Positions 1 through 64,000 are shown, counted from the first letter of the stretch. The stretch: DNA of 64,000 nt from an uncultured Acidobacteriota bacterium (GCA_963805975.1 CAWDVR010000001.1:1184001-1248000), one strand, 5' to 3'. Program-made: numbers and translations. The notes: generated from the letters alone by a model not told the origin.

Positions 1-2
1 CG

Positions 3-1439
3 TGGTGCATCTCGCGCCAGCTCTGGTGGGGGCATCGCATCCCGGCCTGGTACACCGCCGACGGCCGCTGCTTCGTGGCGCGGACCGAGGCCGAGGCGGC
101 GGAGGCGGCCGGCACCACCGAGATCACGCAGGACCCGGACGTGCTCGACACCTGGTTCTCCTCGGCTCTGTGGCCGTTCTCGACCCTGGGCTGGCCGCGG
201 GAGACCGAGGACCTGAAGACTTTCTATCCGACGGACGTGCTGGTGACCGGCTCCGACATCCTCTTCTTCTGGGTCGCCCGCATGGTGATGACCGGGCTCG
301 AGTTCACCGGCACGGTGCCGTTCTCGACCGTCCACCTGACGACCCTGGTGCGCGACGCCCAGGGCCAGAAGATGTCGAAGACCAAGGGCAATGCGGTCGA
401 CCCGGTCGATTTGATCGACGACTACGGCGCCGACGCCATGCGCTTCTATCTCACCTCGCAGGACACGCCGGGGCGCGACATCCTGCTCAATGCCGACCAG
501 CTCGCGGGCTACCGGGCCTTCGGCAACAAGATCTGGAACGCCACCCGCTATGCCCTGTCGCGGGTCGGCGAGGCGCAGGTGGCGCCCGAGCTCGACGCGC
601 GCGAGCTGGCGGAGCCGGAGCGCTGGATCCTCTCGCGCCTGTCCGCTACCGCGGCGGAGGTCAACGAGCGCTTCGCCACCTTCCGCCTCGACGAGGCGAC
701 CGGCCGGCTCTACCAGTTCTTCTGGCACGAGTTCTGTGACTGGTATCTCGAGCTGACCAAGCCCGCGCTCTCCGGCGAGGCGCCGCGGCCACGGGTGGGA
801 GAGGTGGTCTTGACGGTGCTCGACCGGAGCCTCCGCCTGCTGCACCCGGTGATGCCGTTCCTGACCGAGGAGCTGTGGCAGAAGCTCCCCGGCCACGAGG
901 CGATCCATCCACAGACCATCGTGCTGGCGCCCTACCCGCAGCGCGAGGCAGGCTGGGACGACGCGGCCGTCGAACAGCAGATGGACGTCGTGCTCGCGGT
1001 CATCACCCGCGTGCGCGCCATGCGGGCCGAGCTCGGCATCCCGCCCTCCGAGAAGGTGGACCTCTACCTGGCGAGCGAGGATGCCGGCCTCGCCTCGCTC
1101 CTCGCCGGGCAGGGACCGCTCCTGTCCTTCCTCTGCCGGCTGCGGGCGGTCCAGGAGGGCGAGGCGCCGGCCGCGGCGAGCCGTGATCTGGTCTCCGGCG
1201 TGCGGCTGGGCCTCCTCGCCGAGGGCCGGGACCTCGCAGCCGAGGAGCGGCAGCGCCTGGCGAGCGAGCTCGCCAAGGTCGAGGAGGAGATGGCGCGCAC
1301 CGAGAGCAAGCTCGCCAACGAGCAGTTCGTGAGCCGCGCGCCGGCACAGGTGGTCGAGGGCGTTCGCCAGCGCCTCGCGGAGCTCGCCGAGCGCAAGGCC
1401 AGCCTGGAGACCGGGCTCGCGGCGGTCGGCGGAGCGTAG
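3..1439 (+). CDS. valS: Valyl-tRNA synthetase, 5'-truncated by window edge
   Basis: Frame open from base 3: [31 protein letters not shown] motif, C-terminal coiled-coil arm. Confidence 0.98.
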
Positions 1440-1487
1440 GGCGTCCCACTCCGCCGCGCGGTAAGGGTAGGATTCCGCGCCTCTGCC

Positions 1488-2309
1488 ATGAAGCCCGCCG
1501 ACACCTTGCGCCCCACGACGTTCGAGGATTTCGCCTCTGCGCTGGGCTCTGCGCTCGGCCACGAGAGCGGCAATTTCGTCGGGCTCGCCACGGTGGGCTC
1601 CACCAATGCGCTCGGCCGGCGGCTGGCGCAGGAGTACCTGGGAGAAGAGAGGCGGGTGCCGCGGACCGTGCTGGTCGCCTGGGAGCAGACGGCCGGGCGC
1701 GGGCGGCGCGGCAACCAGTGGCAGAGCCCCACGGGCCAGGGCGTCTACGCCACGCTGGTGATGGGGCTCGCGGACAGCGAGGAGGTCCAGCGCCTGCCGC
1801 TGGTGGTGGGCGTCGCGCTCTGCGAGGCGCTGAACCGGCTCCTGCCCGGTGGCCCCTGCCGCCTCAAGTGGCCGAACGACCTGATGGTGCGAGGAGAGAA
1901 GATCGGCGGCCTGCTGATCGAGGTCGTCGCCGGCGACGAGGGCGCCGGGGCCGCCGTGATCGGCTTCGGGATCAATTTCGGCCAGCAGGTGGACGGGGGC
2001 CCGAGCACCAGTGTCTCCGTCCCGGGCGCCACCTCGATCCTGGCCCATGCTCCGGCGGCTCCCGACCTGGCCGCGGTGGCGGCGGCGGCGATCCTCGCGC
2101 TCCTCGCGGCGGTGAGCGCACCGAGCGAGGACGTGGGAGAGCGCTACGCCACGCTCTCGCTCCACCAGCCGGGGGACGCCATCGCCTTCCGCCTCGGTGA
2201 GGAGCGCATTACGGGCCTCTTCCGCGGCTTCGACGAACGGGGCTTCCTGCGCCTGGAGCAGGACGGAGCACTTCGCGTGCTGTCGTCCGGGGAGGTGATC
2301 GAGCCATGA
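1488..2309 (+). CDS. birA: Biotin-protein ligase (no HTH domain)
   Basis: STN, QTAGRGRRGNQW, LKWPND, KIGGLL motifs. Confidence 0.93.
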   Translation: MKPADTLRPTTFEDFASALGSALGHESGNFVGLATVGSTNALGRRLAQEYLGEERRVPRTVLVAWEQTAGRGRRGNQWQSPTGQGVYATLVMGLADSEEVQRLPLVVGVALCEALNRLLPGGPCRLKWPNDLMVRGEKIGGLLIEVVAGDEGAGAAVIGFGINFGQQVDGGPSTSVSVPGATSILAHAPAAPDLAAVAAAAILALLAAVSAPSEDVGERYATLSLHQPGDAIAFRLGEERITGLFRGFDERGFLRLEQDGALRVLSSGEVIEP

Positions 2310-3121
2310 GCGCTCCCACGAGCACCAGGGCGACCACCAGGGCCGAGCTGCTGATCGTGGTCGACGTGGGCAACACCAACACCGTGTTCGGCGTCTACCG
2401 CGGCGACGACCTGGCCGAGAGCTTCCGCCTCTCGACCGAGCGCGAGCGCACGGCGGACGAGTACGGTGCGCTGCTGCTGCCGCTCTTCGCGCGCGCGGAC
2501 CTGCCCATGGACGGCGCCGACGGGGTCGTCATCTCCTCGGTGGTGCCGCCCCTCCACCCGACCCTCGAGCGCCTCTCGCGGCGCTTCTTCAACCGGCCGC
2601 CGCTGTTCATCGAGCCCGGCGTCAAGACCGGCATGCCGATCCGCTACGACAACCCCGCCGAGGTCGGCGCGGACCGCATCGTCAACGCTCTCGCGGCGCG
2701 GGAGCGCTACGGCGCGCCGGTGGTGGTGGTGGACTTCGGCACCGCCACCACCTTCGACGTGGTGAACGCCGCCGGCGAGTACGCGGGCGGCATCATCGCG
2801 CCCGGCATCTCGATCTCGGCCGAGGCCCTGTTCGCCCATGCCTCGCGCCTCTACAGGGTGGACCTGCGCCGCCCCTCCGAGCTGGTGGGGAGCAACACCG
2901 TGGCCGCCATGCAGGCCGGGATCTACTACGGCTATCTAGGCCTGGTGGACGGCATTCTCGAGCGGCTGCTCGGCGAGGTCGCCGGCGTCAAGCAGGTGAT
3001 CGCCACCGGCGGCCAGGCCGACCTCATCGCCGCCGACTCGCGCTTCATCCAGCGCGTGGACCGGGACCTGACCCTGGTGGGCCTGAAGCTGATCTATGAG
3101 CGGAACCGACCTCGAGGCTGA
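2306..3121 (+). CDS. coaX: Type III pantothenate kinase
   Basis: VDVGNTN, GADR, VDFGTATT, GGIIAPG motifs; ATGA overlap with birA. Confidence 0.96.
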   Translation: MSAPTSTRATTRAELLIVVDVGNTNTVFGVYRGDDLAESFRLSTERERTADEYGALLLPLFARADLPMDGADGVVISSVVPPLHPTLERLSRRFFNRPPLFIEPGVKTGMPIRYDNPAEVGADRIVNALAARERYGAPVVVVDFGTATTFDVVNAAGEYAGGIIAPGISISAEALFAHASRLYRVDLRRPSELVGSNTVAAMQAGIYYGYLGLVDGILERLLGEVAGVKQVIATGGQADLIAADSRFIQRVDRDLTLVGLKLIYERNRPRG

Positions 3122-3767
3122 CGAGGCTCAAACGTACTTCCAGGCGATCGAAGCGGCCTTCGTGCGCCTGCGCGGCGCGCCCCTCCTGCTGTCGCCCACC
3201 GACTGGCAGGTCGCCCGCCGCTGGTTCGAGCAGGGAGTGCCGCTCGACCTGGTCGTGCGCGCGCTGGAGGAGGTCTTCGCCAAGCGCCGCGAGCGCGGCG
3301 CCAAGGGGAGGATCTCGAGCCTGCGCTACTGCGCGCCCGCGGTCGAGCAGGCGTGGGAAGAGATCGCCTCGCTCACCGCCGCCGGCCGGGTGGCGAAGCC
3401 CGAGCCGATCGACCTCGCCGCCCGTCTCGCGGCGCTCGCCCGCGCCCTGCCGGGCGAGCTGACGGAACGCGAAGCCTGGGCCCAGCAAGTAGGCGCTCTG
3501 GCAGGCACCGCCGAGGAAGTGGAGAAGCGCCTGGCCCAGATCGACGGCGCGATCCTCGATCGGCTGGCAGCGGGCATGGACGAGGCGGAAAGGGAGACAG
3601 CAGAGAAGGAGGTCTACGGCTCCCTCGCCAAGCTCGCCCCTCGCCTGCCGCGCGAAGAGCTGGAACAGGCCCGTGCCCAGCTCCTGCGCCAGCACCTGCG
3701 CCGCAGCCATCGCCTGCCGCTGCTGTCTCTCTTCGCTCCCGAGGCGGAGCCACCCTCCGAGCCCTGA
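3096..3767 (+). CDS. Hypothetical protein with DnaD-domain-like N-terminus
   Basis: Overlaps coaX end, GC3-rich codons; LSPxDW...SLRYCxxAVxxAW pattern. Confidence 0.7.
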   Translation: MSGTDLEADEAQTYFQAIEAAFVRLRGAPLLLSPTDWQVARRWFEQGVPLDLVVRALEEVFAKRRERGAKGRISSLRYCAPAVEQAWEEIASLTAAGRVAKPEPIDLAARLAALARALPGELTEREAWAQQVGALAGTAEEVEKRLAQIDGAILDRLAAGMDEAERETAEKEVYGSLAKLAPRLPREELEQARAQLLRQHLRRSHRLPLLSLFAPEAEPPSEP

Positions 3768-3798
3768 CCCAGGACCCAGCGCGTCCGGCCTGGGGCCC

Positions 3799-4767
3799 TC
3801 AGAGCAGGGCATCGGCGAGCTGTTGGCTCGCGACCTCTTGCCACAGCCTCGCCAGGTCCTCCGGCACCGGCGCCTCGAAGGCAAGCTCGTGGCCGTCGAC
3901 GGGATGGGAGAAGGCGAGCTTCCAGGCGTGGAGAGCGGGGCGAGGAAAATCCCGGAGCGCTTTCTGGACCGGCCTGGGGCAGCCCTTCCAGCGCGCCTCG
4001 CCGTACAGCGGGTCGCCCACCAGCGGATGGGCGATCGACTTCAGGTGCACGCGGATCTGGTGCGTGCGGCCGGTACCGAGGTTCACCTCCAGCAGGCTCG
4101 CACCGCTCGCCACGGCGAGGCGCCGCCAGGTGGTGAGCGCGGGCCGGCCGGCCTTGCGCACCGCCATCTCCTTGCGCCGGGTGGGATGGCGGCCGATCGG
4201 TGTCTCGATGCGGCCGGACGCTTCCCGCGTCTCCCCGTAGACCACGGCCAGGTATCTCTTGGCCACCCGGCGCTCGGCAAAGGCGGTGGCCAGCCGCTGG
4301 TAGGCAGCCGCCGTGCGGGCGACCACCATCACGCCGCTGGTGCCGAGATCGAGGCGATGGACGATCCCCGGCCGGCCCGGACCGCCGACGCCTGCCATCT
4401 CGGGATAGCGGGAGAGGAGCCGGTGGACGAGCGTGCCCGTGGCGCGGCCGGCCCCGGGATGGACGCTGAGGCCCGCCGGCTTGTCCAGCGCCACCAGGTG
4501 CTCGTCTTCGAACAGGATCCCCAGCTCGCCGGGCTCGGCGGTCACGCGCTCGTCGGTGGCGGGCGCCGGCAGCTCGACCCGGACGAGGGCGCCGCTCGAG
4601 AGCGCCGTGGCGGCGCGGGCGGGTTTGCCGTCGATCTCGACCCGGCTCTCGCGGAGCCAGCGCTGGACCTGGTTGCGGGGCAGGCCGAAATGCTCGGCCA
4701 GATGGCGGTCGCAGCGCTCGCCGGCCGCCTCGGGGGGAACGTGCCAGGACTCGAAGTGTGGGCTCAC
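3799..4767 (-). CDS. rluD: RluA/RluD family 23S rRNA pseudouridine synthase
   Basis: S4-like N-terminus, DKPAG, GIVHRLD, TGRTHQIRVH; GTG start overlaps lspA stop (GTGA). Confidence 0.93.
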   Translation of the reverse strand: MSPHFESWHVPPEAAGERCDRHLAEHFGLPRNQVQRWLRESRVEIDGKPARAATALSSGALVRVELPAPATDERVTAEPGELGILFEDEHLVALDKPAGLSVHPGAGRATGTLVHRLLSRYPEMAGVGGPGRPGIVHRLDLGTSGVMVVARTAAAYQRLATAFAERRVAKRYLAVVYGETREASGRIETPIGRHPTRRKEMAVRKAGRPALTTWRRLAVASGASLLEVNLGTGRTHQIRVHLKSIAHPLVGDPLYGEARWKGCPRPVQKALRDFPRPALHAWKLAFSHPVDGHELAFEAPVPEDLARLWQEVASQQLADALL

Positions 4768-5408
4768 TCGCCGGGAGCGCTGCCTTCGGGCCTCGGGATA
4801 TGGGTCCTCGAGATCTCGGGCCCCCGAAGGTCTGCCGGCGGCGCGGCCTCGATCGCCGCCGGGGCCGGCCGGCGGTAGGAGCGCAGAGTGTCGAGGACGA
4901 TCAGCGCGATGCCCACCGAGATGCCGCTGTCCGCGACGTTGAAGGTGTGCCAGTGATAGCTCTTGAAATAGACGTCGATGAAGTCGGTCACCGCGCCGGT
5001 CGCGATACGGTCGATGAGGTTGCCCACCGCCCCGCCAAGCACCAGCGCCAGCGCCGTCTGCAGTAGCCGGTTCTCCTTCGGGACTTGGCGGAAGTAAAGC
5101 CCCACGAGGCCAAGGGCGAGCAGGCCCAGGGCGGTCAGGATCCAGGTGGCGCCCTCGCGACCGGCGTCGGCGAAGAGGCCGAAGGCAACGCCCGTGTTCT
5201 TGACGTGGGTCAGGTTGAGAAAGCCGGGGATCACCGGCTGCGCCAGATGCTCGGGCAGGTGGAGGTTCACCATCCACTTGCTCCACTGGTCGAGGGCGAG
5301 AACGGCGAGCGAAAGGACCAGGAAGCGCGACTTGCCCGCGAATCCGGGCTCGTCGAGCTCAGGGGCCGGGCTCGCGGCCGGGAGAGGGGCGGGGGGCGGA
5401 GGAATCAT
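4764..5408 (-). CDS. lspA: Lipoprotein signal peptidase II
   Basis: DQWSK, NTGVAFG, GGAVGNLIDR, VTDFI, FNVAD; ATGA overlap with thiE. Confidence 0.96.
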   Translation of the reverse strand: MIPPPPAPLPAASPAPELDEPGFAGKSRFLVLSLAVLALDQWSKWMVNLHLPEHLAQPVIPGFLNLTHVKNTGVAFGLFADAGREGATWILTALGLLALGLVGLYFRQVPKENRLLQTALALVLGGAVGNLIDRIATGAVTDFIDVYFKSYHWHTFNVADSGISVGIALIVLDTLRSYRRPAPAAIEAAPPADLRGPEISRTHIPRPEGSAPGE

Positions 5409-6046
5409 CGGGTGTTTTCCTGCAGCTCTCTCGCGGTGGCCGCTCCGAAGCAGCGCGTCGCGGCGTTCATCAGCTCGGCCAGCCCTTCCGGCCGCTCGAA
5501 GGCGCGGATGGCGGCAAAGCCGCGAGCGCCGGCGCCGGCGATCTCCGGCAGGCGGTGGAGTGTAACTCCTCCCAGCGCCAACACGGGAATTCCCCGGCCG
5601 CAAGCCTCGGTCAGGGCCGGCATTCCCCGAGCGGGGCCGAACGCGGCCTTCGAGGGGGTGTCGTAGACCGGTCCGAAGGTCACGTAGTCGGCGCCCTCGC
5701 GGGCCGCAGCCTCGACTTCCGCCGGATGGTGGCTCGAACGTCCCAGGAGGAGCCGGCCCCAGTGCCGCCGCAGCGGGGCTAGTGGCAAGCCGAGCGCGGG
5801 CAGATGCACTCCGTCGGCACCGGCGGCGAGCGCCAGATCCGGTCGGCCCGAAACCAGGAGCAGGGTGGAGGAGCCCAGCAGCCGCCGCGCTTCGACCAGC
5901 AGCGAGATGAGCTCGCCGTCCGCAAGGTCTTTCTCGCGAATGAGCACCGCCGGCACCCGGGCCTCGGCCAGCGAGCGGAGCCAGGGCCCGAGATCTTCGC
6001 CCGGATGCCGCCGGCGGTCACTGATGGCGAGCGCGCTAGCCGGCAC
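5405..6046 (-). CDS. thiE: Thiamine-phosphate synthase / TenI family
   Basis: REKD, ADGVHL, DYVTFGPVYDTPSK, ALGGV; the canonical QxRxK and ND motifs are altered, so it may be TenI-like; GTG start inferred. Confidence 0.75.
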   Translation of the reverse strand: MPASALAISDRRRHPGEDLGPWLRSLAEARVPAVLIREKDLADGELISLLVEARRLLGSSTLLLVSGRPDLALAAGADGVHLPALGLPLAPLRRHWGRLLLGRSSHHPAEVEAAAREGADYVTFGPVYDTPSKAAFGPARGMPALTEACGRGIPVLALGGVTLHRLPEIAGAGARGFAAIRAFERPEGLAELMNAATRCFGAATARELQENTR

Positions 6047-6317
6047 GGTCCGCCTGCTCCGCCTCCGCCATCGCTCGCGCCCGGCGCGAGAGCAGGAGCT
6101 GCTCCAGGTCGTGCGCGCCCCACAGCAGGTGGACCAGCCCGAAGCCGGTGATGCCGCCACGAAACGCGGGATGGAAAAGCAGGGCGTGCGCGCGCGCTAC
6201 CGGCAGATGCATCCACACCTGATCCCAGTTGGCACTCCACGGCGCAAACAGGAGGAAGGCTCCAACTTCGAGGCAGTAGACGATGAAGAGCACCCGGGAG
6301 GCGGTCGGCCAGCGCAT
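6036..6317 (-). CDS. Small two-TM membrane protein
   Basis: Two hydrophobic segments; heads the thiE-lspA-rluD run; TACAAT 9 nt upstream. Confidence 0.7.
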   Translation of the reverse strand: MRWPTASRVLFIVYCLEVGAFLLFAPWSANWDQVWMHLPVARAHALLFHPAFRGGITGFGLVHLLWGAHDLEQLLLSRRARAMAEAEQADRAG

Positions 6318-6362
6318 GGGCTGCCGATTGTAGCTTGCAGGGCACGACCGCTCGGAGAAGGG

Positions 6363-6399
6363 AAAAGCCCGGAGGCACGGAAGACCCGCGCCTCCGGGG
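6363..6399 (-). terminator. Intrinsic terminator after FecR/DUF6600-like gene
   Basis: Minus strand CCCGGAGGCGCGG-gtctt-CCGTGCCTCCGGG followed by CTTTT. Confidence 0.75.
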
Positions 6400-6404
6400 C
6401 GAGC

Positions 6405-8747
6405 TCAACTAGAACCGGCCGCTGCTACACCGGCGGGCGGCCGCGGGTCGCCTTGCGCTCGCCGGAGCCGCCCTTGTCGCCTTCCTGCTTCGGCGACTCC
6501 GCCGGGCGGGCCGGAGCCGAACGAGGCGCGGGCGGGGCCTGCCGCACCGAAGGGGCCGGCTGGCTGCGCGGAGCGGGCGGCTGGGCCGGCCGCTCCGCAG
6601 GGCGCCGGCTGCCGGCGCGGCGCCGGTGCGCTCACGCTGGGCCGCGGCTCAACCGGTCGGATGGCCGTGCCTTGGCCACGGCGCTCCGTGCCTGGGTCGA
6701 CCTGGCGCGGCTGGGGCCGGTAGGCTGGCTGCGTTGCCTGCGGGCGGACCGACGGCTCCGGCCGGGCGGCGGGCCGCCGCTCGATCACCGTGCCCGGACC
6801 GCTCGACTCCCGGGGCTTGACCTCCACGGGCCTTACCACCGGATCGCGGGCCGGACCGCGGGCGCGAACCGTGCCACCGCTGCCAGCAGCCGTGGGGGCT
6901 TCACCGCGCGGTAGCACCACCGGGGCCGCCGGACGGCGCTCGAGCCGCACGCCCGGCTGCGGGTTTCCCTCGGCCGGCTTGGTCTCGACTGGCCGTGCCG
7001 GCCTGGCGGCAGGACGGCGCTCCATGCTCGGGCCGGGAGCTGGCTTGATGGTGGTTTCCTCGCGCCAGTCTTGCGGCCGGGCCGCGGGACGCCGTTGGAC
7101 GGCGATCCCGCCCTCCGGCTTGCCGCTTTCGCGCCAGTCGGCCGGTTCCTTCGGCTTGGTGGCGAGCACTCGCGGGCCACTGCCCGACACCGGTGCCCTG
7201 CCGACCTCGCCGGCCGGGCCCGAGGGCCGCGCAGTCCGTACCGGGCGCCGTTCGAGCTCGGGCTTCTCGCCGCCGGCCACGGCCGCGGTCCGCAGCGGGG
7301 TGGCGCGGACACGCTCCGCGGGCTTGTTCGCCGTCACTTGGCGAGCCACCTCGGGCGGCAGCTCGCCCCGCGCCACGAACGGGGTCACGTCCGGCAGATC
7401 GGCGCCGCCACGACCGGGCCGCGTGCGCAGCACCCGCACCGCACCCTCGGGCTTGGCGAGCACGTCCGGGGTGATGCCGCGGGTGTCGGTGGTGATGATG
7501 CCGCGCCCCAGGCGCTGGCCGCCCATCTCCCGCTCGAGGGCGTACGAGGGGCGTACCCAACGCGCCTGGCCGTGGTGGTCACGGAGGCGGTTGGTGGGCA
7601 GGAAGTTCCAATGCGCGAACGAGCCCCACTCGCCGCCGGCCCAACCGTAGACGCCGAAACGCAGGCCGGAGCGGTAGTGCCGGTCGTAGTGGTTGGAGTA
7701 GTAGCCGACCGGGCACCAGCCCACGTGGGTCGGGGTCCAGTACCAATAGACCCAGGCGGGCGAGTACACGCGGCCCGGGTACCACACCCAGCCATGGTGG
7801 GGTGCATAGTCCCAGGTGCCGTAGTGATAGGGCACCCAACCCCAGGTCTCGGAGGAGACCCAGGTGTAGCCGCTCGGCGTGTAACGCCAGTTCCCGGCGG
7901 AGTAGGGGCGCCAGTCCGTGGCGACCCGGGGCCGCCAGGCACGGCGGTTCTCGACCTCGACCCAGGAGCCGTAACGGTCGAGGCTCGAGGCGGAGTAGCG
8001 GAGCGAATCGTCGACGTAGTCGTAGTCGGCCTGGCTCGCCTCCTGCTCGAGCTCGCGGCCCCAACGCTCGAGGGTGGAGAGCTGCGGCGCCGCATCCAGC
8101 TCGGCCCGCGGATACTCGTCGCCGTCGACGGTGGCCATCTCGTTCTCGCGCACCAGGACCGAGCCGCGCGGCGTCAGCACCTCGGCCGCGCCGCTGCGGA
8201 CCACCAGCTCCGACCAGCCGGAGCGGTCGGCCCGCACCAGGTAGATACCGGCCTGCTGAAGGTAGAAGGTCGCGTTGTCCGTGTCGATCCGCGGCGGCTC
8301 GTTGCCCAGCCACCGTTCGTCGACCACGATCTGGAGGGTGCCCGAGAGCAGGCGCAGCCGGGTACGCTCGGCGTTCGCGTCCCGCGAAGCCGCGAGGTCT
8401 TCGAGGATGATCTCGGTGTCGCCGTCGAGCCGCAGAAGGCTCGAGTCGGAGAGCACGATCTCGGCGCGGCCGCCGCGAGAGACCTGGAAGCGATCGCCGG
8501 CCAGGAGGGGCTGGTTGATCGAGGCTTCCTCGCGCTCACCAGAATCCCCCTGCGTGAGAGCGGCGGAGCCGTCGATCTCCCGCACGTAGCTGTAGCTTTG
8601 GTTGTCGTCGTAGTCGGAAGCGTCGTATTCGGGCTCGTAAGCGGCCCGTGCCGAGAAGGGAAGGGCGAAGGAAGCGGCGGCGAAGCCAAGCGCCAGAATG
8701 GGGTTCCACCACCGGGCGGTGCGCAGGGCATTCGAAGCTGATTTCAC
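6405..8747 (-). CDS. Secreted FecR-domain + DUF6600-like (W/Y/P-rich) protein with long Pro/Arg tail; probable late frameshift
   Basis: Signal peptide, FecR-like beta domain, LDRYGSW..WRPYSAGNW..WGWVPYHYGTW; AGGAG RBS before GTG. Confidence 0.85.
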   Translation of the reverse strand: MKSASNALRTARWWNPILALGFAAASFALPFSARAAYEPEYDASDYDDNQSYSYVREIDGSAALTQGDSGEREEASINQPLLAGDRFQVSRGGRAEIVLSDSSLLRLDGDTEIILEDLAASRDANAERTRLRLLSGTLQIVVDERWLGNEPPRIDTDNATFYLQQAGIYLVRADRSGWSELVVRSGAAEVLTPRGSVLVRENEMATVDGDEYPRAELDAAPQLSTLERWGRELEQEASQADYDYVDDSLRYSASSLDRYGSWVEVENRRAWRPRVATDWRPYSAGNWRYTPSGYTWVSSETWGWVPYHYGTWDYAPHHGWVWYPGRVYSPAWVYWYWTPTHVGWCPVGYYSNHYDRHYRSGLRFGVYGWAGGEWGSFAHWNFLPTNRLRDHHGQARWVRPSYALEREMGGQRLGRGIITTDTRGITPDVLAKPEGAVRVLRTRPGRGGADLPDVTPFVARGELPPEVARQVTANKPAERVRATPLRTAAVAGGEKPELERRPVRTARPSGPAGEVGRAPVSGSGPRVLATKPKEPADWRESGKPEGGIAVQRRPAARPQDWREETTIKPAPGPSMERRPAARPARPVETKPAEGNPQPGVRLERRPAAPVVLPRGEAPTAAGSGGTVRARGPARDPVVRPVEVKPRESSGPGTVIERRPAARPEPSVRPQATQPAYRPQPRQVDPGTERRGQGTAIRPVEPRPSVSAPAPRRQPAPCGAAGPAARSAQPAGPFGAAGPARASFGSGPPGGVAEAGRRQGRLRRAQGDPRPPAGVAAAGSS

Positions 8748-8818
8748 GGTCGGTTCTCCTTTGGACCCTCGTCGCCGTCACGAGTGACGGAGCGACCAGG
8801 TTCTCGGCGAGGACATTC

Positions 8819-8834
8819 AGCAAGAAGCGGGCCA
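8819..8834 (-). promoter_or_regulatory. Sigma-54 -24/-12 promoter
   Basis: Minus strand TGGCCCGCTTCTTGCT (GG-N10-GC), about 70 nt upstream of the FecR/DUF6600-like gene. Confidence 0.65.
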
Positions 8835-8992
8835 GGCGCAGAAACGGCTGTCAATGGAGTGAGTTCGCTATACTAGCGCCACCAGCGCTCACCAGGCAGC
8901 GTCCACCATCGGCGCCGATCGCGTCCACGGGTTTTCTGCCTTCGCCAGCGAGAGCTGCGCCGTGCAACGTCCGGTTTGGAGGGGAGAAGACG

Positions 8993-9874
8993 GTGGCTTT
9001 CAGGCGGTTGTTCGGCGACTCCGGCCAGCAGGGGACCTCGACCCAGACCACGGTCGAGGATCTGATCGTCCTCGAGCGCTACGAAGAGGCGGCGGAGCGG
9101 CTCAAGGCCCGCCTCAAGGGCAACATGGGCGACCTCCATGCCCGCTTGAAGCTGGCAGAGGTCTACACCGCCTCGAAGCAGCACGACAAGGCGGTCGACG
9201 AGTACACCTTCGTGGCCGGCGAGTACGCCGCCGACGGCTTCTTCGACAAGGCCCTGGCGCTCCTCGCCCGGGCCAGCAGGCTCCGCCCGTTGGACGACAC
9301 GCTGCGCCGCAAGAGCGAGCTGTACGAACGCAACAAGCGCCTGGAGCACAGCCGGGTGGCGGCCCTGGAAGGCCTGCGCGGCAGCAACCAGAGCGACGGC
9401 CAGCGCCAGCGCGCGGCGCTCGAGCTGCAGCAGATCTGGCAGAATCTGGCCGGCAGCTCGCTGGTCTCCCGGCTGCCGGCCGACCAGGTGAAGCGGCTGT
9501 TCTCGGTGATGGAGCTGGTGCGGGTCGAGCGCGGAGCGGTGCTCGCCGAACGCGACAGCGGCCTGGCGCAGATGGCGCTCATCGGCCGCGGCACGGTCGA
9601 GGCCGTGGTGTCCAGACGGGGAGGCGGAGAGACGGTGGTGCGCACCTTCACGCACGGCGATCTGATCGGCGAAGGCGCTCTGCTCGAGCACCGGCCGTGG
9701 CCGGCCACCTACCGCGCGACCGAGGCCTCGATGCTCCTCACCCTGACCCGCGACAGCCTGGAGCAGGCCCTGGTCGGCAACCCGGACCCGCGCGGCTTCC
9801 TCGACGTGCTGCGCGAGCAGCACAACGACCGCTCGGTTGCGTCCGCCGTGCACCAGCTTGGTATCGTGGAGTGA
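8993..9874 (+). CDS. TPR + cyclic-nucleotide-binding domain protein
   Basis: GGAGG RBS before GTG; N-terminal TPR-like helices; C-terminal GDLIGEGALL..ATYRA cNMP fold. Confidence 0.8.
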   Translation: MAFRRLFGDSGQQGTSTQTTVEDLIVLERYEEAAERLKARLKGNMGDLHARLKLAEVYTASKQHDKAVDEYTFVAGEYAADGFFDKALALLARASRLRPLDDTLRRKSELYERNKRLEHSRVAALEGLRGSNQSDGQRQRAALELQQIWQNLAGSSLVSRLPADQVKRLFSVMELVRVERGAVLAERDSGLAQMALIGRGTVEAVVSRRGGGETVVRTFTHGDLIGEGALLEHRPWPATYRATEASMLLTLTRDSLEQALVGNPDPRGFLDVLREQHNDRSVASAVHQLGIVE

Positions 9875-10395
9875 TGGCCGTGCTGCCGATCCGGATCTAC
9901 CCGGACCCCATTCTGCGCATTCGCTGCCGAGAGGTCGAGGCCTTCGACGCCGACCTCAAGCGTCTCGCCGAGGACATGGTGGAGACCATGCACGCGGCGC
10001 CGGGCATCGGCCTCGCGGCACCGCAGGTGGGAAGCGACCGCCGCCTGGCCGTGGTCGATCTCTCGGTGGGCAAGGAGCCGGACCAGGTGATCGTGCTGGT
10101 CAACCCGCAGATCGCCGGCCGCGAGGGCTCGTGGGTGGAGGAGGAGGGCTGCCTCTCGATCCCGGAGCTCACCGACAAGGTCGAACGCCCCGAGCGCGTC
10201 GAAGTGCGAGCCCGCGACCTTGGCGGCCAGCCGTTCGAGGTCGCCGCCGAAGGCTGGCTGGCGCGAGCCATCTGCCACGAGCTGGACCACCTCGACGGCG
10301 TGCTTTTCGTCGATCACCTGAGCGGATTGCGGCGCGAGCGGGCTCGCCGCGCTTTGAGACGCCTGAGCCGTGCCGCCGAGGACAACCATCCATGA
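9874..10395 (+). CDS. def: Peptide deformylase
   Basis: GIGLAAPQVG, EGCLS, HELDH. Confidence 0.97.
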   Translation: MAVLPIRIYPDPILRIRCREVEAFDADLKRLAEDMVETMHAAPGIGLAAPQVGSDRRLAVVDLSVGKEPDQVIVLVNPQIAGREGSWVEEEGCLSIPELTDKVERPERVEVRARDLGGQPFEVAAEGWLARAICHELDHLDGVLFVDHLSGLRRERARRALRRLSRAAEDNHP

Positions 10396-10955
10396 GCTAC
10401 CCGCGACTTGCCCTAGCCGTTCTCTCGAGCGCCCTGGTCCTGACTTTCGTCGCCGCCTGTGGCGGCGGAGGAGGCGGGGGCGGGGGTCCCACCGCCCCCC
10501 CCCCGCCACAGACCGGCATCACCTTCACGGCCAACGGGTCCACCGGGGCCAATACCGTGACCCTCGCGCAAGGAGGGGGCACCACCGGCACCACCTTGGT
10601 GCTCGAGGTGCGCGCCAACCAGGTCGCCGGCCTCTTCGGACTGGCTTTCGAGCTCACCTATCCCTCGTCGGTGCTCGCCTTCACCACCGCCACCGAGGGC
10701 ACGGTACTGTCGAACGGCGCCCCGACCTCTTTCCAGGCCCTCGAGTCCTCGCCCGGCAACCTGGTGGTGGGGCTGACCCGCCTGGGGACCGGCGCCGGCC
10801 TCGACGCCAACGGGGTGCTCCTCACCCTGACTTTCAGCGCCCCCGGCGCGGGCAACGGACCCTTCACCTTCCGCCGCAACCAGGGCGTCGGCACCGATGG
10901 CCTGGGCCTGATCGCGCTCGCCTGGGGCGGCGGCTCGGTGCAGGTGACTCGCTAG
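10392..10955 (+). CDS. Lipoprotein with Gly/Pro linker and cohesin-like beta-sandwich
   Basis: Lipobox VAAC, G9 + PTAPPPP linker, GLAFELTYPSSVL...LLTLTF cohesin-like pattern. Confidence 0.75.
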   Translation: MSYPRLALAVLSSALVLTFVAACGGGGGGGGGPTAPPPPQTGITFTANGSTGANTVTLAQGGGTTGTTLVLEVRANQVAGLFGLAFELTYPSSVLAFTTATEGTVLSNGAPTSFQALESSPGNLVVGLTRLGTGAGLDANGVLLTLTFSAPGAGNGPFTFRRNQGVGTDGLGLIALAWGGGSVQVTR

Positions 10956-10983
10956 GGCAGTGCGCGAGCACCCTGGTCAAGAG

Positions 10984-12405
10984 ATGGCAGAGCTGCGGTT
11001 CTTCAACACCCTGGGCCGGCGTCTCGAGCCCTTCCGGCCGCTCGACCCGGGCCGGGTCCGGATGTACACCTGCGGGCCGACGGTCTACAACGATCCCCAC
11101 ATCGGCAACCTCCGCACTTTCCTGTTCGAGGACGTGCTGCGCCGCAGCCTCTCCTACCTCGGCTTCGAGGTGGTGCAAGTGATGAACCTGACCGACGTCG
11201 ACGACAAGACGATCCGCGACGCGGCCAAGGCCGGACTGGCGCTGGACGACTACACGGCACCCTTCATCGAGGGTTTCTTCCGCGATCTCGAGCGGCTGCA
11301 CGTCGAGCCCGCGGACCACTACCCACGGGCCACGCACTACATCCCGGAGATGATCGCCATCATCGAGCGGCTGCTCGAGCGCGGCCATGCCTACCAGGCC
11401 GAGGACGGCTCGGTCTTCTTTCGCATCGCGACCGACGAGGACTACGGCCGACTGTCCGGCTTCGACCTCGCCGAGGTGAAGCGCGGCGAGCGGGTGGCGG
11501 CCGACGAGTACGACAAGGAAGACGTGCGCGACTTCGTGCTGTGGAAGGCGGTGAAGCCCGGGGAGCCGAGCTGGGAGTCGCCGTGGGGGCCCGGCCGGCC
11601 GGGCTGGCACATCGAGTGCTCGGCGATGAGCATGAAGCTCCTGGGGGAGAGCTTCGACATCCACTGCGGCGCGGTCGACAACATCTTTCCGCACCACGAG
11701 AACGAGATCGCGCAGAGCGAGTCGGCGACGGGCGTTCCGTTCTGCCATACCTGGCTGCACAGCGAGCACCTGGTCGTCGACGGCGAGAAGATGTCGAAGT
11801 CGCAGGGCAACTTCTTCATGCTCCACGATCTCGTCGCCCGCGGCGCAGCACCGCGGGCGATCCGCTACCTCTTCCTCTCGGTGCACTACCGGCAGAAGCT
11901 CAATTTCACGTTCCAGGCCCTCGAAGCCACGGCCGGGGCACTGCGCCGCATCGACGAGATGCGCTTCCGCGTCGGCCACGCCACCGAGAACGGGCCCCCG
12001 AGCGCCGAGCTGGCCGCTGCCACCACGGCTCTTGCGGAGGGCTTTGCCGCCGCCCTGGCCGACGACCTCAACCTCTCGCAGGGGCTGGGCGCCGTCTTTG
12101 CGCTGGTCAAGGAAGTGAACGTCCTGGTCGAGGCCGGCCGGCTGGGGGTGGGCGACCGCGAGCGGGTGGAGGCCGCGCTCGCCGCCGTCGACCGGGTTCT
12201 CGGCGTGCTCGATGCCGCGGCCTGGAACGCGGAGGCGGCCCAGCAGGGACCGGGCGACGACGAGGTGGAGCGCCGGATCGCCGAGCGGCAGGCGGCGCGC
12301 GCCGGGCGCGATTTCGCTGCCGCCGATCGCGTCCGCGACGAGCTCGCGGCCCAGGGCATCGTCCTCGAGGACACTCCCCAGGGCACCCGCTGGAAGCGCT
12401 CGTGA
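10984..12405 (+). CDS. cysS: Cysteinyl-tRNA synthetase
   Basis: YTCGPTVY, HIGN, GRPGWHIECS, FPHHENE, KMSKS. Confidence 0.98.
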   Translation: MAELRFFNTLGRRLEPFRPLDPGRVRMYTCGPTVYNDPHIGNLRTFLFEDVLRRSLSYLGFEVVQVMNLTDVDDKTIRDAAKAGLALDDYTAPFIEGFFRDLERLHVEPADHYPRATHYIPEMIAIIERLLERGHAYQAEDGSVFFRIATDEDYGRLSGFDLAEVKRGERVAADEYDKEDVRDFVLWKAVKPGEPSWESPWGPGRPGWHIECSAMSMKLLGESFDIHCGAVDNIFPHHENEIAQSESATGVPFCHTWLHSEHLVVDGEKMSKSQGNFFMLHDLVARGAAPRAIRYLFLSVHYRQKLNFTFQALEATAGALRRIDEMRFRVGHATENGPPSAELAAATTALAEGFAAALADDLNLSQGLGAVFALVKEVNVLVEAGRLGVGDRERVEAALAAVDRVLGVLDAAAWNAEAAQQGPGDDEVERRIAERQAARAGRDFAAADRVRDELAAQGIVLEDTPQGTRWKRS

Positions 12406-12800
12406 GGAGCCCACCGCCATCCGGCGGTGCCCTCTTCGAGGAGCAGCTCCACAACCGAGGCCGGGGCCGTGCCGCCGAGGAGGAGGCAGCCGCCTGGCTC
12501 GAGAGCCAGGGCTACCGCATCGAGGCTCGGAACGTGGTCAACGCCGGGGGCGAGATCGACGTCGTGGCTCGGGACGGAGAGACGCTCTGCTTCATCGAGG
12601 TCAAGGCCCGGACCTCGACTACCTATGGTGACGCCATCGCCGCCGTCGACAGCCGAAAGCAACGACGCCTAGCCCGTGCCGCCGCCCTCCATCTCGCCCT
12701 CCACGGGCTGGCGAGCCCTTGCCGTTTCGACGTCCTGGGCATGGATCGACGAGATGGCACCTGGTTATTTACGCTAGTTCGCAACGCTTTTGATATCTAG
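12402..12800 (+). CDS. yraN: YraN (UPF0102) family nuclease-like protein
   Basis: GEIDVVA, FIEVKAR, RFDV; GTGA overlap with cysS. Confidence 0.9.
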   Translation: MRSPPPSGGALFEEQLHNRGRGRAAEEEAAAWLESQGYRIEARNVVNAGGEIDVVARDGETLCFIEVKARTSTTYGDAIAAVDSRKQRRLARAAALHLALHGLASPCRFDVLGMDRRDGTWLFTLVRNAFDI

Positions 12801-12887
12801 CTGGCATCGGCACCTCAGAGCACTCAACCGGAGTAGAATCGGGAACGTATTGGAAGTAAGCCGGAACGACAAAGACCGGAGGCACCT

Positions 12888-13742
12888 ATGGTCCGGCGTA
12901 CCCTGGCTCCCTGTCTCGCAGTGATGGGCCTCCTACTGCTTGCGCCGGCCACGCCTGCTGTCGCTGCGCCCGGCATTCTCGATGCCACCGTCAACGGTCC
13001 CGTCTTCTCGGCGCGTGTCAGTCTTCTGGGTCTCATCGAGGCGGAGCTCACCATCGCTTTCGAGCAGGTCCAGAATCTCTCGGTTCCCTCACTCGGCGTT
13101 TCCGCCCAGCTCATCAATCCGCTCGATCCCTTCTTCCTCGCCCGCCTCCCGGCGGGTGGCCTGGTGGGGATCCCGCTGGCCTTGCCGGTGCTGATCAAGG
13201 TCATGCCTCCGGCGGGTGGCGGCCTCGAGTTCACCGGTGTCGCCACGCTGTCGCTCCACACCCACATCCTGAACTTCTCACCGACCTTGCCGCTACGCAT
13301 CTTCTCCGCGCCACCCGGAGGCCACTTCACCGAGGTCACGGACAGCGCCGGACCCGGTAGCCTCCGGCTCGGCAACCGGGACCCGGAATACGGCCGTGAG
13401 TACGCGGTGCTGGTGGACAACCGGCCCCAGCAGTCTGTGGCCGCGAGCAAGCTGGTCTCGCTCGAGACGACGTTCGCCCAGGCTGCGAGCGCGATCCCCG
13501 GTCCCATCGAGGCCGACCTCGCCAGCCGACTGGCCGCCATCCGCACCGCCTACGTGGACGGGGACATCGCCCAGGCAATCGAGGAGACCGAGTCCTTCAG
13601 CGCCGCCGTGGTAGAGGCGAGCGGCACCGCGATCCCCAACCGCTGGCGGGCGTCGGGGGACCTCACCAACCATGCCGGCAGGCTCCGTGCCGGCGCCGCT
13701 ACGCTCCGCTTCAGCCTCCTCGGTCTTCCCGGCGCTCCCTGA
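12888..13742 (+). CDS. Secreted protein, DUF6689-like
   Basis: GGAGG RBS, Sec signal peptide; SLGVSAQL..LLARLP, HTH..F..P.GG.F..VT...PGS.R, WRA..D..N.AG.L.AGAATL.FS recalled as DUF6689-like. Confidence 0.7.
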   Translation: MVRRTLAPCLAVMGLLLLAPATPAVAAPGILDATVNGPVFSARVSLLGLIEAELTIAFEQVQNLSVPSLGVSAQLINPLDPFFLARLPAGGLVGIPLALPVLIKVMPPAGGGLEFTGVATLSLHTHILNFSPTLPLRIFSAPPGGHFTEVTDSAGPGSLRLGNRDPEYGREYAVLVDNRPQQSVAASKLVSLETTFAQAASAIPGPIEADLASRLAAIRTAYVDGDIAQAIEETESFSAAVVEASGTAIPNRWRASGDLTNHAGRLRAGAATLRFSLLGLPGAP

Positions 13743-13758
13743 ACGGAGCTGGAGCCAC

Positions 13759-14810
13759 GTGCCGGCACGACTCGACGTCTACTTCTCCGACCTGCCGATC
13801 CGCAGATTCGGCCTCGAGGAAGGGCGCGAATACCTGCTCGGCCGCGATGCCGGCTGCGACCTGACGGTCAACGATCCGCGGATCTCCCGCCGCCATGCCC
13901 GCCTGGTGCCGGCCGGCAGTAGCTGGCGGCTGGTCGACCTGGGGAGCAAGAACGGCACCTGGATCGATGGCCAGCCCGCAGCCGAGACCGGTGACCTGCC
14001 GGCCGCCGCCTGGTTGAGCCTCGGCGGCATGCCGGCCCGGTTCGAGAGCGTGAGCGAAGACCTGCGCCGCGCCGATGCTCTCCGCGACCGGCAGCGCTGG
14101 CAGACCTCGCTCGAGATCGCGCGGCGCATCGATCCCAGGACCGGGCTCGACAGCCTGCTCGGCGAGATCCTCGGCTCGGTGCGAGAGGTCTCGGGGTGCG
14201 AGCGGAGCTTCGTGATGCTCAGCCGTACGGACGGCGACCTGGAGGTCGCGGCCAGCGCCGGGCTGCCGGACGGCGAGCTCTCCTCGCCGGGGTTCGCCGG
14301 CAGCCTGTCGGCGCTCGAGCGCACGCTCGCCACGGGACGGCCGGTGACCGTGGTCGACGCCCGCGTGGACGCCCTCCTCGCCAGCCGCCCGAGCATCGTC
14401 CAGGGCGGCATCGCCGGCCTGGTCTGCCTGCCGCTGCAGGTGCTCGACCGGTTGATCGGTGTCATCTACGCCGACAGCCGGCGGCCGGGCAGCGGCTTCA
14501 CCGAGCTCGACGTGGAGATTCTCTCCGCGCTCGCCTCCCATGCGGCGCTCGCCATCGCCGTGGTGCGGCTGGCCCGCGAGGTGGACGCGGTGCGGGCCGC
14601 CTTGCCGTTCTCCCCTGCGGGCCCGGCCTCGGGTGGAGAGGCCCTGTCCGCGGCCTGGGATCGCTCCCTGCCGGCGTACAGGCCACCGGTCAGCGCCTCT
14701 CCCCGGGCCGGCTCGCAAGCCGGCTCCCTGACGAGTGCCCACGGCGCCTCCACACGCCAGACCTGGACCGGCATCCGAGCCGCGGCCGCGAGCCGCCTCG
14801 AGGTGGGGCC

Positions 14811-14814
<4 letters not shown>
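13759..14814 (+). CDS. FHA + GAF domain protein without output domain
   Basis: LGR..CD..ISRRHA..DLGSKNGT (FHA); SIV..GI..LVCLPL...IGVIYAD..F..LD (GAF). Confidence 0.9.
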
Positions 14815-18201
<3,387 letters not shown>

Positions 18202-18212
<11 letters not shown>

Positions 18213-19008
18213 GCCGGGCACAGCTTCCCTGGAAGCTCCCCAGGGCACCGATCTCCTCGAGCGGCTGGCCGTCCTGCGCCGCGAGCACGAGCAGCTCTTC
18301 GCCCAGCTCACGGCCAGCGAGCGCCGCTTCCGCGGTCTGGCCAAGGCGGTGTGGAAGGTGCAGGAGGAAGAGCGCCGGCGGCTCGCCCGCGAGCTGCACG
18401 ACGATCTCGGACAGACGCTCACCGCACTCAAGATCCATCTCGACCTGCTGCACGGCCGGGTGCAGCTCGAATCCTCCTCGGCCGGTCCCTCGGCCGGAGG
18501 CGCGGGGCTCGCCGGCGGTCTGGGCGACGCCATCGCTCTCGCCGCCGATGCCCTGGACACCACGCGCCGCCTCTCGCACCTGCTGCGGCCCCGGGTGCTC
18601 GACGACCTCGGCCTGGCCGCGGCCCTCGAATGGCTCTCGCGGAGCCTGGGCGAGTGGACCGGCTTCACCGTCGAGCTCGTGCACTCCGGTCTCACGCCCC
18701 GGCTGGCGGCCGACCTCGAGACGCTCGCCTATCGCATCGTGCAAGAGGGCCTGAACAACGCCCTCAAGCACTCGGGCGCCGCCGGGGCCCGCGTCTCGGC
18801 GGCAGCGAGCGACGGGCGGCTGCGGCTGTCGGTCCGCGACGAGGGCCGCGGGTTCGACCTCGCGGCGGAGTCGTCCCACGCCGGTATCGGGTTGGCCAGC
18901 CTGCGCGAGCGGGCGGCCCTCTTCCACGGCCATCTGCGCGTCGTCTCGGCACCCGGCGCCGGCGTGACCCTCGAGGCCGAGATCCCCCTCTCGGCCGGAG
19001 ACGCCTGA
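18202..19008 (+). CDS. Cytoplasmic HisKA_3 histidine kinase without sensor domain
   Basis: EERRRLARELHDDLGQ, QEGLNNALKHS, DEGRGF, GIGL; no TM, only a short N-terminal coiled coil. Confidence 0.92.
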
Positions 19009-19652
19009 TGGCCCCGATCCGGGTACTGGTGGCCGACGACCACCGGATCGTGCGCGAGGGCCTGGTCAGCGTGCTCACGGCGAGCGGCGAATGCGAGGTC
19101 GTGGCCCAGGCGGCGGACGGCATCGAGGCCGTGGAGCTCACCTTCGCCACCTGTCCGCAGGTGGCCGTGCTCGACCTGTCGATGCCACGCCTCGGTGGCC
19201 TGGAGGCGGCGCGGCGCATCCACGCCGAGCTCCCTCTGACCCGCATCCTGGTGCTGACCGTGCACGGCGAGGAGGAGTACGTGGTGCCGGTGGTGCAGGC
19301 CGGCGCCTCCGGCTACCTGGTCAAGGACGCGGCGGCCACCGAGCTGCTGGCGGCGGTGCGGGCGCTGGCCGCCGGCCGCGGCTACTTCGGGCCGCAGGCG
19401 GCGAGCGCTCTCGCCGAGCACTCGCGCCACCCGGAGCGCACGACGGGCGACCCCTACCTGTCGCTCACCCCGCGCGAGCGCGAGGTTTTCCACTTGGTGG
19501 CCGAGGGCCGTACCACCAAGGAGATCGCCAAGGCCTTGAGCACCAGCGTCAAGACCGCCGAGAACCATCGCACCCGGCTGATGGAGAAGCTGGGCGTGCA
19601 CAACGCGGCCGAGCTGGTGCGCTACGCCGCCCGCAAAGGACTCCTCGGCTGA
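19008..19652 (+). CDS. NarL/LuxR family response regulator
   Basis: ADDH, LDLSMP, GYLVK, LTPREREV..G...KEIA..L..S.KT HTH; TGATG overlap. Confidence 0.95.
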   Translation: MAPIRVLVADDHRIVREGLVSVLTASGECEVVAQAADGIEAVELTFATCPQVAVLDLSMPRLGGLEAARRIHAELPLTRILVLTVHGEEEYVVPVVQAGASGYLVKDAAATELLAAVRALAAGRGYFGPQAASALAEHSRHPERTTGDPYLSLTPREREVFHLVAEGRTTKEIAKALSTSVKTAENHRTRLMEKLGVHNAAELVRYAARKGLLG

Positions 19653-19810
19653 GGAGAGTCCCCCGGCGGCCCTGAGGTCTTTCCCGGATCGATCTCCTCC
19701 GCTCTCCAGCCTAAGCTCGCCGGCAGCCGACTCAAGCTACTCGAGCGATACCTGCTGCGGCGCATCAACGGCGCTAAGGCGGCTGGGGTTGGGAAGTCCG
19801 CCGTTTCACT

Positions 19811-19841
19811 ACCCGCGGGTGGCGAACCCGCGGGCCTTTTT
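19811..19841 (+). terminator. Hairpin + T-tract downstream of signalling cassette
   Basis: CCCGCGGGT-ggcga-ACCCGCGGG followed by CCTTTTT. Confidence 0.55.
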
Positions 19842-19899
19842 CCTCTCGAGAGCCGGAGTTTTCCCTCCCCACAGGCCACGCGGAGCGAGGCCTTTCGGC

Positions 19900-19928
19900 T
19901 TGACAGCTCTGGGGCGCCTGACTATCCT
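19900..19928 (+). promoter_or_regulatory. Sigma-70 promoter of tRNA cluster
   Basis: TTGACA-17 nt-TATCCT. Confidence 0.8.
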
Positions 19929-19965
19929 TACGCCTCTCCTGCGCGCCCGTCGCCCAGGGGTCCAA

Positions 19966-20040
<75 letters not shown>

Positions 20041-20119
20041 AAGTCAACTCCATCCGCCCCTCGTGACCGTCCTTCCGGCCGGATCGCGAGGGGCTTTGTG
20101 TTAGCATTTCGCGCGTCTC

Positions 20120-20194
20120 GGCGACGTGGCCAAGTGGTAAGGCAAGGGTCTGCAAAACCCTCATTCGGCGGTTCGAATCCGCCCGTCGCCTCCA
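20120..20194 (+). tRNA. tRNA-Cys(GCA)
   Basis: Cloverleaf, anticodon loop CTGCAAA, encoded CCA. Confidence 0.97.
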
Positions 20195-20264
20195 ACTTTC
20201 TTCCTATCTCCAACGTTCACTGCGCTGCGGCTCCGCGCCGCCCAAGCGCTAGAATTGCCGCCTG

Positions 20265-20349
20265 GCCGGAGTGGCGGAACGGTAGACGCAGGGGACTTAA
20301 AATCCCCCGCCCTCGAGGCGTGCGGGTTCGAGTCCCGCCTCCGGTACCA
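20265..20349 (+). tRNA. tRNA-Leu(TAA)
   Basis: Cloverleaf with long variable arm, loop CTTAAAA, encoded CCA. Confidence 0.97.
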
Positions 20350-20409
20350 GCGACGCTTGCCGTCCCCTCTCGGGTGGATGACAATGCAGCTCTTTGCTTC
20401 GTGGTCGCG

Positions 20410-21774
20410 ATGATGCTCGACACCCTTCCTCAACCCAAGAGCCTGCCGCACAGCGAAGAGTCCGAGCGCGCGGTGCTCGCCGGCGTGCTGCTCGATCCCC
20501 GCCTCCTGCCGACGATCTCCGGCCGTCTGTTGCCGGGAGACTTCTACTTCGAGAAGCACCAGCTCCTCTACCAGGCGATGCTCGACCTGCAGGAGGACCG
20601 CACCGCCATCGACCTGCGTACTCTCCAGGCGCTGCTCGAGCAGCGGGGCATCCTGGCCGCGGTGGGCGGTGTCGCCTACGTGGCCGGTCTCGACGTCGAC
20701 CTGCCGGACCTGGGACGCATCGACGCCTACGCCGAGATCGTCAAGGAGCGCTCGGTCCGCCGGCGGCTGATCCAGGCCTCGGGCGAGATCATCCGCGACT
20801 GCCTGGACGGCGGGCTCGAGGCCCAGGCCGCTCTCGGCCGCGCCGAGCAGGCCATCCTCGGGCTGGGCGAGGAGGCGATCCAGCGTGGCTTCGCCGCCTT
20901 CTCCGGCATCGTCGATGAGATCCTGGAGCACCTCGAGGAGAACCCGGGCACGGGCATCCTCGGCGTGCCGAGCGGCTTCATCGACTTCGACCGCATGACC
21001 CACGGCCTGAACAAGGGCAACCTGATCATCATCGCCGGCCGGCCCGGCATGGGGAAGACCAGCTTCGCGCTGAACATCGCCCAGCACGTGGCGATCCAGA
21101 AGCAGCGGCCGGTGGGCATCTTCTCGCTGGAGATGAGCCGCCAGGAGCTGGCGCTGCGCATCCTGTGCTCGGAGTCGGACGTGGCCTTCAGCCGCCTGCG
21201 CGCCGGCAACCTTCCGGGCTCGCTGTGGAGCCAGGTGATGAAGAAGGCGCACTCGATCGCCCACGCGCCGCTCCACATCGACGACTCGCCCTCGCCGACG
21301 CTGCTCGAGATCGGCTCGCGGGCCCGCCGTCTCAAGGCCGAGCACGGCCTCGACCTGGTCGTGGTGGACTACCTGCAGCTCATGCAGGCCGGGGGCCGAT
21401 ACGAGAACCGCAACCTCGAGGTGTCGGCGATCAGCCGCGGCCTCAAGCAGCTCGCCAAGGAGCTCGACCTGCCGGTGATCGCCCTTTCCCAGCTCTCCCG
21501 CCAGCCGGAGCGGCGGGGCAGCGACCACCGCCCGCAGCTCGCCGACCTGCGCGAGAGCGGCTCGATCGAGCAGGACGCCGACCTGGTGGCCTTCATCTAC
21601 CGCGACGAGGTCTACAACCGCGACGACCCGGAGAACCAGGGCCTGGCCGAGCTGATCATCGCCAAGCACCGGAACGGCGAGATCGGCACGGTGGACCTAG
21701 TCTTCCTGGGGCAGACCACCAGCTTCAAGAACCGCGAGCGCCACGGCGGCCCGCCCGCCGGAACGCCGTTCTAG
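20410..21774 (+). CDS. dnaB: Replicative DNA helicase
   Basis: PHSEESE, GRPGMGKT, FSLEM, VVDYLQL, LSQLSR, DLRESGSIEQDAD, KHRNG. Confidence 0.97.
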   Translation: MMLDTLPQPKSLPHSEESERAVLAGVLLDPRLLPTISGRLLPGDFYFEKHQLLYQAMLDLQEDRTAIDLRTLQALLEQRGILAAVGGVAYVAGLDVDLPDLGRIDAYAEIVKERSVRRRLIQASGEIIRDCLDGGLEAQAALGRAEQAILGLGEEAIQRGFAAFSGIVDEILEHLEENPGTGILGVPSGFIDFDRMTHGLNKGNLIIIAGRPGMGKTSFALNIAQHVAIQKQRPVGIFSLEMSRQELALRILCSESDVAFSRLRAGNLPGSLWSQVMKKAHSIAHAPLHIDDSPSPTLLEIGSRARRLKAEHGLDLVVVDYLQLMQAGGRYENRNLEVSAISRGLKQLAKELDLPVIALSQLSRQPERRGSDHRPQLADLRESGSIEQDADLVAFIYRDEVYNRDDPENQGLAELIIAKHRNGEIGTVDLVFLGQTTSFKNRERHGGPPAGTPF

Positions 21775-21801
21775 CGACCGGCGTTCTAAGATCCCCGCCC
21801 G

Positions 21802-22599
21802 ATGGCGAACCGGCTCGCAACCGCGACCCCAGCGCAAGTCCCGGCCACCGGCCTCCCGTTGGTGGCGTCCTTCTTCGCGGAGATGGGGCGGTTCTTCACC
21901 CTGCTCTGGCGCGTCCTCGCCTGGACGCCGCGCCGGCCGTGGGACGTGCGGGAGCTGCTGAAGCAGATCGTCAAGGTGGGCATCCAGTCGCTGCCGGTGC
22001 TGCTCCTCACCTCGACCTTCACCGGCATGGTGATGTCGCTCCAGATCTTCAACGTCCTGGAGCGCTTCGGGGCCGAGGCGTACGTGGGCTCGATCGTCGG
22101 CCTGGCGATGGTGCGCGAGCTCTCCTGCGTGCTGGGTGGCCTGATCGTCGCCGGCCGCTGCGGCTCGGCGATGGCCGCCGAGCTCGGCACCATGCGGGTC
22201 ACCGAACAGATCGACGCGCTGGAGGTGATGGCGACCGACCCCGTGCACTACCTGATGGTGCCGCGGGTGTGGGCCACGGTCATCACGCTGCCGATGCTGA
22301 TCCTGCTGGGCGACCTGGTGGGCATCTGGGGCGGCTATCTGATCTCGGTGGTGCTGATGGGCGCCAACCCGGTGAGCTACATCGAGAACACCTTCCGCTA
22401 CATGGATCTGAACGACCTCTTCTCGGGCCTCATCAAGGCCGCGGTGTTCGGACTGCTGATCGCGGTCATCGGCTGCCAGAAGGGCTTTTTCACCTCCGGC
22501 GGGGCGGAGGGCGTGGGGCGCGCCACCACCGCCGCCGTGGTCCTCGCCTCGATGGCCATCCTGATCTCGGACTTCTTCCTCACCAAGCTGTTGTTCTAG
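21802..22599 (+). CDS. mlaE: MlaE family ABC permease
   Basis: AGRCGSAMAAELGTMRVTEQIDAL, GGAEGVGRATT. Confidence 0.95.
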   Translation: MANRLATATPAQVPATGLPLVASFFAEMGRFFTLLWRVLAWTPRRPWDVRELLKQIVKVGIQSLPVLLLTSTFTGMVMSLQIFNVLERFGAEAYVGSIVGLAMVRELSCVLGGLIVAGRCGSAMAAELGTMRVTEQIDALEVMATDPVHYLMVPRVWATVITLPMLILLGDLVGIWGGYLISVVLMGANPVSYIENTFRYMDLNDLFSGLIKAAVFGLLIAVIGCQKGFFTSGGAEGVGRATTAAVVLASMAILISDFFLTKLLF

Positions 22600-22604
22600 C
22601 CGCC

Positions 22605-23411
22605 ATGCCAGAGACCACAACCGCCCAGCCCCAGATCCGCCTCGAGGGGATCGCCAAGGCGTTCGGCCCCAAGGTGGTGCTCGACGGGCTCGAGCTCGAC
22701 ATCGAGCGCGGCGAGTCCGTGGTGCTGATCGGCGGCTCGGGCAGCGGCAAGAGCGTGCTCCTCAAGCACATCATCGGCCTCCTGAAGCCGGACCGCGGCA
22801 CGGTGTGGATCGACGGCGTGGACATCAACAGCCTCGGCTACCGCGAGATCACGGGGTTCCGGCGGCGCTTCGGCATGGCCTTCCAGGAGGGCGCGCTCTT
22901 CGACTCGATGACCGTCGCGGCCAATGTCGGCTTTGCTCTCCGCCGTCACTCGGAGATGTCGCGCGCCGAGATCGCCCAGCGGGTGGAGGAGTGCCTGACG
23001 CTGGTCCACCTCACCGGGGTCGGGGATAAGATGCCGTCGCAGCTCTCGGGCGGTATGCGCCGCCGCGTCGGCTTTGCCCGAGCCATCGCGCTCGAACCGC
23101 AGATCCTGCTCTTCGACGAGCCGACCACCGGCCTCGACCCGATCACCACCGCGCAGATCGACGAGGTGATCATCGAGGTCCGGGAGCGGCTCCACTCGAC
23201 CACCGTCTCCATCACCCACGACATGACGAGCGCCTTCCGCATCGCCGACCGGGTCGGTCTGCTGCACCAGGGGAAGATCGTCGCCATCGCGCCGCCGGAA
23301 GAGTTCAAGCGGCTAGCCGACCCGCGCGTCCAGCAGTTCATCCATGGCCAGGCGGAGGGCCCGCTCACCGACGAGAGCGAGCCCCGCGGCAAGGATCGAG
23401 AGGAGCTCTAA
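22605..23411 (+). CDS. mlaF: MlaF family ABC ATPase
   Basis: GGSGSGKS, FQEGALFDSMTV, LSGGM, DEPTTGLDP. Confidence 0.93.
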   Translation: MPETTTAQPQIRLEGIAKAFGPKVVLDGLELDIERGESVVLIGGSGSGKSVLLKHIIGLLKPDRGTVWIDGVDINSLGYREITGFRRRFGMAFQEGALFDSMTVAANVGFALRRHSEMSRAEIAQRVEECLTLVHLTGVGDKMPSQLSGGMRRRVGFARAIALEPQILLFDEPTTGLDPITTAQIDEVIIEVRERLHSTTVSITHDMTSAFRIADRVGLLHQGKIVAIAPPEEFKRLADPRVQQFIHGQAEGPLTDESEPRGKDREEL

Positions 23412-23413
23412 CG

Positions 23414-24880
23414 ATGTCCCAAGCGATCAAGGTGGGGATCTTCGCCACCGTCGTCTTGCTGGTGCTCGGTTTTCTCATCATGCGGATCGAGGATCTCGAC
23501 TTTTTCGCCCCCGAGGGGCGGCGGGTGACCGCGCTCTTCGACTCGGTGGCCGGCCTGGACGACAAGGCCGCGGTGCGGGTGGCGGGAGTGCGCGTCGGTC
23601 GCGTCGACGGCGTGGGCCTCGAGGGCCGCCGGGCGAAGGTGAGCCTGCTGCTGGAGCAGCCGGTCCAGCTCAGCGAGGGCACGCGCGCCGCGATCGCCAC
23701 CTCGGGCCTCTTGGGCGACAAGTACGTGGAGCTGATCCCGGGTCCCGCGGGCGCGCCGCCGCTGGCGGAAGGAGCGACGATCGAGGGCGAGGTGCCGGTC
23801 ACCCTGGACCAGGCGATCGCCAGGCTGGACGCGGTGGGCGAGAACATCCAGAAGATCACCGGCGCCATCGCCGGCGAGGAAGGGGCGGGCGACAACCAGA
23901 TCACGCGCCTGCTCTCGAACCTCGAGGCGATCAGCGCCGACGTCCGCGACCTGATCGCCGCCAACCGCGACCAGGTGTCGGCCACGATCGCCAACTTCGA
24001 GATCACCAGCGCCACGCTCGCCCGCGAGCTGCCACGGCTGGCGGCGCGCATGGAGGAGCTGCTGCGCGAAGTCAACGGCGTGGTGGCCGAGAACCGCGGC
24101 GAGCTGGCGGCCACCATGGCCAACGTGCAGAAGATCACCGAGGGCCTGCAGCCGGCGGTGGAGGATCTCAAGACCATCTCCGGCCGGCTGGCGGCGGGGG
24201 AGGGCACGATCGGCAAGCTCCTCACCTCGGAGGAGGCGCACGACAAGCTGGTCTCGGTGCTGTCGAGCGTCGAGGGCGGTGTGGCGAGCCTCACCGACAC
24301 CTTGGGCGCGGTGCAGAAGATCAAGCTCGACCTCGGCATGGAGGGTTACTACCTGCCGTCGACCGAGGAGAGCCAGGCCGGCTTTCAGCTCGACTTCGCC
24401 ACCCGCAGCGAGTGGCTCTACCGCATCGGTGTCGCGGACACACCCTTCGGCCAGGAGGAGAAGAACTTCGAGCGCATCACCACCACGCTGCCGGACGGCA
24501 CGGTCGAGACCACCACCATCGACACCTTCAAGCGCGAGGACAAGCTCGCGATCTCAGCGCTCCTGGGCGCCAAGCTGGCCCGCGACTTCACGCTGCGCAC
24601 GGGCCTGATCGAGTCGAGCTTCGGGGTGCAGGCCGAGTACCCGCTGGTGGGCAACAAGCTCTGGCTGTCGTTCGAGGCCTTCGACTTCAACCGCGAGGAC
24701 GACCTCGAGCCGCACCTGCGGCTCTCGGGCCGCTGGCGCTTCCACCCCAACCTCTACGTGGTGGGCGGCTACGACGACTTCCTGACCGAAGAGCGCAACT
24801 CGCTCTTCCTGGGCGGCGGCGTGCGCTGGAACGACGACGACCTGAAGTACCTGCTGGGCTCGGTACCGATCCGGCCGTAG
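23414..24880 (+). CDS. mlaD: MlaD/MCE protein with long helical stalk and C-terminal beta-barrel-like domain
   Basis: N-terminal TM, GL...VRVAGVRVGRV, GLLGDKYVEL; coiled coil; amphipathic beta strands at C-terminus. Confidence 0.9.
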   Translation: MSQAIKVGIFATVVLLVLGFLIMRIEDLDFFAPEGRRVTALFDSVAGLDDKAAVRVAGVRVGRVDGVGLEGRRAKVSLLLEQPVQLSEGTRAAIATSGLLGDKYVELIPGPAGAPPLAEGATIEGEVPVTLDQAIARLDAVGENIQKITGAIAGEEGAGDNQITRLLSNLEAISADVRDLIAANRDQVSATIANFEITSATLARELPRLAARMEELLREVNGVVAENRGELAATMANVQKITEGLQPAVEDLKTISGRLAAGEGTIGKLLTSEEAHDKLVSVLSSVEGGVASLTDTLGAVQKIKLDLGMEGYYLPSTEESQAGFQLDFATRSEWLYRIGVADTPFGQEEKNFERITTTLPDGTVETTTIDTFKREDKLAISALLGAKLARDFTLRTGLIESSFGVQAEYPLVGNKLWLSFEAFDFNREDDLEPHLRLSGRWRFHPNLYVVGGYDDFLTEERNSLFLGGGVRWNDDDLKYLLGSVPIRP

Positions 24881-24881
24881 C

Positions 24882-24996
24882 GGGACGTAGCACGCCGGAC
24901 GGCCGGCACAAGCCCGGCCGCTACGTCCCGATGGCCGACCCGGGCTGTAGACACCGCAGTTCCGAACGTAGCGGCCGGACCTGTGCCGGCCGCTAC
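24882..24996. repeat. GTAG-type REP-like inverted palindrome pair between convergent mlaD and purC
   Basis: CGGCCGGCACAAGCCCGGCCGCTACGT (24900-24926) and near reverse complement ACGTAGCGGCCGGACCTGTGCCGGCCG (24966-24992). Confidence 0.65.
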
Positions 24997-25008
24997 TTCG
25001 TTCCCGCC

Positions 25009-25899
25009 CTACAGCTCCGGCTCTCGCCCGGTCAGCCGCCGGAAGGCCTCGATGTAGCGCTCGGCGGTGCCGGCGACCACCTCGTCCGGCAGGCGGGGCG
25101 GAGGCGACTCCTTGTCCCAGCCCGTCTGGTCCAGCCAGTTGCGGACGTACTGCTTGTCGAAGGAGATCGGCTCGGTGCCCGGCTTCCACAGCTCTCTCTC
25201 CCAGTAGCGCGAGGAGTCCGGCGTCAGCACCTCGTCGATCAGGGTCACCTCGCCGTCGACCAGGCCGAACTCGAACTTGGTGTCGGCGAGGATCAGGCCA
25301 CGGCCGGCGGCGATCGCGGCCCCGCGGTCGTAGAGCTCGAGCGTCAGCCGGCGCAGGCGCTCGGCCAGCTCGGCGCCGATCGCCTCGGCCATGGTCTCGA
25401 AGGTCACGTTCTCGTCGTGTCCCTGCTCGGCCTTGGTGGCGGGCGTGAAGATCGACTCCGGCAGACGGCTCGCGCGCTCGAGGCCGGCGGGCAGGGGGAT
25501 GCCGCAGACCTCGCGCCGGCCCTGGTACTCCTTGAAGCTGCTGCCGGCGAGGTAGCCGCGCGCCACGCACTCGAAGGGGATCACCTCCGCTTTCTTCACC
25601 ACCACGGCACGGCCGGCGAGGAGCTCGCCGTGCGGCGCCAGGCTGGGCGGGAACTCCACCGGGTCGGTGGCGAGGAGGTGGTGCGGCACCACGTCGGCCA
25701 GCTTCTCGAACCAGAAGCTCGAAAGCTGGGTGAGGATCTTGCCCTTGCCGGGAATGCCGGGCTCGAGCACGTGGTCGTACGCCGACAGCCGGTCGGTGGC
25801 GACGATCAGCAGGCTCTTGCCCAGGTCATAGACGTCCCGGACCTTGCCCCGCTTGGGCGGCGGCAGGTTGGGTAGCTTGGTCTCCCAGACGATCTCCAT
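25009..25899 (-). CDS. purC: SAICAR synthetase
   Basis: GKVRDVY, TDRLSAYD, ECVARGY, ADTKFEFG, DEVLTPDSSRYW, DKQ. Confidence 0.97.
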   Translation of the reverse strand: MEIVWETKLPNLPPPKRGKVRDVYDLGKSLLIVATDRLSAYDHVLEPGIPGKGKILTQLSSFWFEKLADVVPHHLLATDPVEFPPSLAPHGELLAGRAVVVKKAEVIPFECVARGYLAGSSFKEYQGRREVCGIPLPAGLERASRLPESIFTPATKAEQGHDENVTFETMAEAIGAELAERLRRLTLELYDRGAAIAAGRGLILADTKFEFGLVDGEVTLIDEVLTPDSSRYWERELWKPGTEPISFDKQYVRNWLDQTGWDKESPPPRLPDEVVAGTAERYIEAFRRLTGREPEL

Positions 25900-25931
25900 G
25901 GCTTGCTCCGTGCAGCGGTGCGGTTGGCTCT

Positions 25932-27995
25932 TCAACGGGTGGCGTGCGAGACAGCATAAGTGCCGGCGGCGAGGCGGTCGAGCGCCGAGGTGAGGCCCAG
26001 ACCGGAGAGCGGCTCGCGCTCGCGGTCGGCGAGATCGGTGGCATCGACCACCTCGTAGACCGGCAGGTCGTCGAGCCCCTTGAGGTGCGCCACGCCCAGC
26101 TTGCGCAACCCCACGTAGAGCTGGCTCGTGCCGTCCTCGAGCGCCAGCACCACGTAGGAACGACTCGCCTCGCGGCAGCGGTAGAGCTGTGGCGAGGCGA
26201 GCGTGGCCGCGAGCTGGCCCACGTACTCCTCGGTCGCCACGATGCCCTCGTTGATCAGCGAGCCGTTGCGGTTGACGTAGGCGTAGAAGGGCCGGTCCTC
26301 TTGCTCTTTGTCGACCAGGTCGAGATTGCGGCCGGCGAGGGGCTCGAAGAAGCGCTGCACGGCCTGCTGGGGATAGCCGTAGCTCACCAGGATGTTCTTG
26401 ATCTCCTCGATCTCCTGCGCGCTCTTGCCCGAGGTCAGGCGCGAGAGCTCCACCACGCCGTGGCCGAAGAACTCGTAGCGCTCGGGCTCGCCGTCGGAGC
26501 TCGCCTGGATGGGGATCAGCCGGTAGTGGCCGTAGTTCAGGCCCACCCGCATGCCCTGGTTGAAGGGCAGGCCGCTGGTGAGGGCGAGGCGGTAGAGGCG
26601 CTGCAAGTGGATGGCGCAGAGCAGCATCGAGGCCGGGCTGCGGCTGGTGTAGAAGGCGCCGTCGCCCAGGTACTTCTCGAGCTGCAGGCGGTAGGCGCTC
26701 GCCAGGCGGTTGATGCGGCGCTGGAAGCGGAACATCTGGCGGAAGGCCTGCTCCTGGGTCTCCTGGCCGGCGCGCCGCAGGAGCGACACCACCTCGGAGA
26801 AGTTGGTGATGTCGTAGATCAGGCCATAGCGGTGCACCAGCGGGTCGATCACCGACGGCGACATGAAGTCGAGCGGCCGGGTCGAGGGGGAGAGGTGGAG
26901 CAGCCGCTGGCCGATCCAGGTCCGGTCCAGGCCGCCGGCGCGGAACACCAGCCGCTCGCCCTCGCGCTTGACCGGCAGCACCAGGCTGCGCATCGCCTCG
27001 AGCAGCTCGAACTCCTTGAGCTTGACGAGGAGCGACTCCCAGAGCTGGACCTGGTCCGGCGTGAGGAGCTCGTTCGGCCGGTAGCCGCGCCGCACGGAGA
27101 GGAAGCTCACGTAGCCCGAGCGGTGGAGGAGCGAGCGCGGCTTGGAGCCACCCGATGGGCCTCCGGCCGGGCCCGACGGGCCTCCGGCCAGGAGCGGGGC
27201 ACCTGCCAGATGGTGGGCCGCGGCCTGCAGCTCGGGGTCCTCGCGCAGGGCGGCGGCGTGCCATTCGGCCAGCCGCTCCAGGCGCTGGCGCAGGTCGCGG
27301 CCGTCGACCCCCAGGAAGCCGGTGAGGTAGCTCCCCAGCTCCGAGAGATCGGCGCTGATGTGCTCCTCGGTAAAGATCAGCACGTTGTCGAACATGCGTT
27401 GGAGGAGGTGAGGCATCAGCCCCTCCTCCACGTCCTCGATGTCGGAAGCCAGCCGGCTCACCACCTCGTAGATCACCTGGCGGGCCTGGCCCCGGTACTT
27501 CTCGAAGATGCGGTACTTGATCTGATCACCGTGACGGCGGCCGAGCTCGAGGTCCAGACGGACCACGCGGCGCGGCACCTCTTTCAACCGACGGGCCACG
27601 TCGAGCGAGTGCAGCAGCCAGAAGAGCGCCGGGTAGTGGCGCCCATAGCTCGACATGGTGGCGTTCTGCACCGCCTGCGCGAGGAGTGTGCGATAGCGGG
27701 TCCAGGCCGCGCTGTAGGAGGTGCGCGAGAACGGCTCGCGCCGCACCGCGGCGAGCTGAGCTTCCTCCTCGGCGTCGAGGTATTGCGCCATGGCCTCGCG
27801 CAGGGAGGACAGGCCCTCGGTCTGGACCACCGGAAACCCCTGGAACGGGGTGGCGGTCTCGTCCTCGAGATAGAGCGGATAGGGCGTGGGCAGGAGCACC
27901 GAGGCGTCGGGAAAGAGCTGGCGCACCTCCTGCGCCGTGGGCTGAAGGAAGTTGAAAGACCCGCGCAGCAGGTGATCGAAAGGCGCCGTGGTCAT
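25932..27995 (-). CDS. Large protein with divergent class III nucleotide cyclase domain
   Basis: YDITNFS, EKYLGDG, RVGLNYG, YEFFGHGVVELSRL in correct order and spacing; unknown helical N-terminal region of about 390 aa. Confidence 0.7.
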   Translation of the reverse strand: MTTAPFDHLLRGSFNFLQPTAQEVRQLFPDASVLLPTPYPLYLEDETATPFQGFPVVQTEGLSSLREAMAQYLDAEEEAQLAAVRREPFSRTSYSAAWTRYRTLLAQAVQNATMSSYGRHYPALFWLLHSLDVARRLKEVPRRVVRLDLELGRRHGDQIKYRIFEKYRGQARQVIYEVVSRLASDIEDVEEGLMPHLLQRMFDNVLIFTEEHISADLSELGSYLTGFLGVDGRDLRQRLERLAEWHAAALREDPELQAAAHHLAGAPLLAGGPSGPAGGPSGGSKPRSLLHRSGYVSFLSVRRGYRPNELLTPDQVQLWESLLVKLKEFELLEAMRSLVLPVKREGERLVFRAGGLDRTWIGQRLLHLSPSTRPLDFMSPSVIDPLVHRYGLIYDITNFSEVVSLLRRAGQETQEQAFRQMFRFQRRINRLASAYRLQLEKYLGDGAFYTSRSPASMLLCAIHLQRLYRLALTSGLPFNQGMRVGLNYGHYRLIPIQASSDGEPERYEFFGHGVVELSRLTSGKSAQEIEEIKNILVSYGYPQQAVQRFFEPLAGRNLDLVDKEQEDRPFYAYVNRNGSLINEGIVATEEYVGQLAATLASPQLYRCREASRSYVVLALEDGTSQLYVGLRKLGVAHLKGLDDLPVYEVVDATDLADREREPLSGLGLTSALDRLAAGTYAVSHATR

Positions 27996-28177
27996 CGCGA
28001 GCAACCGGGCATCGTCAGCGGATCCGCCCCCAGAGATCGTCGTGGGAAGGCGTATAGCATACCCTCGTGGCCACCGGGAGCCTGGCGCTCCGCTGCCGGA
28101 GGGGCGTTGGCCGCCCTGTTACAATCGAGCTCCACTGAGCGGCCGCCGCCCATCCTGCTTGCCCGAGGGGTTACACC

Positions 28178-29659
28178 ATGCGTGGAATCGTGCCTTTGTC
28201 CTTGGCCGCCGGCGAGGGCCTGGCGGCGGAGCAGCTCATCGTGGCCTGCTTCCAGGGAGAGGCGCCCCCGGTCTCCAATCTGCCGGCAGAGGTGGCGGCG
28301 GCGATCCGCACGCTGGCGACGCGGCCGGGCTGGCAGGGCCGCGACGGGCAGACGGCTGAGACCGGCGTCTCCGGAAGCGGGGTGGGAGTGGTCACCCTGC
28401 TGGGGCTGGGCAAGCGCGAGGAGCTCGATGCCCTCGCGCTGCGCGCGGCGCTCTTCGCCGCCGTGGAGATGGCGCGGATCAACCGGGTCAGTGATCTCGC
28501 CGTCACCGTCCCCGACCACCAGGCCGTCGCCGGCGAAGCCGGGGCGGAGCGCGTGCTGTCGCAGTTGCAGATCGCGAGCTATCGCTTCCAGCGCTACCTC
28601 ACCCAAAAGGAAGATCGGGGGCACCAGATCAGGAGCCTCACCCTGGTGCCGCCGGCCCCGCACGAGGCGGCATACCGTGAGGCGCTGCCGGCGAGCGAGC
28701 CGCTGGCCCGGGCCATCGTCCTCACCCGGGAGCTCTGCAACGCGCCGCCCAACGAAGCGACCCCCGAGTGGATGGAGGAGCGGGCCCGGTCCGTGGCTGC
28801 GGATTCCGGCCTCTCCTTCACCGTGCTCGACGCCGACCGCTTGGCGCGGCTCGGCATGGGTGGGATCCTCGCGGTGGGGGCCGGCTCGGCCCATCCGCCG
28901 CGCCTGCTCAAGCTCGCCTACGGAGACCACGGGCCGGCGGTCGCGCTGGTCGGCAAGGGCATCACCTTCGACACCGGCGGTATCTCGCTCAAGCCCGCCG
29001 CCGCCATGGACGAGATGAAGTACGACAAGGGCGGCGCCTGCACGGTGCTGGCGGTCGCCGCCCTCGCCGCCGAGCTCCGCCTTCCCCTGCGTCTCACCGC
29101 CTACCTGCCGATCGCCGAGAACATGCCGGACGGGGGCTCCTACCGCCCGGGCGACATCATCCGTTGCTACAACGGCAAGACGGTCGAGATCGTCAACACC
29201 GATGCCGAGGGCCGGCTGATCCTCGCCGACGCGCTGGCACTGGCGGTGGAAGAGGGAGCTGAGCACGTGGTCGAGTACTCGACCCTGACCGGCGCCTGCA
29301 CGGTGGCCCTCGGACGGCTCGCCGCCGGCCTCTACACTCCCGACGACGCTCTGGCGCAGGAGCTGCTGACGGCGGCCGAGCGGGCCGGCGAGAGGCTGTG
29401 GCGCCTGCCCCTCTGGCCGGAGCTCGTCGAGCTCGTCAAGGGCACCCACGCCGACCTCAAGAACTCGTTCGACCGCTGGGGCAGCTCCAACCTGGCGGCT
29501 ACCTTCCTCGCCCAGTTCGTCGAGCCCCTGGCACGCTGGGCCCATCTCGACATCGCCGGCCCGGTCAACGTCACCAAAGAAGGCCCGGGCGGCGTGGGTG
29601 CCACCGGCTACGGCGTGGCCCTCTCTCTCGCCTGGCTGCGCGATCTCGTCCGCCGATGA
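28178..29659 (+). CDS. pepA: Leucyl aminopeptidase (M17)
   Basis: VGKGITFDTGG, MKYD, NTDAEGRL, TLTGA, HLDIAG. Confidence 0.96.
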   Translation: MRGIVPLSLAAGEGLAAEQLIVACFQGEAPPVSNLPAEVAAAIRTLATRPGWQGRDGQTAETGVSGSGVGVVTLLGLGKREELDALALRAALFAAVEMARINRVSDLAVTVPDHQAVAGEAGAERVLSQLQIASYRFQRYLTQKEDRGHQIRSLTLVPPAPHEAAYREALPASEPLARAIVLTRELCNAPPNEATPEWMEERARSVAADSGLSFTVLDADRLARLGMGGILAVGAGSAHPPRLLKLAYGDHGPAVALVGKGITFDTGGISLKPAAAMDEMKYDKGGACTVLAVAALAAELRLPLRLTAYLPIAENMPDGGSYRPGDIIRCYNGKTVEIVNTDAEGRLILADALALAVEEGAEHVVEYSTLTGACTVALGRLAAGLYTPDDALAQELLTAAERAGERLWRLPLWPELVELVKGTHADLKNSFDRWGSSNLAATFLAQFVEPLARWAHLDIAGPVNVTKEGPGGVGATGYGVALSLAWLRDLVRR

Positions 29660-30645
29660 GCTCTCTGCTGGCGGTCGAGGGGCTGACGGTCAGCTTCCCC
29701 GCCCACGGTACGCGGGCGCCGGTGGTCCAAGGGGTGGGCTTCGCGCTCGAACGGGGTGAATGCCTGGGCCTGGTGGGCGAGTCGGGCTCCGGCAAGAGCA
29801 TGACGGCGCTCGCCATTCTCGGCCTGGTGCCGGCGCCGGGCCGGATCGAGTCCGGCGCCATCCTTCTCGCAGGCGAGGATCTGCGCCGCTGCCGCGAGTC
29901 CGAGCTGCGCAAGGTCCGCGGCGGGCGGATCGCGATGGTCTTCCAGGAGCCCATGGCGGCGCTCAACCCGGTGTTCACCATCGGCTTCCAGATCGCCGAG
30001 GCGGCGCGCCTCCACCGCGGCCTCTCCCGCCGCGAAGCCCGGCAGGAGAGCCTGCGGCTGCTGGAGCTGGTGGCGATCGCCGAGCCCGCCAAGCGCCTCG
30101 ACGACTATCCCCACCAGCTCTCGGGCGGTCAGTGCCAGCGGGCGGTGATCGCCATGGCACTGGCGGGTGAGCCCCAGATCCTGCTCGCCGACGAGCCCAC
30201 CACGGCCCTCGACGTCACGGTCCAGGCGCAGATCCTCGCCCTCCTCGACCGGCTGCGCGAAGAGCTGGACCTGGCGGTGCTGCTCATCACCCACGACCTG
30301 GGCGTGGTGGCCGAGGCCTGCTCGCGGGTGGTGGTCCTCTACGCCGGTCAGGTGGTCGAGGAAGCCGGCGTGAACGAGCTCTTCCGCGAGCCGGCGCACC
30401 CCTACACCCGGGCTCTGCTCGCCGCCTCGCCGCGGCTCGGCGCGCCGGTCGCCAAGGGCCACCTCCCGACCGTGCCCGGTCGTGTGGCGGATCCCTTCGC
30501 CCGACCCTCGGGCTGCGCTTTCCACCCCCGCTGCAGCTTTGCCTTCGAACCCTGCCCGCGGGTCGAGCCGGCGCTCTGGGACCTGCCGCACGGGCGGCGG
30601 GCGCGTTGCTTCCTCCATGCGCCTCCGGGCGCGGGGGCCGGATGA
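29656..30645 (+). CDS. oppD: Oligopeptide/dipeptide ABC ATPase (OppD/DppD)
   Basis: [25 protein letters not shown]-terminal GCAFHPRC. Confidence 0.88.
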
Positions 30646-31646
30646 GCACCATCGTCCAGGCCGAGCGTCTGTCGAAGCACTTTCCGGTGCGCCGGGGCCT
30701 GCTGCAGCGCCAGCGGGCGGTGGTGCGGGCCCTGGACGAGGTCGACCTCGCGGTCGCGGAGGGCGAGTGCTTCGGGCTGGTCGGCGAGTCCGGAAGCGGC
30801 AAGTCCACTCTCGGCCGCCTGCTGCTGTACCTGCTCCAGCCCACTTCCGGCCGCGTGCTGTTCCGCGGCGAGAACCTGGGCGAGCTCGGCCGCGAGGAGC
30901 TGCGCCGCCACCGCCGCCGCTTCCAGATGGTGTTCCAGGACCCCTTCGGCTCTCTCAACCCGCGAATGAGAGTCGGCGCCATGCTGAGCGAGCCGATCGC
31001 CGTCCACCGGCTGGCGCCCAAGGGGGCGATCGGCGGCCGGGTGGCGAGCCTCCTCGAGCAGGTGGGGCTCGCCGCGGACGCGGCCGAGCGCTATCCGCAC
31101 GAGTTTTCGGGCGGCCAGAGGCAAAGGATCGCCATCGCCCGAGCCCTCGCCTGCCAGCCGGAGCTCATCGTGGCCGACGAGCCGGTCTCCGCGCTCGACG
31201 TCTCGGTGCGGGCGCAGATCGTCAACCTGCTGGCCGGATTGCAGCGTGACCTCGGTCTGTCGATGGTGTTCGTGGCGCACGATCTGGCGGTGGTGGAGCA
31301 CGTCGCGGATCGCGTCGCCGTGCTCTACCTGGGGCGGATCGTCGAGCAGGCGGAGCGATCCAGGCTGTTCGCCGCGCCGCAGCACCCCTACACCGTGGGG
31401 CTCCTGGCCGCGGTGCCCCAGCCGGAGCCCGGCCCCAAGCGGGCCCTGGTGCCGCCGGGGGAACCACCAAGCCCGATGGCGCCTCCGCCCGGCTGCGCCT
31501 TCCACCCCCGCTGCGCCATCGCCAGGCCCCGCTGCTCTCGCGAGCGCCCCATGCTCGCGCCGGTCGCAGACGGCCACCTGGTGGCCTGCCACTTCCCCGG
31601 AGAGCTGGCGCCGCCGCGACCGGCCGGTCTCGGGCTGCTAGGATAA
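30642..31646 (+). CDS. oppF: Oligopeptide/dipeptide ABC ATPase (OppF/DppF)
   Basis: [40 protein letters not shown]. Confidence 0.88.
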   Translation: MSTIVQAERLSKHFPVRRGLLQRQRAVVRALDEVDLAVAEGECFGLVGESGSGKSTLGRLLLYLLQPTSGRVLFRGENLGELGREELRRHRRRFQMVFQDPFGSLNPRMRVGAMLSEPIAVHRLAPKGAIGGRVASLLEQVGLAADAAERYPHEFSGGQRQRIAIARALACQPELIVADEPVSALDVSVRAQIVNLLAGLQRDLGLSMVFVAHDLAVVEHVADRVAVLYLGRIVEQAERSRLFAAPQHPYTVGLLAAVPQPEPGPKRALVPPGEPPSPMAPPPGCAFHPRCAIARPRCSRERPMLAPVADGHLVACHFPGELAPPRPAGLGLLG

Positions 31647-31732
31647 CCTTCCGCCGGCCGGGACGTAGAACGCTCGAGAGCAGCCCGGTTTCCGCCTTGA
31701 TCCCCGACCCGCCAATCGAAAGAGGGAGATTC

Positions 31733-33406
31733 ATGAAACGAGTGCAAACAGGCCTCATCCGCGGCGCCGGCAAGATGCTCGCTGCCGCGCTGACGGTCGC
31801 CACGGCGGCAGGCGCCGGGTGGCAGGCCCAGGCCGCCGATGCACCCGGATCGGTCGCCGTGTCGACCGTGCCGCGTGCCACCGTGGCGGACGCCAATCTG
31901 CGGCGGCAGGACACCAACATCCTGCTCACTCTCGACGAGGCGGTCGGGATCGCTCTCGAGCGCAATCTCGGTCTGGTCATCGAGCGCTACACGCGGGAGA
32001 CCTTTCGGCTCGGCATCCTGTCGGCCAAGAGCATCTTCGACCTCAATCTCGACGCCGACGCCACGGTCAGCGAGTCCACCTCGCGCACCAGCCGCTCGCT
32101 CGAGGGCGCGGACGTGCTCACCAGCGAGCGCCTGTCCTTCAACCTCGGCCTCGCGCAGCTCACGCCGCTCGGCGGCGTCTTCACTCTCAACTGGGACAAC
32201 AACCGTTCCGAGAACAACGACGTCTTCGCCACCTTCAACCCGTCGTTCGGCGTCGGCACCGGTGTCAGCTATCGCCAGCCGCTGCTGCGCAACTTCGGCG
32301 TCGAGGCCACGACGCGCGACCTGATCGTCGCCAGAAACGCCCTCAACATCAGCCTCGAGGCCTTCGAGCAGTCGGTGGCGGACACCATCCAGCAGGTGGA
32401 GAACGCCTACTGGGACCTGGTGGAAGCGCAGGAGAGGCTGCGGGTCGCCGAGGAGAGCCTGGGGCTCGCCGAGGAGCTGCACCGCAGGAACCGCGTGCAG
32501 GTCGATGTCGGCACCCTGCCGCCGCTCGAGCTGGTAAGGAGCGAGGCCAACGTCGCCACCCGCCAGGAGGACATCATCACCTCGCGCACCGCGGTCGGCA
32601 ACGCCAACGACCGCCTGCGCCTGCTGCTCAACATCGACCAGGGCGAGGCCTGGGACGCCGAGATCATCCCCGAGACCAACCCGCGCACCCAGGCCATCCA
32701 GATCGACGTCGCCCAGGCCATCCGGACCGCGCTCGCCGAGCGCCCGGAGATCGAGCGCCAGCGCCTGACGCTCAACCGCCTGGAGCTCGATGCGCGCCTC
32801 AGCAAGCGCGAGACCCTGCCGCTCCTCGACGTCACCGTGGGCTACGGCCTGTCCGGCAGCGCCGGCGACCTGCGCGACGTCGATCCGCAGGACCCCACGC
32901 CCAGCCCGATCATCATCTCGTCGACCGACTACTTCGACGCCCTCGACCAGCTCCTGGACGGCGATCTGAACGGCTGGAGCGTGACCTTCAACTTCGCCTA
33001 CCCGTTGCAGAACCGTGCCGCCCGCGCCGCCGCTGCCACCGCCCAGGTCAACCTCGACAGCGGCCAGGCCGAGCTGCGCCAGGTGGAGCAGCAGGTGGTC
33101 ACCGAGGTGCGGACCGCTTCGCGCCAGGTGCTGGCGGCGGCGCAGCAGATCGAGTCGGCCGGCGTCTCCCGGCGCCTCCAGGAGAGAAACCTCGAAGCCG
33201 AGCAGAAGCGCTACGAGAACGGCATGTCGACCAGCTTCGAGGTGACGCAGATCCAGGAGGATCTGAACGCGGCCAAGAGCCGCGAGGTGCAGGCCGTGGC
33301 CTCGTACCGCCGGGCGCTGACCGAGTTCTATCGCTCGATCGGCCAGTTGCTGGAGGAGAACGGCGTCGAGCTCGCGGATCCGGCGGGGGAAGCGCCGACG
33401 CGCTAG
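31733..33406 (+). CDS. TolC family outer membrane efflux protein
   Basis: Signal peptide, LTLDEAV..ALERN, QPLLR, AYWDL, AEQKRYENG. Confidence 0.9.
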   Translation: MKRVQTGLIRGAGKMLAAALTVATAAGAGWQAQAADAPGSVAVSTVPRATVADANLRRQDTNILLTLDEAVGIALERNLGLVIERYTRETFRLGILSAKSIFDLNLDADATVSESTSRTSRSLEGADVLTSERLSFNLGLAQLTPLGGVFTLNWDNNRSENNDVFATFNPSFGVGTGVSYRQPLLRNFGVEATTRDLIVARNALNISLEAFEQSVADTIQQVENAYWDLVEAQERLRVAEESLGLAEELHRRNRVQVDVGTLPPLELVRSEANVATRQEDIITSRTAVGNANDRLRLLLNIDQGEAWDAEIIPETNPRTQAIQIDVAQAIRTALAERPEIERQRLTLNRLELDARLSKRETLPLLDVTVGYGLSGSAGDLRDVDPQDPTPSPIIISSTDYFDALDQLLDGDLNGWSVTFNFAYPLQNRAARAAAATAQVNLDSGQAELRQVEQQVVTEVRTASRQVLAAAQQIESAGVSRRLQERNLEAEQKRYENGMSTSFEVTQIQEDLNAAKSREVQAVASYRRALTEFYRSIGQLLEENGVELADPAGEAPTR

Positions 33407-33470
33407 GCGGACTAGAGTCGGCCCGCGGGCCGTATCCGTCTCGTCTGCTCGTTCTTATCGGGAGAGAAGC

Positions 33471-34736
33471 GTGAAGAAAGTCTTGCTGGCGCTGGCGATC
33501 GTCCTCGTCCTGGCGGCCGCCGTGCTGGTGGCCGTCTTCGTCACCGTGGGTGGCGCCAAGAAGGGCAAGCAGATCTACGCCGACCCGGTCGTGAGGCGCG
33601 ACCTGGTCGAGCTGGTCAAGGCCAGCGGCGAGGTCAATGCCCGGGTCAAGGTCAACATCTCCTCGCATCTGATCGGCAAGATCGAGAAGCTCTACGTCAA
33701 GGAAGGCGACGAGATCGCCGCCGGCAAGCCGTTTCTCGAGCTCGAGAAAGAGGCCTTCGTCGCCGCCCGCGACGACTGGTCCTCGCGTCTCGAGATGGCG
33801 AGGAACGAGGTCGCGCAGGCGAAGATCAACCTCGCCGACAGCGACCTCAAGGTGGAGCGGGCGCGCCGGCTGACCGGCGAGGGCATCCTGACCAAAGAGC
33901 AGTTGGAAGCCGCCGAGCTGGCCTTCGCGTCCGCCCGCCTCCGGCAGACCGCTGCCGAGGAGCAGGTGGTGCAGGCGCGGGCCAACCTCGTCAAGGCGCA
34001 GGACGACCTCGCCAAGACCACGCTCTTCGCACCGCTCTCCGGCCGCGTGGTGAGCCTCAACGCCGAGGAGGGCGAGGTGGTGGTCTCCGGCACCATGAAC
34101 AACGCCGCCTCGGTGATCGGCACCATCGCCGATCTCTCCGAGATCCTGGCCGAGGTGGACGTCGACGAGACGGAGATCGTTCACGTGCGGGTGGGCCAGA
34201 GCGCGACGCTCAGCGTGGATGCGCTGCCCGACCGCACCTTCGCCGGCCGCGTCATGGAGCTCGGCAGCTCGGGCTTCAACCGCCCCCAGCAGCCGGACGT
34301 CACTTTCTTCCGCGTCAAGCTGCTCTTCGAGGCCCCGGACATCGAGCTGCGACCGGGCATGTCGGTGCGCGCCAACATCGAAACCGCAGGAAAGAAGGAC
34401 GTGCCCGTGGTCCCCATCCAGGCCGTGGTGCGGCGCCCCCCGCCGGGGCAAGAGGGGGCCGAGACCGGCGCGCGCGGCACCGCAGGGCGCGAGGCGGAGG
34501 AGATCGAGGTGGTGTTCGTGATCACCGGCGGTAAGGCTGTGCAGCGGGCGGTCGAGACCGGCCTCGCCGACGAGACCGACGTCGAGATCACCTCCGGCCT
34601 CGCCGACGGCGACCAGGTGGTGAGCGGCCCCTACCGCATGCTCAAGGACCTCAAGGACGGGGACGCGGTGACCATCGACGAGCGCCAGGACGAAGACGAC
34701 AAGGACGGCGCAGACAGCAAGGACGGGAAAGACTGA
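33471..34736 (+). CDS. MacA-like membrane fusion protein
   Basis: N-terminal [29 protein letters not shown]. Confidence 0.9.
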
Positions 34737-35419
34737 TGGCACTGATCGAGCTCGCCGACGTCCACAAGGTGTACGACATGGGTGCCGTCCAGGTGCGCGC
34801 GTTGAATGGCGTCAGCCTCCAGATCGAGCGTGGCGAGTACCTGGCCATCATGGGCTCCTCGGGTAGCGGCAAGTCGACGCTCATGAACCTGCTCGGCTGC
34901 CTCGACACCCCGAGCTCCGGCAGCTACCGGCTGAACGACACCGCCGTGCAGGGCCTCTCGGACACCCAGCTCGCGGCGATCCGCAACAAGGAGATCGGTT
35001 TCGTCTTCCAGACCTTCAACCTGCTGGCGCGGACCAGCGCGCTCCACAACGTCGAGCTGCCGCTGATCTACGCCGGCGTGGCGCGAGGGGAGCGGCGGCA
35101 GCGCGCCGGCGAGGCCCTGGAACGGGTCGGCCTCAAGGACCGCATGCACCACCAGCCGAACGAGCTCTCGGGCGGCCAGCGGCAGCGGGTGGCGATCGCC
35201 AGGGCGCTGGTCAACCGGCCTTCGATCCTCCTCGCCGACGAGCCTACCGGCAACCTCGACTCGGCCACCTCGGCCGAGATCATGGAGCTCTTCAGGGGGC
35301 TGCACGACCAGGGCAATACCGTCATCCTGGTGACCCACGAATCCGAAATCGCCGCTCACACCCAGCGCCAGGTGGTGCTCAAAGATGGGCGCGTGGTGAG
35401 CGACCAGCGCGCTGGCTGA
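34736..35419 (+). CDS. MacB/LolD-like ABC ATPase
   Basis: [31 protein letters not shown]. Confidence 0.92.
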
Positions 35420-35425
35420 GGCGAC

Positions 35426-36655
35426 ATGCTGCTCTTCGAGAACCTGGCCATCGCCTGGCGCTCCCTGCGCGCCAACCTGATGCGCTCGATCCTCACCATT
35501 CTCGGCATCATCATCGGCACCGCGGCGGTGATCGCCGTGGTGTCGATCGTCCAGGGCCTGCAGTTCATGATCGTGGGCCAGTTGCAGGGCGTCGGGGCCA
35601 CCTATGTGATGGTGATGCCGATGCAGCAGCGCAACGATCCCGGCATGGTCGCCAAGCAGGTGAAGCTGACCTGGGAGGACGGCCAGGCGATCCTCGAGAA
35701 GGTGCCGGGCATCCACGCCATGACGCCGATGATCGCCGGCAGCCTGCAACTGAAGTACCTCGACCGCCAGCACTCCGCGATGATCATCGGTTGCCTGGAC
35801 AACTACCCCGAGGTCAACAACCACACCGTGGACGTCGGACGGTTCTTCTCCCGCTTCGACGTCGAGCACCGCCGCAAGGTGATCGTCGTCGGCCGCGAGG
35901 TGGTGGAGGAGCTGCGGCTCGGCTCGGAGCCCATCGGCAAGGAGATCTACGTCGGCAACCTGCGCGCCACGGTGATCGGAGTGATGGAGGAGCGCGGCCA
36001 GACCCTGGGACAGAACGTGGACGATCTCGCCCTGGTTCCCTACGACACGGCCCTCGCGCTCTTCGGCCGCCGGGCCGGCGACCAGATCCAGCTCCGCCTC
36101 AAGGCCGATAACGTCGCGGTGCTGGATCGCGTCCAGGAGGGAATCAAGCAGCTCCTGCGGCAGCGGCACAAGATCCCCGAGGGTGAGGACGACGACTTCC
36201 AGGTGCTGGTGCAGGACCAGATCCTGTCGGTGGTGAGCTCCGTGCTGGGCGGCATCACCGCCGTGGTCGGCGCCATCGTCGGCGTGGCCCTGCTGGTGGG
36301 CGGCATCGGGATCATGAACATCATGCTGGTCTCGGTCACCGAGCGCACGCGGGAGATCGGAGTGCGCAAGTCGGTAGGCGGCCGCAGGCGCGACATTCTG
36401 ATCCAGTTCCTGATCGAGGCCGTGACCCTGTCGCTCGTCGGCGGCGCCCTCGGCGTGGTGCTCGGCTACGGCTTCGGGGTGGCCGCGGTGGCGCTCCTGT
36501 CGCTCACCGGCATCGATTTTCCTCCCGCTCACGTGCCGCTCTGGGCCGTGCTCCTCGCCTTCGGCACCTCGAGCCTGGTGGGCGTGGCCTTTGGCATCTA
36601 TCCGGCCGGCAAGGCCGCACGGCTGGACCCCATCGAAGCCCTGCGCTACGAGTAG
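35426..36655 (+). CDS. MacB/FtsX-like ABC permease
   Basis: RSILTILGIIIG, GGIGIMNIMLVSVTERTREIG, AARLDPIEALRYE. Confidence 0.93.
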   Translation: MLLFENLAIAWRSLRANLMRSILTILGIIIGTAAVIAVVSIVQGLQFMIVGQLQGVGATYVMVMPMQQRNDPGMVAKQVKLTWEDGQAILEKVPGIHAMTPMIAGSLQLKYLDRQHSAMIIGCLDNYPEVNNHTVDVGRFFSRFDVEHRRKVIVVGREVVEELRLGSEPIGKEIYVGNLRATVIGVMEERGQTLGQNVDDLALVPYDTALALFGRRAGDQIQLRLKADNVAVLDRVQEGIKQLLRQRHKIPEGEDDDFQVLVQDQILSVVSSVLGGITAVVGAIVGVALLVGGIGIMNIMLVSVTERTREIGVRKSVGGRRRDILIQFLIEAVTLSLVGGALGVVLGYGFGVAAVALLSLTGIDFPPAHVPLWAVLLAFGTSSLVGVAFGIYPAGKAARLDPIEALRYE

Positions 36656-36737
36656 CCGCTCGCTCGCGGCGTTCTGTCCCGTTCAGCGGGCGTGGTAGCA
36701 TTCTTCACGCGAACACGCGATCCCTCGGAGGTTTCCG

Positions 36738-38603
36738 ATGCGCTCTCCCCGGCCCTTAGAGCCCGCAGCCACGAGCTTGTCCACGACGGAGAGACCCGGT
36801 AGCGACCGTGCGCTGCTGGGCCGCGCGGCGCGTTTCTGGATCGTGGCCTTCGCCGCCTGCATGGTCGTGCTGCCTCTGGTGCTCAGCGTCTACGCCGGCT
36901 CGTTCACCCCCAACGGCACACAGCCGCCGCTCGCGCACGCCATCATCGAGCCCGGGATCTGCGAGAGCTGCCACGGAGACTTCAACGAGGGTGCCAACAT
37001 CGAGCCCTATCCCACCTGGGCGGGCTCGATGATGGCCAACTCCTCCCGCGACCCGCTGTTCTGGGCGGCGCTCGACGTCGCCAACCACGACATTCCCAAC
37101 GTCGGCGCCTTCTGCCTGCGCTGCCACGTGTCGTCCGGCTACCTGGCGGGCCGCACCGAGGCGCCAGGCGGCACGCCGGACGGCTGCGCGCTCGAAGGCA
37201 ACATCGACCAGCCGGACAACGACTTCGAGGGCGTCTCCTGCCACCTCTGCCACCGCATGATGGTCAACCCCAGCCCGCCGGTAGGCCAGCAGGGGGTCTA
37301 CACCGAGAACGCGCAGTACTGGCTCGACGACGCGGACTGCCCGAACGGCACCGGCTCGGGCCCCTGCCGTCGCGGCCCGTACAACTACCCCGGTGGGGGC
37401 CCCATCCCGCCGCCCCACGAGTGGGCGTTCTCGCAGTACCACGTCGACTCGACGATCTGCGGCAACTGTCACAACGTCACCAGCCCGGCCCAGACCCTGA
37501 TCAACGAGGCCGGCGTCGACACCGGGGTCCCGTACCCGATCGAACGCACCTACAAGGAGTGGCAGCAGAGCGCGTACGCGGTGGCGGGGGCAGGGTTCAA
37601 GACCTGCCAGAGCTGCCATATGCCGGATGCGACGCAGGTCCCGGCCTTCGCCTGCATCCTCGAGCAGAACAACCGCACCGGTGACATGGCCATCCACCAG
37701 TTCGTGGGCGGCAACACCTGGGTGCCGGCCGTGCTGAGGGAGGAGTACCCGAGCCTGGGGCGCACGGACGAGTACAACGCCACCATCGCCGCCGCCACCA
37801 GCATGCTGCAGGCGAGCGCGCTGGTGGAGGTGACGGCGCCGCCCGTTGCACAGCCCGAGGAAACGATCGAGGTCAGCGTCAAGGTGACCAACCTCGCCGG
37901 CCACAAGCTGCCCACCGGCTACACCGAGGGCCGCCGCATGTGGATCAACGTCGAGGCCCGGGACTCGACGAACCAGCTCGTCTGGCAGAGCGGCGCCTAC
38001 AACGCCGCGACCGGGGTGCTCACCGAGGACGCGCAGCTCAAGCGCTACCACAGCGAGCGCGGCATCTGGAACCACAACGGCACCAGCCAGTGCGACATCG
38101 CGGACACCGGCGGCAACCACTTCTTCCACTTCGTCTTGAACGACTGCATCCTCGGGGACAACCGCATCCCGCCCCTGGGCTTCACCGGCGGTGCCGACCT
38201 CGAAACCAAGCCGGTGGGCTACGCCTACCCGGAAACCACACCCGGGTCCGGCAAGCTGGTGAACTACGACACCACCACCTACCAGATCCCGCTGCCGCCG
38301 CTCACCATCCCACCGGTGACCGTGCAGGCGCGGCTCTACTACCAGATCGCGAGCAAGGACTACATCGAGTTCCTGCGCGACGAGGCGGTGACCTTCAACT
38401 TCCCGAACGACTGCATCCCGCGCACCGGCGGCACGCCGGTGCTGTCGCGCGGCGAGCTGCTCTACGACTTCTGGACCGACAACGGCCGCACGCCGCCGGT
38501 CGCGGTGGCAGTGGCGTCGGACTCGGTGGTGATCGACAACGACGTCTTTGCGAACGGCTTCGAGAGCGGCAACACCAGCGGCTGGACGCTGACCTTCCCC
38601 TAG
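36738..38603 (+). CDS. Exported pentaheme c-type cytochrome with Ig-like C-terminal region
   Basis: Five CxxCH (CESCH, CLRCH, CHLCH, CGNCH, CQSCH), N-terminal hydrophobic segment, GHKLPTG, terminal VFANGFESGNTSGW. Confidence 0.9.
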   Translation: MRSPRPLEPAATSLSTTERPGSDRALLGRAARFWIVAFAACMVVLPLVLSVYAGSFTPNGTQPPLAHAIIEPGICESCHGDFNEGANIEPYPTWAGSMMANSSRDPLFWAALDVANHDIPNVGAFCLRCHVSSGYLAGRTEAPGGTPDGCALEGNIDQPDNDFEGVSCHLCHRMMVNPSPPVGQQGVYTENAQYWLDDADCPNGTGSGPCRRGPYNYPGGGPIPPPHEWAFSQYHVDSTICGNCHNVTSPAQTLINEAGVDTGVPYPIERTYKEWQQSAYAVAGAGFKTCQSCHMPDATQVPAFACILEQNNRTGDMAIHQFVGGNTWVPAVLREEYPSLGRTDEYNATIAAATSMLQASALVEVTAPPVAQPEETIEVSVKVTNLAGHKLPTGYTEGRRMWINVEARDSTNQLVWQSGAYNAATGVLTEDAQLKRYHSERGIWNHNGTSQCDIADTGGNHFFHFVLNDCILGDNRIPPLGFTGGADLETKPVGYAYPETTPGSGKLVNYDTTTYQIPLPPLTIPPVTVQARLYYQIASKDYIEFLRDEAVTFNFPNDCIPRTGGTPVLSRGELLYDFWTDNGRTPPVAVAVASDSVVIDNDVFANGFESGNTSGWTLTFP

Positions 38604-40282
38604 CGCGGCTCGGTCTCCTCGGCGACCTCGTCGTCGGGCCGGCCCGTGCGGCCCAGCCGCACCAGTGGCTCCGCTGACTCCGGCCAATCGTCGACGCGGA
38701 TCTTCGTCGAACCCCGGCGCACCCAGAATCGCGTCCGCTTCACGTAGCCGCGCGAGCGCAGGATCTGGCGCTCCTGCTCGGGCTTCAGGTCCCAGACCTG
38801 AAAAACGAGGTCGGGCTTGTAGGTGTCGAGCGTGTAGAGCAAGTCGCTCTTGGTGTGTCCCGGCAGGTAGTTGCGGTAGGTGTCGCTGGTGATCGACGAG
38901 TTGCCTGGCCGGTGCGCCAGAGTGCGCTCGTTGTAACCCAGCGTATCCACCATCTCCCAGGTGGAGAAGTAGGCCGGGATGCCGGCCCACACCGTGGCCA
39001 CCCGGGCGTCGGCCGCGATCAGCCCGGAACGCTCGAGCCCGAACAGCACCCGGGTGTAGTTGCGATGGTCCAGGACGTGGAGCGGTGCCTCGAGGACCAG
39101 CATCCGGTTCCATGCCGGGCCGGCATCCCGGGCCAGGAGGCCGGTAAAGGTCAGCAGCCCGGCGACCGTCAGGGTCACCTGGACCAGCCGCCGTTGGAGC
39201 GGATCGCGTCGCGCCCACGCCGGGGAGGCGAGCCACTGGTTGGAGAGCGCGTTGCCCAGCACGAACACCATGGGCATGACAAAGCAGACGAAGCGGTTGG
39301 ACCCCAGGCTGGCGACCTCCCAGACATCGCCACCCACCCAGATCGAATAGGCGAAGGCGAGCAGGGCGACCGCAGCGGGCAGCAGCAGGCGCGGACGGGC
39401 ACGGGCACGGAGAGCCACGCCGCACCCGATGGCCAACAGCACGAAGAACACCGGGCGCAGAAAGAAGGTGAACGTCCACAAGCCGCGCAGGAGGCGCGCG
39501 TCGAGCGGCACTCCGACCATCTTCAAGTAGTAGGTGTTCGGCAGCAGCTCGTGGAAGTAAACCCAGCGGAAGATGCCGTAGCCCACGAGCGCCACCGCCA
39601 GCGGCAGCAGCAGGGCGAGCCAGCCCCGGCGATCCGCGATCGCGGTCACCCCGTCCCGGCGCCGGAACAGCAGGTAGGCCACGCAAGCCAGGGGCAGGAG
39701 AAGCATGTCCATGCGCAGCAGATAGGCGAGGCCCAGGACCAGTCCGAGGCTCCACTCGCGCCGAGACCCGAGCTCGGTGATATCGAGTGTCAGCAGCACC
39801 GCCATGGTCACCAACCAGGCCTGGAGAGCCGACTCCATTCCCTGGAGAGCCCAGTGGTTCAACGGGTAGTAGAACGCCGTGAGCAGCGCGGCAGGCAGCC
39901 AGCCGCCGACCCCCGAGCCCTCGAAGTGGCGCTGCATCAGCCTGCGGACGGCGAGCACGTTGGCGACCAGGAATCCCAGCGAGACGAGCTGCACGACCAG
40001 GCTCGTCTGCAGGGGACCGACCGGCAGCAGGTGGGCCCCCAGCATGGGAAGGAGCCAGAGCGGATGGGTGAAGCCCTCGACCGGTTCGCCGAACCGGGCC
40101 CAGTTCAGACCGTACCCGGCGAGCAGGTTACGGGCATAGGTCATAGAGATCATGGCGTCGTCGAACAGGCAGAAGGCGCGCTGCCCCAGGGCGACGAACG
40201 AGGTGCGCCAGATGAACCAGCCGCTCCAGAGGACCTGGGCGGTGAGCAAGAGGCTCAGGGGATGGAGGATGCGCTTGCGCAA
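38600..40282 (-). CDS. Multi-TM GT-C fold glycosyltransferase-like protein (AftB-like); start approximate
   Basis: FDDAMISMTYARNL..GL.W..GEPVEGFTHPLW, PNTYYLK, many TMs; the first start codon outside the tRNA is TTG at 40282. Confidence 0.75.
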   Translation of the reverse strand: MRKRILHPLSLLLTAQVLWSGWFIWRTSFVALGQRAFCLFDDAMISMTYARNLLAGYGLNWARFGEPVEGFTHPLWLLPMLGAHLLPVGPLQTSLVVQLVSLGFLVANVLAVRRLMQRHFEGSGVGGWLPAALLTAFYYPLNHWALQGMESALQAWLVTMAVLLTLDITELGSRREWSLGLVLGLAYLLRMDMLLLPLACVAYLLFRRRDGVTAIADRRGWLALLLPLAVALVGYGIFRWVYFHELLPNTYYLKMVGVPLDARLLRGLWTFTFFLRPVFFVLLAIGCGVALRARARPRLLLPAAVALLAFAYSIWVGGDVWEVASLGSNRFVCFVMPMVFVLGNALSNQWLASPAWARRDPLQRRLVQVTLTVAGLLTFTGLLARDAGPAWNRMLVLEAPLHVLDHRNYTRVLFGLERSGLIAADARVATVWAGIPAYFSTWEMVDTLGYNERTLAHRPGNSSITSDTYRNYLPGHTKSDLLYTLDTYKPDLVFQVWDLKPEQERQILRSRGYVKRTRFWVRRGSTKIRVDDWPESAEPLVRLGRTGRPDDEVAEETEPR

Positions 40283-40296
40283 GAGATCGAGACGGC

Positions 40297-40384
40297 TGGT
40301 GCCGGAGGCGGGACTCGAACCCGCAAGCCCGCGAGGGGCGGAGGATTTTGAGTCCTCTGCGTCTGCCAATTCCGCCACTCCGGC
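40297..40384 (-). tRNA. tRNA-Leu(CAA)
   Basis: Cloverleaf with long variable arm, loop CTCAAAA, encoded CCA. Confidence 0.97.
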
Positions 40385-40408
40385 GTAGGGCGAGGGCGTG
40401 GAGGCCGA

Positions 40409-40438
40409 AGCGTAGAGGACGCGCCTCCGAGCTGTCAA
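40409..40438 (-). promoter_or_regulatory. Sigma-70 promoter for tRNA-Leu(CAA)
   Basis: TTGACA-18 nt-TACGCT on minus strand. Confidence 0.6.
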
Positions 40439-40450
40439 CGGTGCAAGGGG

Positions 40451-40479
40451 TTGACGAAGAGGCTCCGATAGTGTATCCT
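40451..40479 (+). promoter_or_regulatory. Sigma-70 promoter for carD
   Basis: TTGACG-17 nt-TATCCT, back-to-back with the tRNA promoter. Confidence 0.7.
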
Positions 40480-40561
40480 CACAACCCTAAGCGTAAGTCT
40501 GTCATGGACTTACAGCTTCCGTTCCGCCTTTCATCCATCTATTCAAAAGGGGTCTCGCGAC

Positions 40562-41083
40562 GTGTCTTTCAAGGTCGGTCAGAAAGTGGTCTATCCGAAC
40601 CACGGCGTCAGCCTCGTAGAGAAGATCGAGCAGGGCAAGATCGACGGCAACGAACAGATGTACTTCCACCTGCGGCTGCTCTCCAACAACTCGAAGGTGA
40701 TGATCCCCCGCACCAACCTGGATCTCGTGGGCCTGCGCCCGCTCTGCCTCGAGGCGGAGATCAAGGCTCTCTTCGCGATCCTCGAGGACGGGAACATCGA
40801 CACCTACAAGGATTGGAAGGGCCGCTACAAGCAGAACCTGGACAAGATGAAGACCGGCAAGCTGACCGAAGTGGCCGAGGTGTTGAAGAACCTGCGGCTG
40901 GTCAGTCAGAAGAAGAGCCTGTCGTTCCGTGAGAAGAAGATGTTCGAGCGCGCCAAGTACTTCATCGTCAGCGAGGTGGCGCACGTGCGGAACCTCTCGG
41001 AGAGCGACGCCACCAAGCTGGTGGATGCGGCGCTCGACTCCAGTCTCTCGAAGCGCGACCAACGGGCGAAGGCGGCGAGCTAA
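40562..41083 (+). CDS. carD: CarD/CdnL family RNA polymerase-binding factor
   Basis: FKVGQKVVYPNHGV, GLRP, WKGRY, LSFREK. Confidence 0.92.
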   Translation: MSFKVGQKVVYPNHGVSLVEKIEQGKIDGNEQMYFHLRLLSNNSKVMIPRTNLDLVGLRPLCLEAEIKALFAILEDGNIDTYKDWKGRYKQNLDKMKTGKLTEVAEVLKNLRLVSQKKSLSFREKKMFERAKYFIVSEVAHVRNLSESDATKLVDAALDSSLSKRDQRAKAAS

Positions 41084-41117
41084 GATCGGAGAGGCCGGCG
41101 CGAGCCGGCCTGTAGCC

Positions 41118-41858
41118 ATGCGCCGAGCTCGCGCCGTCTGGGCGCTTCTCACTTTTCTACTCTCAGCCTCCTCGCCGGCGTTCGCCGCCGGTGAGGAGGC
41201 CGCTGCGCTCCGGCGCCAGATCGAGGTCGAGGAGCGCCTGCTGGCCGACGGGCTCGCCGCCTACTCCGACGCCCGGGACCACGAGAAGCCGGCGCTGGCC
41301 GCCCTGGCCGCCGCGGCCACCCGCTTCGACGAGGCCGTGGCCAGTGCCTCGACCACCCCCGAAATGCTCGACCGGCTGGCCGGCGAGCGCGCCGTGGCAC
41401 AGGCTGCGGCGAGCATTCTCACCGCTCGCGCCGAGACTTTGGGGAGGGCGATCGCCGATCAGCTCCGCCGGTCGCGGGCGCTCCGCGGCGAGCTGACCCG
41501 CCTGAGCGCCGCGCAGCCGGCGGGCCGGGATGCCATCACCGGCCGCTGGCGGATCGAGATCAGCGCCCCGGCCGAGACCGGCATCTTCGACCTCAAGCTG
41601 GACGGCGCCCAGGTTGCCGGCACCTTCTCGTTCGCCGGCGGCAAGTCGGGCTCGCTCAAAGGAACGTACGTGGGCGGGCGCCTGCGCCTCGAACGGATCG
41701 ACAGCCAGCGCGGCCTCGACGGCATCTTCGAAGGCAACGTGGACGCGGCGCTCGGCACCGTGCGTGGCTTCTGGAGCCCGTCGATCCTCGCCGACGGTGG
41801 CCCGGGGGGCGCCGGCTGGTCGGGCGTGCGGGTCTCGACCGGCGGCCCTCCCAACTAG
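41118..41858 (+). CDS. Secreted coiled-coil + beta-barrel-like hypothetical protein
   Basis: Signal peptide ending AFA, long helical region, ITGRW..beta-rich domain. Confidence 0.7.
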   Translation: MRRARAVWALLTFLLSASSPAFAAGEEAAALRRQIEVEERLLADGLAAYSDARDHEKPALAALAAAATRFDEAVASASTTPEMLDRLAGERAVAQAAASILTARAETLGRAIADQLRRSRALRGELTRLSAAQPAGRDAITGRWRIEISAPAETGIFDLKLDGAQVAGTFSFAGGKSGSLKGTYVGGRLRLERIDSQRGLDGIFEGNVDAALGTVRGFWSPSILADGGPGGAGWSGVRVSTGGPPN

Positions 41859-41879
41859 TCTCGACCGAAGAGGGCCGCC

Positions 41880-42572
41880 GTGAACCGCGACAACGCGCTG
41901 TTCCTGCTCATGGGTATCCTGGTCGGCGTGGTCGCGGCCTATCCGCTGTTCGAGGCCATGTCGGTGCGGCAGCCCGCGTTGCGCGTGCCAGGACCGGCCG
42001 ATGCGGCGGCTTCCGGACCCGTTCCGGGCAGCGCGGGGCCCGGTGGGGGAGCGCCGCCCGTCGAGCAGATCCGCCAGCTCCGCGAGTACGTCGAGGCCAA
42101 TCCCCAGGACGCCGACGCCCTGCTGACCCTCGCGCAGCTCAACATCTCGATCAACGACCTGCTCCGGGCCCGCACCCTCTACGAGCGCTACGTTCAGCTC
42201 CGGCCCGCGGACAGCGCCGGGGCGCTGACTCTCGCCAACCTCTACTTCGACACCCGCGAGTACGCCAAGGCGAGGGACCGCTACCTCGAGGTGCTGGCCA
42301 AGGAGCCGGCCCGGCCCGATGTCCTGACCGATCTCGGCGTCTGCTACCGCAATCTCGGCGACCCACAGCGCGCGGTGGAGATCTTCCGCAAGGCGCGCGA
42401 GCTGCGCCCCGACATGCCCCAGGCGCTCTACAACGAGGCCCTGGTGCTCGCCGTCGACCTGGCCGACTACCCGGCGGCCGACCTCCTGGTGGCGAGGCTC
42501 CGCCAGGTCCAGCCCGGCAACCCTCAGACCGAGGCGCTGGCGAGCGAGATCGAGAGGCGGCGGTCGCGCTGA
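41880..42572 (+). CDS. Membrane-anchored TPR protein
   Basis: N-terminal TM, LANLYFD, VLTDLGVCY TPR motifs. Confidence 0.85.
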   Translation: MNRDNALFLLMGILVGVVAAYPLFEAMSVRQPALRVPGPADAAASGPVPGSAGPGGGAPPVEQIRQLREYVEANPQDADALLTLAQLNISINDLLRARTLYERYVQLRPADSAGALTLANLYFDTREYAKARDRYLEVLAKEPARPDVLTDLGVCYRNLGDPQRAVEIFRKARELRPDMPQALYNEALVLAVDLADYPAADLLVARLRQVQPGNPQTEALASEIERRRSR

Positions 42573-44992
42573 AGGGGCCTCCCTACGCCGAGGTCGCCGT
42601 CCCTGTCCCGTTCGCGGACTCCCTGACCTACAAGATACCGCCGGAGCTCGACGGCCTGGTGGCCGCGGGCCTGCGGGTGCGCGTTCCGGTCGGCCGGCGA
42701 CGGTTGAGCGGCGTCGTTCTCGAGCTTCACGACCGGCTGCCGGAAGCAGTCGAGCTGCGGGAGATCGAGGGCGTGCTCGACAGCGAGCCGGTGCTGCCCG
42801 CCGACCTGCTGGCCCTGGCCCGTTTCGTGGCCGGCTACTACCTGGCGCCCCTGGGTGAGGTGGTTCGGGCCATTCTTCCCGCCGACCTGCCCACCTGGGG
42901 AAGCCGCCGGGTCTGGCTGACCAGCCGAGGCGCTCTGGCGCGCCCGCGCACGGTGGACGAAGCCACGGTGATCGACCTGCTGCGCGATGCCGGGCGGCTC
43001 TCGGTCGCCGAGCTGCAACGCCTCTCCCGGGTGGCGGCGTTGGCGCCGGTCCTGGCCGAGCTCGAGGCCGGCGGACGCATCGCGGTCGGTGAGGGGCGCC
43101 GCGCGAGCTCGAGCCGTTACGTTGCCGCGGTCGAGCTGGCGGCCGGAGAGCCCGCGGCCCTCTTCGCCGCGTGCGGGCGCTCGGCGCCGGCGAAGGAAGT
43201 GGTGCAGCACCTGCTCGCGATCGGCCGCCCGGCTACGGTCGGAGAGGTCACGGCCGCGGTGGGCTGCGGCCCGGCAGTGATCCGGCGGCTGGCGGAGCTC
43301 GGGGTGCTCAAGCGCTTCTCGCAGATCGAGCGGCTGGGGCTCGATCACCACGTGCTCTCGCAAGTGCCGTCGGCGCCGTTCCTGCTCCGGCCGGACCAGG
43401 ACGCGGCCCTCGCCGCGGTGGTGGCGGCGCTCGCGGCCGGCCAGCCGGCCTCGTTCCTGCTCGCCGGGGTCACCGGCGCGGGGAAGACCGAGGTCTACCT
43501 GCGCGCCGCCGCGGCGGCGCTGGCGCAGGGGAGGTCGGCGATCCTTCTGGTCCCGGAGATCGCCCTCGTGCCCGCGCTGGCCGCCAGCGCGCGCGCGCGC
43601 TTCGGAGGCGAGCTGGCCATCTTGCACTCGGGCCTCGCCAGCTCCGAGCGGCACCAGGAATGGGAGAAGGTGCGGCGCGGGGAGGCGAGGGTCGTCCTCG
43701 GGCCCCGCTCCGCCGTGCTCGCGCCCGTCGCCAACCTGGGCCTGGTGGTGGTCGACGAGGAGCAGGACGCTTCCTACAAGCAGGACGTCGTGCCGCGCTA
43801 CCACGGCCGCGACCTGGCGCTGGTGCGTGCTCAGCAGGCCGGCGCCGTCGCCATCCTGGTCTCCGCCACGCCCAGCCTCGAGAGCCGCCACAACGTCGAG
43901 CGGGGCCGCCTGACCGCGGTGACTCTGACCGCCCGCGCGGGCCAGGGCCTGATGCCGGAGGGCATCCTCGTGGACCTCAGGCAGGAACCCGTGGCGCGGC
44001 GGCCCGGCGAGGTGGTCTTCTCGGCGCGGCTGGCGGCCGAGATCACGGCCGCGCTCGCGAGCGGCGACCAGGCGATCCTGCTCCGCAACCGGCGCGGCTA
44101 CTCGCCGCTCCTCCTCTGCCGGGCCTGCGGCGAGGACTTCCGCTGCGAGCAGTGCGGTCTGCCACGCACCTTCCACCGCCGCGAGCGGGCCCTGGTCTGC
44201 CACTACTGCGGTTCGCGGACGGCAGCGCCGAGCTCCTGCCCGACCTGCTCCGAGCCCGCGCTCGAGCCCGTCGGCGCCGGCACCGAACGGGTCGAGGAGC
44301 GTTTCGAAGAGCTGTTTCCGGGCACCACGGTCGCCGTGCTCGACCGCGACTCGCTGCGCCGGCCGGGCGGCGCGGCCGGCGTCCTCGAACGCTTCGCGCG
44401 CGGTGACGCGCAAGTGCTGATCGGCACGCAGATGGTCTCCAAGGGTCATCACTTCCCGCGCGTCGCGCTCACCGCCGTGCTGACTGCGGACGCCTACCTC
44501 GGCTTCCCGGACTTCCGGGCGGTGGAGAAGACCTACACCCTCCTGACGCAGCTCGCGGGGCGCGCCGGCCGAGGCGACCGGCCGGGGCGGGTGGTGATCC
44601 AGACCTACCACCCGGAGCACTACGCCATCCGTGCCGCGCTCACCGGCGACGACGCCGGCTTTGCCGCCGAGGAGATGCGCTTCCGCAGGGTGTTCCACTA
44701 TCCGCCGTACACCCGCATGGTCCAGCTCCTGGTGCGGGACAAGAACCGGCTGCGGGTCGAAGAGGCGGTGGGCGAGCTGGCACGCCGGCTGGCGGACCAC
44801 CCGTACTCGGAAGGGGTGCGCATCTCCGGCCCGGCGCCCGCACCGCTCGAGCGCCTGCGCAACGAGTGGCGCTACCAGATCCTGGTCCGCGGCAACTCGG
44901 GCAAGCGCCTGCGGCAGCTCATCGCCGCGGTCCTCTCGCCCCGGCCGGCGGTGGACGTGGCGGTGGACGTGGATCCGTATCAGCTCTTGTGA
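42569..44992 (+). CDS. priA: Primosomal protein N' (helicase); probable CTG start
   Basis: YAEVAVPVP..LTY N-terminus, GVTGAGKT, DEEQ, SATP, 8-Cys zinc region, QLAGRAGR, VDVDP. Confidence 0.95.
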   Translation: MKGPPYAEVAVPVPFADSLTYKIPPELDGLVAAGLRVRVPVGRRRLSGVVLELHDRLPEAVELREIEGVLDSEPVLPADLLALARFVAGYYLAPLGEVVRAILPADLPTWGSRRVWLTSRGALARPRTVDEATVIDLLRDAGRLSVAELQRLSRVAALAPVLAELEAGGRIAVGEGRRASSSRYVAAVELAAGEPAALFAACGRSAPAKEVVQHLLAIGRPATVGEVTAAVGCGPAVIRRLAELGVLKRFSQIERLGLDHHVLSQVPSAPFLLRPDQDAALAAVVAALAAGQPASFLLAGVTGAGKTEVYLRAAAAALAQGRSAILLVPEIALVPALAASARARFGGELAILHSGLASSERHQEWEKVRRGEARVVLGPRSAVLAPVANLGLVVVDEEQDASYKQDVVPRYHGRDLALVRAQQAGAVAILVSATPSLESRHNVERGRLTAVTLTARAGQGLMPEGILVDLRQEPVARRPGEVVFSARLAAEITAALASGDQAILLRNRRGYSPLLLCRACGEDFRCEQCGLPRTFHRRERALVCHYCGSRTAAPSSCPTCSEPALEPVGAGTERVEERFEELFPGTTVAVLDRDSLRRPGGAAGVLERFARGDAQVLIGTQMVSKGHHFPRVALTAVLTADAYLGFPDFRAVEKTYTLLTQLAGRAGRGDRPGRVVIQTYHPEHYAIRAALTGDDAGFAAEEMRFRRVFHYPPYTRMVQLLVRDKNRLRVEEAVGELARRLADHPYSEGVRISGPAPAPLERLRNEWRYQILVRGNSGKRLRQLIAAVLSPRPAVDVAVDVDPYQLL

Positions 44993-45058
44993 GGGCTCGG
45001 GGCTGCGCCGTCCTTTCGTTGACTCCCTCGAGCCCCGGATGCTAGTTTGCCTCAGCCC

Positions 45059-46012
45059 ATGCAGACCCCTGATTTCGCTTTCGAGACCCCCCTCGTCGAG
45101 CTTCGCCGGCGGATCGAGGAGCTGGAGGGCTATCCCGCCGGCAGCGGTCACGACCGCGAGCTGACCGACTTGCGGGCGAAGCTGAACAAGGACTCCGCGG
45201 AGATCTACGCCAAGCTCAACCGCTGGCAGAAGACCCTCGTCGCCCGGCATCCGGAGCGACCCTACACGCTCGACTACGTCGAGCGCCTGATGACCGACTG
45301 GATCGAGGTGCACGGCGACCGCGCGTTCGGCGACGACCACGCTCTGGTCGCCGGCTTCGCCCGCTTCGCCGGCCGCAGCGTGGCGGTGATCGGTCATCAG
45401 AAGGGCCGCAGCACCCGCTCGCGCATCCTGCGCAACTTCGGCCAGCCCCGGCCCGAGGGCTACCGCAAGGCGCTGCGGGTGATGAAGCTGGCCGAGAAGT
45501 TCGGCCTGCCGGTCCTCACCTTCGTCGACACTCCGGGCGCCTACCCGGGGATCGACGCCGAGGAGCGCGGCCAGGCGGAGGCCATCGCCCGCAATCTGAT
45601 CGAGATGGCGTCGCTCAAGGTGCCGATCCTGGTGACCATCACCGGCGAGGGCGGCAGCGGGGGAGCGCTGGCGCTGGGCGTGGGCGACCGCGTCTTCATC
45701 CTGGAGTTCGCCACCTACTCCGTGATCTCGCCGGAGGGTTGCGCGGCGATCCTGTGGAAGGAGCAGGACCGCAAGGCCGAGGCCGCCGAGGCGCTGCGCC
45801 TGACGGCGCCCGACCTCGCCGAGCTGAAGATCGTCGACGCCATCATCCCCGAGCCCGTGGGCGGCGCCCATGCCGATCCTACCGAGGCGGCGCGGCGGGT
45901 GGGGGAGGTCCTCACCACGGCGTTGAAGGAGCTGGAGGGCAAGAGCGTCGACGAGCTGCTCGCCGCCCGTTACGCCAAGTTCCGCGCTCTGGGAGTGTTC
46001 GAGGAGGGTTGA
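45059..46012 (+). CDS. accA: Acetyl-CoA carboxylase carboxyltransferase alpha
   Basis: ARHPERP, PEGYRKA, DTPGAYPG, GEGGSGGAL. Confidence 0.97.
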   Translation: MQTPDFAFETPLVELRRRIEELEGYPAGSGHDRELTDLRAKLNKDSAEIYAKLNRWQKTLVARHPERPYTLDYVERLMTDWIEVHGDRAFGDDHALVAGFARFAGRSVAVIGHQKGRSTRSRILRNFGQPRPEGYRKALRVMKLAEKFGLPVLTFVDTPGAYPGIDAEERGQAEAIARNLIEMASLKVPILVTITGEGGSGGALALGVGDRVFILEFATYSVISPEGCAAILWKEQDRKAEAAEALRLTAPDLAELKIVDAIIPEPVGGAHADPTEAARRVGEVLTTALKELEGKSVDELLAARYAKFRALGVFEEG

Positions 46013-47703
46013 TCCCCCTGACCTCACAAACGGAGTGGCTGCCAGTGCCCGAGCCGCCGGCCGTTGCTCAGCTCATCCGGGACGGTCTGCCGGCAAGGCT
46101 GGCGCGGCTCCTGGCGCGCCGCGGCGTGTCCGACGCCGCGCAGGCGCGGGCCTTCCTCTCGCCGTCGCTCGACCAGTTGCACGATCCCCTGCTCCTCGCC
46201 GGGCTGCCCCAGGCCGTGGAGCGCCTGCTCCTGGCGTGCGAGCGCAAGGAAGCGGTGGCCGTGGTGGGGGACTACGACGTCGACGGGGTGAGCGCCACCG
46301 CTCTGCTGCTGGCGACGCTGCGGAGCTGCGGCCTCACCGCCCATCCCGTGCTGCCGCACCGGCTGCGCGAGGGCTACGGTTTCCAGCCGTTGCACGCCGA
46401 GCGTGCCGCGGAGCTCGGCTGCGGCGTGATCGTCACCGTCGACTGCGGGGTGGCGGCGCTCGCTGCGGTCGAGCGGGCCCGGGCGCTCGGCATCGATGTC
46501 ATCATCACCGACCATCACCTGCCCGGTGAAGCGCTGCCCACAGGCGTGGTGCTGGTCAACCCGCGCCAGCCCGAGTGCGCCTATCCCTTTCCAGACCTCG
46601 CCGGCGTGGGCCTGGCGTTCAAGCTCGCTCTGGCGCTCCTCGAGCGCGCCGGCCGGCCGGCTCCTTTCGAGGCGCTGCTGCGCGTCGCGTGCCTCGGCAC
46701 CATCGCCGACGTGGTGCCGCTCCTGGGGGAGAACCGCGTCATCGCCTCCCTGGGGCTCGCGGCGCTGGGCGCCACGCGCTCGGTGGGTTTGAAAGCGCTC
46801 ATCGCCGTGGCCGGCGTAAAGCCGCCTTTCTCGGCTTCCGACGTCGGATTCCGGCTCGGGCCGCGGCTCAACGCCGCCGGACGGCTGGCGAGCCCGGACG
46901 GCGCGCTCGAGCTGCTGCTCACGCGCGACCCGGCGCGCGCCGGCGTGCTGGCAGGCGAGCTCGAGCGCCACAACCGGGCTCGGCAAGAGGAGGAGGTCCA
47001 GGTTCTGGACGAGGCGCGGCAGATCGCCCTGGCGCGGACACCGCTGCCGCCGATCCTGGTCGCTTGGAGCAACACCTGGCACCGCGGCGTGCTGGGCATC
47101 GCCGCCGGACGCCTGGCCCGCGAGCTCTCGCGGCCGACCGTGCTGCTGTCCGCAGCCAACGGTTCTGCCGTCGGCTCGGGACGGAGCATCGCGGGAGTCG
47201 ATCTCCATGCCTTCCTCTCCTCGTTCCAACATCGCTGCGAGCGTTTCGGCGGCCACTCCCAGGCCATCGGGCTGTCGGTGCCTGTGCACGAGCTCGAGGC
47301 CCTGCGCCGCGACCTCGAGGAGGCGGCCGCCGAGTGGCCCGCGACGCTCCTCGCCCCGCGCCTCGAGTACGAGCTCGAGGTGGCGCCCGGCGAGGTGCAG
47401 GAGGGTTTGCTCGCCGAGCTCGCCCGGCTCGAGCCGCACGGCCAGTCGAACCCGCAGCCGCTGTTGCGCGTGGGCCCTCTGTGCCTGACAGCAGAGCCGC
47501 GCCTCTTCGGCCGCGGCCACCTCTCGGCATCCGCGGCCGGCGAGGACGGCGCACGCATCGGGCTCCTGGGTTGGCGCTGGCAAGAGAGGCAGGAGGCGCT
47601 CGCCGGCCGGTTCGAGGTCCTGGCTCACCTCGAGCGCGACGACTACACACAACGGCCCGTGCTCCGGCTGATCGACGCGCGGCCCTTCCCGGCCGTTTCC
47701 TGA
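46009..47703 (+). CDS. recJ: ssDNA exonuclease RecJ
   Basis: GDYDVDG, TVDCG, TDHH, GTIADVVPL, PRLNAAGR, GGH; TTGA overlap with accA. Confidence 0.95.
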   Translation: MIPLTSQTEWLPVPEPPAVAQLIRDGLPARLARLLARRGVSDAAQARAFLSPSLDQLHDPLLLAGLPQAVERLLLACERKEAVAVVGDYDVDGVSATALLLATLRSCGLTAHPVLPHRLREGYGFQPLHAERAAELGCGVIVTVDCGVAALAAVERARALGIDVIITDHHLPGEALPTGVVLVNPRQPECAYPFPDLAGVGLAFKLALALLERAGRPAPFEALLRVACLGTIADVVPLLGENRVIASLGLAALGATRSVGLKALIAVAGVKPPFSASDVGFRLGPRLNAAGRLASPDGALELLLTRDPARAGVLAGELERHNRARQEEEVQVLDEARQIALARTPLPPILVAWSNTWHRGVLGIAAGRLARELSRPTVLLSAANGSAVGSGRSIAGVDLHAFLSSFQHRCERFGGHSQAIGLSVPVHELEALRRDLEEAAAEWPATLLAPRLEYELEVAPGEVQEGLLAELARLEPHGQSNPQPLLRVGPLCLTAEPRLFGRGHLSASAAGEDGARIGLLGWRWQERQEALAGRFEVLAHLERDDYTQRPVLRLIDARPFPAVS

Positions 47704-47707
47704 AGCG

Positions 47708-49855
47708 ATGGCCGGACAGCGATCGATCGTTCGTTTGCGGCGGGCCCTGCTCGGCCTCCTCGTGCTGCTCGTCGCCGGTCTCGCCGTCCTCTACTGGTTC
47801 GGGCGCTCCGGTCTCGAGCGCCCGCCCAAGGTGGCGATCGAGGAGGGCGAGCTGCCGGCCGACGATCTGACCTTCGCGGGCAAGGACTTCGACTTCAGCT
47901 ACGAGGAGGGCGGGCGGACGATCTTTGCTCTCCATGGGGACGACTTCCGGCGTGACCGCGAGGGCAACGTGGTGGTCGATCAGCTCGCGGTCCGGATCAA
48001 CACCGCCCAGGGAGATACCTTCGAGGTCGAGGGCAAGCAGGGCACCTACAACCAGGAGACGCAGGAAGCGGTCCTCGAATCCGGCGTCAAGGTCAAGAGC
48101 CCGTCCGGCATCGAGCTCGAGACCAGCAAGCTGCAGCTGACCCAGAAAGGCAGAGCCATCCTCGGCCAGGAGCCGATGACCTTCCGCTATCAGGAGAAGG
48201 CTCAGGGGCGCGCGGACCGGATGCGCGCCGACCTCGACGAGCGCCTGTTCATCCTCGCCGGCAACGTGCGGGTGGACAATGGCGCGGACGCCCCGGGGCC
48301 GTTCCGGATCCGTGCCGGCCGGCTCTATCTCGACCGCAACCAGCACCATGCGCGCGCCGATGGGGACGTGTTCGTCTCCTTCCTCTCGCACCGCCTGCGC
48401 GCGCCGCGCATCAACCTGTGGCTCACCGAGGACGACCAGACCGTGCAGTTCGTGCGCGCCGTACGGGGCGTGCGCGGACGGCTGGGGCTCCAGCCCTCGG
48501 CGAGCGCCGTCGGCCCGGTGCGCTTCGCAGGCCGGACTCTCTCGGCCATCTTCGCGCCGGACACCGGCGACCTCGCCCGCTTCGAGCTGGGCAGCAACGC
48601 GGCCGAGCCGGCGACGGTGATCTCGACCTCTCCCGGCGAGCCGGCGCGCAGGCTCGGGGCAAGCTTCATCAACGGCAACCTCGAAGGCGGCAACCTCACC
48701 CGGGCCGAGGCCCTGGGCGGGGTCAAGCTGGCGGAGCTCGCCACCTTGCCGCCCGAAGAAGCCTGGGACGCGGCGGCCGAGGCGGCGCCCGCCACCGAGC
48801 CGGCCGAGGAGAGCGGTGAAGACTCGGAGGAGAGCGAAGCGGAAGCAGCGAAGGCGGCGGCGCTGGGGAACGACTCGGTGGCGCTCGACGAGCTCGACCG
48901 CGGGGCACTGCGGCTCGCCACGGGACGCCGGGCCGAGGCGAGCTTCGGCCCCGACGGCCAGCTCGTCGAGGTCACGCTCTACGAGCGGGTGGACTTTCGC
49001 GACCCGCAGTTCCACGCCGTGGGCGACCAGGTGCGCTTCGACTACAGCAACGGCATCGGGGAGTTCCTCGGCAAGCCGGTGCGCGCCACCAGCGCGCGCG
49101 GCACTCTCACCGCGCCGCGCCTTCTCTATACTCAGCGCACCGGCCTATTGGTGGCGCAGGCCGGGGTCCGTGCCGAGCTCCAAGAAGAGACCGGGGCCGG
49201 CGTGCTCGGCGACAGCCCTCTGGCCGAGGGAGAAGGCCCTATCTTCGTGGAATCCCAAGAGGCTTTTTTTCGCGGCTCCTCCCGCTCGTTCCTCTTTCGC
49301 GGCAAGGTGAAGGCCTGGCGCGGCGAGAGCCTGGTCCTGGCCGACGAGCTCAAAGGAGACGAGGACACGGGCCAACTGACCGCTACCGGCAACGTGCGCA
49401 CGGTGACCAAGCAGCAGAGCGCACCGGCGCGTGGCGCCGCACCCCAACCGCCGGTGGAGGTCACCGCGGCGTCGATGCTCTACGGCAAGGCGGCACGCAC
49501 GATCGTCTACCGCACCGGAGTGAAGGCGGTGCAGGGCCAGCGGGCGCTCTCCTGCGACGAGCTGACCATCGAGCTCGACGACCGGCAGAAGCTCGAGGCC
49601 CTGGTGCTCACCGGCAACGCCAAGATCGAAGATCGCGAGACCGGCCGCACGGTGGTCGGCGACCGCGCCCGCTACGAGCCCGGGGCCAAGACCGTCACCG
49701 TGGAAGGCGAGCGGGCCACGATGCGCGACCGCGACGGCGCCGAGGTCACGGGCCAGCGGATCGTCTACGAGTTCGAGACCGGCAAGGCCCAGGTCACGGG
49801 CGCGCCGCCGGAACTTCCACCCGTCGGCTCCGCTGGAACCGGGAGCGGGCGATGA
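47708..49855 (+). CDS. Fused LptC/LptA-type multi-beta-jellyroll LPS transport protein
   Basis: N-terminal TM, repeated A..GNV / Y....G OstA-like strands, directly upstream of lptB. Confidence 0.8.
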
Positions 49856-50583
49856 GCGAGTCGCGGACACTCTCGACGCGCGGCCTGCGCAAGGTCTACC
49901 GCGGGCGTGCCGTGGTCAACGACGTGTCGATCGAGGTCCAGCCCGGCGAGGTCGTGGGCCTGCTGGGTCCCAACGGCGCGGGCAAGACCACGACCTTCTA
50001 CATGGTGGTCGGTCTGACGCCGCCCGACTCCGGCAGCGTGTTCCTGGGCGAGGAGGACATCACCGAGCTCCCCATGTACCTGCGCGCCCAGCGGGGCATC
50101 AGCTACCTGCCGCAGGAACCTTCCATCTTCCGGCGCATGACGGTCGACAACAACCTGCGGGCCATCTTCGAGACCCTGGACCTGCCGCACGCCGAGCAGG
50201 AGCGGCGCATCGACCAGCTGATCGAGGAGTTCGGCCTGGGCAAAGTCCGGCGCAGTCAGGGCTATGCGCTGTCGGGCGGCGAGCGCCGGCGGGTCGAGAT
50301 TGCGCGGGCGCTGGTCATCAACCCCTGGTACATCCTGCTCGACGAGCCCTTCGCCGGCATCGATCCCATCGCGGTGCTCGATATCCAAGGTATCATTGGC
50401 CACCTGAGGAAGATGGGGATCGGGATCCTCATCACCGACCATAACGTGCGGGAAACACTGAAAATAACCGATCGCGCCTATATCATCAACAATGGCGCCA
50501 TCTTGCGTGCCGGCCCCCCTGCCGAGCTCTCCGCAGACCCCGAGGTGAGGAAGATCTACCTCGGCGAGGAGTTCCGTCTCTAA
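49852..50583 (+). CDS. lptB: LPS export ABC ATPase
   Basis: [50 protein letters not shown]. Confidence 0.97.
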
Positions 50584-52157
50584 TGGCGTTGGAACAGAAA
50601 CTCTCCCTCAAGCTGTCGCAGCGGCTGGTGATGACGCCGTCGTTGCAGCAGGCCATCAAGCTGCTGCAGATGACCCGGCTGGAGCTCGAGGGCATCCTCA
50701 CTCAGGAGCTGGTCGAGAACCCCGTCCTGGAGGACAACGCCGAGGGGCCGGAGGAGACCGAGGCGGAGCGCCAGGAGGCCGAGGCCGAGCCCGAGCCCGA
50801 GGCCCCGGTGGTCGAGGACCCGCTCGACAAGATCGACTTCGAGGCCTACTTCAGCGACTACATGGAAGGGCCGACCTACGCCTCGACCTACGAGGAGCGG
50901 GAAGAGGCGCCGATCGAGAACAGCCTGATCCGCGAGCCGGACCTCTACGACCACCTGCTCTGGCAGCTTCACATGAGCGGTGTCGAGCCGGACCAGCGCC
51001 TGATCGCCGAGATGATCATCGGCAACCTCAACCCGGACGGCTTCCTGGTGGCGACGGTGGAGGAGATCTGCGGCATGCTGGTGGAGCCGGGGCAGAACGG
51101 CGCGCACGCCCCGGATCACCAAGCTCAGGTCGACCTCGCCCTCGGCCAGGAAAACGGCACGGAGCCGACAGCAGCGTCCGGCGAGGAAGCTGCTCCCCTG
51201 GAGCACGCGCCGGTCATCGACCAGGCGGTCTCGGCCCGGGTGGAGGCGGCGCTCGCGCTGGTGCAGAGCCTCGACCCGCCGGGCGTGGCCCGGCGCGACG
51301 TGCGCGAGTGCCTCCTTGCCCAGCTCGAGCACCGGGGCGAGGACCGGGACAGCCTGGCCTGGAAGATGATCGCCGACCACTGGGAGCTCTTCCTGCGGCG
51401 GCAGTTCGCGCAGGTCGCCAAGGCCCTGAACATCGAGCTCAAAGACCTCGAATCCGTGGTCGAGCTCATCCGTACCCTCGAAACCCGGCCCGGCCGCAAG
51501 TTCACCGCGGACCGCACGCACTACATCGAACCCGACGTCGTGGTGCGCAAGGTGAGCGACGAGTACGTCATCCAGTTGAACGACGACGGACTGCCGCGGC
51601 TGCGGGTCAGCCGCGCCTACCGGCGGATGCTGCAGCAGATGCGGATCGACGGCGGCGAGAACGAGGCCCAGCAGTTCATCAAGGACAAGATGCGCTCCGC
51701 GGTGTGGCTGATCAAGAGCCTCGACCAGCGGCAGCGCACCATCTACAAAGTGGCGGACTCGATCGTCCGCCAGCAGCGCGACTTCCTCGATCACGGCATC
51801 GAGCACCTGCGGCCCATGGTGCTGCGCGACGTGGCCGAGGACATCGGCATGCACGAGTCCACGGTCAGCCGCGTGGTGTCCAACAAGTACATCCATACGC
51901 CGCGCGGCCTGTTCCCCATGAAGTTCTTCTTCCACAGCGGCATCGACCGCGAGTACGGAGAGAACATCTCCTCGCTCACCGTCAAGCGCAAGCTCGAGCG
52001 GATCGTCGAGAGCGAGGATCCCAAGCAGCCGCTGTCGGACAGCGAGCTGATGCGCATCCTCAAACGCGAGGGCATCCAGATTGCACGCCGCACAGTGGCC
52101 AAGTACCGAGAGGAGCTCAACATCCCGTCTTCCACCGACCGCAAGCAGATTTTTTAG
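50583..52157 (+). CDS. rpoN: RNA polymerase sigma-54
   Basis: MTPSLQQAIKLLQ, HESTVSR, RpoN box ARRTVAKYRE. Confidence 0.98.
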   Translation: MALEQKLSLKLSQRLVMTPSLQQAIKLLQMTRLELEGILTQELVENPVLEDNAEGPEETEAERQEAEAEPEPEAPVVEDPLDKIDFEAYFSDYMEGPTYASTYEEREEAPIENSLIREPDLYDHLLWQLHMSGVEPDQRLIAEMIIGNLNPDGFLVATVEEICGMLVEPGQNGAHAPDHQAQVDLALGQENGTEPTAASGEEAAPLEHAPVIDQAVSARVEAALALVQSLDPPGVARRDVRECLLAQLEHRGEDRDSLAWKMIADHWELFLRRQFAQVAKALNIELKDLESVVELIRTLETRPGRKFTADRTHYIEPDVVVRKVSDEYVIQLNDDGLPRLRVSRAYRRMLQQMRIDGGENEAQQFIKDKMRSAVWLIKSLDQRQRTIYKVADSIVRQQRDFLDHGIEHLRPMVLRDVAEDIGMHESTVSRVVSNKYIHTPRGLFPMKFFFHSGIDREYGENISSLTVKRKLERIVESEDPKQPLSDSELMRILKREGIQIARRTVAKYREELNIPSSTDRKQIF

Positions 52158-52213
52158 CGAAAGCTTCTGACCACTTCCGGCGCCACGAGCAGCCGGAGAA
52201 AGGAAGCAGCGCG

Positions 52214-52564
52214 ATGAACGTCGAGTACTTCGGACATCACTACCACGTCGACGACGACCTGCGCGGTTTCATCGAAGGTAAGCTCAAGAAGCTGAGCAAG
52301 TTCGTAGAGGACCCCATCGACGTCCGTGTCACCCTGGCCGCCGAGAAGTACCGCTACCTGGCCGAGCTCCAAGTCTCGCACCGCCACGGCGCTCTGCAAG
52401 CGACCGAAGAGCACCAGGAAGTGAGGGACGCGATCAACCTGGCGGTCGACAAGGTGGAGAAGCAGGCCCGACGCGCCAAGGCGCGATTCGTGGACCGCAA
52501 GCGCCGCGCCGATCCCCTGCATCAGCAGGAGCAGAACGTCGACCTCGTCAACCCGGAGCCGTAG
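52214..52564 (+). CDS. hpf: Ribosome hibernation factor (short HPF/RaiA)
   Basis: Position after rpoN; KLKKL, AINLAVDKVEKQARR. Confidence 0.88.
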   Translation: MNVEYFGHHYHVDDDLRGFIEGKLKKLSKFVEDPIDVRVTLAAEKYRYLAELQVSHRHGALQATEEHQEVRDAINLAVDKVEKQARRAKARFVDRKRRADPLHQQEQNVDLVNPEP

Positions 52565-52604
52565 TGCGCCACGTCTCTCAGCCCAGAGGTCGGAGCCAGC
52601 CCGG

Positions 52605-53600
52605 GTGAGCGCGCCCGAGGTACTGGTCTCCGACCTTCTGGGCGACGAGCTCACGGACCTGAAGCTCAAGGTGCTGGCGGGCGAGTCCCACCTCGACAAT
52701 CTGATCACCAACCCGCGGGTGCAGAAGCCCGGCCTCGCCTTCGCCGGCTACTTCGACTACATCAAGCCGGGCCGGGTGCAGATCGTGGGCGAGAGCGAGA
52801 CCGCCTACCTCGCCACCGTCTCCGCCGCCGAGCGCCGCCGGCGCTTCGAGATCATCGCCAAGATGCCGGTGCCGGTGTTCGTGATCACCAAGGGGATCCG
52901 GCCCCTGCCCGGTTTTCTCGACGCCTGCAAGCGGCGCGAGGTGCCGGTGCTGTCTTCGCTCGCCCTTTCCTCCGAGGTCATCCGCCGCATCAGCTACTTC
53001 CTGGAGGACCACCTCGTCCCCACCACCCACATCCACGGCGTGCTGGTGGACGTCTACGGCCTCGGCGTGCTGCTCATCGGCTCGAGCGGCGTGGGCAAGA
53101 GCGAGCTCGCCCTGGACCTCATCTCGCGCGGCCACAGCCTGGTGGCGGACGACCGGGTGACGGTGCGGCGCTACCCCCCGGACGACCTCGTCGGCTACGC
53201 CGAGGGGCCGCTGCGCCACCACATGGAGCTGCGTGGCCTGGGGATCATCAACGTGCAGGACCTGTTCGGCCTGGCGGCGGTGCGCGAGCGGCGGCCGATC
53301 GACCTGGTGGTCGAGCTCGAGCCCTGGGTGGACGGCAAGGCCTACGAACGGCTCGGTCTCGACGAGACCGTCTTCCACATCCTCGATTCCCCCTGCCCCT
53401 ACATCAAGATGCCGGTGGCCGTGGGCCGCAACGTCGCCATGCTGGTCGAGATCGCGGCGCGCAACCACGTGCTCAAGCTCCAGGGGCATCACTCGGCGCG
53501 CGAGTTCGCGCGCAAGCTCGAGCAGGAGCTGGAGCGCAACCGCCATCACCGGCAGCGCAAGGGGCGGACCGCGGGGGCTGAACCGCCGCCGCAATCATGA
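52605..53600 (+). CDS. hprK: HPr kinase/phosphorylase
   Basis: PGLAFAG, HGVLVDVYG, GSSGVGKSE, LVADD, ELRGLGII. Confidence 0.96.
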   Translation: MSAPEVLVSDLLGDELTDLKLKVLAGESHLDNLITNPRVQKPGLAFAGYFDYIKPGRVQIVGESETAYLATVSAAERRRRFEIIAKMPVPVFVITKGIRPLPGFLDACKRREVPVLSSLALSSEVIRRISYFLEDHLVPTTHIHGVLVDVYGLGVLLIGSSGVGKSELALDLISRGHSLVADDRVTVRRYPPDDLVGYAEGPLRHHMELRGLGIINVQDLFGLAAVRERRPIDLVVELEPWVDGKAYERLGLDETVFHILDSPCPYIKMPVAVGRNVAMLVEIAARNHVLKLQGHHSAREFARKLEQELERNRHHRQRKGRTAGAEPPPQS

Positions 53601-54478
53601 GCCACGAAACGCGCTGCCGCCTGGTGCTGGTCACCGGTCTGTCGGGATCGGGCAAGAGCACGGTTGCCAACTGCTTCGAGGACCTCGGCTACTACGTGGT
53701 CGACAACCTGCCCCTGCCCCTGCTCGAGCCGCTGCTCGCCAACCCGGCCGGGCTGGTGGAGGGCCACGACCGCATCGCGGTGGTCACGGACGTGCGGGCG
53801 CCGGGCTTCGCCGAACGCGCCCCCGGCCTGGTGGACTCGATCGATCGCAAGGCGGTGGAGGTCGCACTGCTCTTTCTCGAGGCCTCCGACGAGGCCCTGG
53901 TGCGCCGCTTCTCGGAGACCCGACGGCCTCATCCCCTGGCCGCGACCGGCACGCTGATCGAAGGCATCCGCCGCGAGCGCGACCTGCTCGCCGACCTCCG
54001 CGGCCGCGCCGACATGGTGGTCGACACCAGCGAGTTCTCGATCCACGAGACCCGCAGCCTGATCTACAGTGAGTTCGCCACCGAGCCCGGCGAAGAGCCG
54101 TCGATGACCGTGTCGGTGGTGAGCTTCGGTTTCAAGCGCGGCATCCCCTACGGCACGGACCTGCTCTTCGACGTGCGCTTCCTTCCCAACCCCCACTTCG
54201 TTCCCGGCCTGCGGGAGCTCACCGGGCAGGACGCGGCGGTGCTGGCCTATCTCGAGGCGGAACCAGACTTCGCCGAGCTGGTCGCCCGCTTGAAAGACCT
54301 CCTCCTCTACCTCCTGCCGCGCTACCGGCGGGAGAACCGGAGCTACCTCTCGGTGGCCATCGGCTGCACCGGCGGCAGGCACCGCTCGGTGGCGGTGGCC
54401 GAGCGCCTGGCGGGGGAGCTCGGCAGCGCCGGCTGGCCGGTGCGCCTGATCCACCGCGACTGCTCCCGCACTCCGTAA
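53597..54478 (+). CDS. rapZ: RNase adapter RapZ
   Basis: GLSGSGKS, VDNLP, SETRRPHP, SFGFK, DVRFLPNP, IGCTGGRHRSV. Confidence 0.96.
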   Translation: MSHETRCRLVLVTGLSGSGKSTVANCFEDLGYYVVDNLPLPLLEPLLANPAGLVEGHDRIAVVTDVRAPGFAERAPGLVDSIDRKAVEVALLFLEASDEALVRRFSETRRPHPLAATGTLIEGIRRERDLLADLRGRADMVVDTSEFSIHETRSLIYSEFATEPGEEPSMTVSVVSFGFKRGIPYGTDLLFDVRFLPNPHFVPGLRELTGQDAAVLAYLEAEPDFAELVARLKDLLLYLLPRYRRENRSYLSVAIGCTGGRHRSVAVAERLAGELGSAGWPVRLIHRDCSRTP

Positions 54479-54490
54479 TAAAATCGATCG

Positions 54491-54949
54491 ATGTTCTCGA
54501 CGCTCATCGTTTCCCAGGGCGGCCTGGCCCGCGAGCTGGTGGCGACCGCCCGCCAGATCATGGCCGAGCCCGTGCCGCTCGAAGCGCTCACCCTGGAGTG
54601 GGAGGACGACCTCGAGGCGGCGCGCTCCAAGGTCCGACAGGCGGTGGACCGGCTACGCGGCGAGGACGGCGTGCTGGTGCTGGTCGACATGGCGGGCTCG
54701 ACGCCGTGCAACGCCGCGGTGAACGCGGCCGAAGCGGGCGGTGTCGAGGTGATCGCCGGCGTCAACCTGCCGATGGTGCTGCGCCTGGCCTGCGGTGCGG
54801 CCCAGGCCTCGGGGCTGGCGGAGTGCGCGGCCTGGCTGAAGGCCAAGGGGCAGAAGAGCATCAGCCGGCCCGAGCGCTGCGGCTGGCCCGAATCGCCCTG
54901 CGACGAGACCCGCGGCGACGAGAACAGTGGGGGAGGGGCCGGGTCTTGA
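54491..54949 (+). CDS. PTS EIIA mannose-family protein, phospho-His replaced by Gln
   Basis: LVDMAGSTPCN, GVNLPMVL; IVSQG in place of xxTHG. Confidence 0.85.
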   Translation: MFSTLIVSQGGLARELVATARQIMAEPVPLEALTLEWEDDLEAARSKVRQAVDRLRGEDGVLVLVDMAGSTPCNAAVNAAEAGGVEVIAGVNLPMVLRLACGAAQASGLAECAAWLKAKGQKSISRPERCGWPESPCDETRGDENSGGGAGS

Positions 54950-55212
54950 TCGAGCGCGAGGTCGAGATCGTCAACCGGCTGGGCCTCCACGCCCGGGCCG
55001 CGGCCAAGCTGGTGAAGACCGCCGGCGGCTTCCGCGCCCAGATCCACGTGGAGAGGGACGGCGAGGTGGTGGACGCCAAGAGCATCCTCGGCCTGATGAT
55101 GATGGCCGCCGCCCAGGGCACATGGGTGAAGCTGCGTTGCGAAGGCGAGGACGAGGCACTGGCGATGACCGCCGTCAGCCAACTGATCGCTGACCGCTTT
55201 CAGGAAGAGTGA
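54946..55212 (+). CDS. ptsH: Phosphocarrier HPr
   Basis: NRLGLHARAA (His15), DAKSILG (Ser46); TTG start. Confidence 0.95.
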   Translation: MIEREVEIVNRLGLHARAAAKLVKTAGGFRAQIHVERDGEVVDAKSILGLMMMAAAQGTWVKLRCEGEDEALAMTAVSQLIADRFQEE

Positions 55213-56975
55213 TGCCGAGCGACGGCCCGGCCATGCAGGAGATCGAGGGATTGGGAGTCGCGCCGGGGATCGCCATCGGCCGCGCGGTGTGCCTGAAGAC
55301 TCACGCGGTCGAGGTCTATCGCCTACCGATCGAGGCCGCGGGCCTGGACGCCGAGGTAGCGCGCTTCCACGAGGCCAACCGCCGCGCGCAGCAGGAGATC
55401 CGCCGCATCCGCGACAACGTCCGCGAGCAGTTGGGGGACGAGCTGGGAGAGATCTTCGAGGCGCATTCCCTGTTCCTGGACGACCCCGCCTTTCTCGGGC
55501 GCATCGAGCGCAAGATCCGCGAGGAGCTGGTCAATGCCGAGTGGGCGGTCTATCGCACCGCCGAGGAAATGGCGGAGCGGTTCGCGGCGGTCGAGGACGA
55601 GTACATCCGGGAGCGCCACGAGGATCTCTGGGACGTGGCGCACCAGCTCCTGCGCAGCCTCCAGGGCGTTCCCCACCACGAGATCTCCGAGCTCGAGGGC
55701 GAGGTGGTCGTGGTGGCCGACGAGCTCACCCCTTCGCATGCCCTGCGCCTGGGCCGGGAGAACGTGCTCGGCTTCGCCATCGAGTCCGGCGGCAGGACCT
55801 CGCACACCACCATCATCGCGCGCTCGCTCAACCGGCCGCTGGTGAGCGGTCTGGACGGTCTCTCGGCGCTGGTGACCGACAACGACCCGGTGATCGTGGA
55901 CGGCGAGACCGGCAAGGTGATCCTCCATCCCACCGACGAGACGCTGGCCCGCTACCGCACCCGGCAGCGCGAGCTGGCCGCGCGCGACCAGGCCGCCCTC
56001 GCCACCCGCGCCTTGCCTGCGACCTCGCGCGACGGCACGACGATCCACCTGATGGCCAACATCGACCTGCCGGAGGAGATCGGCACCGCGCTCGAGCTGG
56101 GGGCGACGGGCGTCGGCCTCTACCGCAGCGAGTTCCTCTACATCGAGAAGAGCCCGCAGCTCCCCAGCGAAGAGGAGCATTTGCAGATCTACGGCGCCCT
56201 GGCGAGGGCTGCCGCGCCCCACCCGGCGATCATCCGCACCTACGATCTGGGAGGCCGCAAGCTGGCGCGAGAGATGCTGCACACGCGGGAGGAGAACCCG
56301 GTGCTCGGCATGCGCGGCATCCGAGTCACCCTGGCCCGCCCGGAGATGTTTCGCACCCAGATCCGCGCTCTGCTGCGTGCCGCGCTCGAGGGCGACCTGT
56401 GGGTAATGATCCCGCTAGTATCAACTTTAGAGGAAGTAAGAAAATTCAAGTCTTTCGTTCGAGTCGTGTCTGCAGAGCTCGAAGCTGAAGGCGTCCCCTT
56501 CCGCAAGGATCTCAAGCTGGGGATCATGATCGAAGTGCCCTCGGCGGCGATGATCGCCGACCGCCTGGCGCCGGAGGTCGACTTCTTCTCGATCGGCACC
56601 AACGACCTGATCCAGTACGCCATGGCCGTGGACCGCAACAACGAGCACGTGGCCGCGCTCTACCAGCCCATGCATCCAGGGATCCTGCGCATGCTACGCT
56701 TCGTCGCGGAGAGCGCGCGGCACGCCGGGATCGAGGTCTCGGTCTGTGGGGAGATGGCTTCGGACCCTCGCCTGGCTGCCTTGCTGCTCGGGCTGGGGCT
56801 GAGGCGCCTCTCCATGGCTCCGCGTTCGATCCCGGCAATCAAGACGTTTCTGCGCGGACAGCGGATCCGAGCCTTGGAGGCGCTGGCCAAGGAGTGCCTG
56901 GAGCTGGGCACCGCCGCCGAGGTCGAGGCGCGAGTGGCAGCCACGTTGCCCAGCCTCTGGTCTGGGCAACTCTGA
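55209..56975 (+). CDS. ptsI: PTS enzyme I
   Basis: GGRTSH, GLYRSEF, ENPVLGMRG, SIGTNDL, CGEMA. Confidence 0.96.
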   Translation: MMPSDGPAMQEIEGLGVAPGIAIGRAVCLKTHAVEVYRLPIEAAGLDAEVARFHEANRRAQQEIRRIRDNVREQLGDELGEIFEAHSLFLDDPAFLGRIERKIREELVNAEWAVYRTAEEMAERFAAVEDEYIRERHEDLWDVAHQLLRSLQGVPHHEISELEGEVVVVADELTPSHALRLGRENVLGFAIESGGRTSHTTIIARSLNRPLVSGLDGLSALVTDNDPVIVDGETGKVILHPTDETLARYRTRQRELAARDQAALATRALPATSRDGTTIHLMANIDLPEEIGTALELGATGVGLYRSEFLYIEKSPQLPSEEEHLQIYGALARAAAPHPAIIRTYDLGGRKLAREMLHTREENPVLGMRGIRVTLARPEMFRTQIRALLRAALEGDLWVMIPLVSTLEEVRKFKSFVRVVSAELEAEGVPFRKDLKLGIMIEVPSAAMIADRLAPEVDFFSIGTNDLIQYAMAVDRNNEHVAALYQPMHPGILRMLRFVAESARHAGIEVSVCGEMASDPRLAALLLGLGLRRLSMAPRSIPAIKTFLRGQRIRALEALAKECLELGTAAEVEARVAATLPSLWSGQL

Positions 56976-57001
56976 CCCGGAGCCAGGCTCCAGAGAAAGC
57001 C

Positions 57002-57844
57002 ATGCGCCGCATCCAACCCAGAGTCATCGCCTGCTGCTGGAGCGCGGTCTTGTTGGCGCTCGCGCTCACCGCCTGCGCCTCGCGAACCAAGCCATCCTCG
57101 TCCCTCTCGCCGCCCACCTCCACCCCGGTGGCCGAGGCTCCGAGGGAACCTGTCACGCCTGCGGCGGAGCCGGCTCCCCAGTCGAAGCCAGCCCCGTCGC
57201 GGCCGGCAGAGCCGACCACCGTGGTGCTGGACAGCGGCGAAGAGACGGCCGAGCAACCCCGGAGCCTGCTCGAGGCATCGCGCCTGGCCAAAGAGAGACA
57301 GCGGACTGCTGGCCAGCCGGTCGCCGTGATCACCAACGAGAACCTCGGCGAGTACGCGAGCCGGGGAAGGCTGACTGTGATCCACCCGGCCCCCAAGCCG
57401 GCTTCCGAGGAACTTGCCGAGGAGGAGGGGACAGCCACCCCCTCGGGGGAGGCCGGTCGGGGGAAGAATGAGACGTACTGGCGAACGACCGCCCTGTCCC
57501 TGCGGGAGAAGTGGCGTGCAGCGCTCGACGCCGTGGTCGAGCTCGAGGCTCGAGCCGAGGCGCTCCGGCACCAGTTCTACAGCCAGGAGGACGTCTATCT
57601 CCGTGACACGCGCGTCAAGCCGGCCTGGGACCGTGTGCTCGACCGACTGGAAGAGGCCCGGCGCGAGTCGGAGTCGGGGCGCACCGAGCTGACAGACTTT
57701 CTCGACGAAGGCCGCCGCGCCGGCGCCCTCCCGGGCTGGCTGCGCGAGGGCATCGAGCTGGAGCCGGAAGAGCAGCGGACCTTCGAAGACGACCTGCCGG
57801 AGGCGGAAGCCGTGGAACCGGTTACGATCGACGACACACCATGA
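57002..57844 (+). CDS. Lipoprotein with Pro-rich linker and coiled coil
   Basis: Lipobox LTAC, ITNENL, E.YWR, GRRAGALPGWLR. Confidence 0.8.
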   Translation: MRRIQPRVIACCWSAVLLALALTACASRTKPSSSLSPPTSTPVAEAPREPVTPAAEPAPQSKPAPSRPAEPTTVVLDSGEETAEQPRSLLEASRLAKERQRTAGQPVAVITNENLGEYASRGRLTVIHPAPKPASEELAEEEGTATPSGEAGRGKNETYWRTTALSLREKWRAALDAVVELEARAEALRHQFYSQEDVYLRDTRVKPAWDRVLDRLEEARRESESGRTELTDFLDEGRRAGALPGWLREGIELEPEEQRTFEDDLPEAEAVEPVTIDDTP

Positions 57845-59220
57845 CCCTCGACCCTCGAACCACTCCCCGGCGCTTCTTCATCGAGACCTGGGGTTGCCAG
57901 ATGAACGAGCTGGACTCGCAGCGCATGGCGGGGCAGCTCATCCAGCAGGGGATCCTGCCCACCCGAGACCCGGGCCAAGCCGATGTCATTCTGCTCAACT
58001 CCTGCAGCGTAAGGGAGAAAGCGGTGCAGAAGGTCTACTCGCGGCTCGGAGAGTACCGGCGCCTGAAGCTGGAGAACGACGAGCTGCTCATCGGCCTCTG
58101 CGGCTGCGTGGCCCAGCAGGAAGGGGAGAGCGCCCTCGCTCGCGTGCCGGACCTCGATTTCGTGATCGGTCCGGCGCGGGTGGGGGAGCTGAAGCAGGTT
58201 CTCGCCGAGCGCCGGGCGGGGCGACGGGTCGTTGCCACGGGTTTTCCAGAGGAGCGCAGTTTCGAGATCGATGCCATCTCCCGGGACGGCGACTACAAGG
58301 GGATGGTCACCATCATCGAGGGCTGCAACAAGAAATGCACCTTCTGCATCGTCCCTTTCACCCGCGGCCCGGAGCGCAGCCGCCGGATCGACGAGGTCCT
58401 TCACGATGTCCGCCACCTTCTCGACTACGGCTTTGTCGAGATCGAGCTCCTGGGCCAGACAGTCAACCACTGGCGCGATCCGGAACAGGATCTTGACTTC
58501 GCGGACCTGCTCGAAGCGGTGGCCGCGCTCGAGGGATTGAAGCGCCTGCGTTTCGTGACCTCCTACCCGCGAGACTTCTCGCCGCGGATGGTCGAGCAGA
58601 TCGGCCGCCGCCCGAACATCTGTCCCTACCTGCATCTGCCCGTTCAGTCCGGCTCCGACCGCGTGCTGCGGCGCATGGGTCGCGGCTACACGATTGGTGA
58701 GTACCTCGATCTGGCCCGACAGCTCCGTGCGGCGCGCCCCGGTCTCGCCCTGTCCACCGACCTGATCGTCGGCTTTCCCGGCGAAACGGCGGAGGACTTC
58801 GAGCAGACCCTCGCCTTGGTCGAACGGGTTCGCTTCTCGAGCTTGTTCGCCTTCTGTTACTCGCCCCGGCCTGGTACGGCCGCTCCAAAGCTCGACGGTG
58901 CCGTAGAGCCGGAAATCGCGCAGCGCCGGCTGCAGGAGCTCCTGGCCCTACAGATCCCGATCCAGCGCGAGCTCAACTCGAGCCTGGTGGGGGAGGAGAT
59001 GGAGGTGCTGGTGACCGGCGGAGGGAAGGAGCCGGGAGCCCAACAGGGTCGCACGGCGTGCCACCGGATCGTTCATTTCCAACCGCCCCGGCCGCTGCCG
59101 CTCGGCAGCCTGACGCGAGTGCGGATCGAGACCGCTCTGCCACACAGCCTGCGTGGAGCTTCTCTCGAGTCGATGCCGTTGTCCCACCACGGCGCTCCTG
59201 GTCTGCACGTTCTGGCGTGA
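57841..59220 (+). CDS. miaB: tRNA methylthiotransferase MiaB
   Basis: GCQMN..DS, NSCSVREKA, CNKKCTFC, HLPVQSG, TRAM domain. Confidence 0.96.
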   Translation: MTLDPRTTPRRFFIETWGCQMNELDSQRMAGQLIQQGILPTRDPGQADVILLNSCSVREKAVQKVYSRLGEYRRLKLENDELLIGLCGCVAQQEGESALARVPDLDFVIGPARVGELKQVLAERRAGRRVVATGFPEERSFEIDAISRDGDYKGMVTIIEGCNKKCTFCIVPFTRGPERSRRIDEVLHDVRHLLDYGFVEIELLGQTVNHWRDPEQDLDFADLLEAVAALEGLKRLRFVTSYPRDFSPRMVEQIGRRPNICPYLHLPVQSGSDRVLRRMGRGYTIGEYLDLARQLRAARPGLALSTDLIVGFPGETAEDFEQTLALVERVRFSSLFAFCYSPRPGTAAPKLDGAVEPEIAQRRLQELLALQIPIQRELNSSLVGEEMEVLVTGGGKEPGAQQGRTACHRIVHFQPPRPLPLGSLTRVRIETALPHSLRGASLESMPLSHHGAPGLHVLA

Positions 59221-59278
59221 TCCAGCCGGCGGCAGTCCACGTCTTGACGGCCTCCTGACGCAGGCTCACAATAGGCCA

Positions 59279-59773
59279 ATGGCCGACACCGAGCTCAAGA
59301 TGGAGATCCGCGGGTTGATGCTGGACCCCGCCTCCAACCTGCCGATCGTCATCCTGCGCGAGGAAAGCGGCCAACGCATGCTGCCGATCTGGATCGGCGT
59401 TTTCGAGGCCAACGCGATCGCGCTGCGGATCGATGGCTTCGAGCCCGCGCGGCCGATGACCCATGACCTCCTCCTGAACACCTTCCGCGAGCTGGGTGCC
59501 CAAATCGAGAAGATCGTGATCTCCGATCTCAAGGACACCACCTTCTTTGCCGTCATCCACATGAGCCAGGGAGAGCGGCAGAGCAGGATCGACTCACGTC
59601 CCAGCGACGCCATCGCCCTGGCTTTGCGGGCAGACGCCCCGATTTTCGTCCTGAGCTCCGTGCTCGACAAGGCCCAAGCCGCGGACCGCGCCTCGGAAGT
59701 CAGCGACGAGGAGCAGCTCAAGAAGTGGCTGGAGGAGATTAGTCCCGAAGATCTCGGAAAGTACACGATGTGA
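59279..59773 (+). CDS. Bifunctional nuclease (DUF151) family protein
   Basis: LPIWIGVFEA, RPMTHDL, DSRPSDAIALA. Confidence 0.92.
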   Translation: MADTELKMEIRGLMLDPASNLPIVILREESGQRMLPIWIGVFEANAIALRIDGFEPARPMTHDLLLNTFRELGAQIEKIVISDLKDTTFFAVIHMSQGERQSRIDSRPSDAIALALRADAPIFVLSSVLDKAQAADRASEVSDEEQLKKWLEEISPEDLGKYTM

Positions 59774-59832
59774 CGAGGGTCCGGCCTCTCGTTTCTCCCC
59801 CTAACTCCAATTAAGACAGTAAGTTGCGGTCA

Positions 59833-59850
59833 ATGTCGGCGCGCCGACAT
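59833..59850. promoter_or_regulatory. Perfect 18-bp palindrome, candidate parS-like site or operator
   Basis: ATGTCGGCGCGCCGACAT, 14 nt upstream of the parA -35 box. Confidence 0.55.
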
Positions 59851-59864
59851 CGAGGCTCGTGTCC

Positions 59865-59894
59865 TTGACCGTCTGTGAAGCGTTCCCATACACT
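59865..59894 (+). promoter_or_regulatory. Sigma-70 promoter of parAB
   Basis: TTGACC-18 nt-TACACT, ATG 10 nt downstream. Confidence 0.65.
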
Positions 59895-59904
59895 CTCCGC
59901 GGTC

Positions 59905-60666
59905 ATGATCATTGCCATCACGAATCAGAAGGGCGGCGTCGGCAAGACCACGACCGCGATCAACCTCTCTGCAGCACTCGCCGGAAAAGGCCTCAGGACT
60001 CTCCTGCTGGACCTGGATCCACAGGCCAATAGCTCCATGTCCTATATCGACGTACGCAATCTTACCGGCCCCACGTTGTACGACGCGTTGACCGAACCAA
60101 GCGTCCACTTGGCCGACACCGTACGCCCTATCGAGCGGTTTCCTAACCTGTTCATCTCGCCCTCGACCATCTCTCTGGCCAAGATCGAGGCAAAGCTCCT
60201 CGGTGAGCTCGACAGCCACTACCGGCTCAAGGATGAGCTGGACAAGGTCCATGAACAGTTCGACTACGTGATCATCGACACTCCGCCAACGCTCGGCATC
60301 ATTACCTTCAACGCCCTGGTCGCCGCCACCCACGTTCTGGTTCCGGTGCAGTCCAGCTACTTCGCGCTGGAGGGAACGGACGACCTGCTCGACACGATCG
60401 ACAAGATCAAGCTGCGAGCCAACCCGCAGCTCCAGATCCTGGGCGCGCTCATCACTCTGTATGACAAGAGAACGGTGCTGTCCAAAGACATTCAGCGGCA
60501 GATTCACGAGGTGTTCGGCGACAAAGTCTTCAAGACCGTGATCTCGAAGAGCGTCCGTCTCGAGGAGAGCCCTGCTTACCACGAGCCGATCTTCACCTTC
60601 GCGCCCAACTCGAGCGGCGCCTACGAGTACTACAAGCTCACTGAGGAGGTGTTGAGCCGTGTCTAG
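59905..60666 (+). CDS. parA: ParA/Soj family ATPase
   Basis: NQKGGVGKTTT, DLDPQAN, IIDTPP. Confidence 0.93.
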   Translation: MIIAITNQKGGVGKTTTAINLSAALAGKGLRTLLLDLDPQANSSMSYIDVRNLTGPTLYDALTEPSVHLADTVRPIERFPNLFISPSTISLAKIEAKLLGELDSHYRLKDELDKVHEQFDYVIIDTPPTLGIITFNALVAATHVLVPVQSSYFALEGTDDLLDTIDKIKLRANPQLQILGALITLYDKRTVLSKDIQRQIHEVFGDKVFKTVISKSVRLEESPAYHEPIFTFAPNSSGAYEYYKLTEEVLSRV

Positions 60667-61534
60667 CGCCACCGTCGTCACCAAACGCCGCGGGCTGCCG
60701 GATCGGGTGCGGATGCGTCACGAGCCGCATTTCGTCGAAGAGCTCACCAGCCGCCACGAGACGCCGGTGGGTCGGTTCATGCCGATGTCCGAGATCGAGC
60801 TCGATCCCCGGCAGCCACGCTCGGCGATGGGAGATCTCTCGGAGCTCGCGGCCTCGATCCGCACGAAGGGAATTCTCGAACCCATTCTGGTTCGCCCTCG
60901 ACCCGCCAGCGAGGAAGAGCCGGGAGCGCCCTACCGGATCATCTCCGGCGAGCGCCGCTTTCGAGCAGCCCAGGAGGTCGGCCTCTACGAGGTTCCGGTG
61001 ATCGAGATGGAGGTCAGCGAGGAAGAGGCCCTCGAGATTGCTCTCATCGAGAATCTCCAGCGTAAAGATCTGACGCCTTTCGAGGAAGCCGAAGGCTATC
61101 GGGCGCTTTCCGAGATCCATGGTTACACCCAGGAAGAAGTGGCAAGCTCGGTGGGGAAGTCGCGCACTGTGGTCACCGAGGCCCTGTCGCTGCTCCAGAT
61201 CCCACCTCGGGTGCGAAATGCAGTCCAGGCTTTGGGCGTTGGGTCGAAGTCGGTTCTGTTAGAGGTGCTGAAGGCCGGTGGCGAGGACGAGATGATCCAG
61301 CTCCTCGAACAGGTGGCACGTCAGGGACTCAACCGCGATGACCTCCGTCGAAAGCTACGCAACAAGGAGACGGCCAAGGGCGGGCGGCGCAAACCCTACG
61401 TGTTCAAGTTCAGGGCTCCAGACAAGACGTTCAGCCTGGCTTTGACCTTCCGCCAGAGCGCCGTGGACAAGGTCGATCTCATCGCTGCGCTCGAGCAGAT
61501 CCTGCGCGAGCTCCAAGCAGACAAAGACGGTTGA
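60659..61534 (+). CDS. parB: ParB/Spo0J family CTPase
   Basis: QPR, GILEPILVR, GERRFRA, ENLQRKDL, HTH TQEEVASSVGKSR. Confidence 0.92.
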   Translation: MSSATVVTKRRGLPDRVRMRHEPHFVEELTSRHETPVGRFMPMSEIELDPRQPRSAMGDLSELAASIRTKGILEPILVRPRPASEEEPGAPYRIISGERRFRAAQEVGLYEVPVIEMEVSEEEALEIALIENLQRKDLTPFEEAEGYRALSEIHGYTQEEVASSVGKSRTVVTEALSLLQIPPRVRNAVQALGVGSKSVLLEVLKAGGEDEMIQLLEQVARQGLNRDDLRRKLRNKETAKGGRRKPYVFKFRAPDKTFSLALTFRQSAVDKVDLIAALEQILRELQADKDG

Positions 61535-61627
61535 CTCCGGACCCCGAGAGGGGCTCCAGCAAGGGCGGCTAGTGCGGTCTTTTTGCCGGGGATCGCGGCT
61601 CGATCGCGCCGCCGCATCATCGATATG

Positions 61628-61655
61628 ATGTCCGATAAGATATATTATGTCAACT
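61628..61655 (+). other. dif site (XerC/XerD chromosome dimer resolution)
   Basis: ATGTCCGATAA-GATATA-TTATGTCAACT versus E. coli GGTGCGCATAA-TGTATA-TTATGTTAAAT: 11-6-11 layout, ATAA/TTAT inner arms, XerD arm 9/11 identical; intergenic AT-rich island. Confidence 0.88.
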
Positions 61656-61775
61656 TTAGCGTGCCGAATGCCGTGGGTTGGGCCACGCTGCTTGCTCGGG
61701 GGGCGCTTCTCCGCTCCTCGGTCTCCAGCTCGCATCAGGACGGCTCAGAGGCTTCGGTCCGTATAATCCGCTCCG

Positions 61776-64000
61776 ATGACGCGGATCAGCCGGTACCTCC
61801 TGCGGGAGATCTGGGGCCCACTGGCCCTGGGGTTCTCCGTCTACACGTTCATCCTCCTAGTGCGGGTGCTCTTCCTCTCGGCGGAGATGATCATCCGCCG
61901 TGGCGTGCCGGCACCGGTAGTCGGCGAGCTGCTGCTCTGGAACCTGCCGAACATCGTGGTCCTGACGCTGCCGATGTCTCTCCTCTTCGGCATCCTGACG
62001 GCCGTGGGCCGGCTGGCGTCGGACAGTGAGCTGATCGCCATCCGGGCCAGCGGCTTGAGCCTGCTCAAGCTCTACCGGCCCATCCTCGTGCTGTCCATTC
62101 TCTTCACCCTGTTGAACGTGGGACTGATGTCCTACGTGCTGCCTTGGGGTAACGCCCGCCTGCAGCAGCTCCGCCTGGAGATGATGTCCCAGGGCGTGTC
62201 CCGCACGGTCGAGCCTCGAATCTTCTACGAGGACTGGCAGGACAAGGTGCTCTATGTGTTCGACATCGATCCGGCTACCGAACGCTGGCGCGGGGTCTTC
62301 CTCGCCCAGTCCTTACCCACTTCCAGCGAGCAGGAGGTGATCGTTGCCGACTGGGGCGAGGTCCGGGTCGACGCCGCCGGCGAGCGAGTCATGCTGATCC
62401 TGGGCAACGCCGAGGACCACAAGCTCGACCCCCTGCGCCCCGAGCGCTATCAACGCCAGCGATTCGCCGATGCCAGGCAGGAGCTGGACGACGCCTTCAC
62501 CAGCCGGGAGCGGGCCAAGATCTCGGCCTCCAAGGGAGTGCGCGAGCTCACCCTGCCGGAGCTGGCGGCGAAGGCGGAGGATCCGTCCACCTCCGCCGAG
62601 GTCCGCAACCTGGCCCGCGTCGAGATGCACAAGAAATTCTCCATCCCCTTCGCCGCCGTGGTCTTCGGCCTCTTTGCCTTGCCCCTGGGGTTCAACAATC
62701 GCCGGGGTGGCAAAGCCTCCGGCTTCGCGCTCTCGATCGGCGTGATCCTGGTCTACTACGTGTTGCTGAACAACGGCGAAGAGGCTGCGCGCTTCGGAAG
62801 GTTCTCTCCCTGGGTCGCCATGTGGCTCCCCAACCTGATGCTGGGAGGCATCGGGTTCTACCTGCTGATCCGCCGTGACCAGGACAGGAGCCTGCTCTTC
62901 TCACCGGTGGACCGCTGGCTGCGGCGAGACCTGTGGGGAGCGCTGACGGGCGCTCTCGGCAGGATTCGGCGGGCGCGCCGGGAGCGCCAGCGTGCCGCGG
63001 CCAGCCGCGCTGGGGGCGGCTCGGGCGGCGGCCTAGTGAAGGTTCTGATCTCCCGGCCACGCCTGACCTTTCCCAGCGTGATGGACCGCTACACCCTACG
63101 CGCCTTCGGTTCCGTGTTGCTGACCGTGCTGGTCTCGATCGTGGCCATTTACATCATCGCGGACCTGACGCAGTTGATCGACGAGATCCTGAAGAACCAC
63201 GTTTCGCAGGACGTCGTCGGCCAGTACTACCTCTACACGAGCTTCCAGGTCTTCTACGACCTGGCGCCGATCGTGGTCCTGGTGACCACGCTCATCACCT
63301 TCAGTCTGCTGTCGCGGACCAACGAGGTGACCGCGGCCAAGGCCCTGGGCATGAGCCTCTACCGCCTCTCACTGCCGGTGGTGGTCGCCGCGGTCCTGAT
63401 CTCGGCCTTCTCCACCTATCTCGAATCGGTCGTGCTGCCGGTCACCAACCAGCGGGCCCAGAAGCTCGAGGACAAGATCCGCGCCAATCCCGTGCCGCAG
63501 ACCTACAGCCGGCCGGACCGCTGGCTGTTCGGCAAGGGTGGCTTCATCTACAACTTCCTCACCTACGACCAGGCGACGGAGACCTTGCAGCGGCTGCAAG
63601 TCTTCGAGCTCGACGAGAACCACCGTTTGAAGAGCCGCCTGACCGCCGCAACGGCCCGCTTCGACCGTTCCCTGCACGGTGGGAAAGGCGGCTGGCTGTT
63701 CACCGACGGCTGGATCCGGCGGTTCGACTCCAGCGATACCGGGTCGAGTCTCCGGGACCCCGAGTACACGCGCTTTGCCGGGCCCGTGGAGGTCGATTGC
63801 AAGGAGACTCCGGAGTTCTTCGTCTCCGAGTTGCGGCGCCCCGAGCAGATGGGCTACGGCGAGCTCAAGCGCTACATCGCCGAGCTCGAGGCCAGCGGCC
63901 AGCCGGTACCGCAGCTCCAGGTGGACTTGCAGAAGAAGATCGCCTTCCCGGTCACCTCGCTGGTCATGGCGCTGGTGGCGCTCCCCTTCGCGTTTCGCCT
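61776..64000 (+). CDS. lptF: Fused LptF-LptG LPS export permease, 3'-truncated by window edge (absent from ORF track)
   Basis: MTRISRYLLREI..GRLASDSELIAIRASG; same frame continues into MDRYTLR..LSRTNEVTAAKALGMS; TATAAT at 61762. Confidence 0.9.
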   Translation, partial: MTRISRYLLREIWGPLALGFSVYTFILLVRVLFLSAEMIIRRGVPAPVVGELLLWNLPNIVVLTLPMSLLFGILTAVGRLASDSELIAIRASGLSLLKLYRPILVLSILFTLLNVGLMSYVLPWGNARLQQLRLEMMSQGVSRTVEPRIFYEDWQDKVLYVFDIDPATERWRGVFLAQSLPTSSEQEVIVADWGEVRVDAAGERVMLILGNAEDHKLDPLRPERYQRQRFADARQELDDAFTSRERAKISASKGVRELTLPELAAKAEDPSTSAEVRNLARVEMHKKFSIPFAAVVFGLFALPLGFNNRRGGKASGFALSIGVILVYYVLLNNGEEAARFGRFSPWVAMWLPNLMLGGIGFYLLIRRDQDRSLLFSPVDRWLRRDLWGALTGALGRIRRARRERQRAAASRAGGGSGGGLVKVLISRPRLTFPSVMDRYTLRAFGSVLLTVLVSIVAIYIIADLTQLIDEILKNHVSQDVVGQYYLYTSFQVFYDLAPIVVLVTTLITFSLLSRTNEVTAAKALGMSLYRLSLPVVVAAVLISAFSTYLESVVLPVTNQRAQKLEDKIRANPVPQTYSRPDRWLFGKGGFIYNFLTYDQATETLQRLQVFELDENHRLKSRLTAATARFDRSLHGGKGGWLFTDGWIRRFDSSDTGSSLRDPEYTRFAGPVEVDCKETPEFFVSELRRPEQMGYGELKRYIAELEASGQPVPQLQVDLQKKIAFPVTSLVMALVALPFAFR

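Follow-up and report, generated by a model that had tools for sequence, protein, structure and literature searches.

A plasmid-type parABS module beside dif as a candidate partition system for the chromosome terminus in Acidobacteriota

ParABS is generally seen as a machine of replication origins and plasmids, and chromosome termini are thought to be handled by FtsK and XerCD together with MatP- or ZapT-like organisers. What role, then, could a parA-parB operon have when it ends beside dif, the site that marks the terminus? The question is raised by a 64,000-nucleotide stretch of DNA (the window), which corresponds to C1:1,184,001-1,248,000 of a six-contig, 5.36-Mb Acidobacteriota genome; the closest relatives of its ParB carry the labels Thermoanaerobaculia or Acidobacteriota. 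The initial annotation had described the locus as a second ParAB pair acting on the terminus, in core-gene surroundings and with a 28-bp dif 93 bp beyond the parB stop, and the coordinates of operon and dif were borne out (Table 1).

Table 1. Features of the dif-linked parAB locus, in positions of the window
Feature	Position	Strand	Description
miaB	57841-59220	+	Ancestral left flank of the dif locus
BFN-domain gene	59279-59773	+	Ancestral left flank of the dif locus, between miaB and the palindrome
Candidate parS-type palindrome of ParB2	59833-59850	.	Perfect 18-bp palindrome; 16-bp core TGTCGGC-GC-GCCGACA at 59834-59849
Predicted sigma-70-like promoter for parA2-parB2	59865-59894	+	TTGACC-18-TACACT, from a consensus scan only
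parA2	59905-60666	+	253 aa from ATG; Pfam AAA_31, E 7e-55; Soj-like Walker-A ATPase
parB2	60659-61534	+	291 aa; ParB_N and HTH_ParB; ParB CTPase-fold protein
dif	61628-61655	+	28 bp: arm ATGTCCGATAA (taken to be XerC-type), spacer GATATA, arm TTATGTCAACT (taken to be XerD-type)
Fused lptF-lptG	61776-63998	+	Runs off the window; ancestral right flank of dif

The reading frames of the two genes, here called parA2 and parB2, overlap by 8 nt. ParA2 has neither an N-terminal HTH nor the membrane helix of MinD, and ParB2 scores 146 bits against TIGR00180 (cut-off 58). The promoter match starts 15 bp 3' of the palindrome core, with comparable -35/-10 stretches in relatives, and the palindrome lies 1.8 kb from dif. 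Core genes flank the locus on both sides (rpoN, hprK, rapZ, ptsI, miaB, the BFN-domain gene, and fused lptFG), and no rep, integrase, or phage genes were found beside parAB2, in agreement with the initial annotation. Further upstream, a cluster of lptB, rpoN, hprK, rapZ, EIIA-like, HPr-like, and ptsI genes (49852-56975) keeps its place in Thermoanaerobaculia. An excess of A/T-ending codons had also been reported and connected to the AT shift of termini. A lower GC3 does characterize some five genes, with values of 0.82 for parA2, 0.76 for parB2, 0.83 for miaB, and 0.86 for BFN, but ptsI has 0.89 and lptFG 0.90, against a genome median of 0.91 (2670 ORFs). The drop is thus local: the 20-kb bins from 1.18 to 1.24 Mb have a GC3 of 0.88-0.91, which rules out a terminus-wide shift.

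Several lines of evidence place the locus at the terminus. The dif is the sole ATAA-N6-TTATG in the 5.36-Mb genome (one match in the window versus 0.01 expected) and scores 46.7 bits with a matrix derived from 41 related sites, while the runner-up genome-wide reaches 9.5 bits, so that pattern search and matrix rule out a better dif elsewhere. The cumulative GC skew of contig C1 has its maximum at 1.194 Mb, 52 kb from dif, on a plateau that stays flat between 1.13 and 1.24 Mb. The classical GGGNAGGG was rejected as a terminus marker for its weak polarity (164:114 to the left, 18:53 to the right, with a cumulative peak at 0.99 Mb), and the data-derived octamer TGGGGGAG was therefore used instead. 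This octamer is the most polarised one (91:7 to the left and 1:24 to the right of dif); it was chosen with dif as the split point, and the interval of the flip was then taken from its own positions, between about C1:1,242,990 and 1,248,600, with dif at 1,245,628 falling inside. Skew and octamer polarity thus put the locus at the terminus, as had been proposed, and together with a dnaA-linked parAB elsewhere they rule out a location at oriC. A polarity switch at dif is described, in passages of PMC13342612, as a hallmark of FtsK-orienting motifs. TGGGGGAG, far more polarised than GGGNAGGG, is a candidate for such a motif in this lineage.

With its two arms in 28 bp, its single copy, its position at the polarity switch, and the presence of Xer and FtsK genes in the genome, the site has the features of a XerCD dif, at which recombination is predicted. 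One Xer recombinase gene is intact at C2:193 kb, and the second, at C5:373,838-374,756, is split over three overlapping frames, probably as a result of assembly indels; as assembled, the genome has a single intact Xer. ScpB is encoded as well. Brief ter-like skew reversals, free of dif, occur near the contig ends at about 0.85-0.95 Mb of C3 and 0.65-0.72 Mb of C5, where inversions, islands, or misjoins are the options, and C5 has no clear skew minimum at dnaA.

ParB-family matches in this genome number exactly two. The second belongs to a canonical parAB pair at C5:73-74.5 kb, 20 kb from dnaA, which rules out parAB2 as the only parAB of the genome. All three parS-like matches, found with what we take to be the canonical parS consensus and with 3 mismatches each, lie on C5 near this pair and dnaA (75,174, 75,231, and 94,040). 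The arrangement is general: in 24 of 26 low-contig relatives, the contig with dnaA also carries the origin parB at a distance of less than 30 kb, and in the other two the genes are neighbours across the numbering start, so that an origin parB near dnaA was also present in all 26 genomes checked. Two more Soj/ParA-like ATPases are encoded at C1:706,742-707,242 and C2:697,904-698,395, with no ParB match nearby.

By hand count, about 143 of 250 other genomes of the phylum carry a ParB2 orthologue at E < 1e-50. Two were set aside; of the 141 left, 82 had no more than 100 contigs, and these minus two formed an orthologue set of 80 genomes. The module is spread over classes, with the labels Thermoanaerobaculia, Acidoferrales, and Aminicenantes; about 105 of the 250 genomes lack it (also counted by hand), so that parAB2 is dispensable in whole lineages. 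Its position on the chromosome could be read in the 13 of 26 low-contig genomes with dnaA and parB2 on one contig. In 12 of them, parB2 lies opposite dnaA, at 0.42-0.50 of the chromosome, contrary to what defines a canonical origin ParABS. These 12 include three genomes of families f14/f32 without an adjacent dif; the exception is a genome (G105) with parB2 63 kb from dnaA.

The distance from dif to parB2 is at most 1.1 kb in 55 of the 80 orthologue genomes, at most 10 kb in 59, and at most 60 kb in 62; in the other 18, two of them with the locus near contig ends, dif is unlinked or was not found. The 21 genomes with no dif within 10 kb include all 8 of families f14/f32, where the only dif candidates carry one mismatch and stay at background level. 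At 23 of 24 close loci dif is downstream of parB2, with 10 sites oriented one way and 13 the opposite way. Among the loci of an independent metagenome set, a dif-like site above 12 bits adjoins 8 of 12 ParB2-type loci versus 1 of 67 canonical ParB loci, the latter at 12.2 bits and with many of the loci short.

Part of this linkage belongs to the surroundings. The block miaB-BFN-(site-parA2-parB2)-dif-lptFG is ancestral: of 80 loci whose flanks are long enough, BFN adjoins the module in 67 and lptFG in 27. However, BFN or lptFG is also found within 1.5 kb of dif in 14 of 21 good dif loci of parAB2-free genomes (out of 30 loci retrieved, from 39 matching genomes among 50 without parAB2), and lptFG lies beside dif in 5 loci without the module. 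Because dif keeps these neighbours where parAB2 is absent, the closeness of parAB2 to dif is partly inherited synteny, and the tight linkage is weaker evidence than it appears. Four loci have module and dif inverted together between the flanks. Elsewhere in the phylum, dif-like matches number ten in one genome (G206), where they are spread over several contigs, in part at intervals of about 1-3 kb, and may be pdif-like modules. Family f40 has no dif pattern match in its 10 genomes, although most other families do, and parAB2 is absent there too; its dif is either divergent or absent.

Both proteins retain the catalytic motifs of a partition pair. ParA2 has the KGGVGKTT motif, D38, D125, R189, and R218 expected of a type I ParABS ATPase; K9, G10, K14, T15, T16, and R189 are found in 88 of 88 orthologues and R218 in 86 of 88, and identity among orthologues is 55-95%. 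R189 and R218 presumably bind DNA, as their counterparts in Soj are taken to do. The protein scores 186 bits against AAA_31 versus 50 against MipZ, and 52 against minD_bact, whose cut-off is 213; its C-terminus reads EEVLSRV, so that it has the marks of neither MinD nor MipZ. ParB2 keeps the CTPase motifs QPR, GERR, and ENxxR, with GERR 97-100, E131, N132, R135, and R169 in 86 of 86 orthologues. Its AF2 model (pLDDT 91) predicts an N-domain, a helical DNA-binding domain, and a C-domain of two strands plus a helix, which together with the CTPase motifs and the HTH corresponds to a ParB with C-terminal dimerisation domain.

The recognition helix, on the contrary, has changed. R169 (R173 of Caulobacter ParB) is kept, the GHARA sequence is replaced by SKSxL, and the position of Caulobacter N178 is a glutamate (E174) in 86 of 86 ParB2 proteins versus an asparagine in 30 of 30 origin ParBs. 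In Caulobacter ParB, parS is contacted by N178 and by G201, which is one of the residues that determine specificity; N178, like R204, is conserved across ParB and Noc proteins (PMC7383237). As none of these three parS-reading residues is kept, a new DNA site would be expected for ParB2.

The pairing of the two proteins is suggested by the N-terminus of ParB2, a low-pLDDT coil (residues 1-24) followed by a short helix (25-31) in the model. It carries a peptide of its own, KRGLP-x4-MRHD, and such N-terminal peptides stimulate ParA in known systems, as stated in part of PMC7333895. Most loci have ParA2 next to parB2, with 88 intact copies recovered from 93 loci; the peptide is missing from families f5, f19, and f34, and the same three families have lost ParA2. 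The sole ParA found in them is of the origin type by identity (5 of 5 genomes, three of them fragmented). A complex prediction of the ParA2 dimer with ATP and ParB2 residues 4-38 gave 0.35 versus 0.00 for the best control, with contact agreement of at least 76% and partner pLDDT of at least 58. This mark is reached by 116 of 157 solved pairs and 2 of 215 mismatched ones, with 18 solved pairs and both mismatches among the passes at 0.60 or below. The prediction weakly supports the pairing and may reflect likeness to known ParA-ParB pairs.

A candidate for the new DNA site is the palindrome upstream of parA2, which the initial annotation had not noted. The 18-bp sequence occurs once in the genome versus 0.075 times expected (0.01 in the window), and in 21 of 22 close relatives the palindrome precedes parA2. 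TGTCGGC-NN-GCCGACA is present in 57 of 80 ParB2 genomes and in 1 of 80 genomes without ParB2, hand-picked from about 106 towards fewer contigs, and that single control genome has a partial ParB2 orthologue 540 bp away; the reversed pattern occurs in 3 of 80 genomes in each set. Relatives are not independent, so these counts carry no p-value. The palindrome lies within 2 kb of parB2 in 49 of the 57 genomes. Of 94 loci, 36 have it upstream, 19 in-gene, 9 downstream, and 1 both in-gene and downstream, while 29 lack it; upstream and in-gene copies never occur together. Where the locus codes for CRxAD, 20 of 23 loci use the exact codons that spell the site, compared with TGT in only 26 of 113 other Cys codons. 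Two near-complete chromosomes have clusters at the terminus: G106 has five palindromes over the 130 kb that surround dif, and G152 has four over 53 kb. In three genomes of family f8, palindrome and operon share a contig but are about 44-51 kb apart. In its shifting placement, clustering, and codon use, the palindrome behaves like parS sites rather than like a fixed operator. Judged by co-occurrence and position only, it is a putative operon-linked cis site of a ParABS system, and such a cognate-site candidate at the terminus strengthens the reading that the module may act there.

The strict palindrome is missing in 23 of the 80 orthologue genomes, including 9 of 10 in family f39, although the recognition helix of these 23 looks unaltered. 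Two f39 loci (L070 and L086) have ACAGAC-N4-GTCTGT twice each between parB2 and dif, 826-887 bp from the parB2 start; with just these two related loci plus one looser case, it was not adopted as a replacement site.

The origin of the module was sought in quick, unrooted ParA and ParB trees with SH-aLRT support only. In the ParB tree with plasmid proteins (88 rows, a subset of the sequences gathered), ParB2 forms one clade (98) on the plasmid/chromid side, distinct from canonical chromosomal ParBs: a branch 0.65 long (100) divides ParB2 and the plasmid/chromid ParBs from 39 canonical ParBs. ParB2 groups with plasmid ParBs from Nitrosococcus, Azospirillum, Indioceanicola, Skermanella, and Planctomyces and with 20 unplaced environmental proteins, and is therefore likely part of a domesticated plasmid module. 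Inside the clade, the subgroups f14+f32, f39+f56, and f43+f70 repeat the family groupings of origin ParBs. The ParA2 clade (96) falls outside the canonical chromosomal ParA clade (98); this tree leaves the relationship to plasmid ParAs undecided.

No close plasmid relative of ParB2 was found in 2317 plasmid records (best E 6e-22), and no close viral one in the 37 of 64 parts of the viral contigs scanned (45% identity at best); a metagenome scan for sister proteins recovered 1. The absence of close plasmid or viral copies implies that the transfer was old. A phage or IMEX origin was rejected: the 37 parts scanned gave no close viral ParB2, and of 125 palindrome-bearing viral loci, 1 has a ParB nearby, which is unrelated, and 1 a dif. 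In a contig of a viral collection (L435:301-474; 616 bp covered), 130 bp separate the palindrome from a dif-like site, with no parAB between them. The Nitrosococcus plasmids NC_013958.1 and NC_007483.1 have two GAGTCGGACGTCCGACTC palindromes each, one of them inside parB at codons matching the acidobacterial in-gene site, and palindromes of a different kind occur in or close to parAB at 4 of 5 Azospirillaceae loci. Several plasmid/chromid parAB loci (L209:6445 and 6869, L290, L292, L293, and L295) each have a different xxxxGACGTCxxxx-type palindrome in or beside parB, likely an undescribed family of plasmid parS variants.

Compared with canonical chromosomal ParABS (Soj/Spo0J-parS; PDB 1vz0, 7bnk, 6t1f), parAB2 has in common the parA-parB operon, an HTH-free Soj-like ParA, the GERRxRA and ENLQR motifs of ParB, a 16-bp palindrome, and the R173 equivalent. 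It differs in its location at ter instead of ori, in the palindrome, in its separate clade, and in the ParB changes N178 to E and G201/H202/R204 region to S-K-S-x-L, and the two systems coexist. With the Nitrosococcus plasmid and Azospirillaceae ParAB it shares the side of the ParB tree, the SKS/SRS helix motif, and predicted 16-18-bp palindromes in or next to parB, with a GTCGG-N4-CCGAC core common to Nitrosococcus. Identity is 35-44%, and those pairs are on plasmids, some by rep genes, whereas the acidobacterial pair is chromosomal, vertically inherited, and at dif. MatP-matS and ZapT offer an analogy only: a sequence-specific protein at ter, which ParB2 would also be. MatP and ZapT have folds unrelated to ParB2 and are not known to have an ATPase partner, and ParA2/ParB2 are plasmid-type. 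Noc, the ParB paralogue of Firmicutes with its NBS sites, is a further comparison. The NBS sites avoid ter, while the candidate sites of ParB2 are at ter. ParB2 is likewise a ParB paralogue, but it scores 146.9 bits against TIGR04285, below the Noc cut-off of 315, lacks the Q173/K179/K184/R201 set, has an invariant R169 where Noc has Q, and has a cognate ParA. Noc itself, as described in part of PMC7333895, combines a changed DNA specificity with a task other than segregating origins. ParB2 would resemble it in both respects.

Other readings of the locus have been weighed against partition of the terminus. MipZ and PomZ act on the divisome, and ParB2 could likewise mark ter for a ParA2 that acts on the divisome instead of moving DNA. 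The strong conservation of ParA2 would fit this, as would the fact that many bacteria have ter at mid-cell in the late cell cycle (PMC4177673, in part), but the far higher score of ParA2 against AAA_31 than against MipZ, the missing MinD membrane helix, and the plasmid partition pairs as nearest kin make it an unlikely reading. The lack of MinE, found in none of the 80 phylum genomes searched, would also favour a division role, but it extends to lineages without the module and is therefore uninformative between the two kinds of lineage. Still less probable is a ParA-independent role at dif, with ParA2 as an accessory and a ParB2 clamp that gates XerCD/FtsK, blocks or unloads SMC at ter, or exerts Noc-like occlusion. 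In its favour, ParB2, the palindrome, and an adjacent dif persist in family f34 although ParA2 is missing, dif never precedes parB2 and is near enough for spreading to reach it, ScpB is present in 5 of 5 genomes, and SMC unloading at dif is discussed in part of PMC13342612. Against it stand the presence of ParA2 in most loci with its catalytic residues all kept, the loss of ParA2 in f5 and f19, which coincides with loss of the nearby site, and the basic KRGLP type of the ParB2 peptide, unlike that of Noc.

The palindrome could also be mainly an autoregulatory operator, with ter position due to inherited synteny or a gene-dosage timer and with ParA2 positioning some other cargo. Its placement in this genome is operator-like, a single site just 5' of the promoter-like sequence, 15 bp from the -35 match; most genomes have one site, and the miaB-BFN-dif-lptFG block is conserved with or without the module. 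A site that is in-gene or downstream in 29 of 65 site-bearing loci, lies tens of kb from the operon in f8, and forms clusters in G106 and G152 is hard to reconcile with this role, and plasmid kin share the in-gene or downstream placement; we regard the operator reading as improbable as well. A recent mobile element integrated at dif, either an IMEX or a plasmid, is largely refuted and very improbable. As in an IMEX, foreign-type genes lie directly beside dif; GC3 is lower in parA2 and parB2, the proteins are plasmid-type, and empty sites exist. However, no replication, transfer, or other mobility gene adjoins the module, attL/attR-like flanking by a second dif-like half site occurs in 1 of 89 loci, core genes are on both sides, and presence across classes with a ParB2 tree that echoes the origin-ParB groupings points to phylum-wide age.

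We therefore propose, with moderate confidence and on the basis of comparative sequence data, that palindrome, parA2, and parB2 probably form a plasmid-type parABS, likely derived from a plasmid or chromid and fixed early in Acidobacteriota, whose cargo is the terminus. ParB2 dimers would bind the palindrome through the altered recognition helix; with CTP they would close and then spread across a few kb, a range that would take in dif. The N-terminal peptide of ParB2 would stimulate ParA2, whose ATP dimers would coat the nucleoid. Plasmid ParABS spaces its cargo equally. A single ParB2 complex would keep ter close to mid-nucleoid, the place of FtsK/XerCD action, until it is replicated; two complexes would then part and clear the septum. 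Historically, the cassette may have landed beside dif between BFN and lptFG, by XerCD-mediated integration or replicon fusion, and then been passed on vertically and lost in several lineages. More tentatively, and perhaps doubtfully, these chromosomes may have two orthogonal centromeres: a canonical centromere serving ori, and another, captured from a plasmid, that actively centres ter, splits sister termini, and, in a phylum whose searched genomes gave no MinE, sets the division site. No report of a terminus parAB2, of such a role for a partition system of this type, or of the palindrome was found among the papers searched; the supplements of parS/dif surveys could list such sites.

If true, an abundant soil phylum would have solved late chromosome segregation in a new way, by means of a conserved parABS at the terminus, and would offer a dated case of a plasmid module drawn into the core cell cycle. 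The new ParB-site pair, with the N-to-E switch of its recognition helix, would be useful for specificity studies and orthogonal DNA labelling. Since protein, site, and natural loss variants are all available, the module is directly testable.
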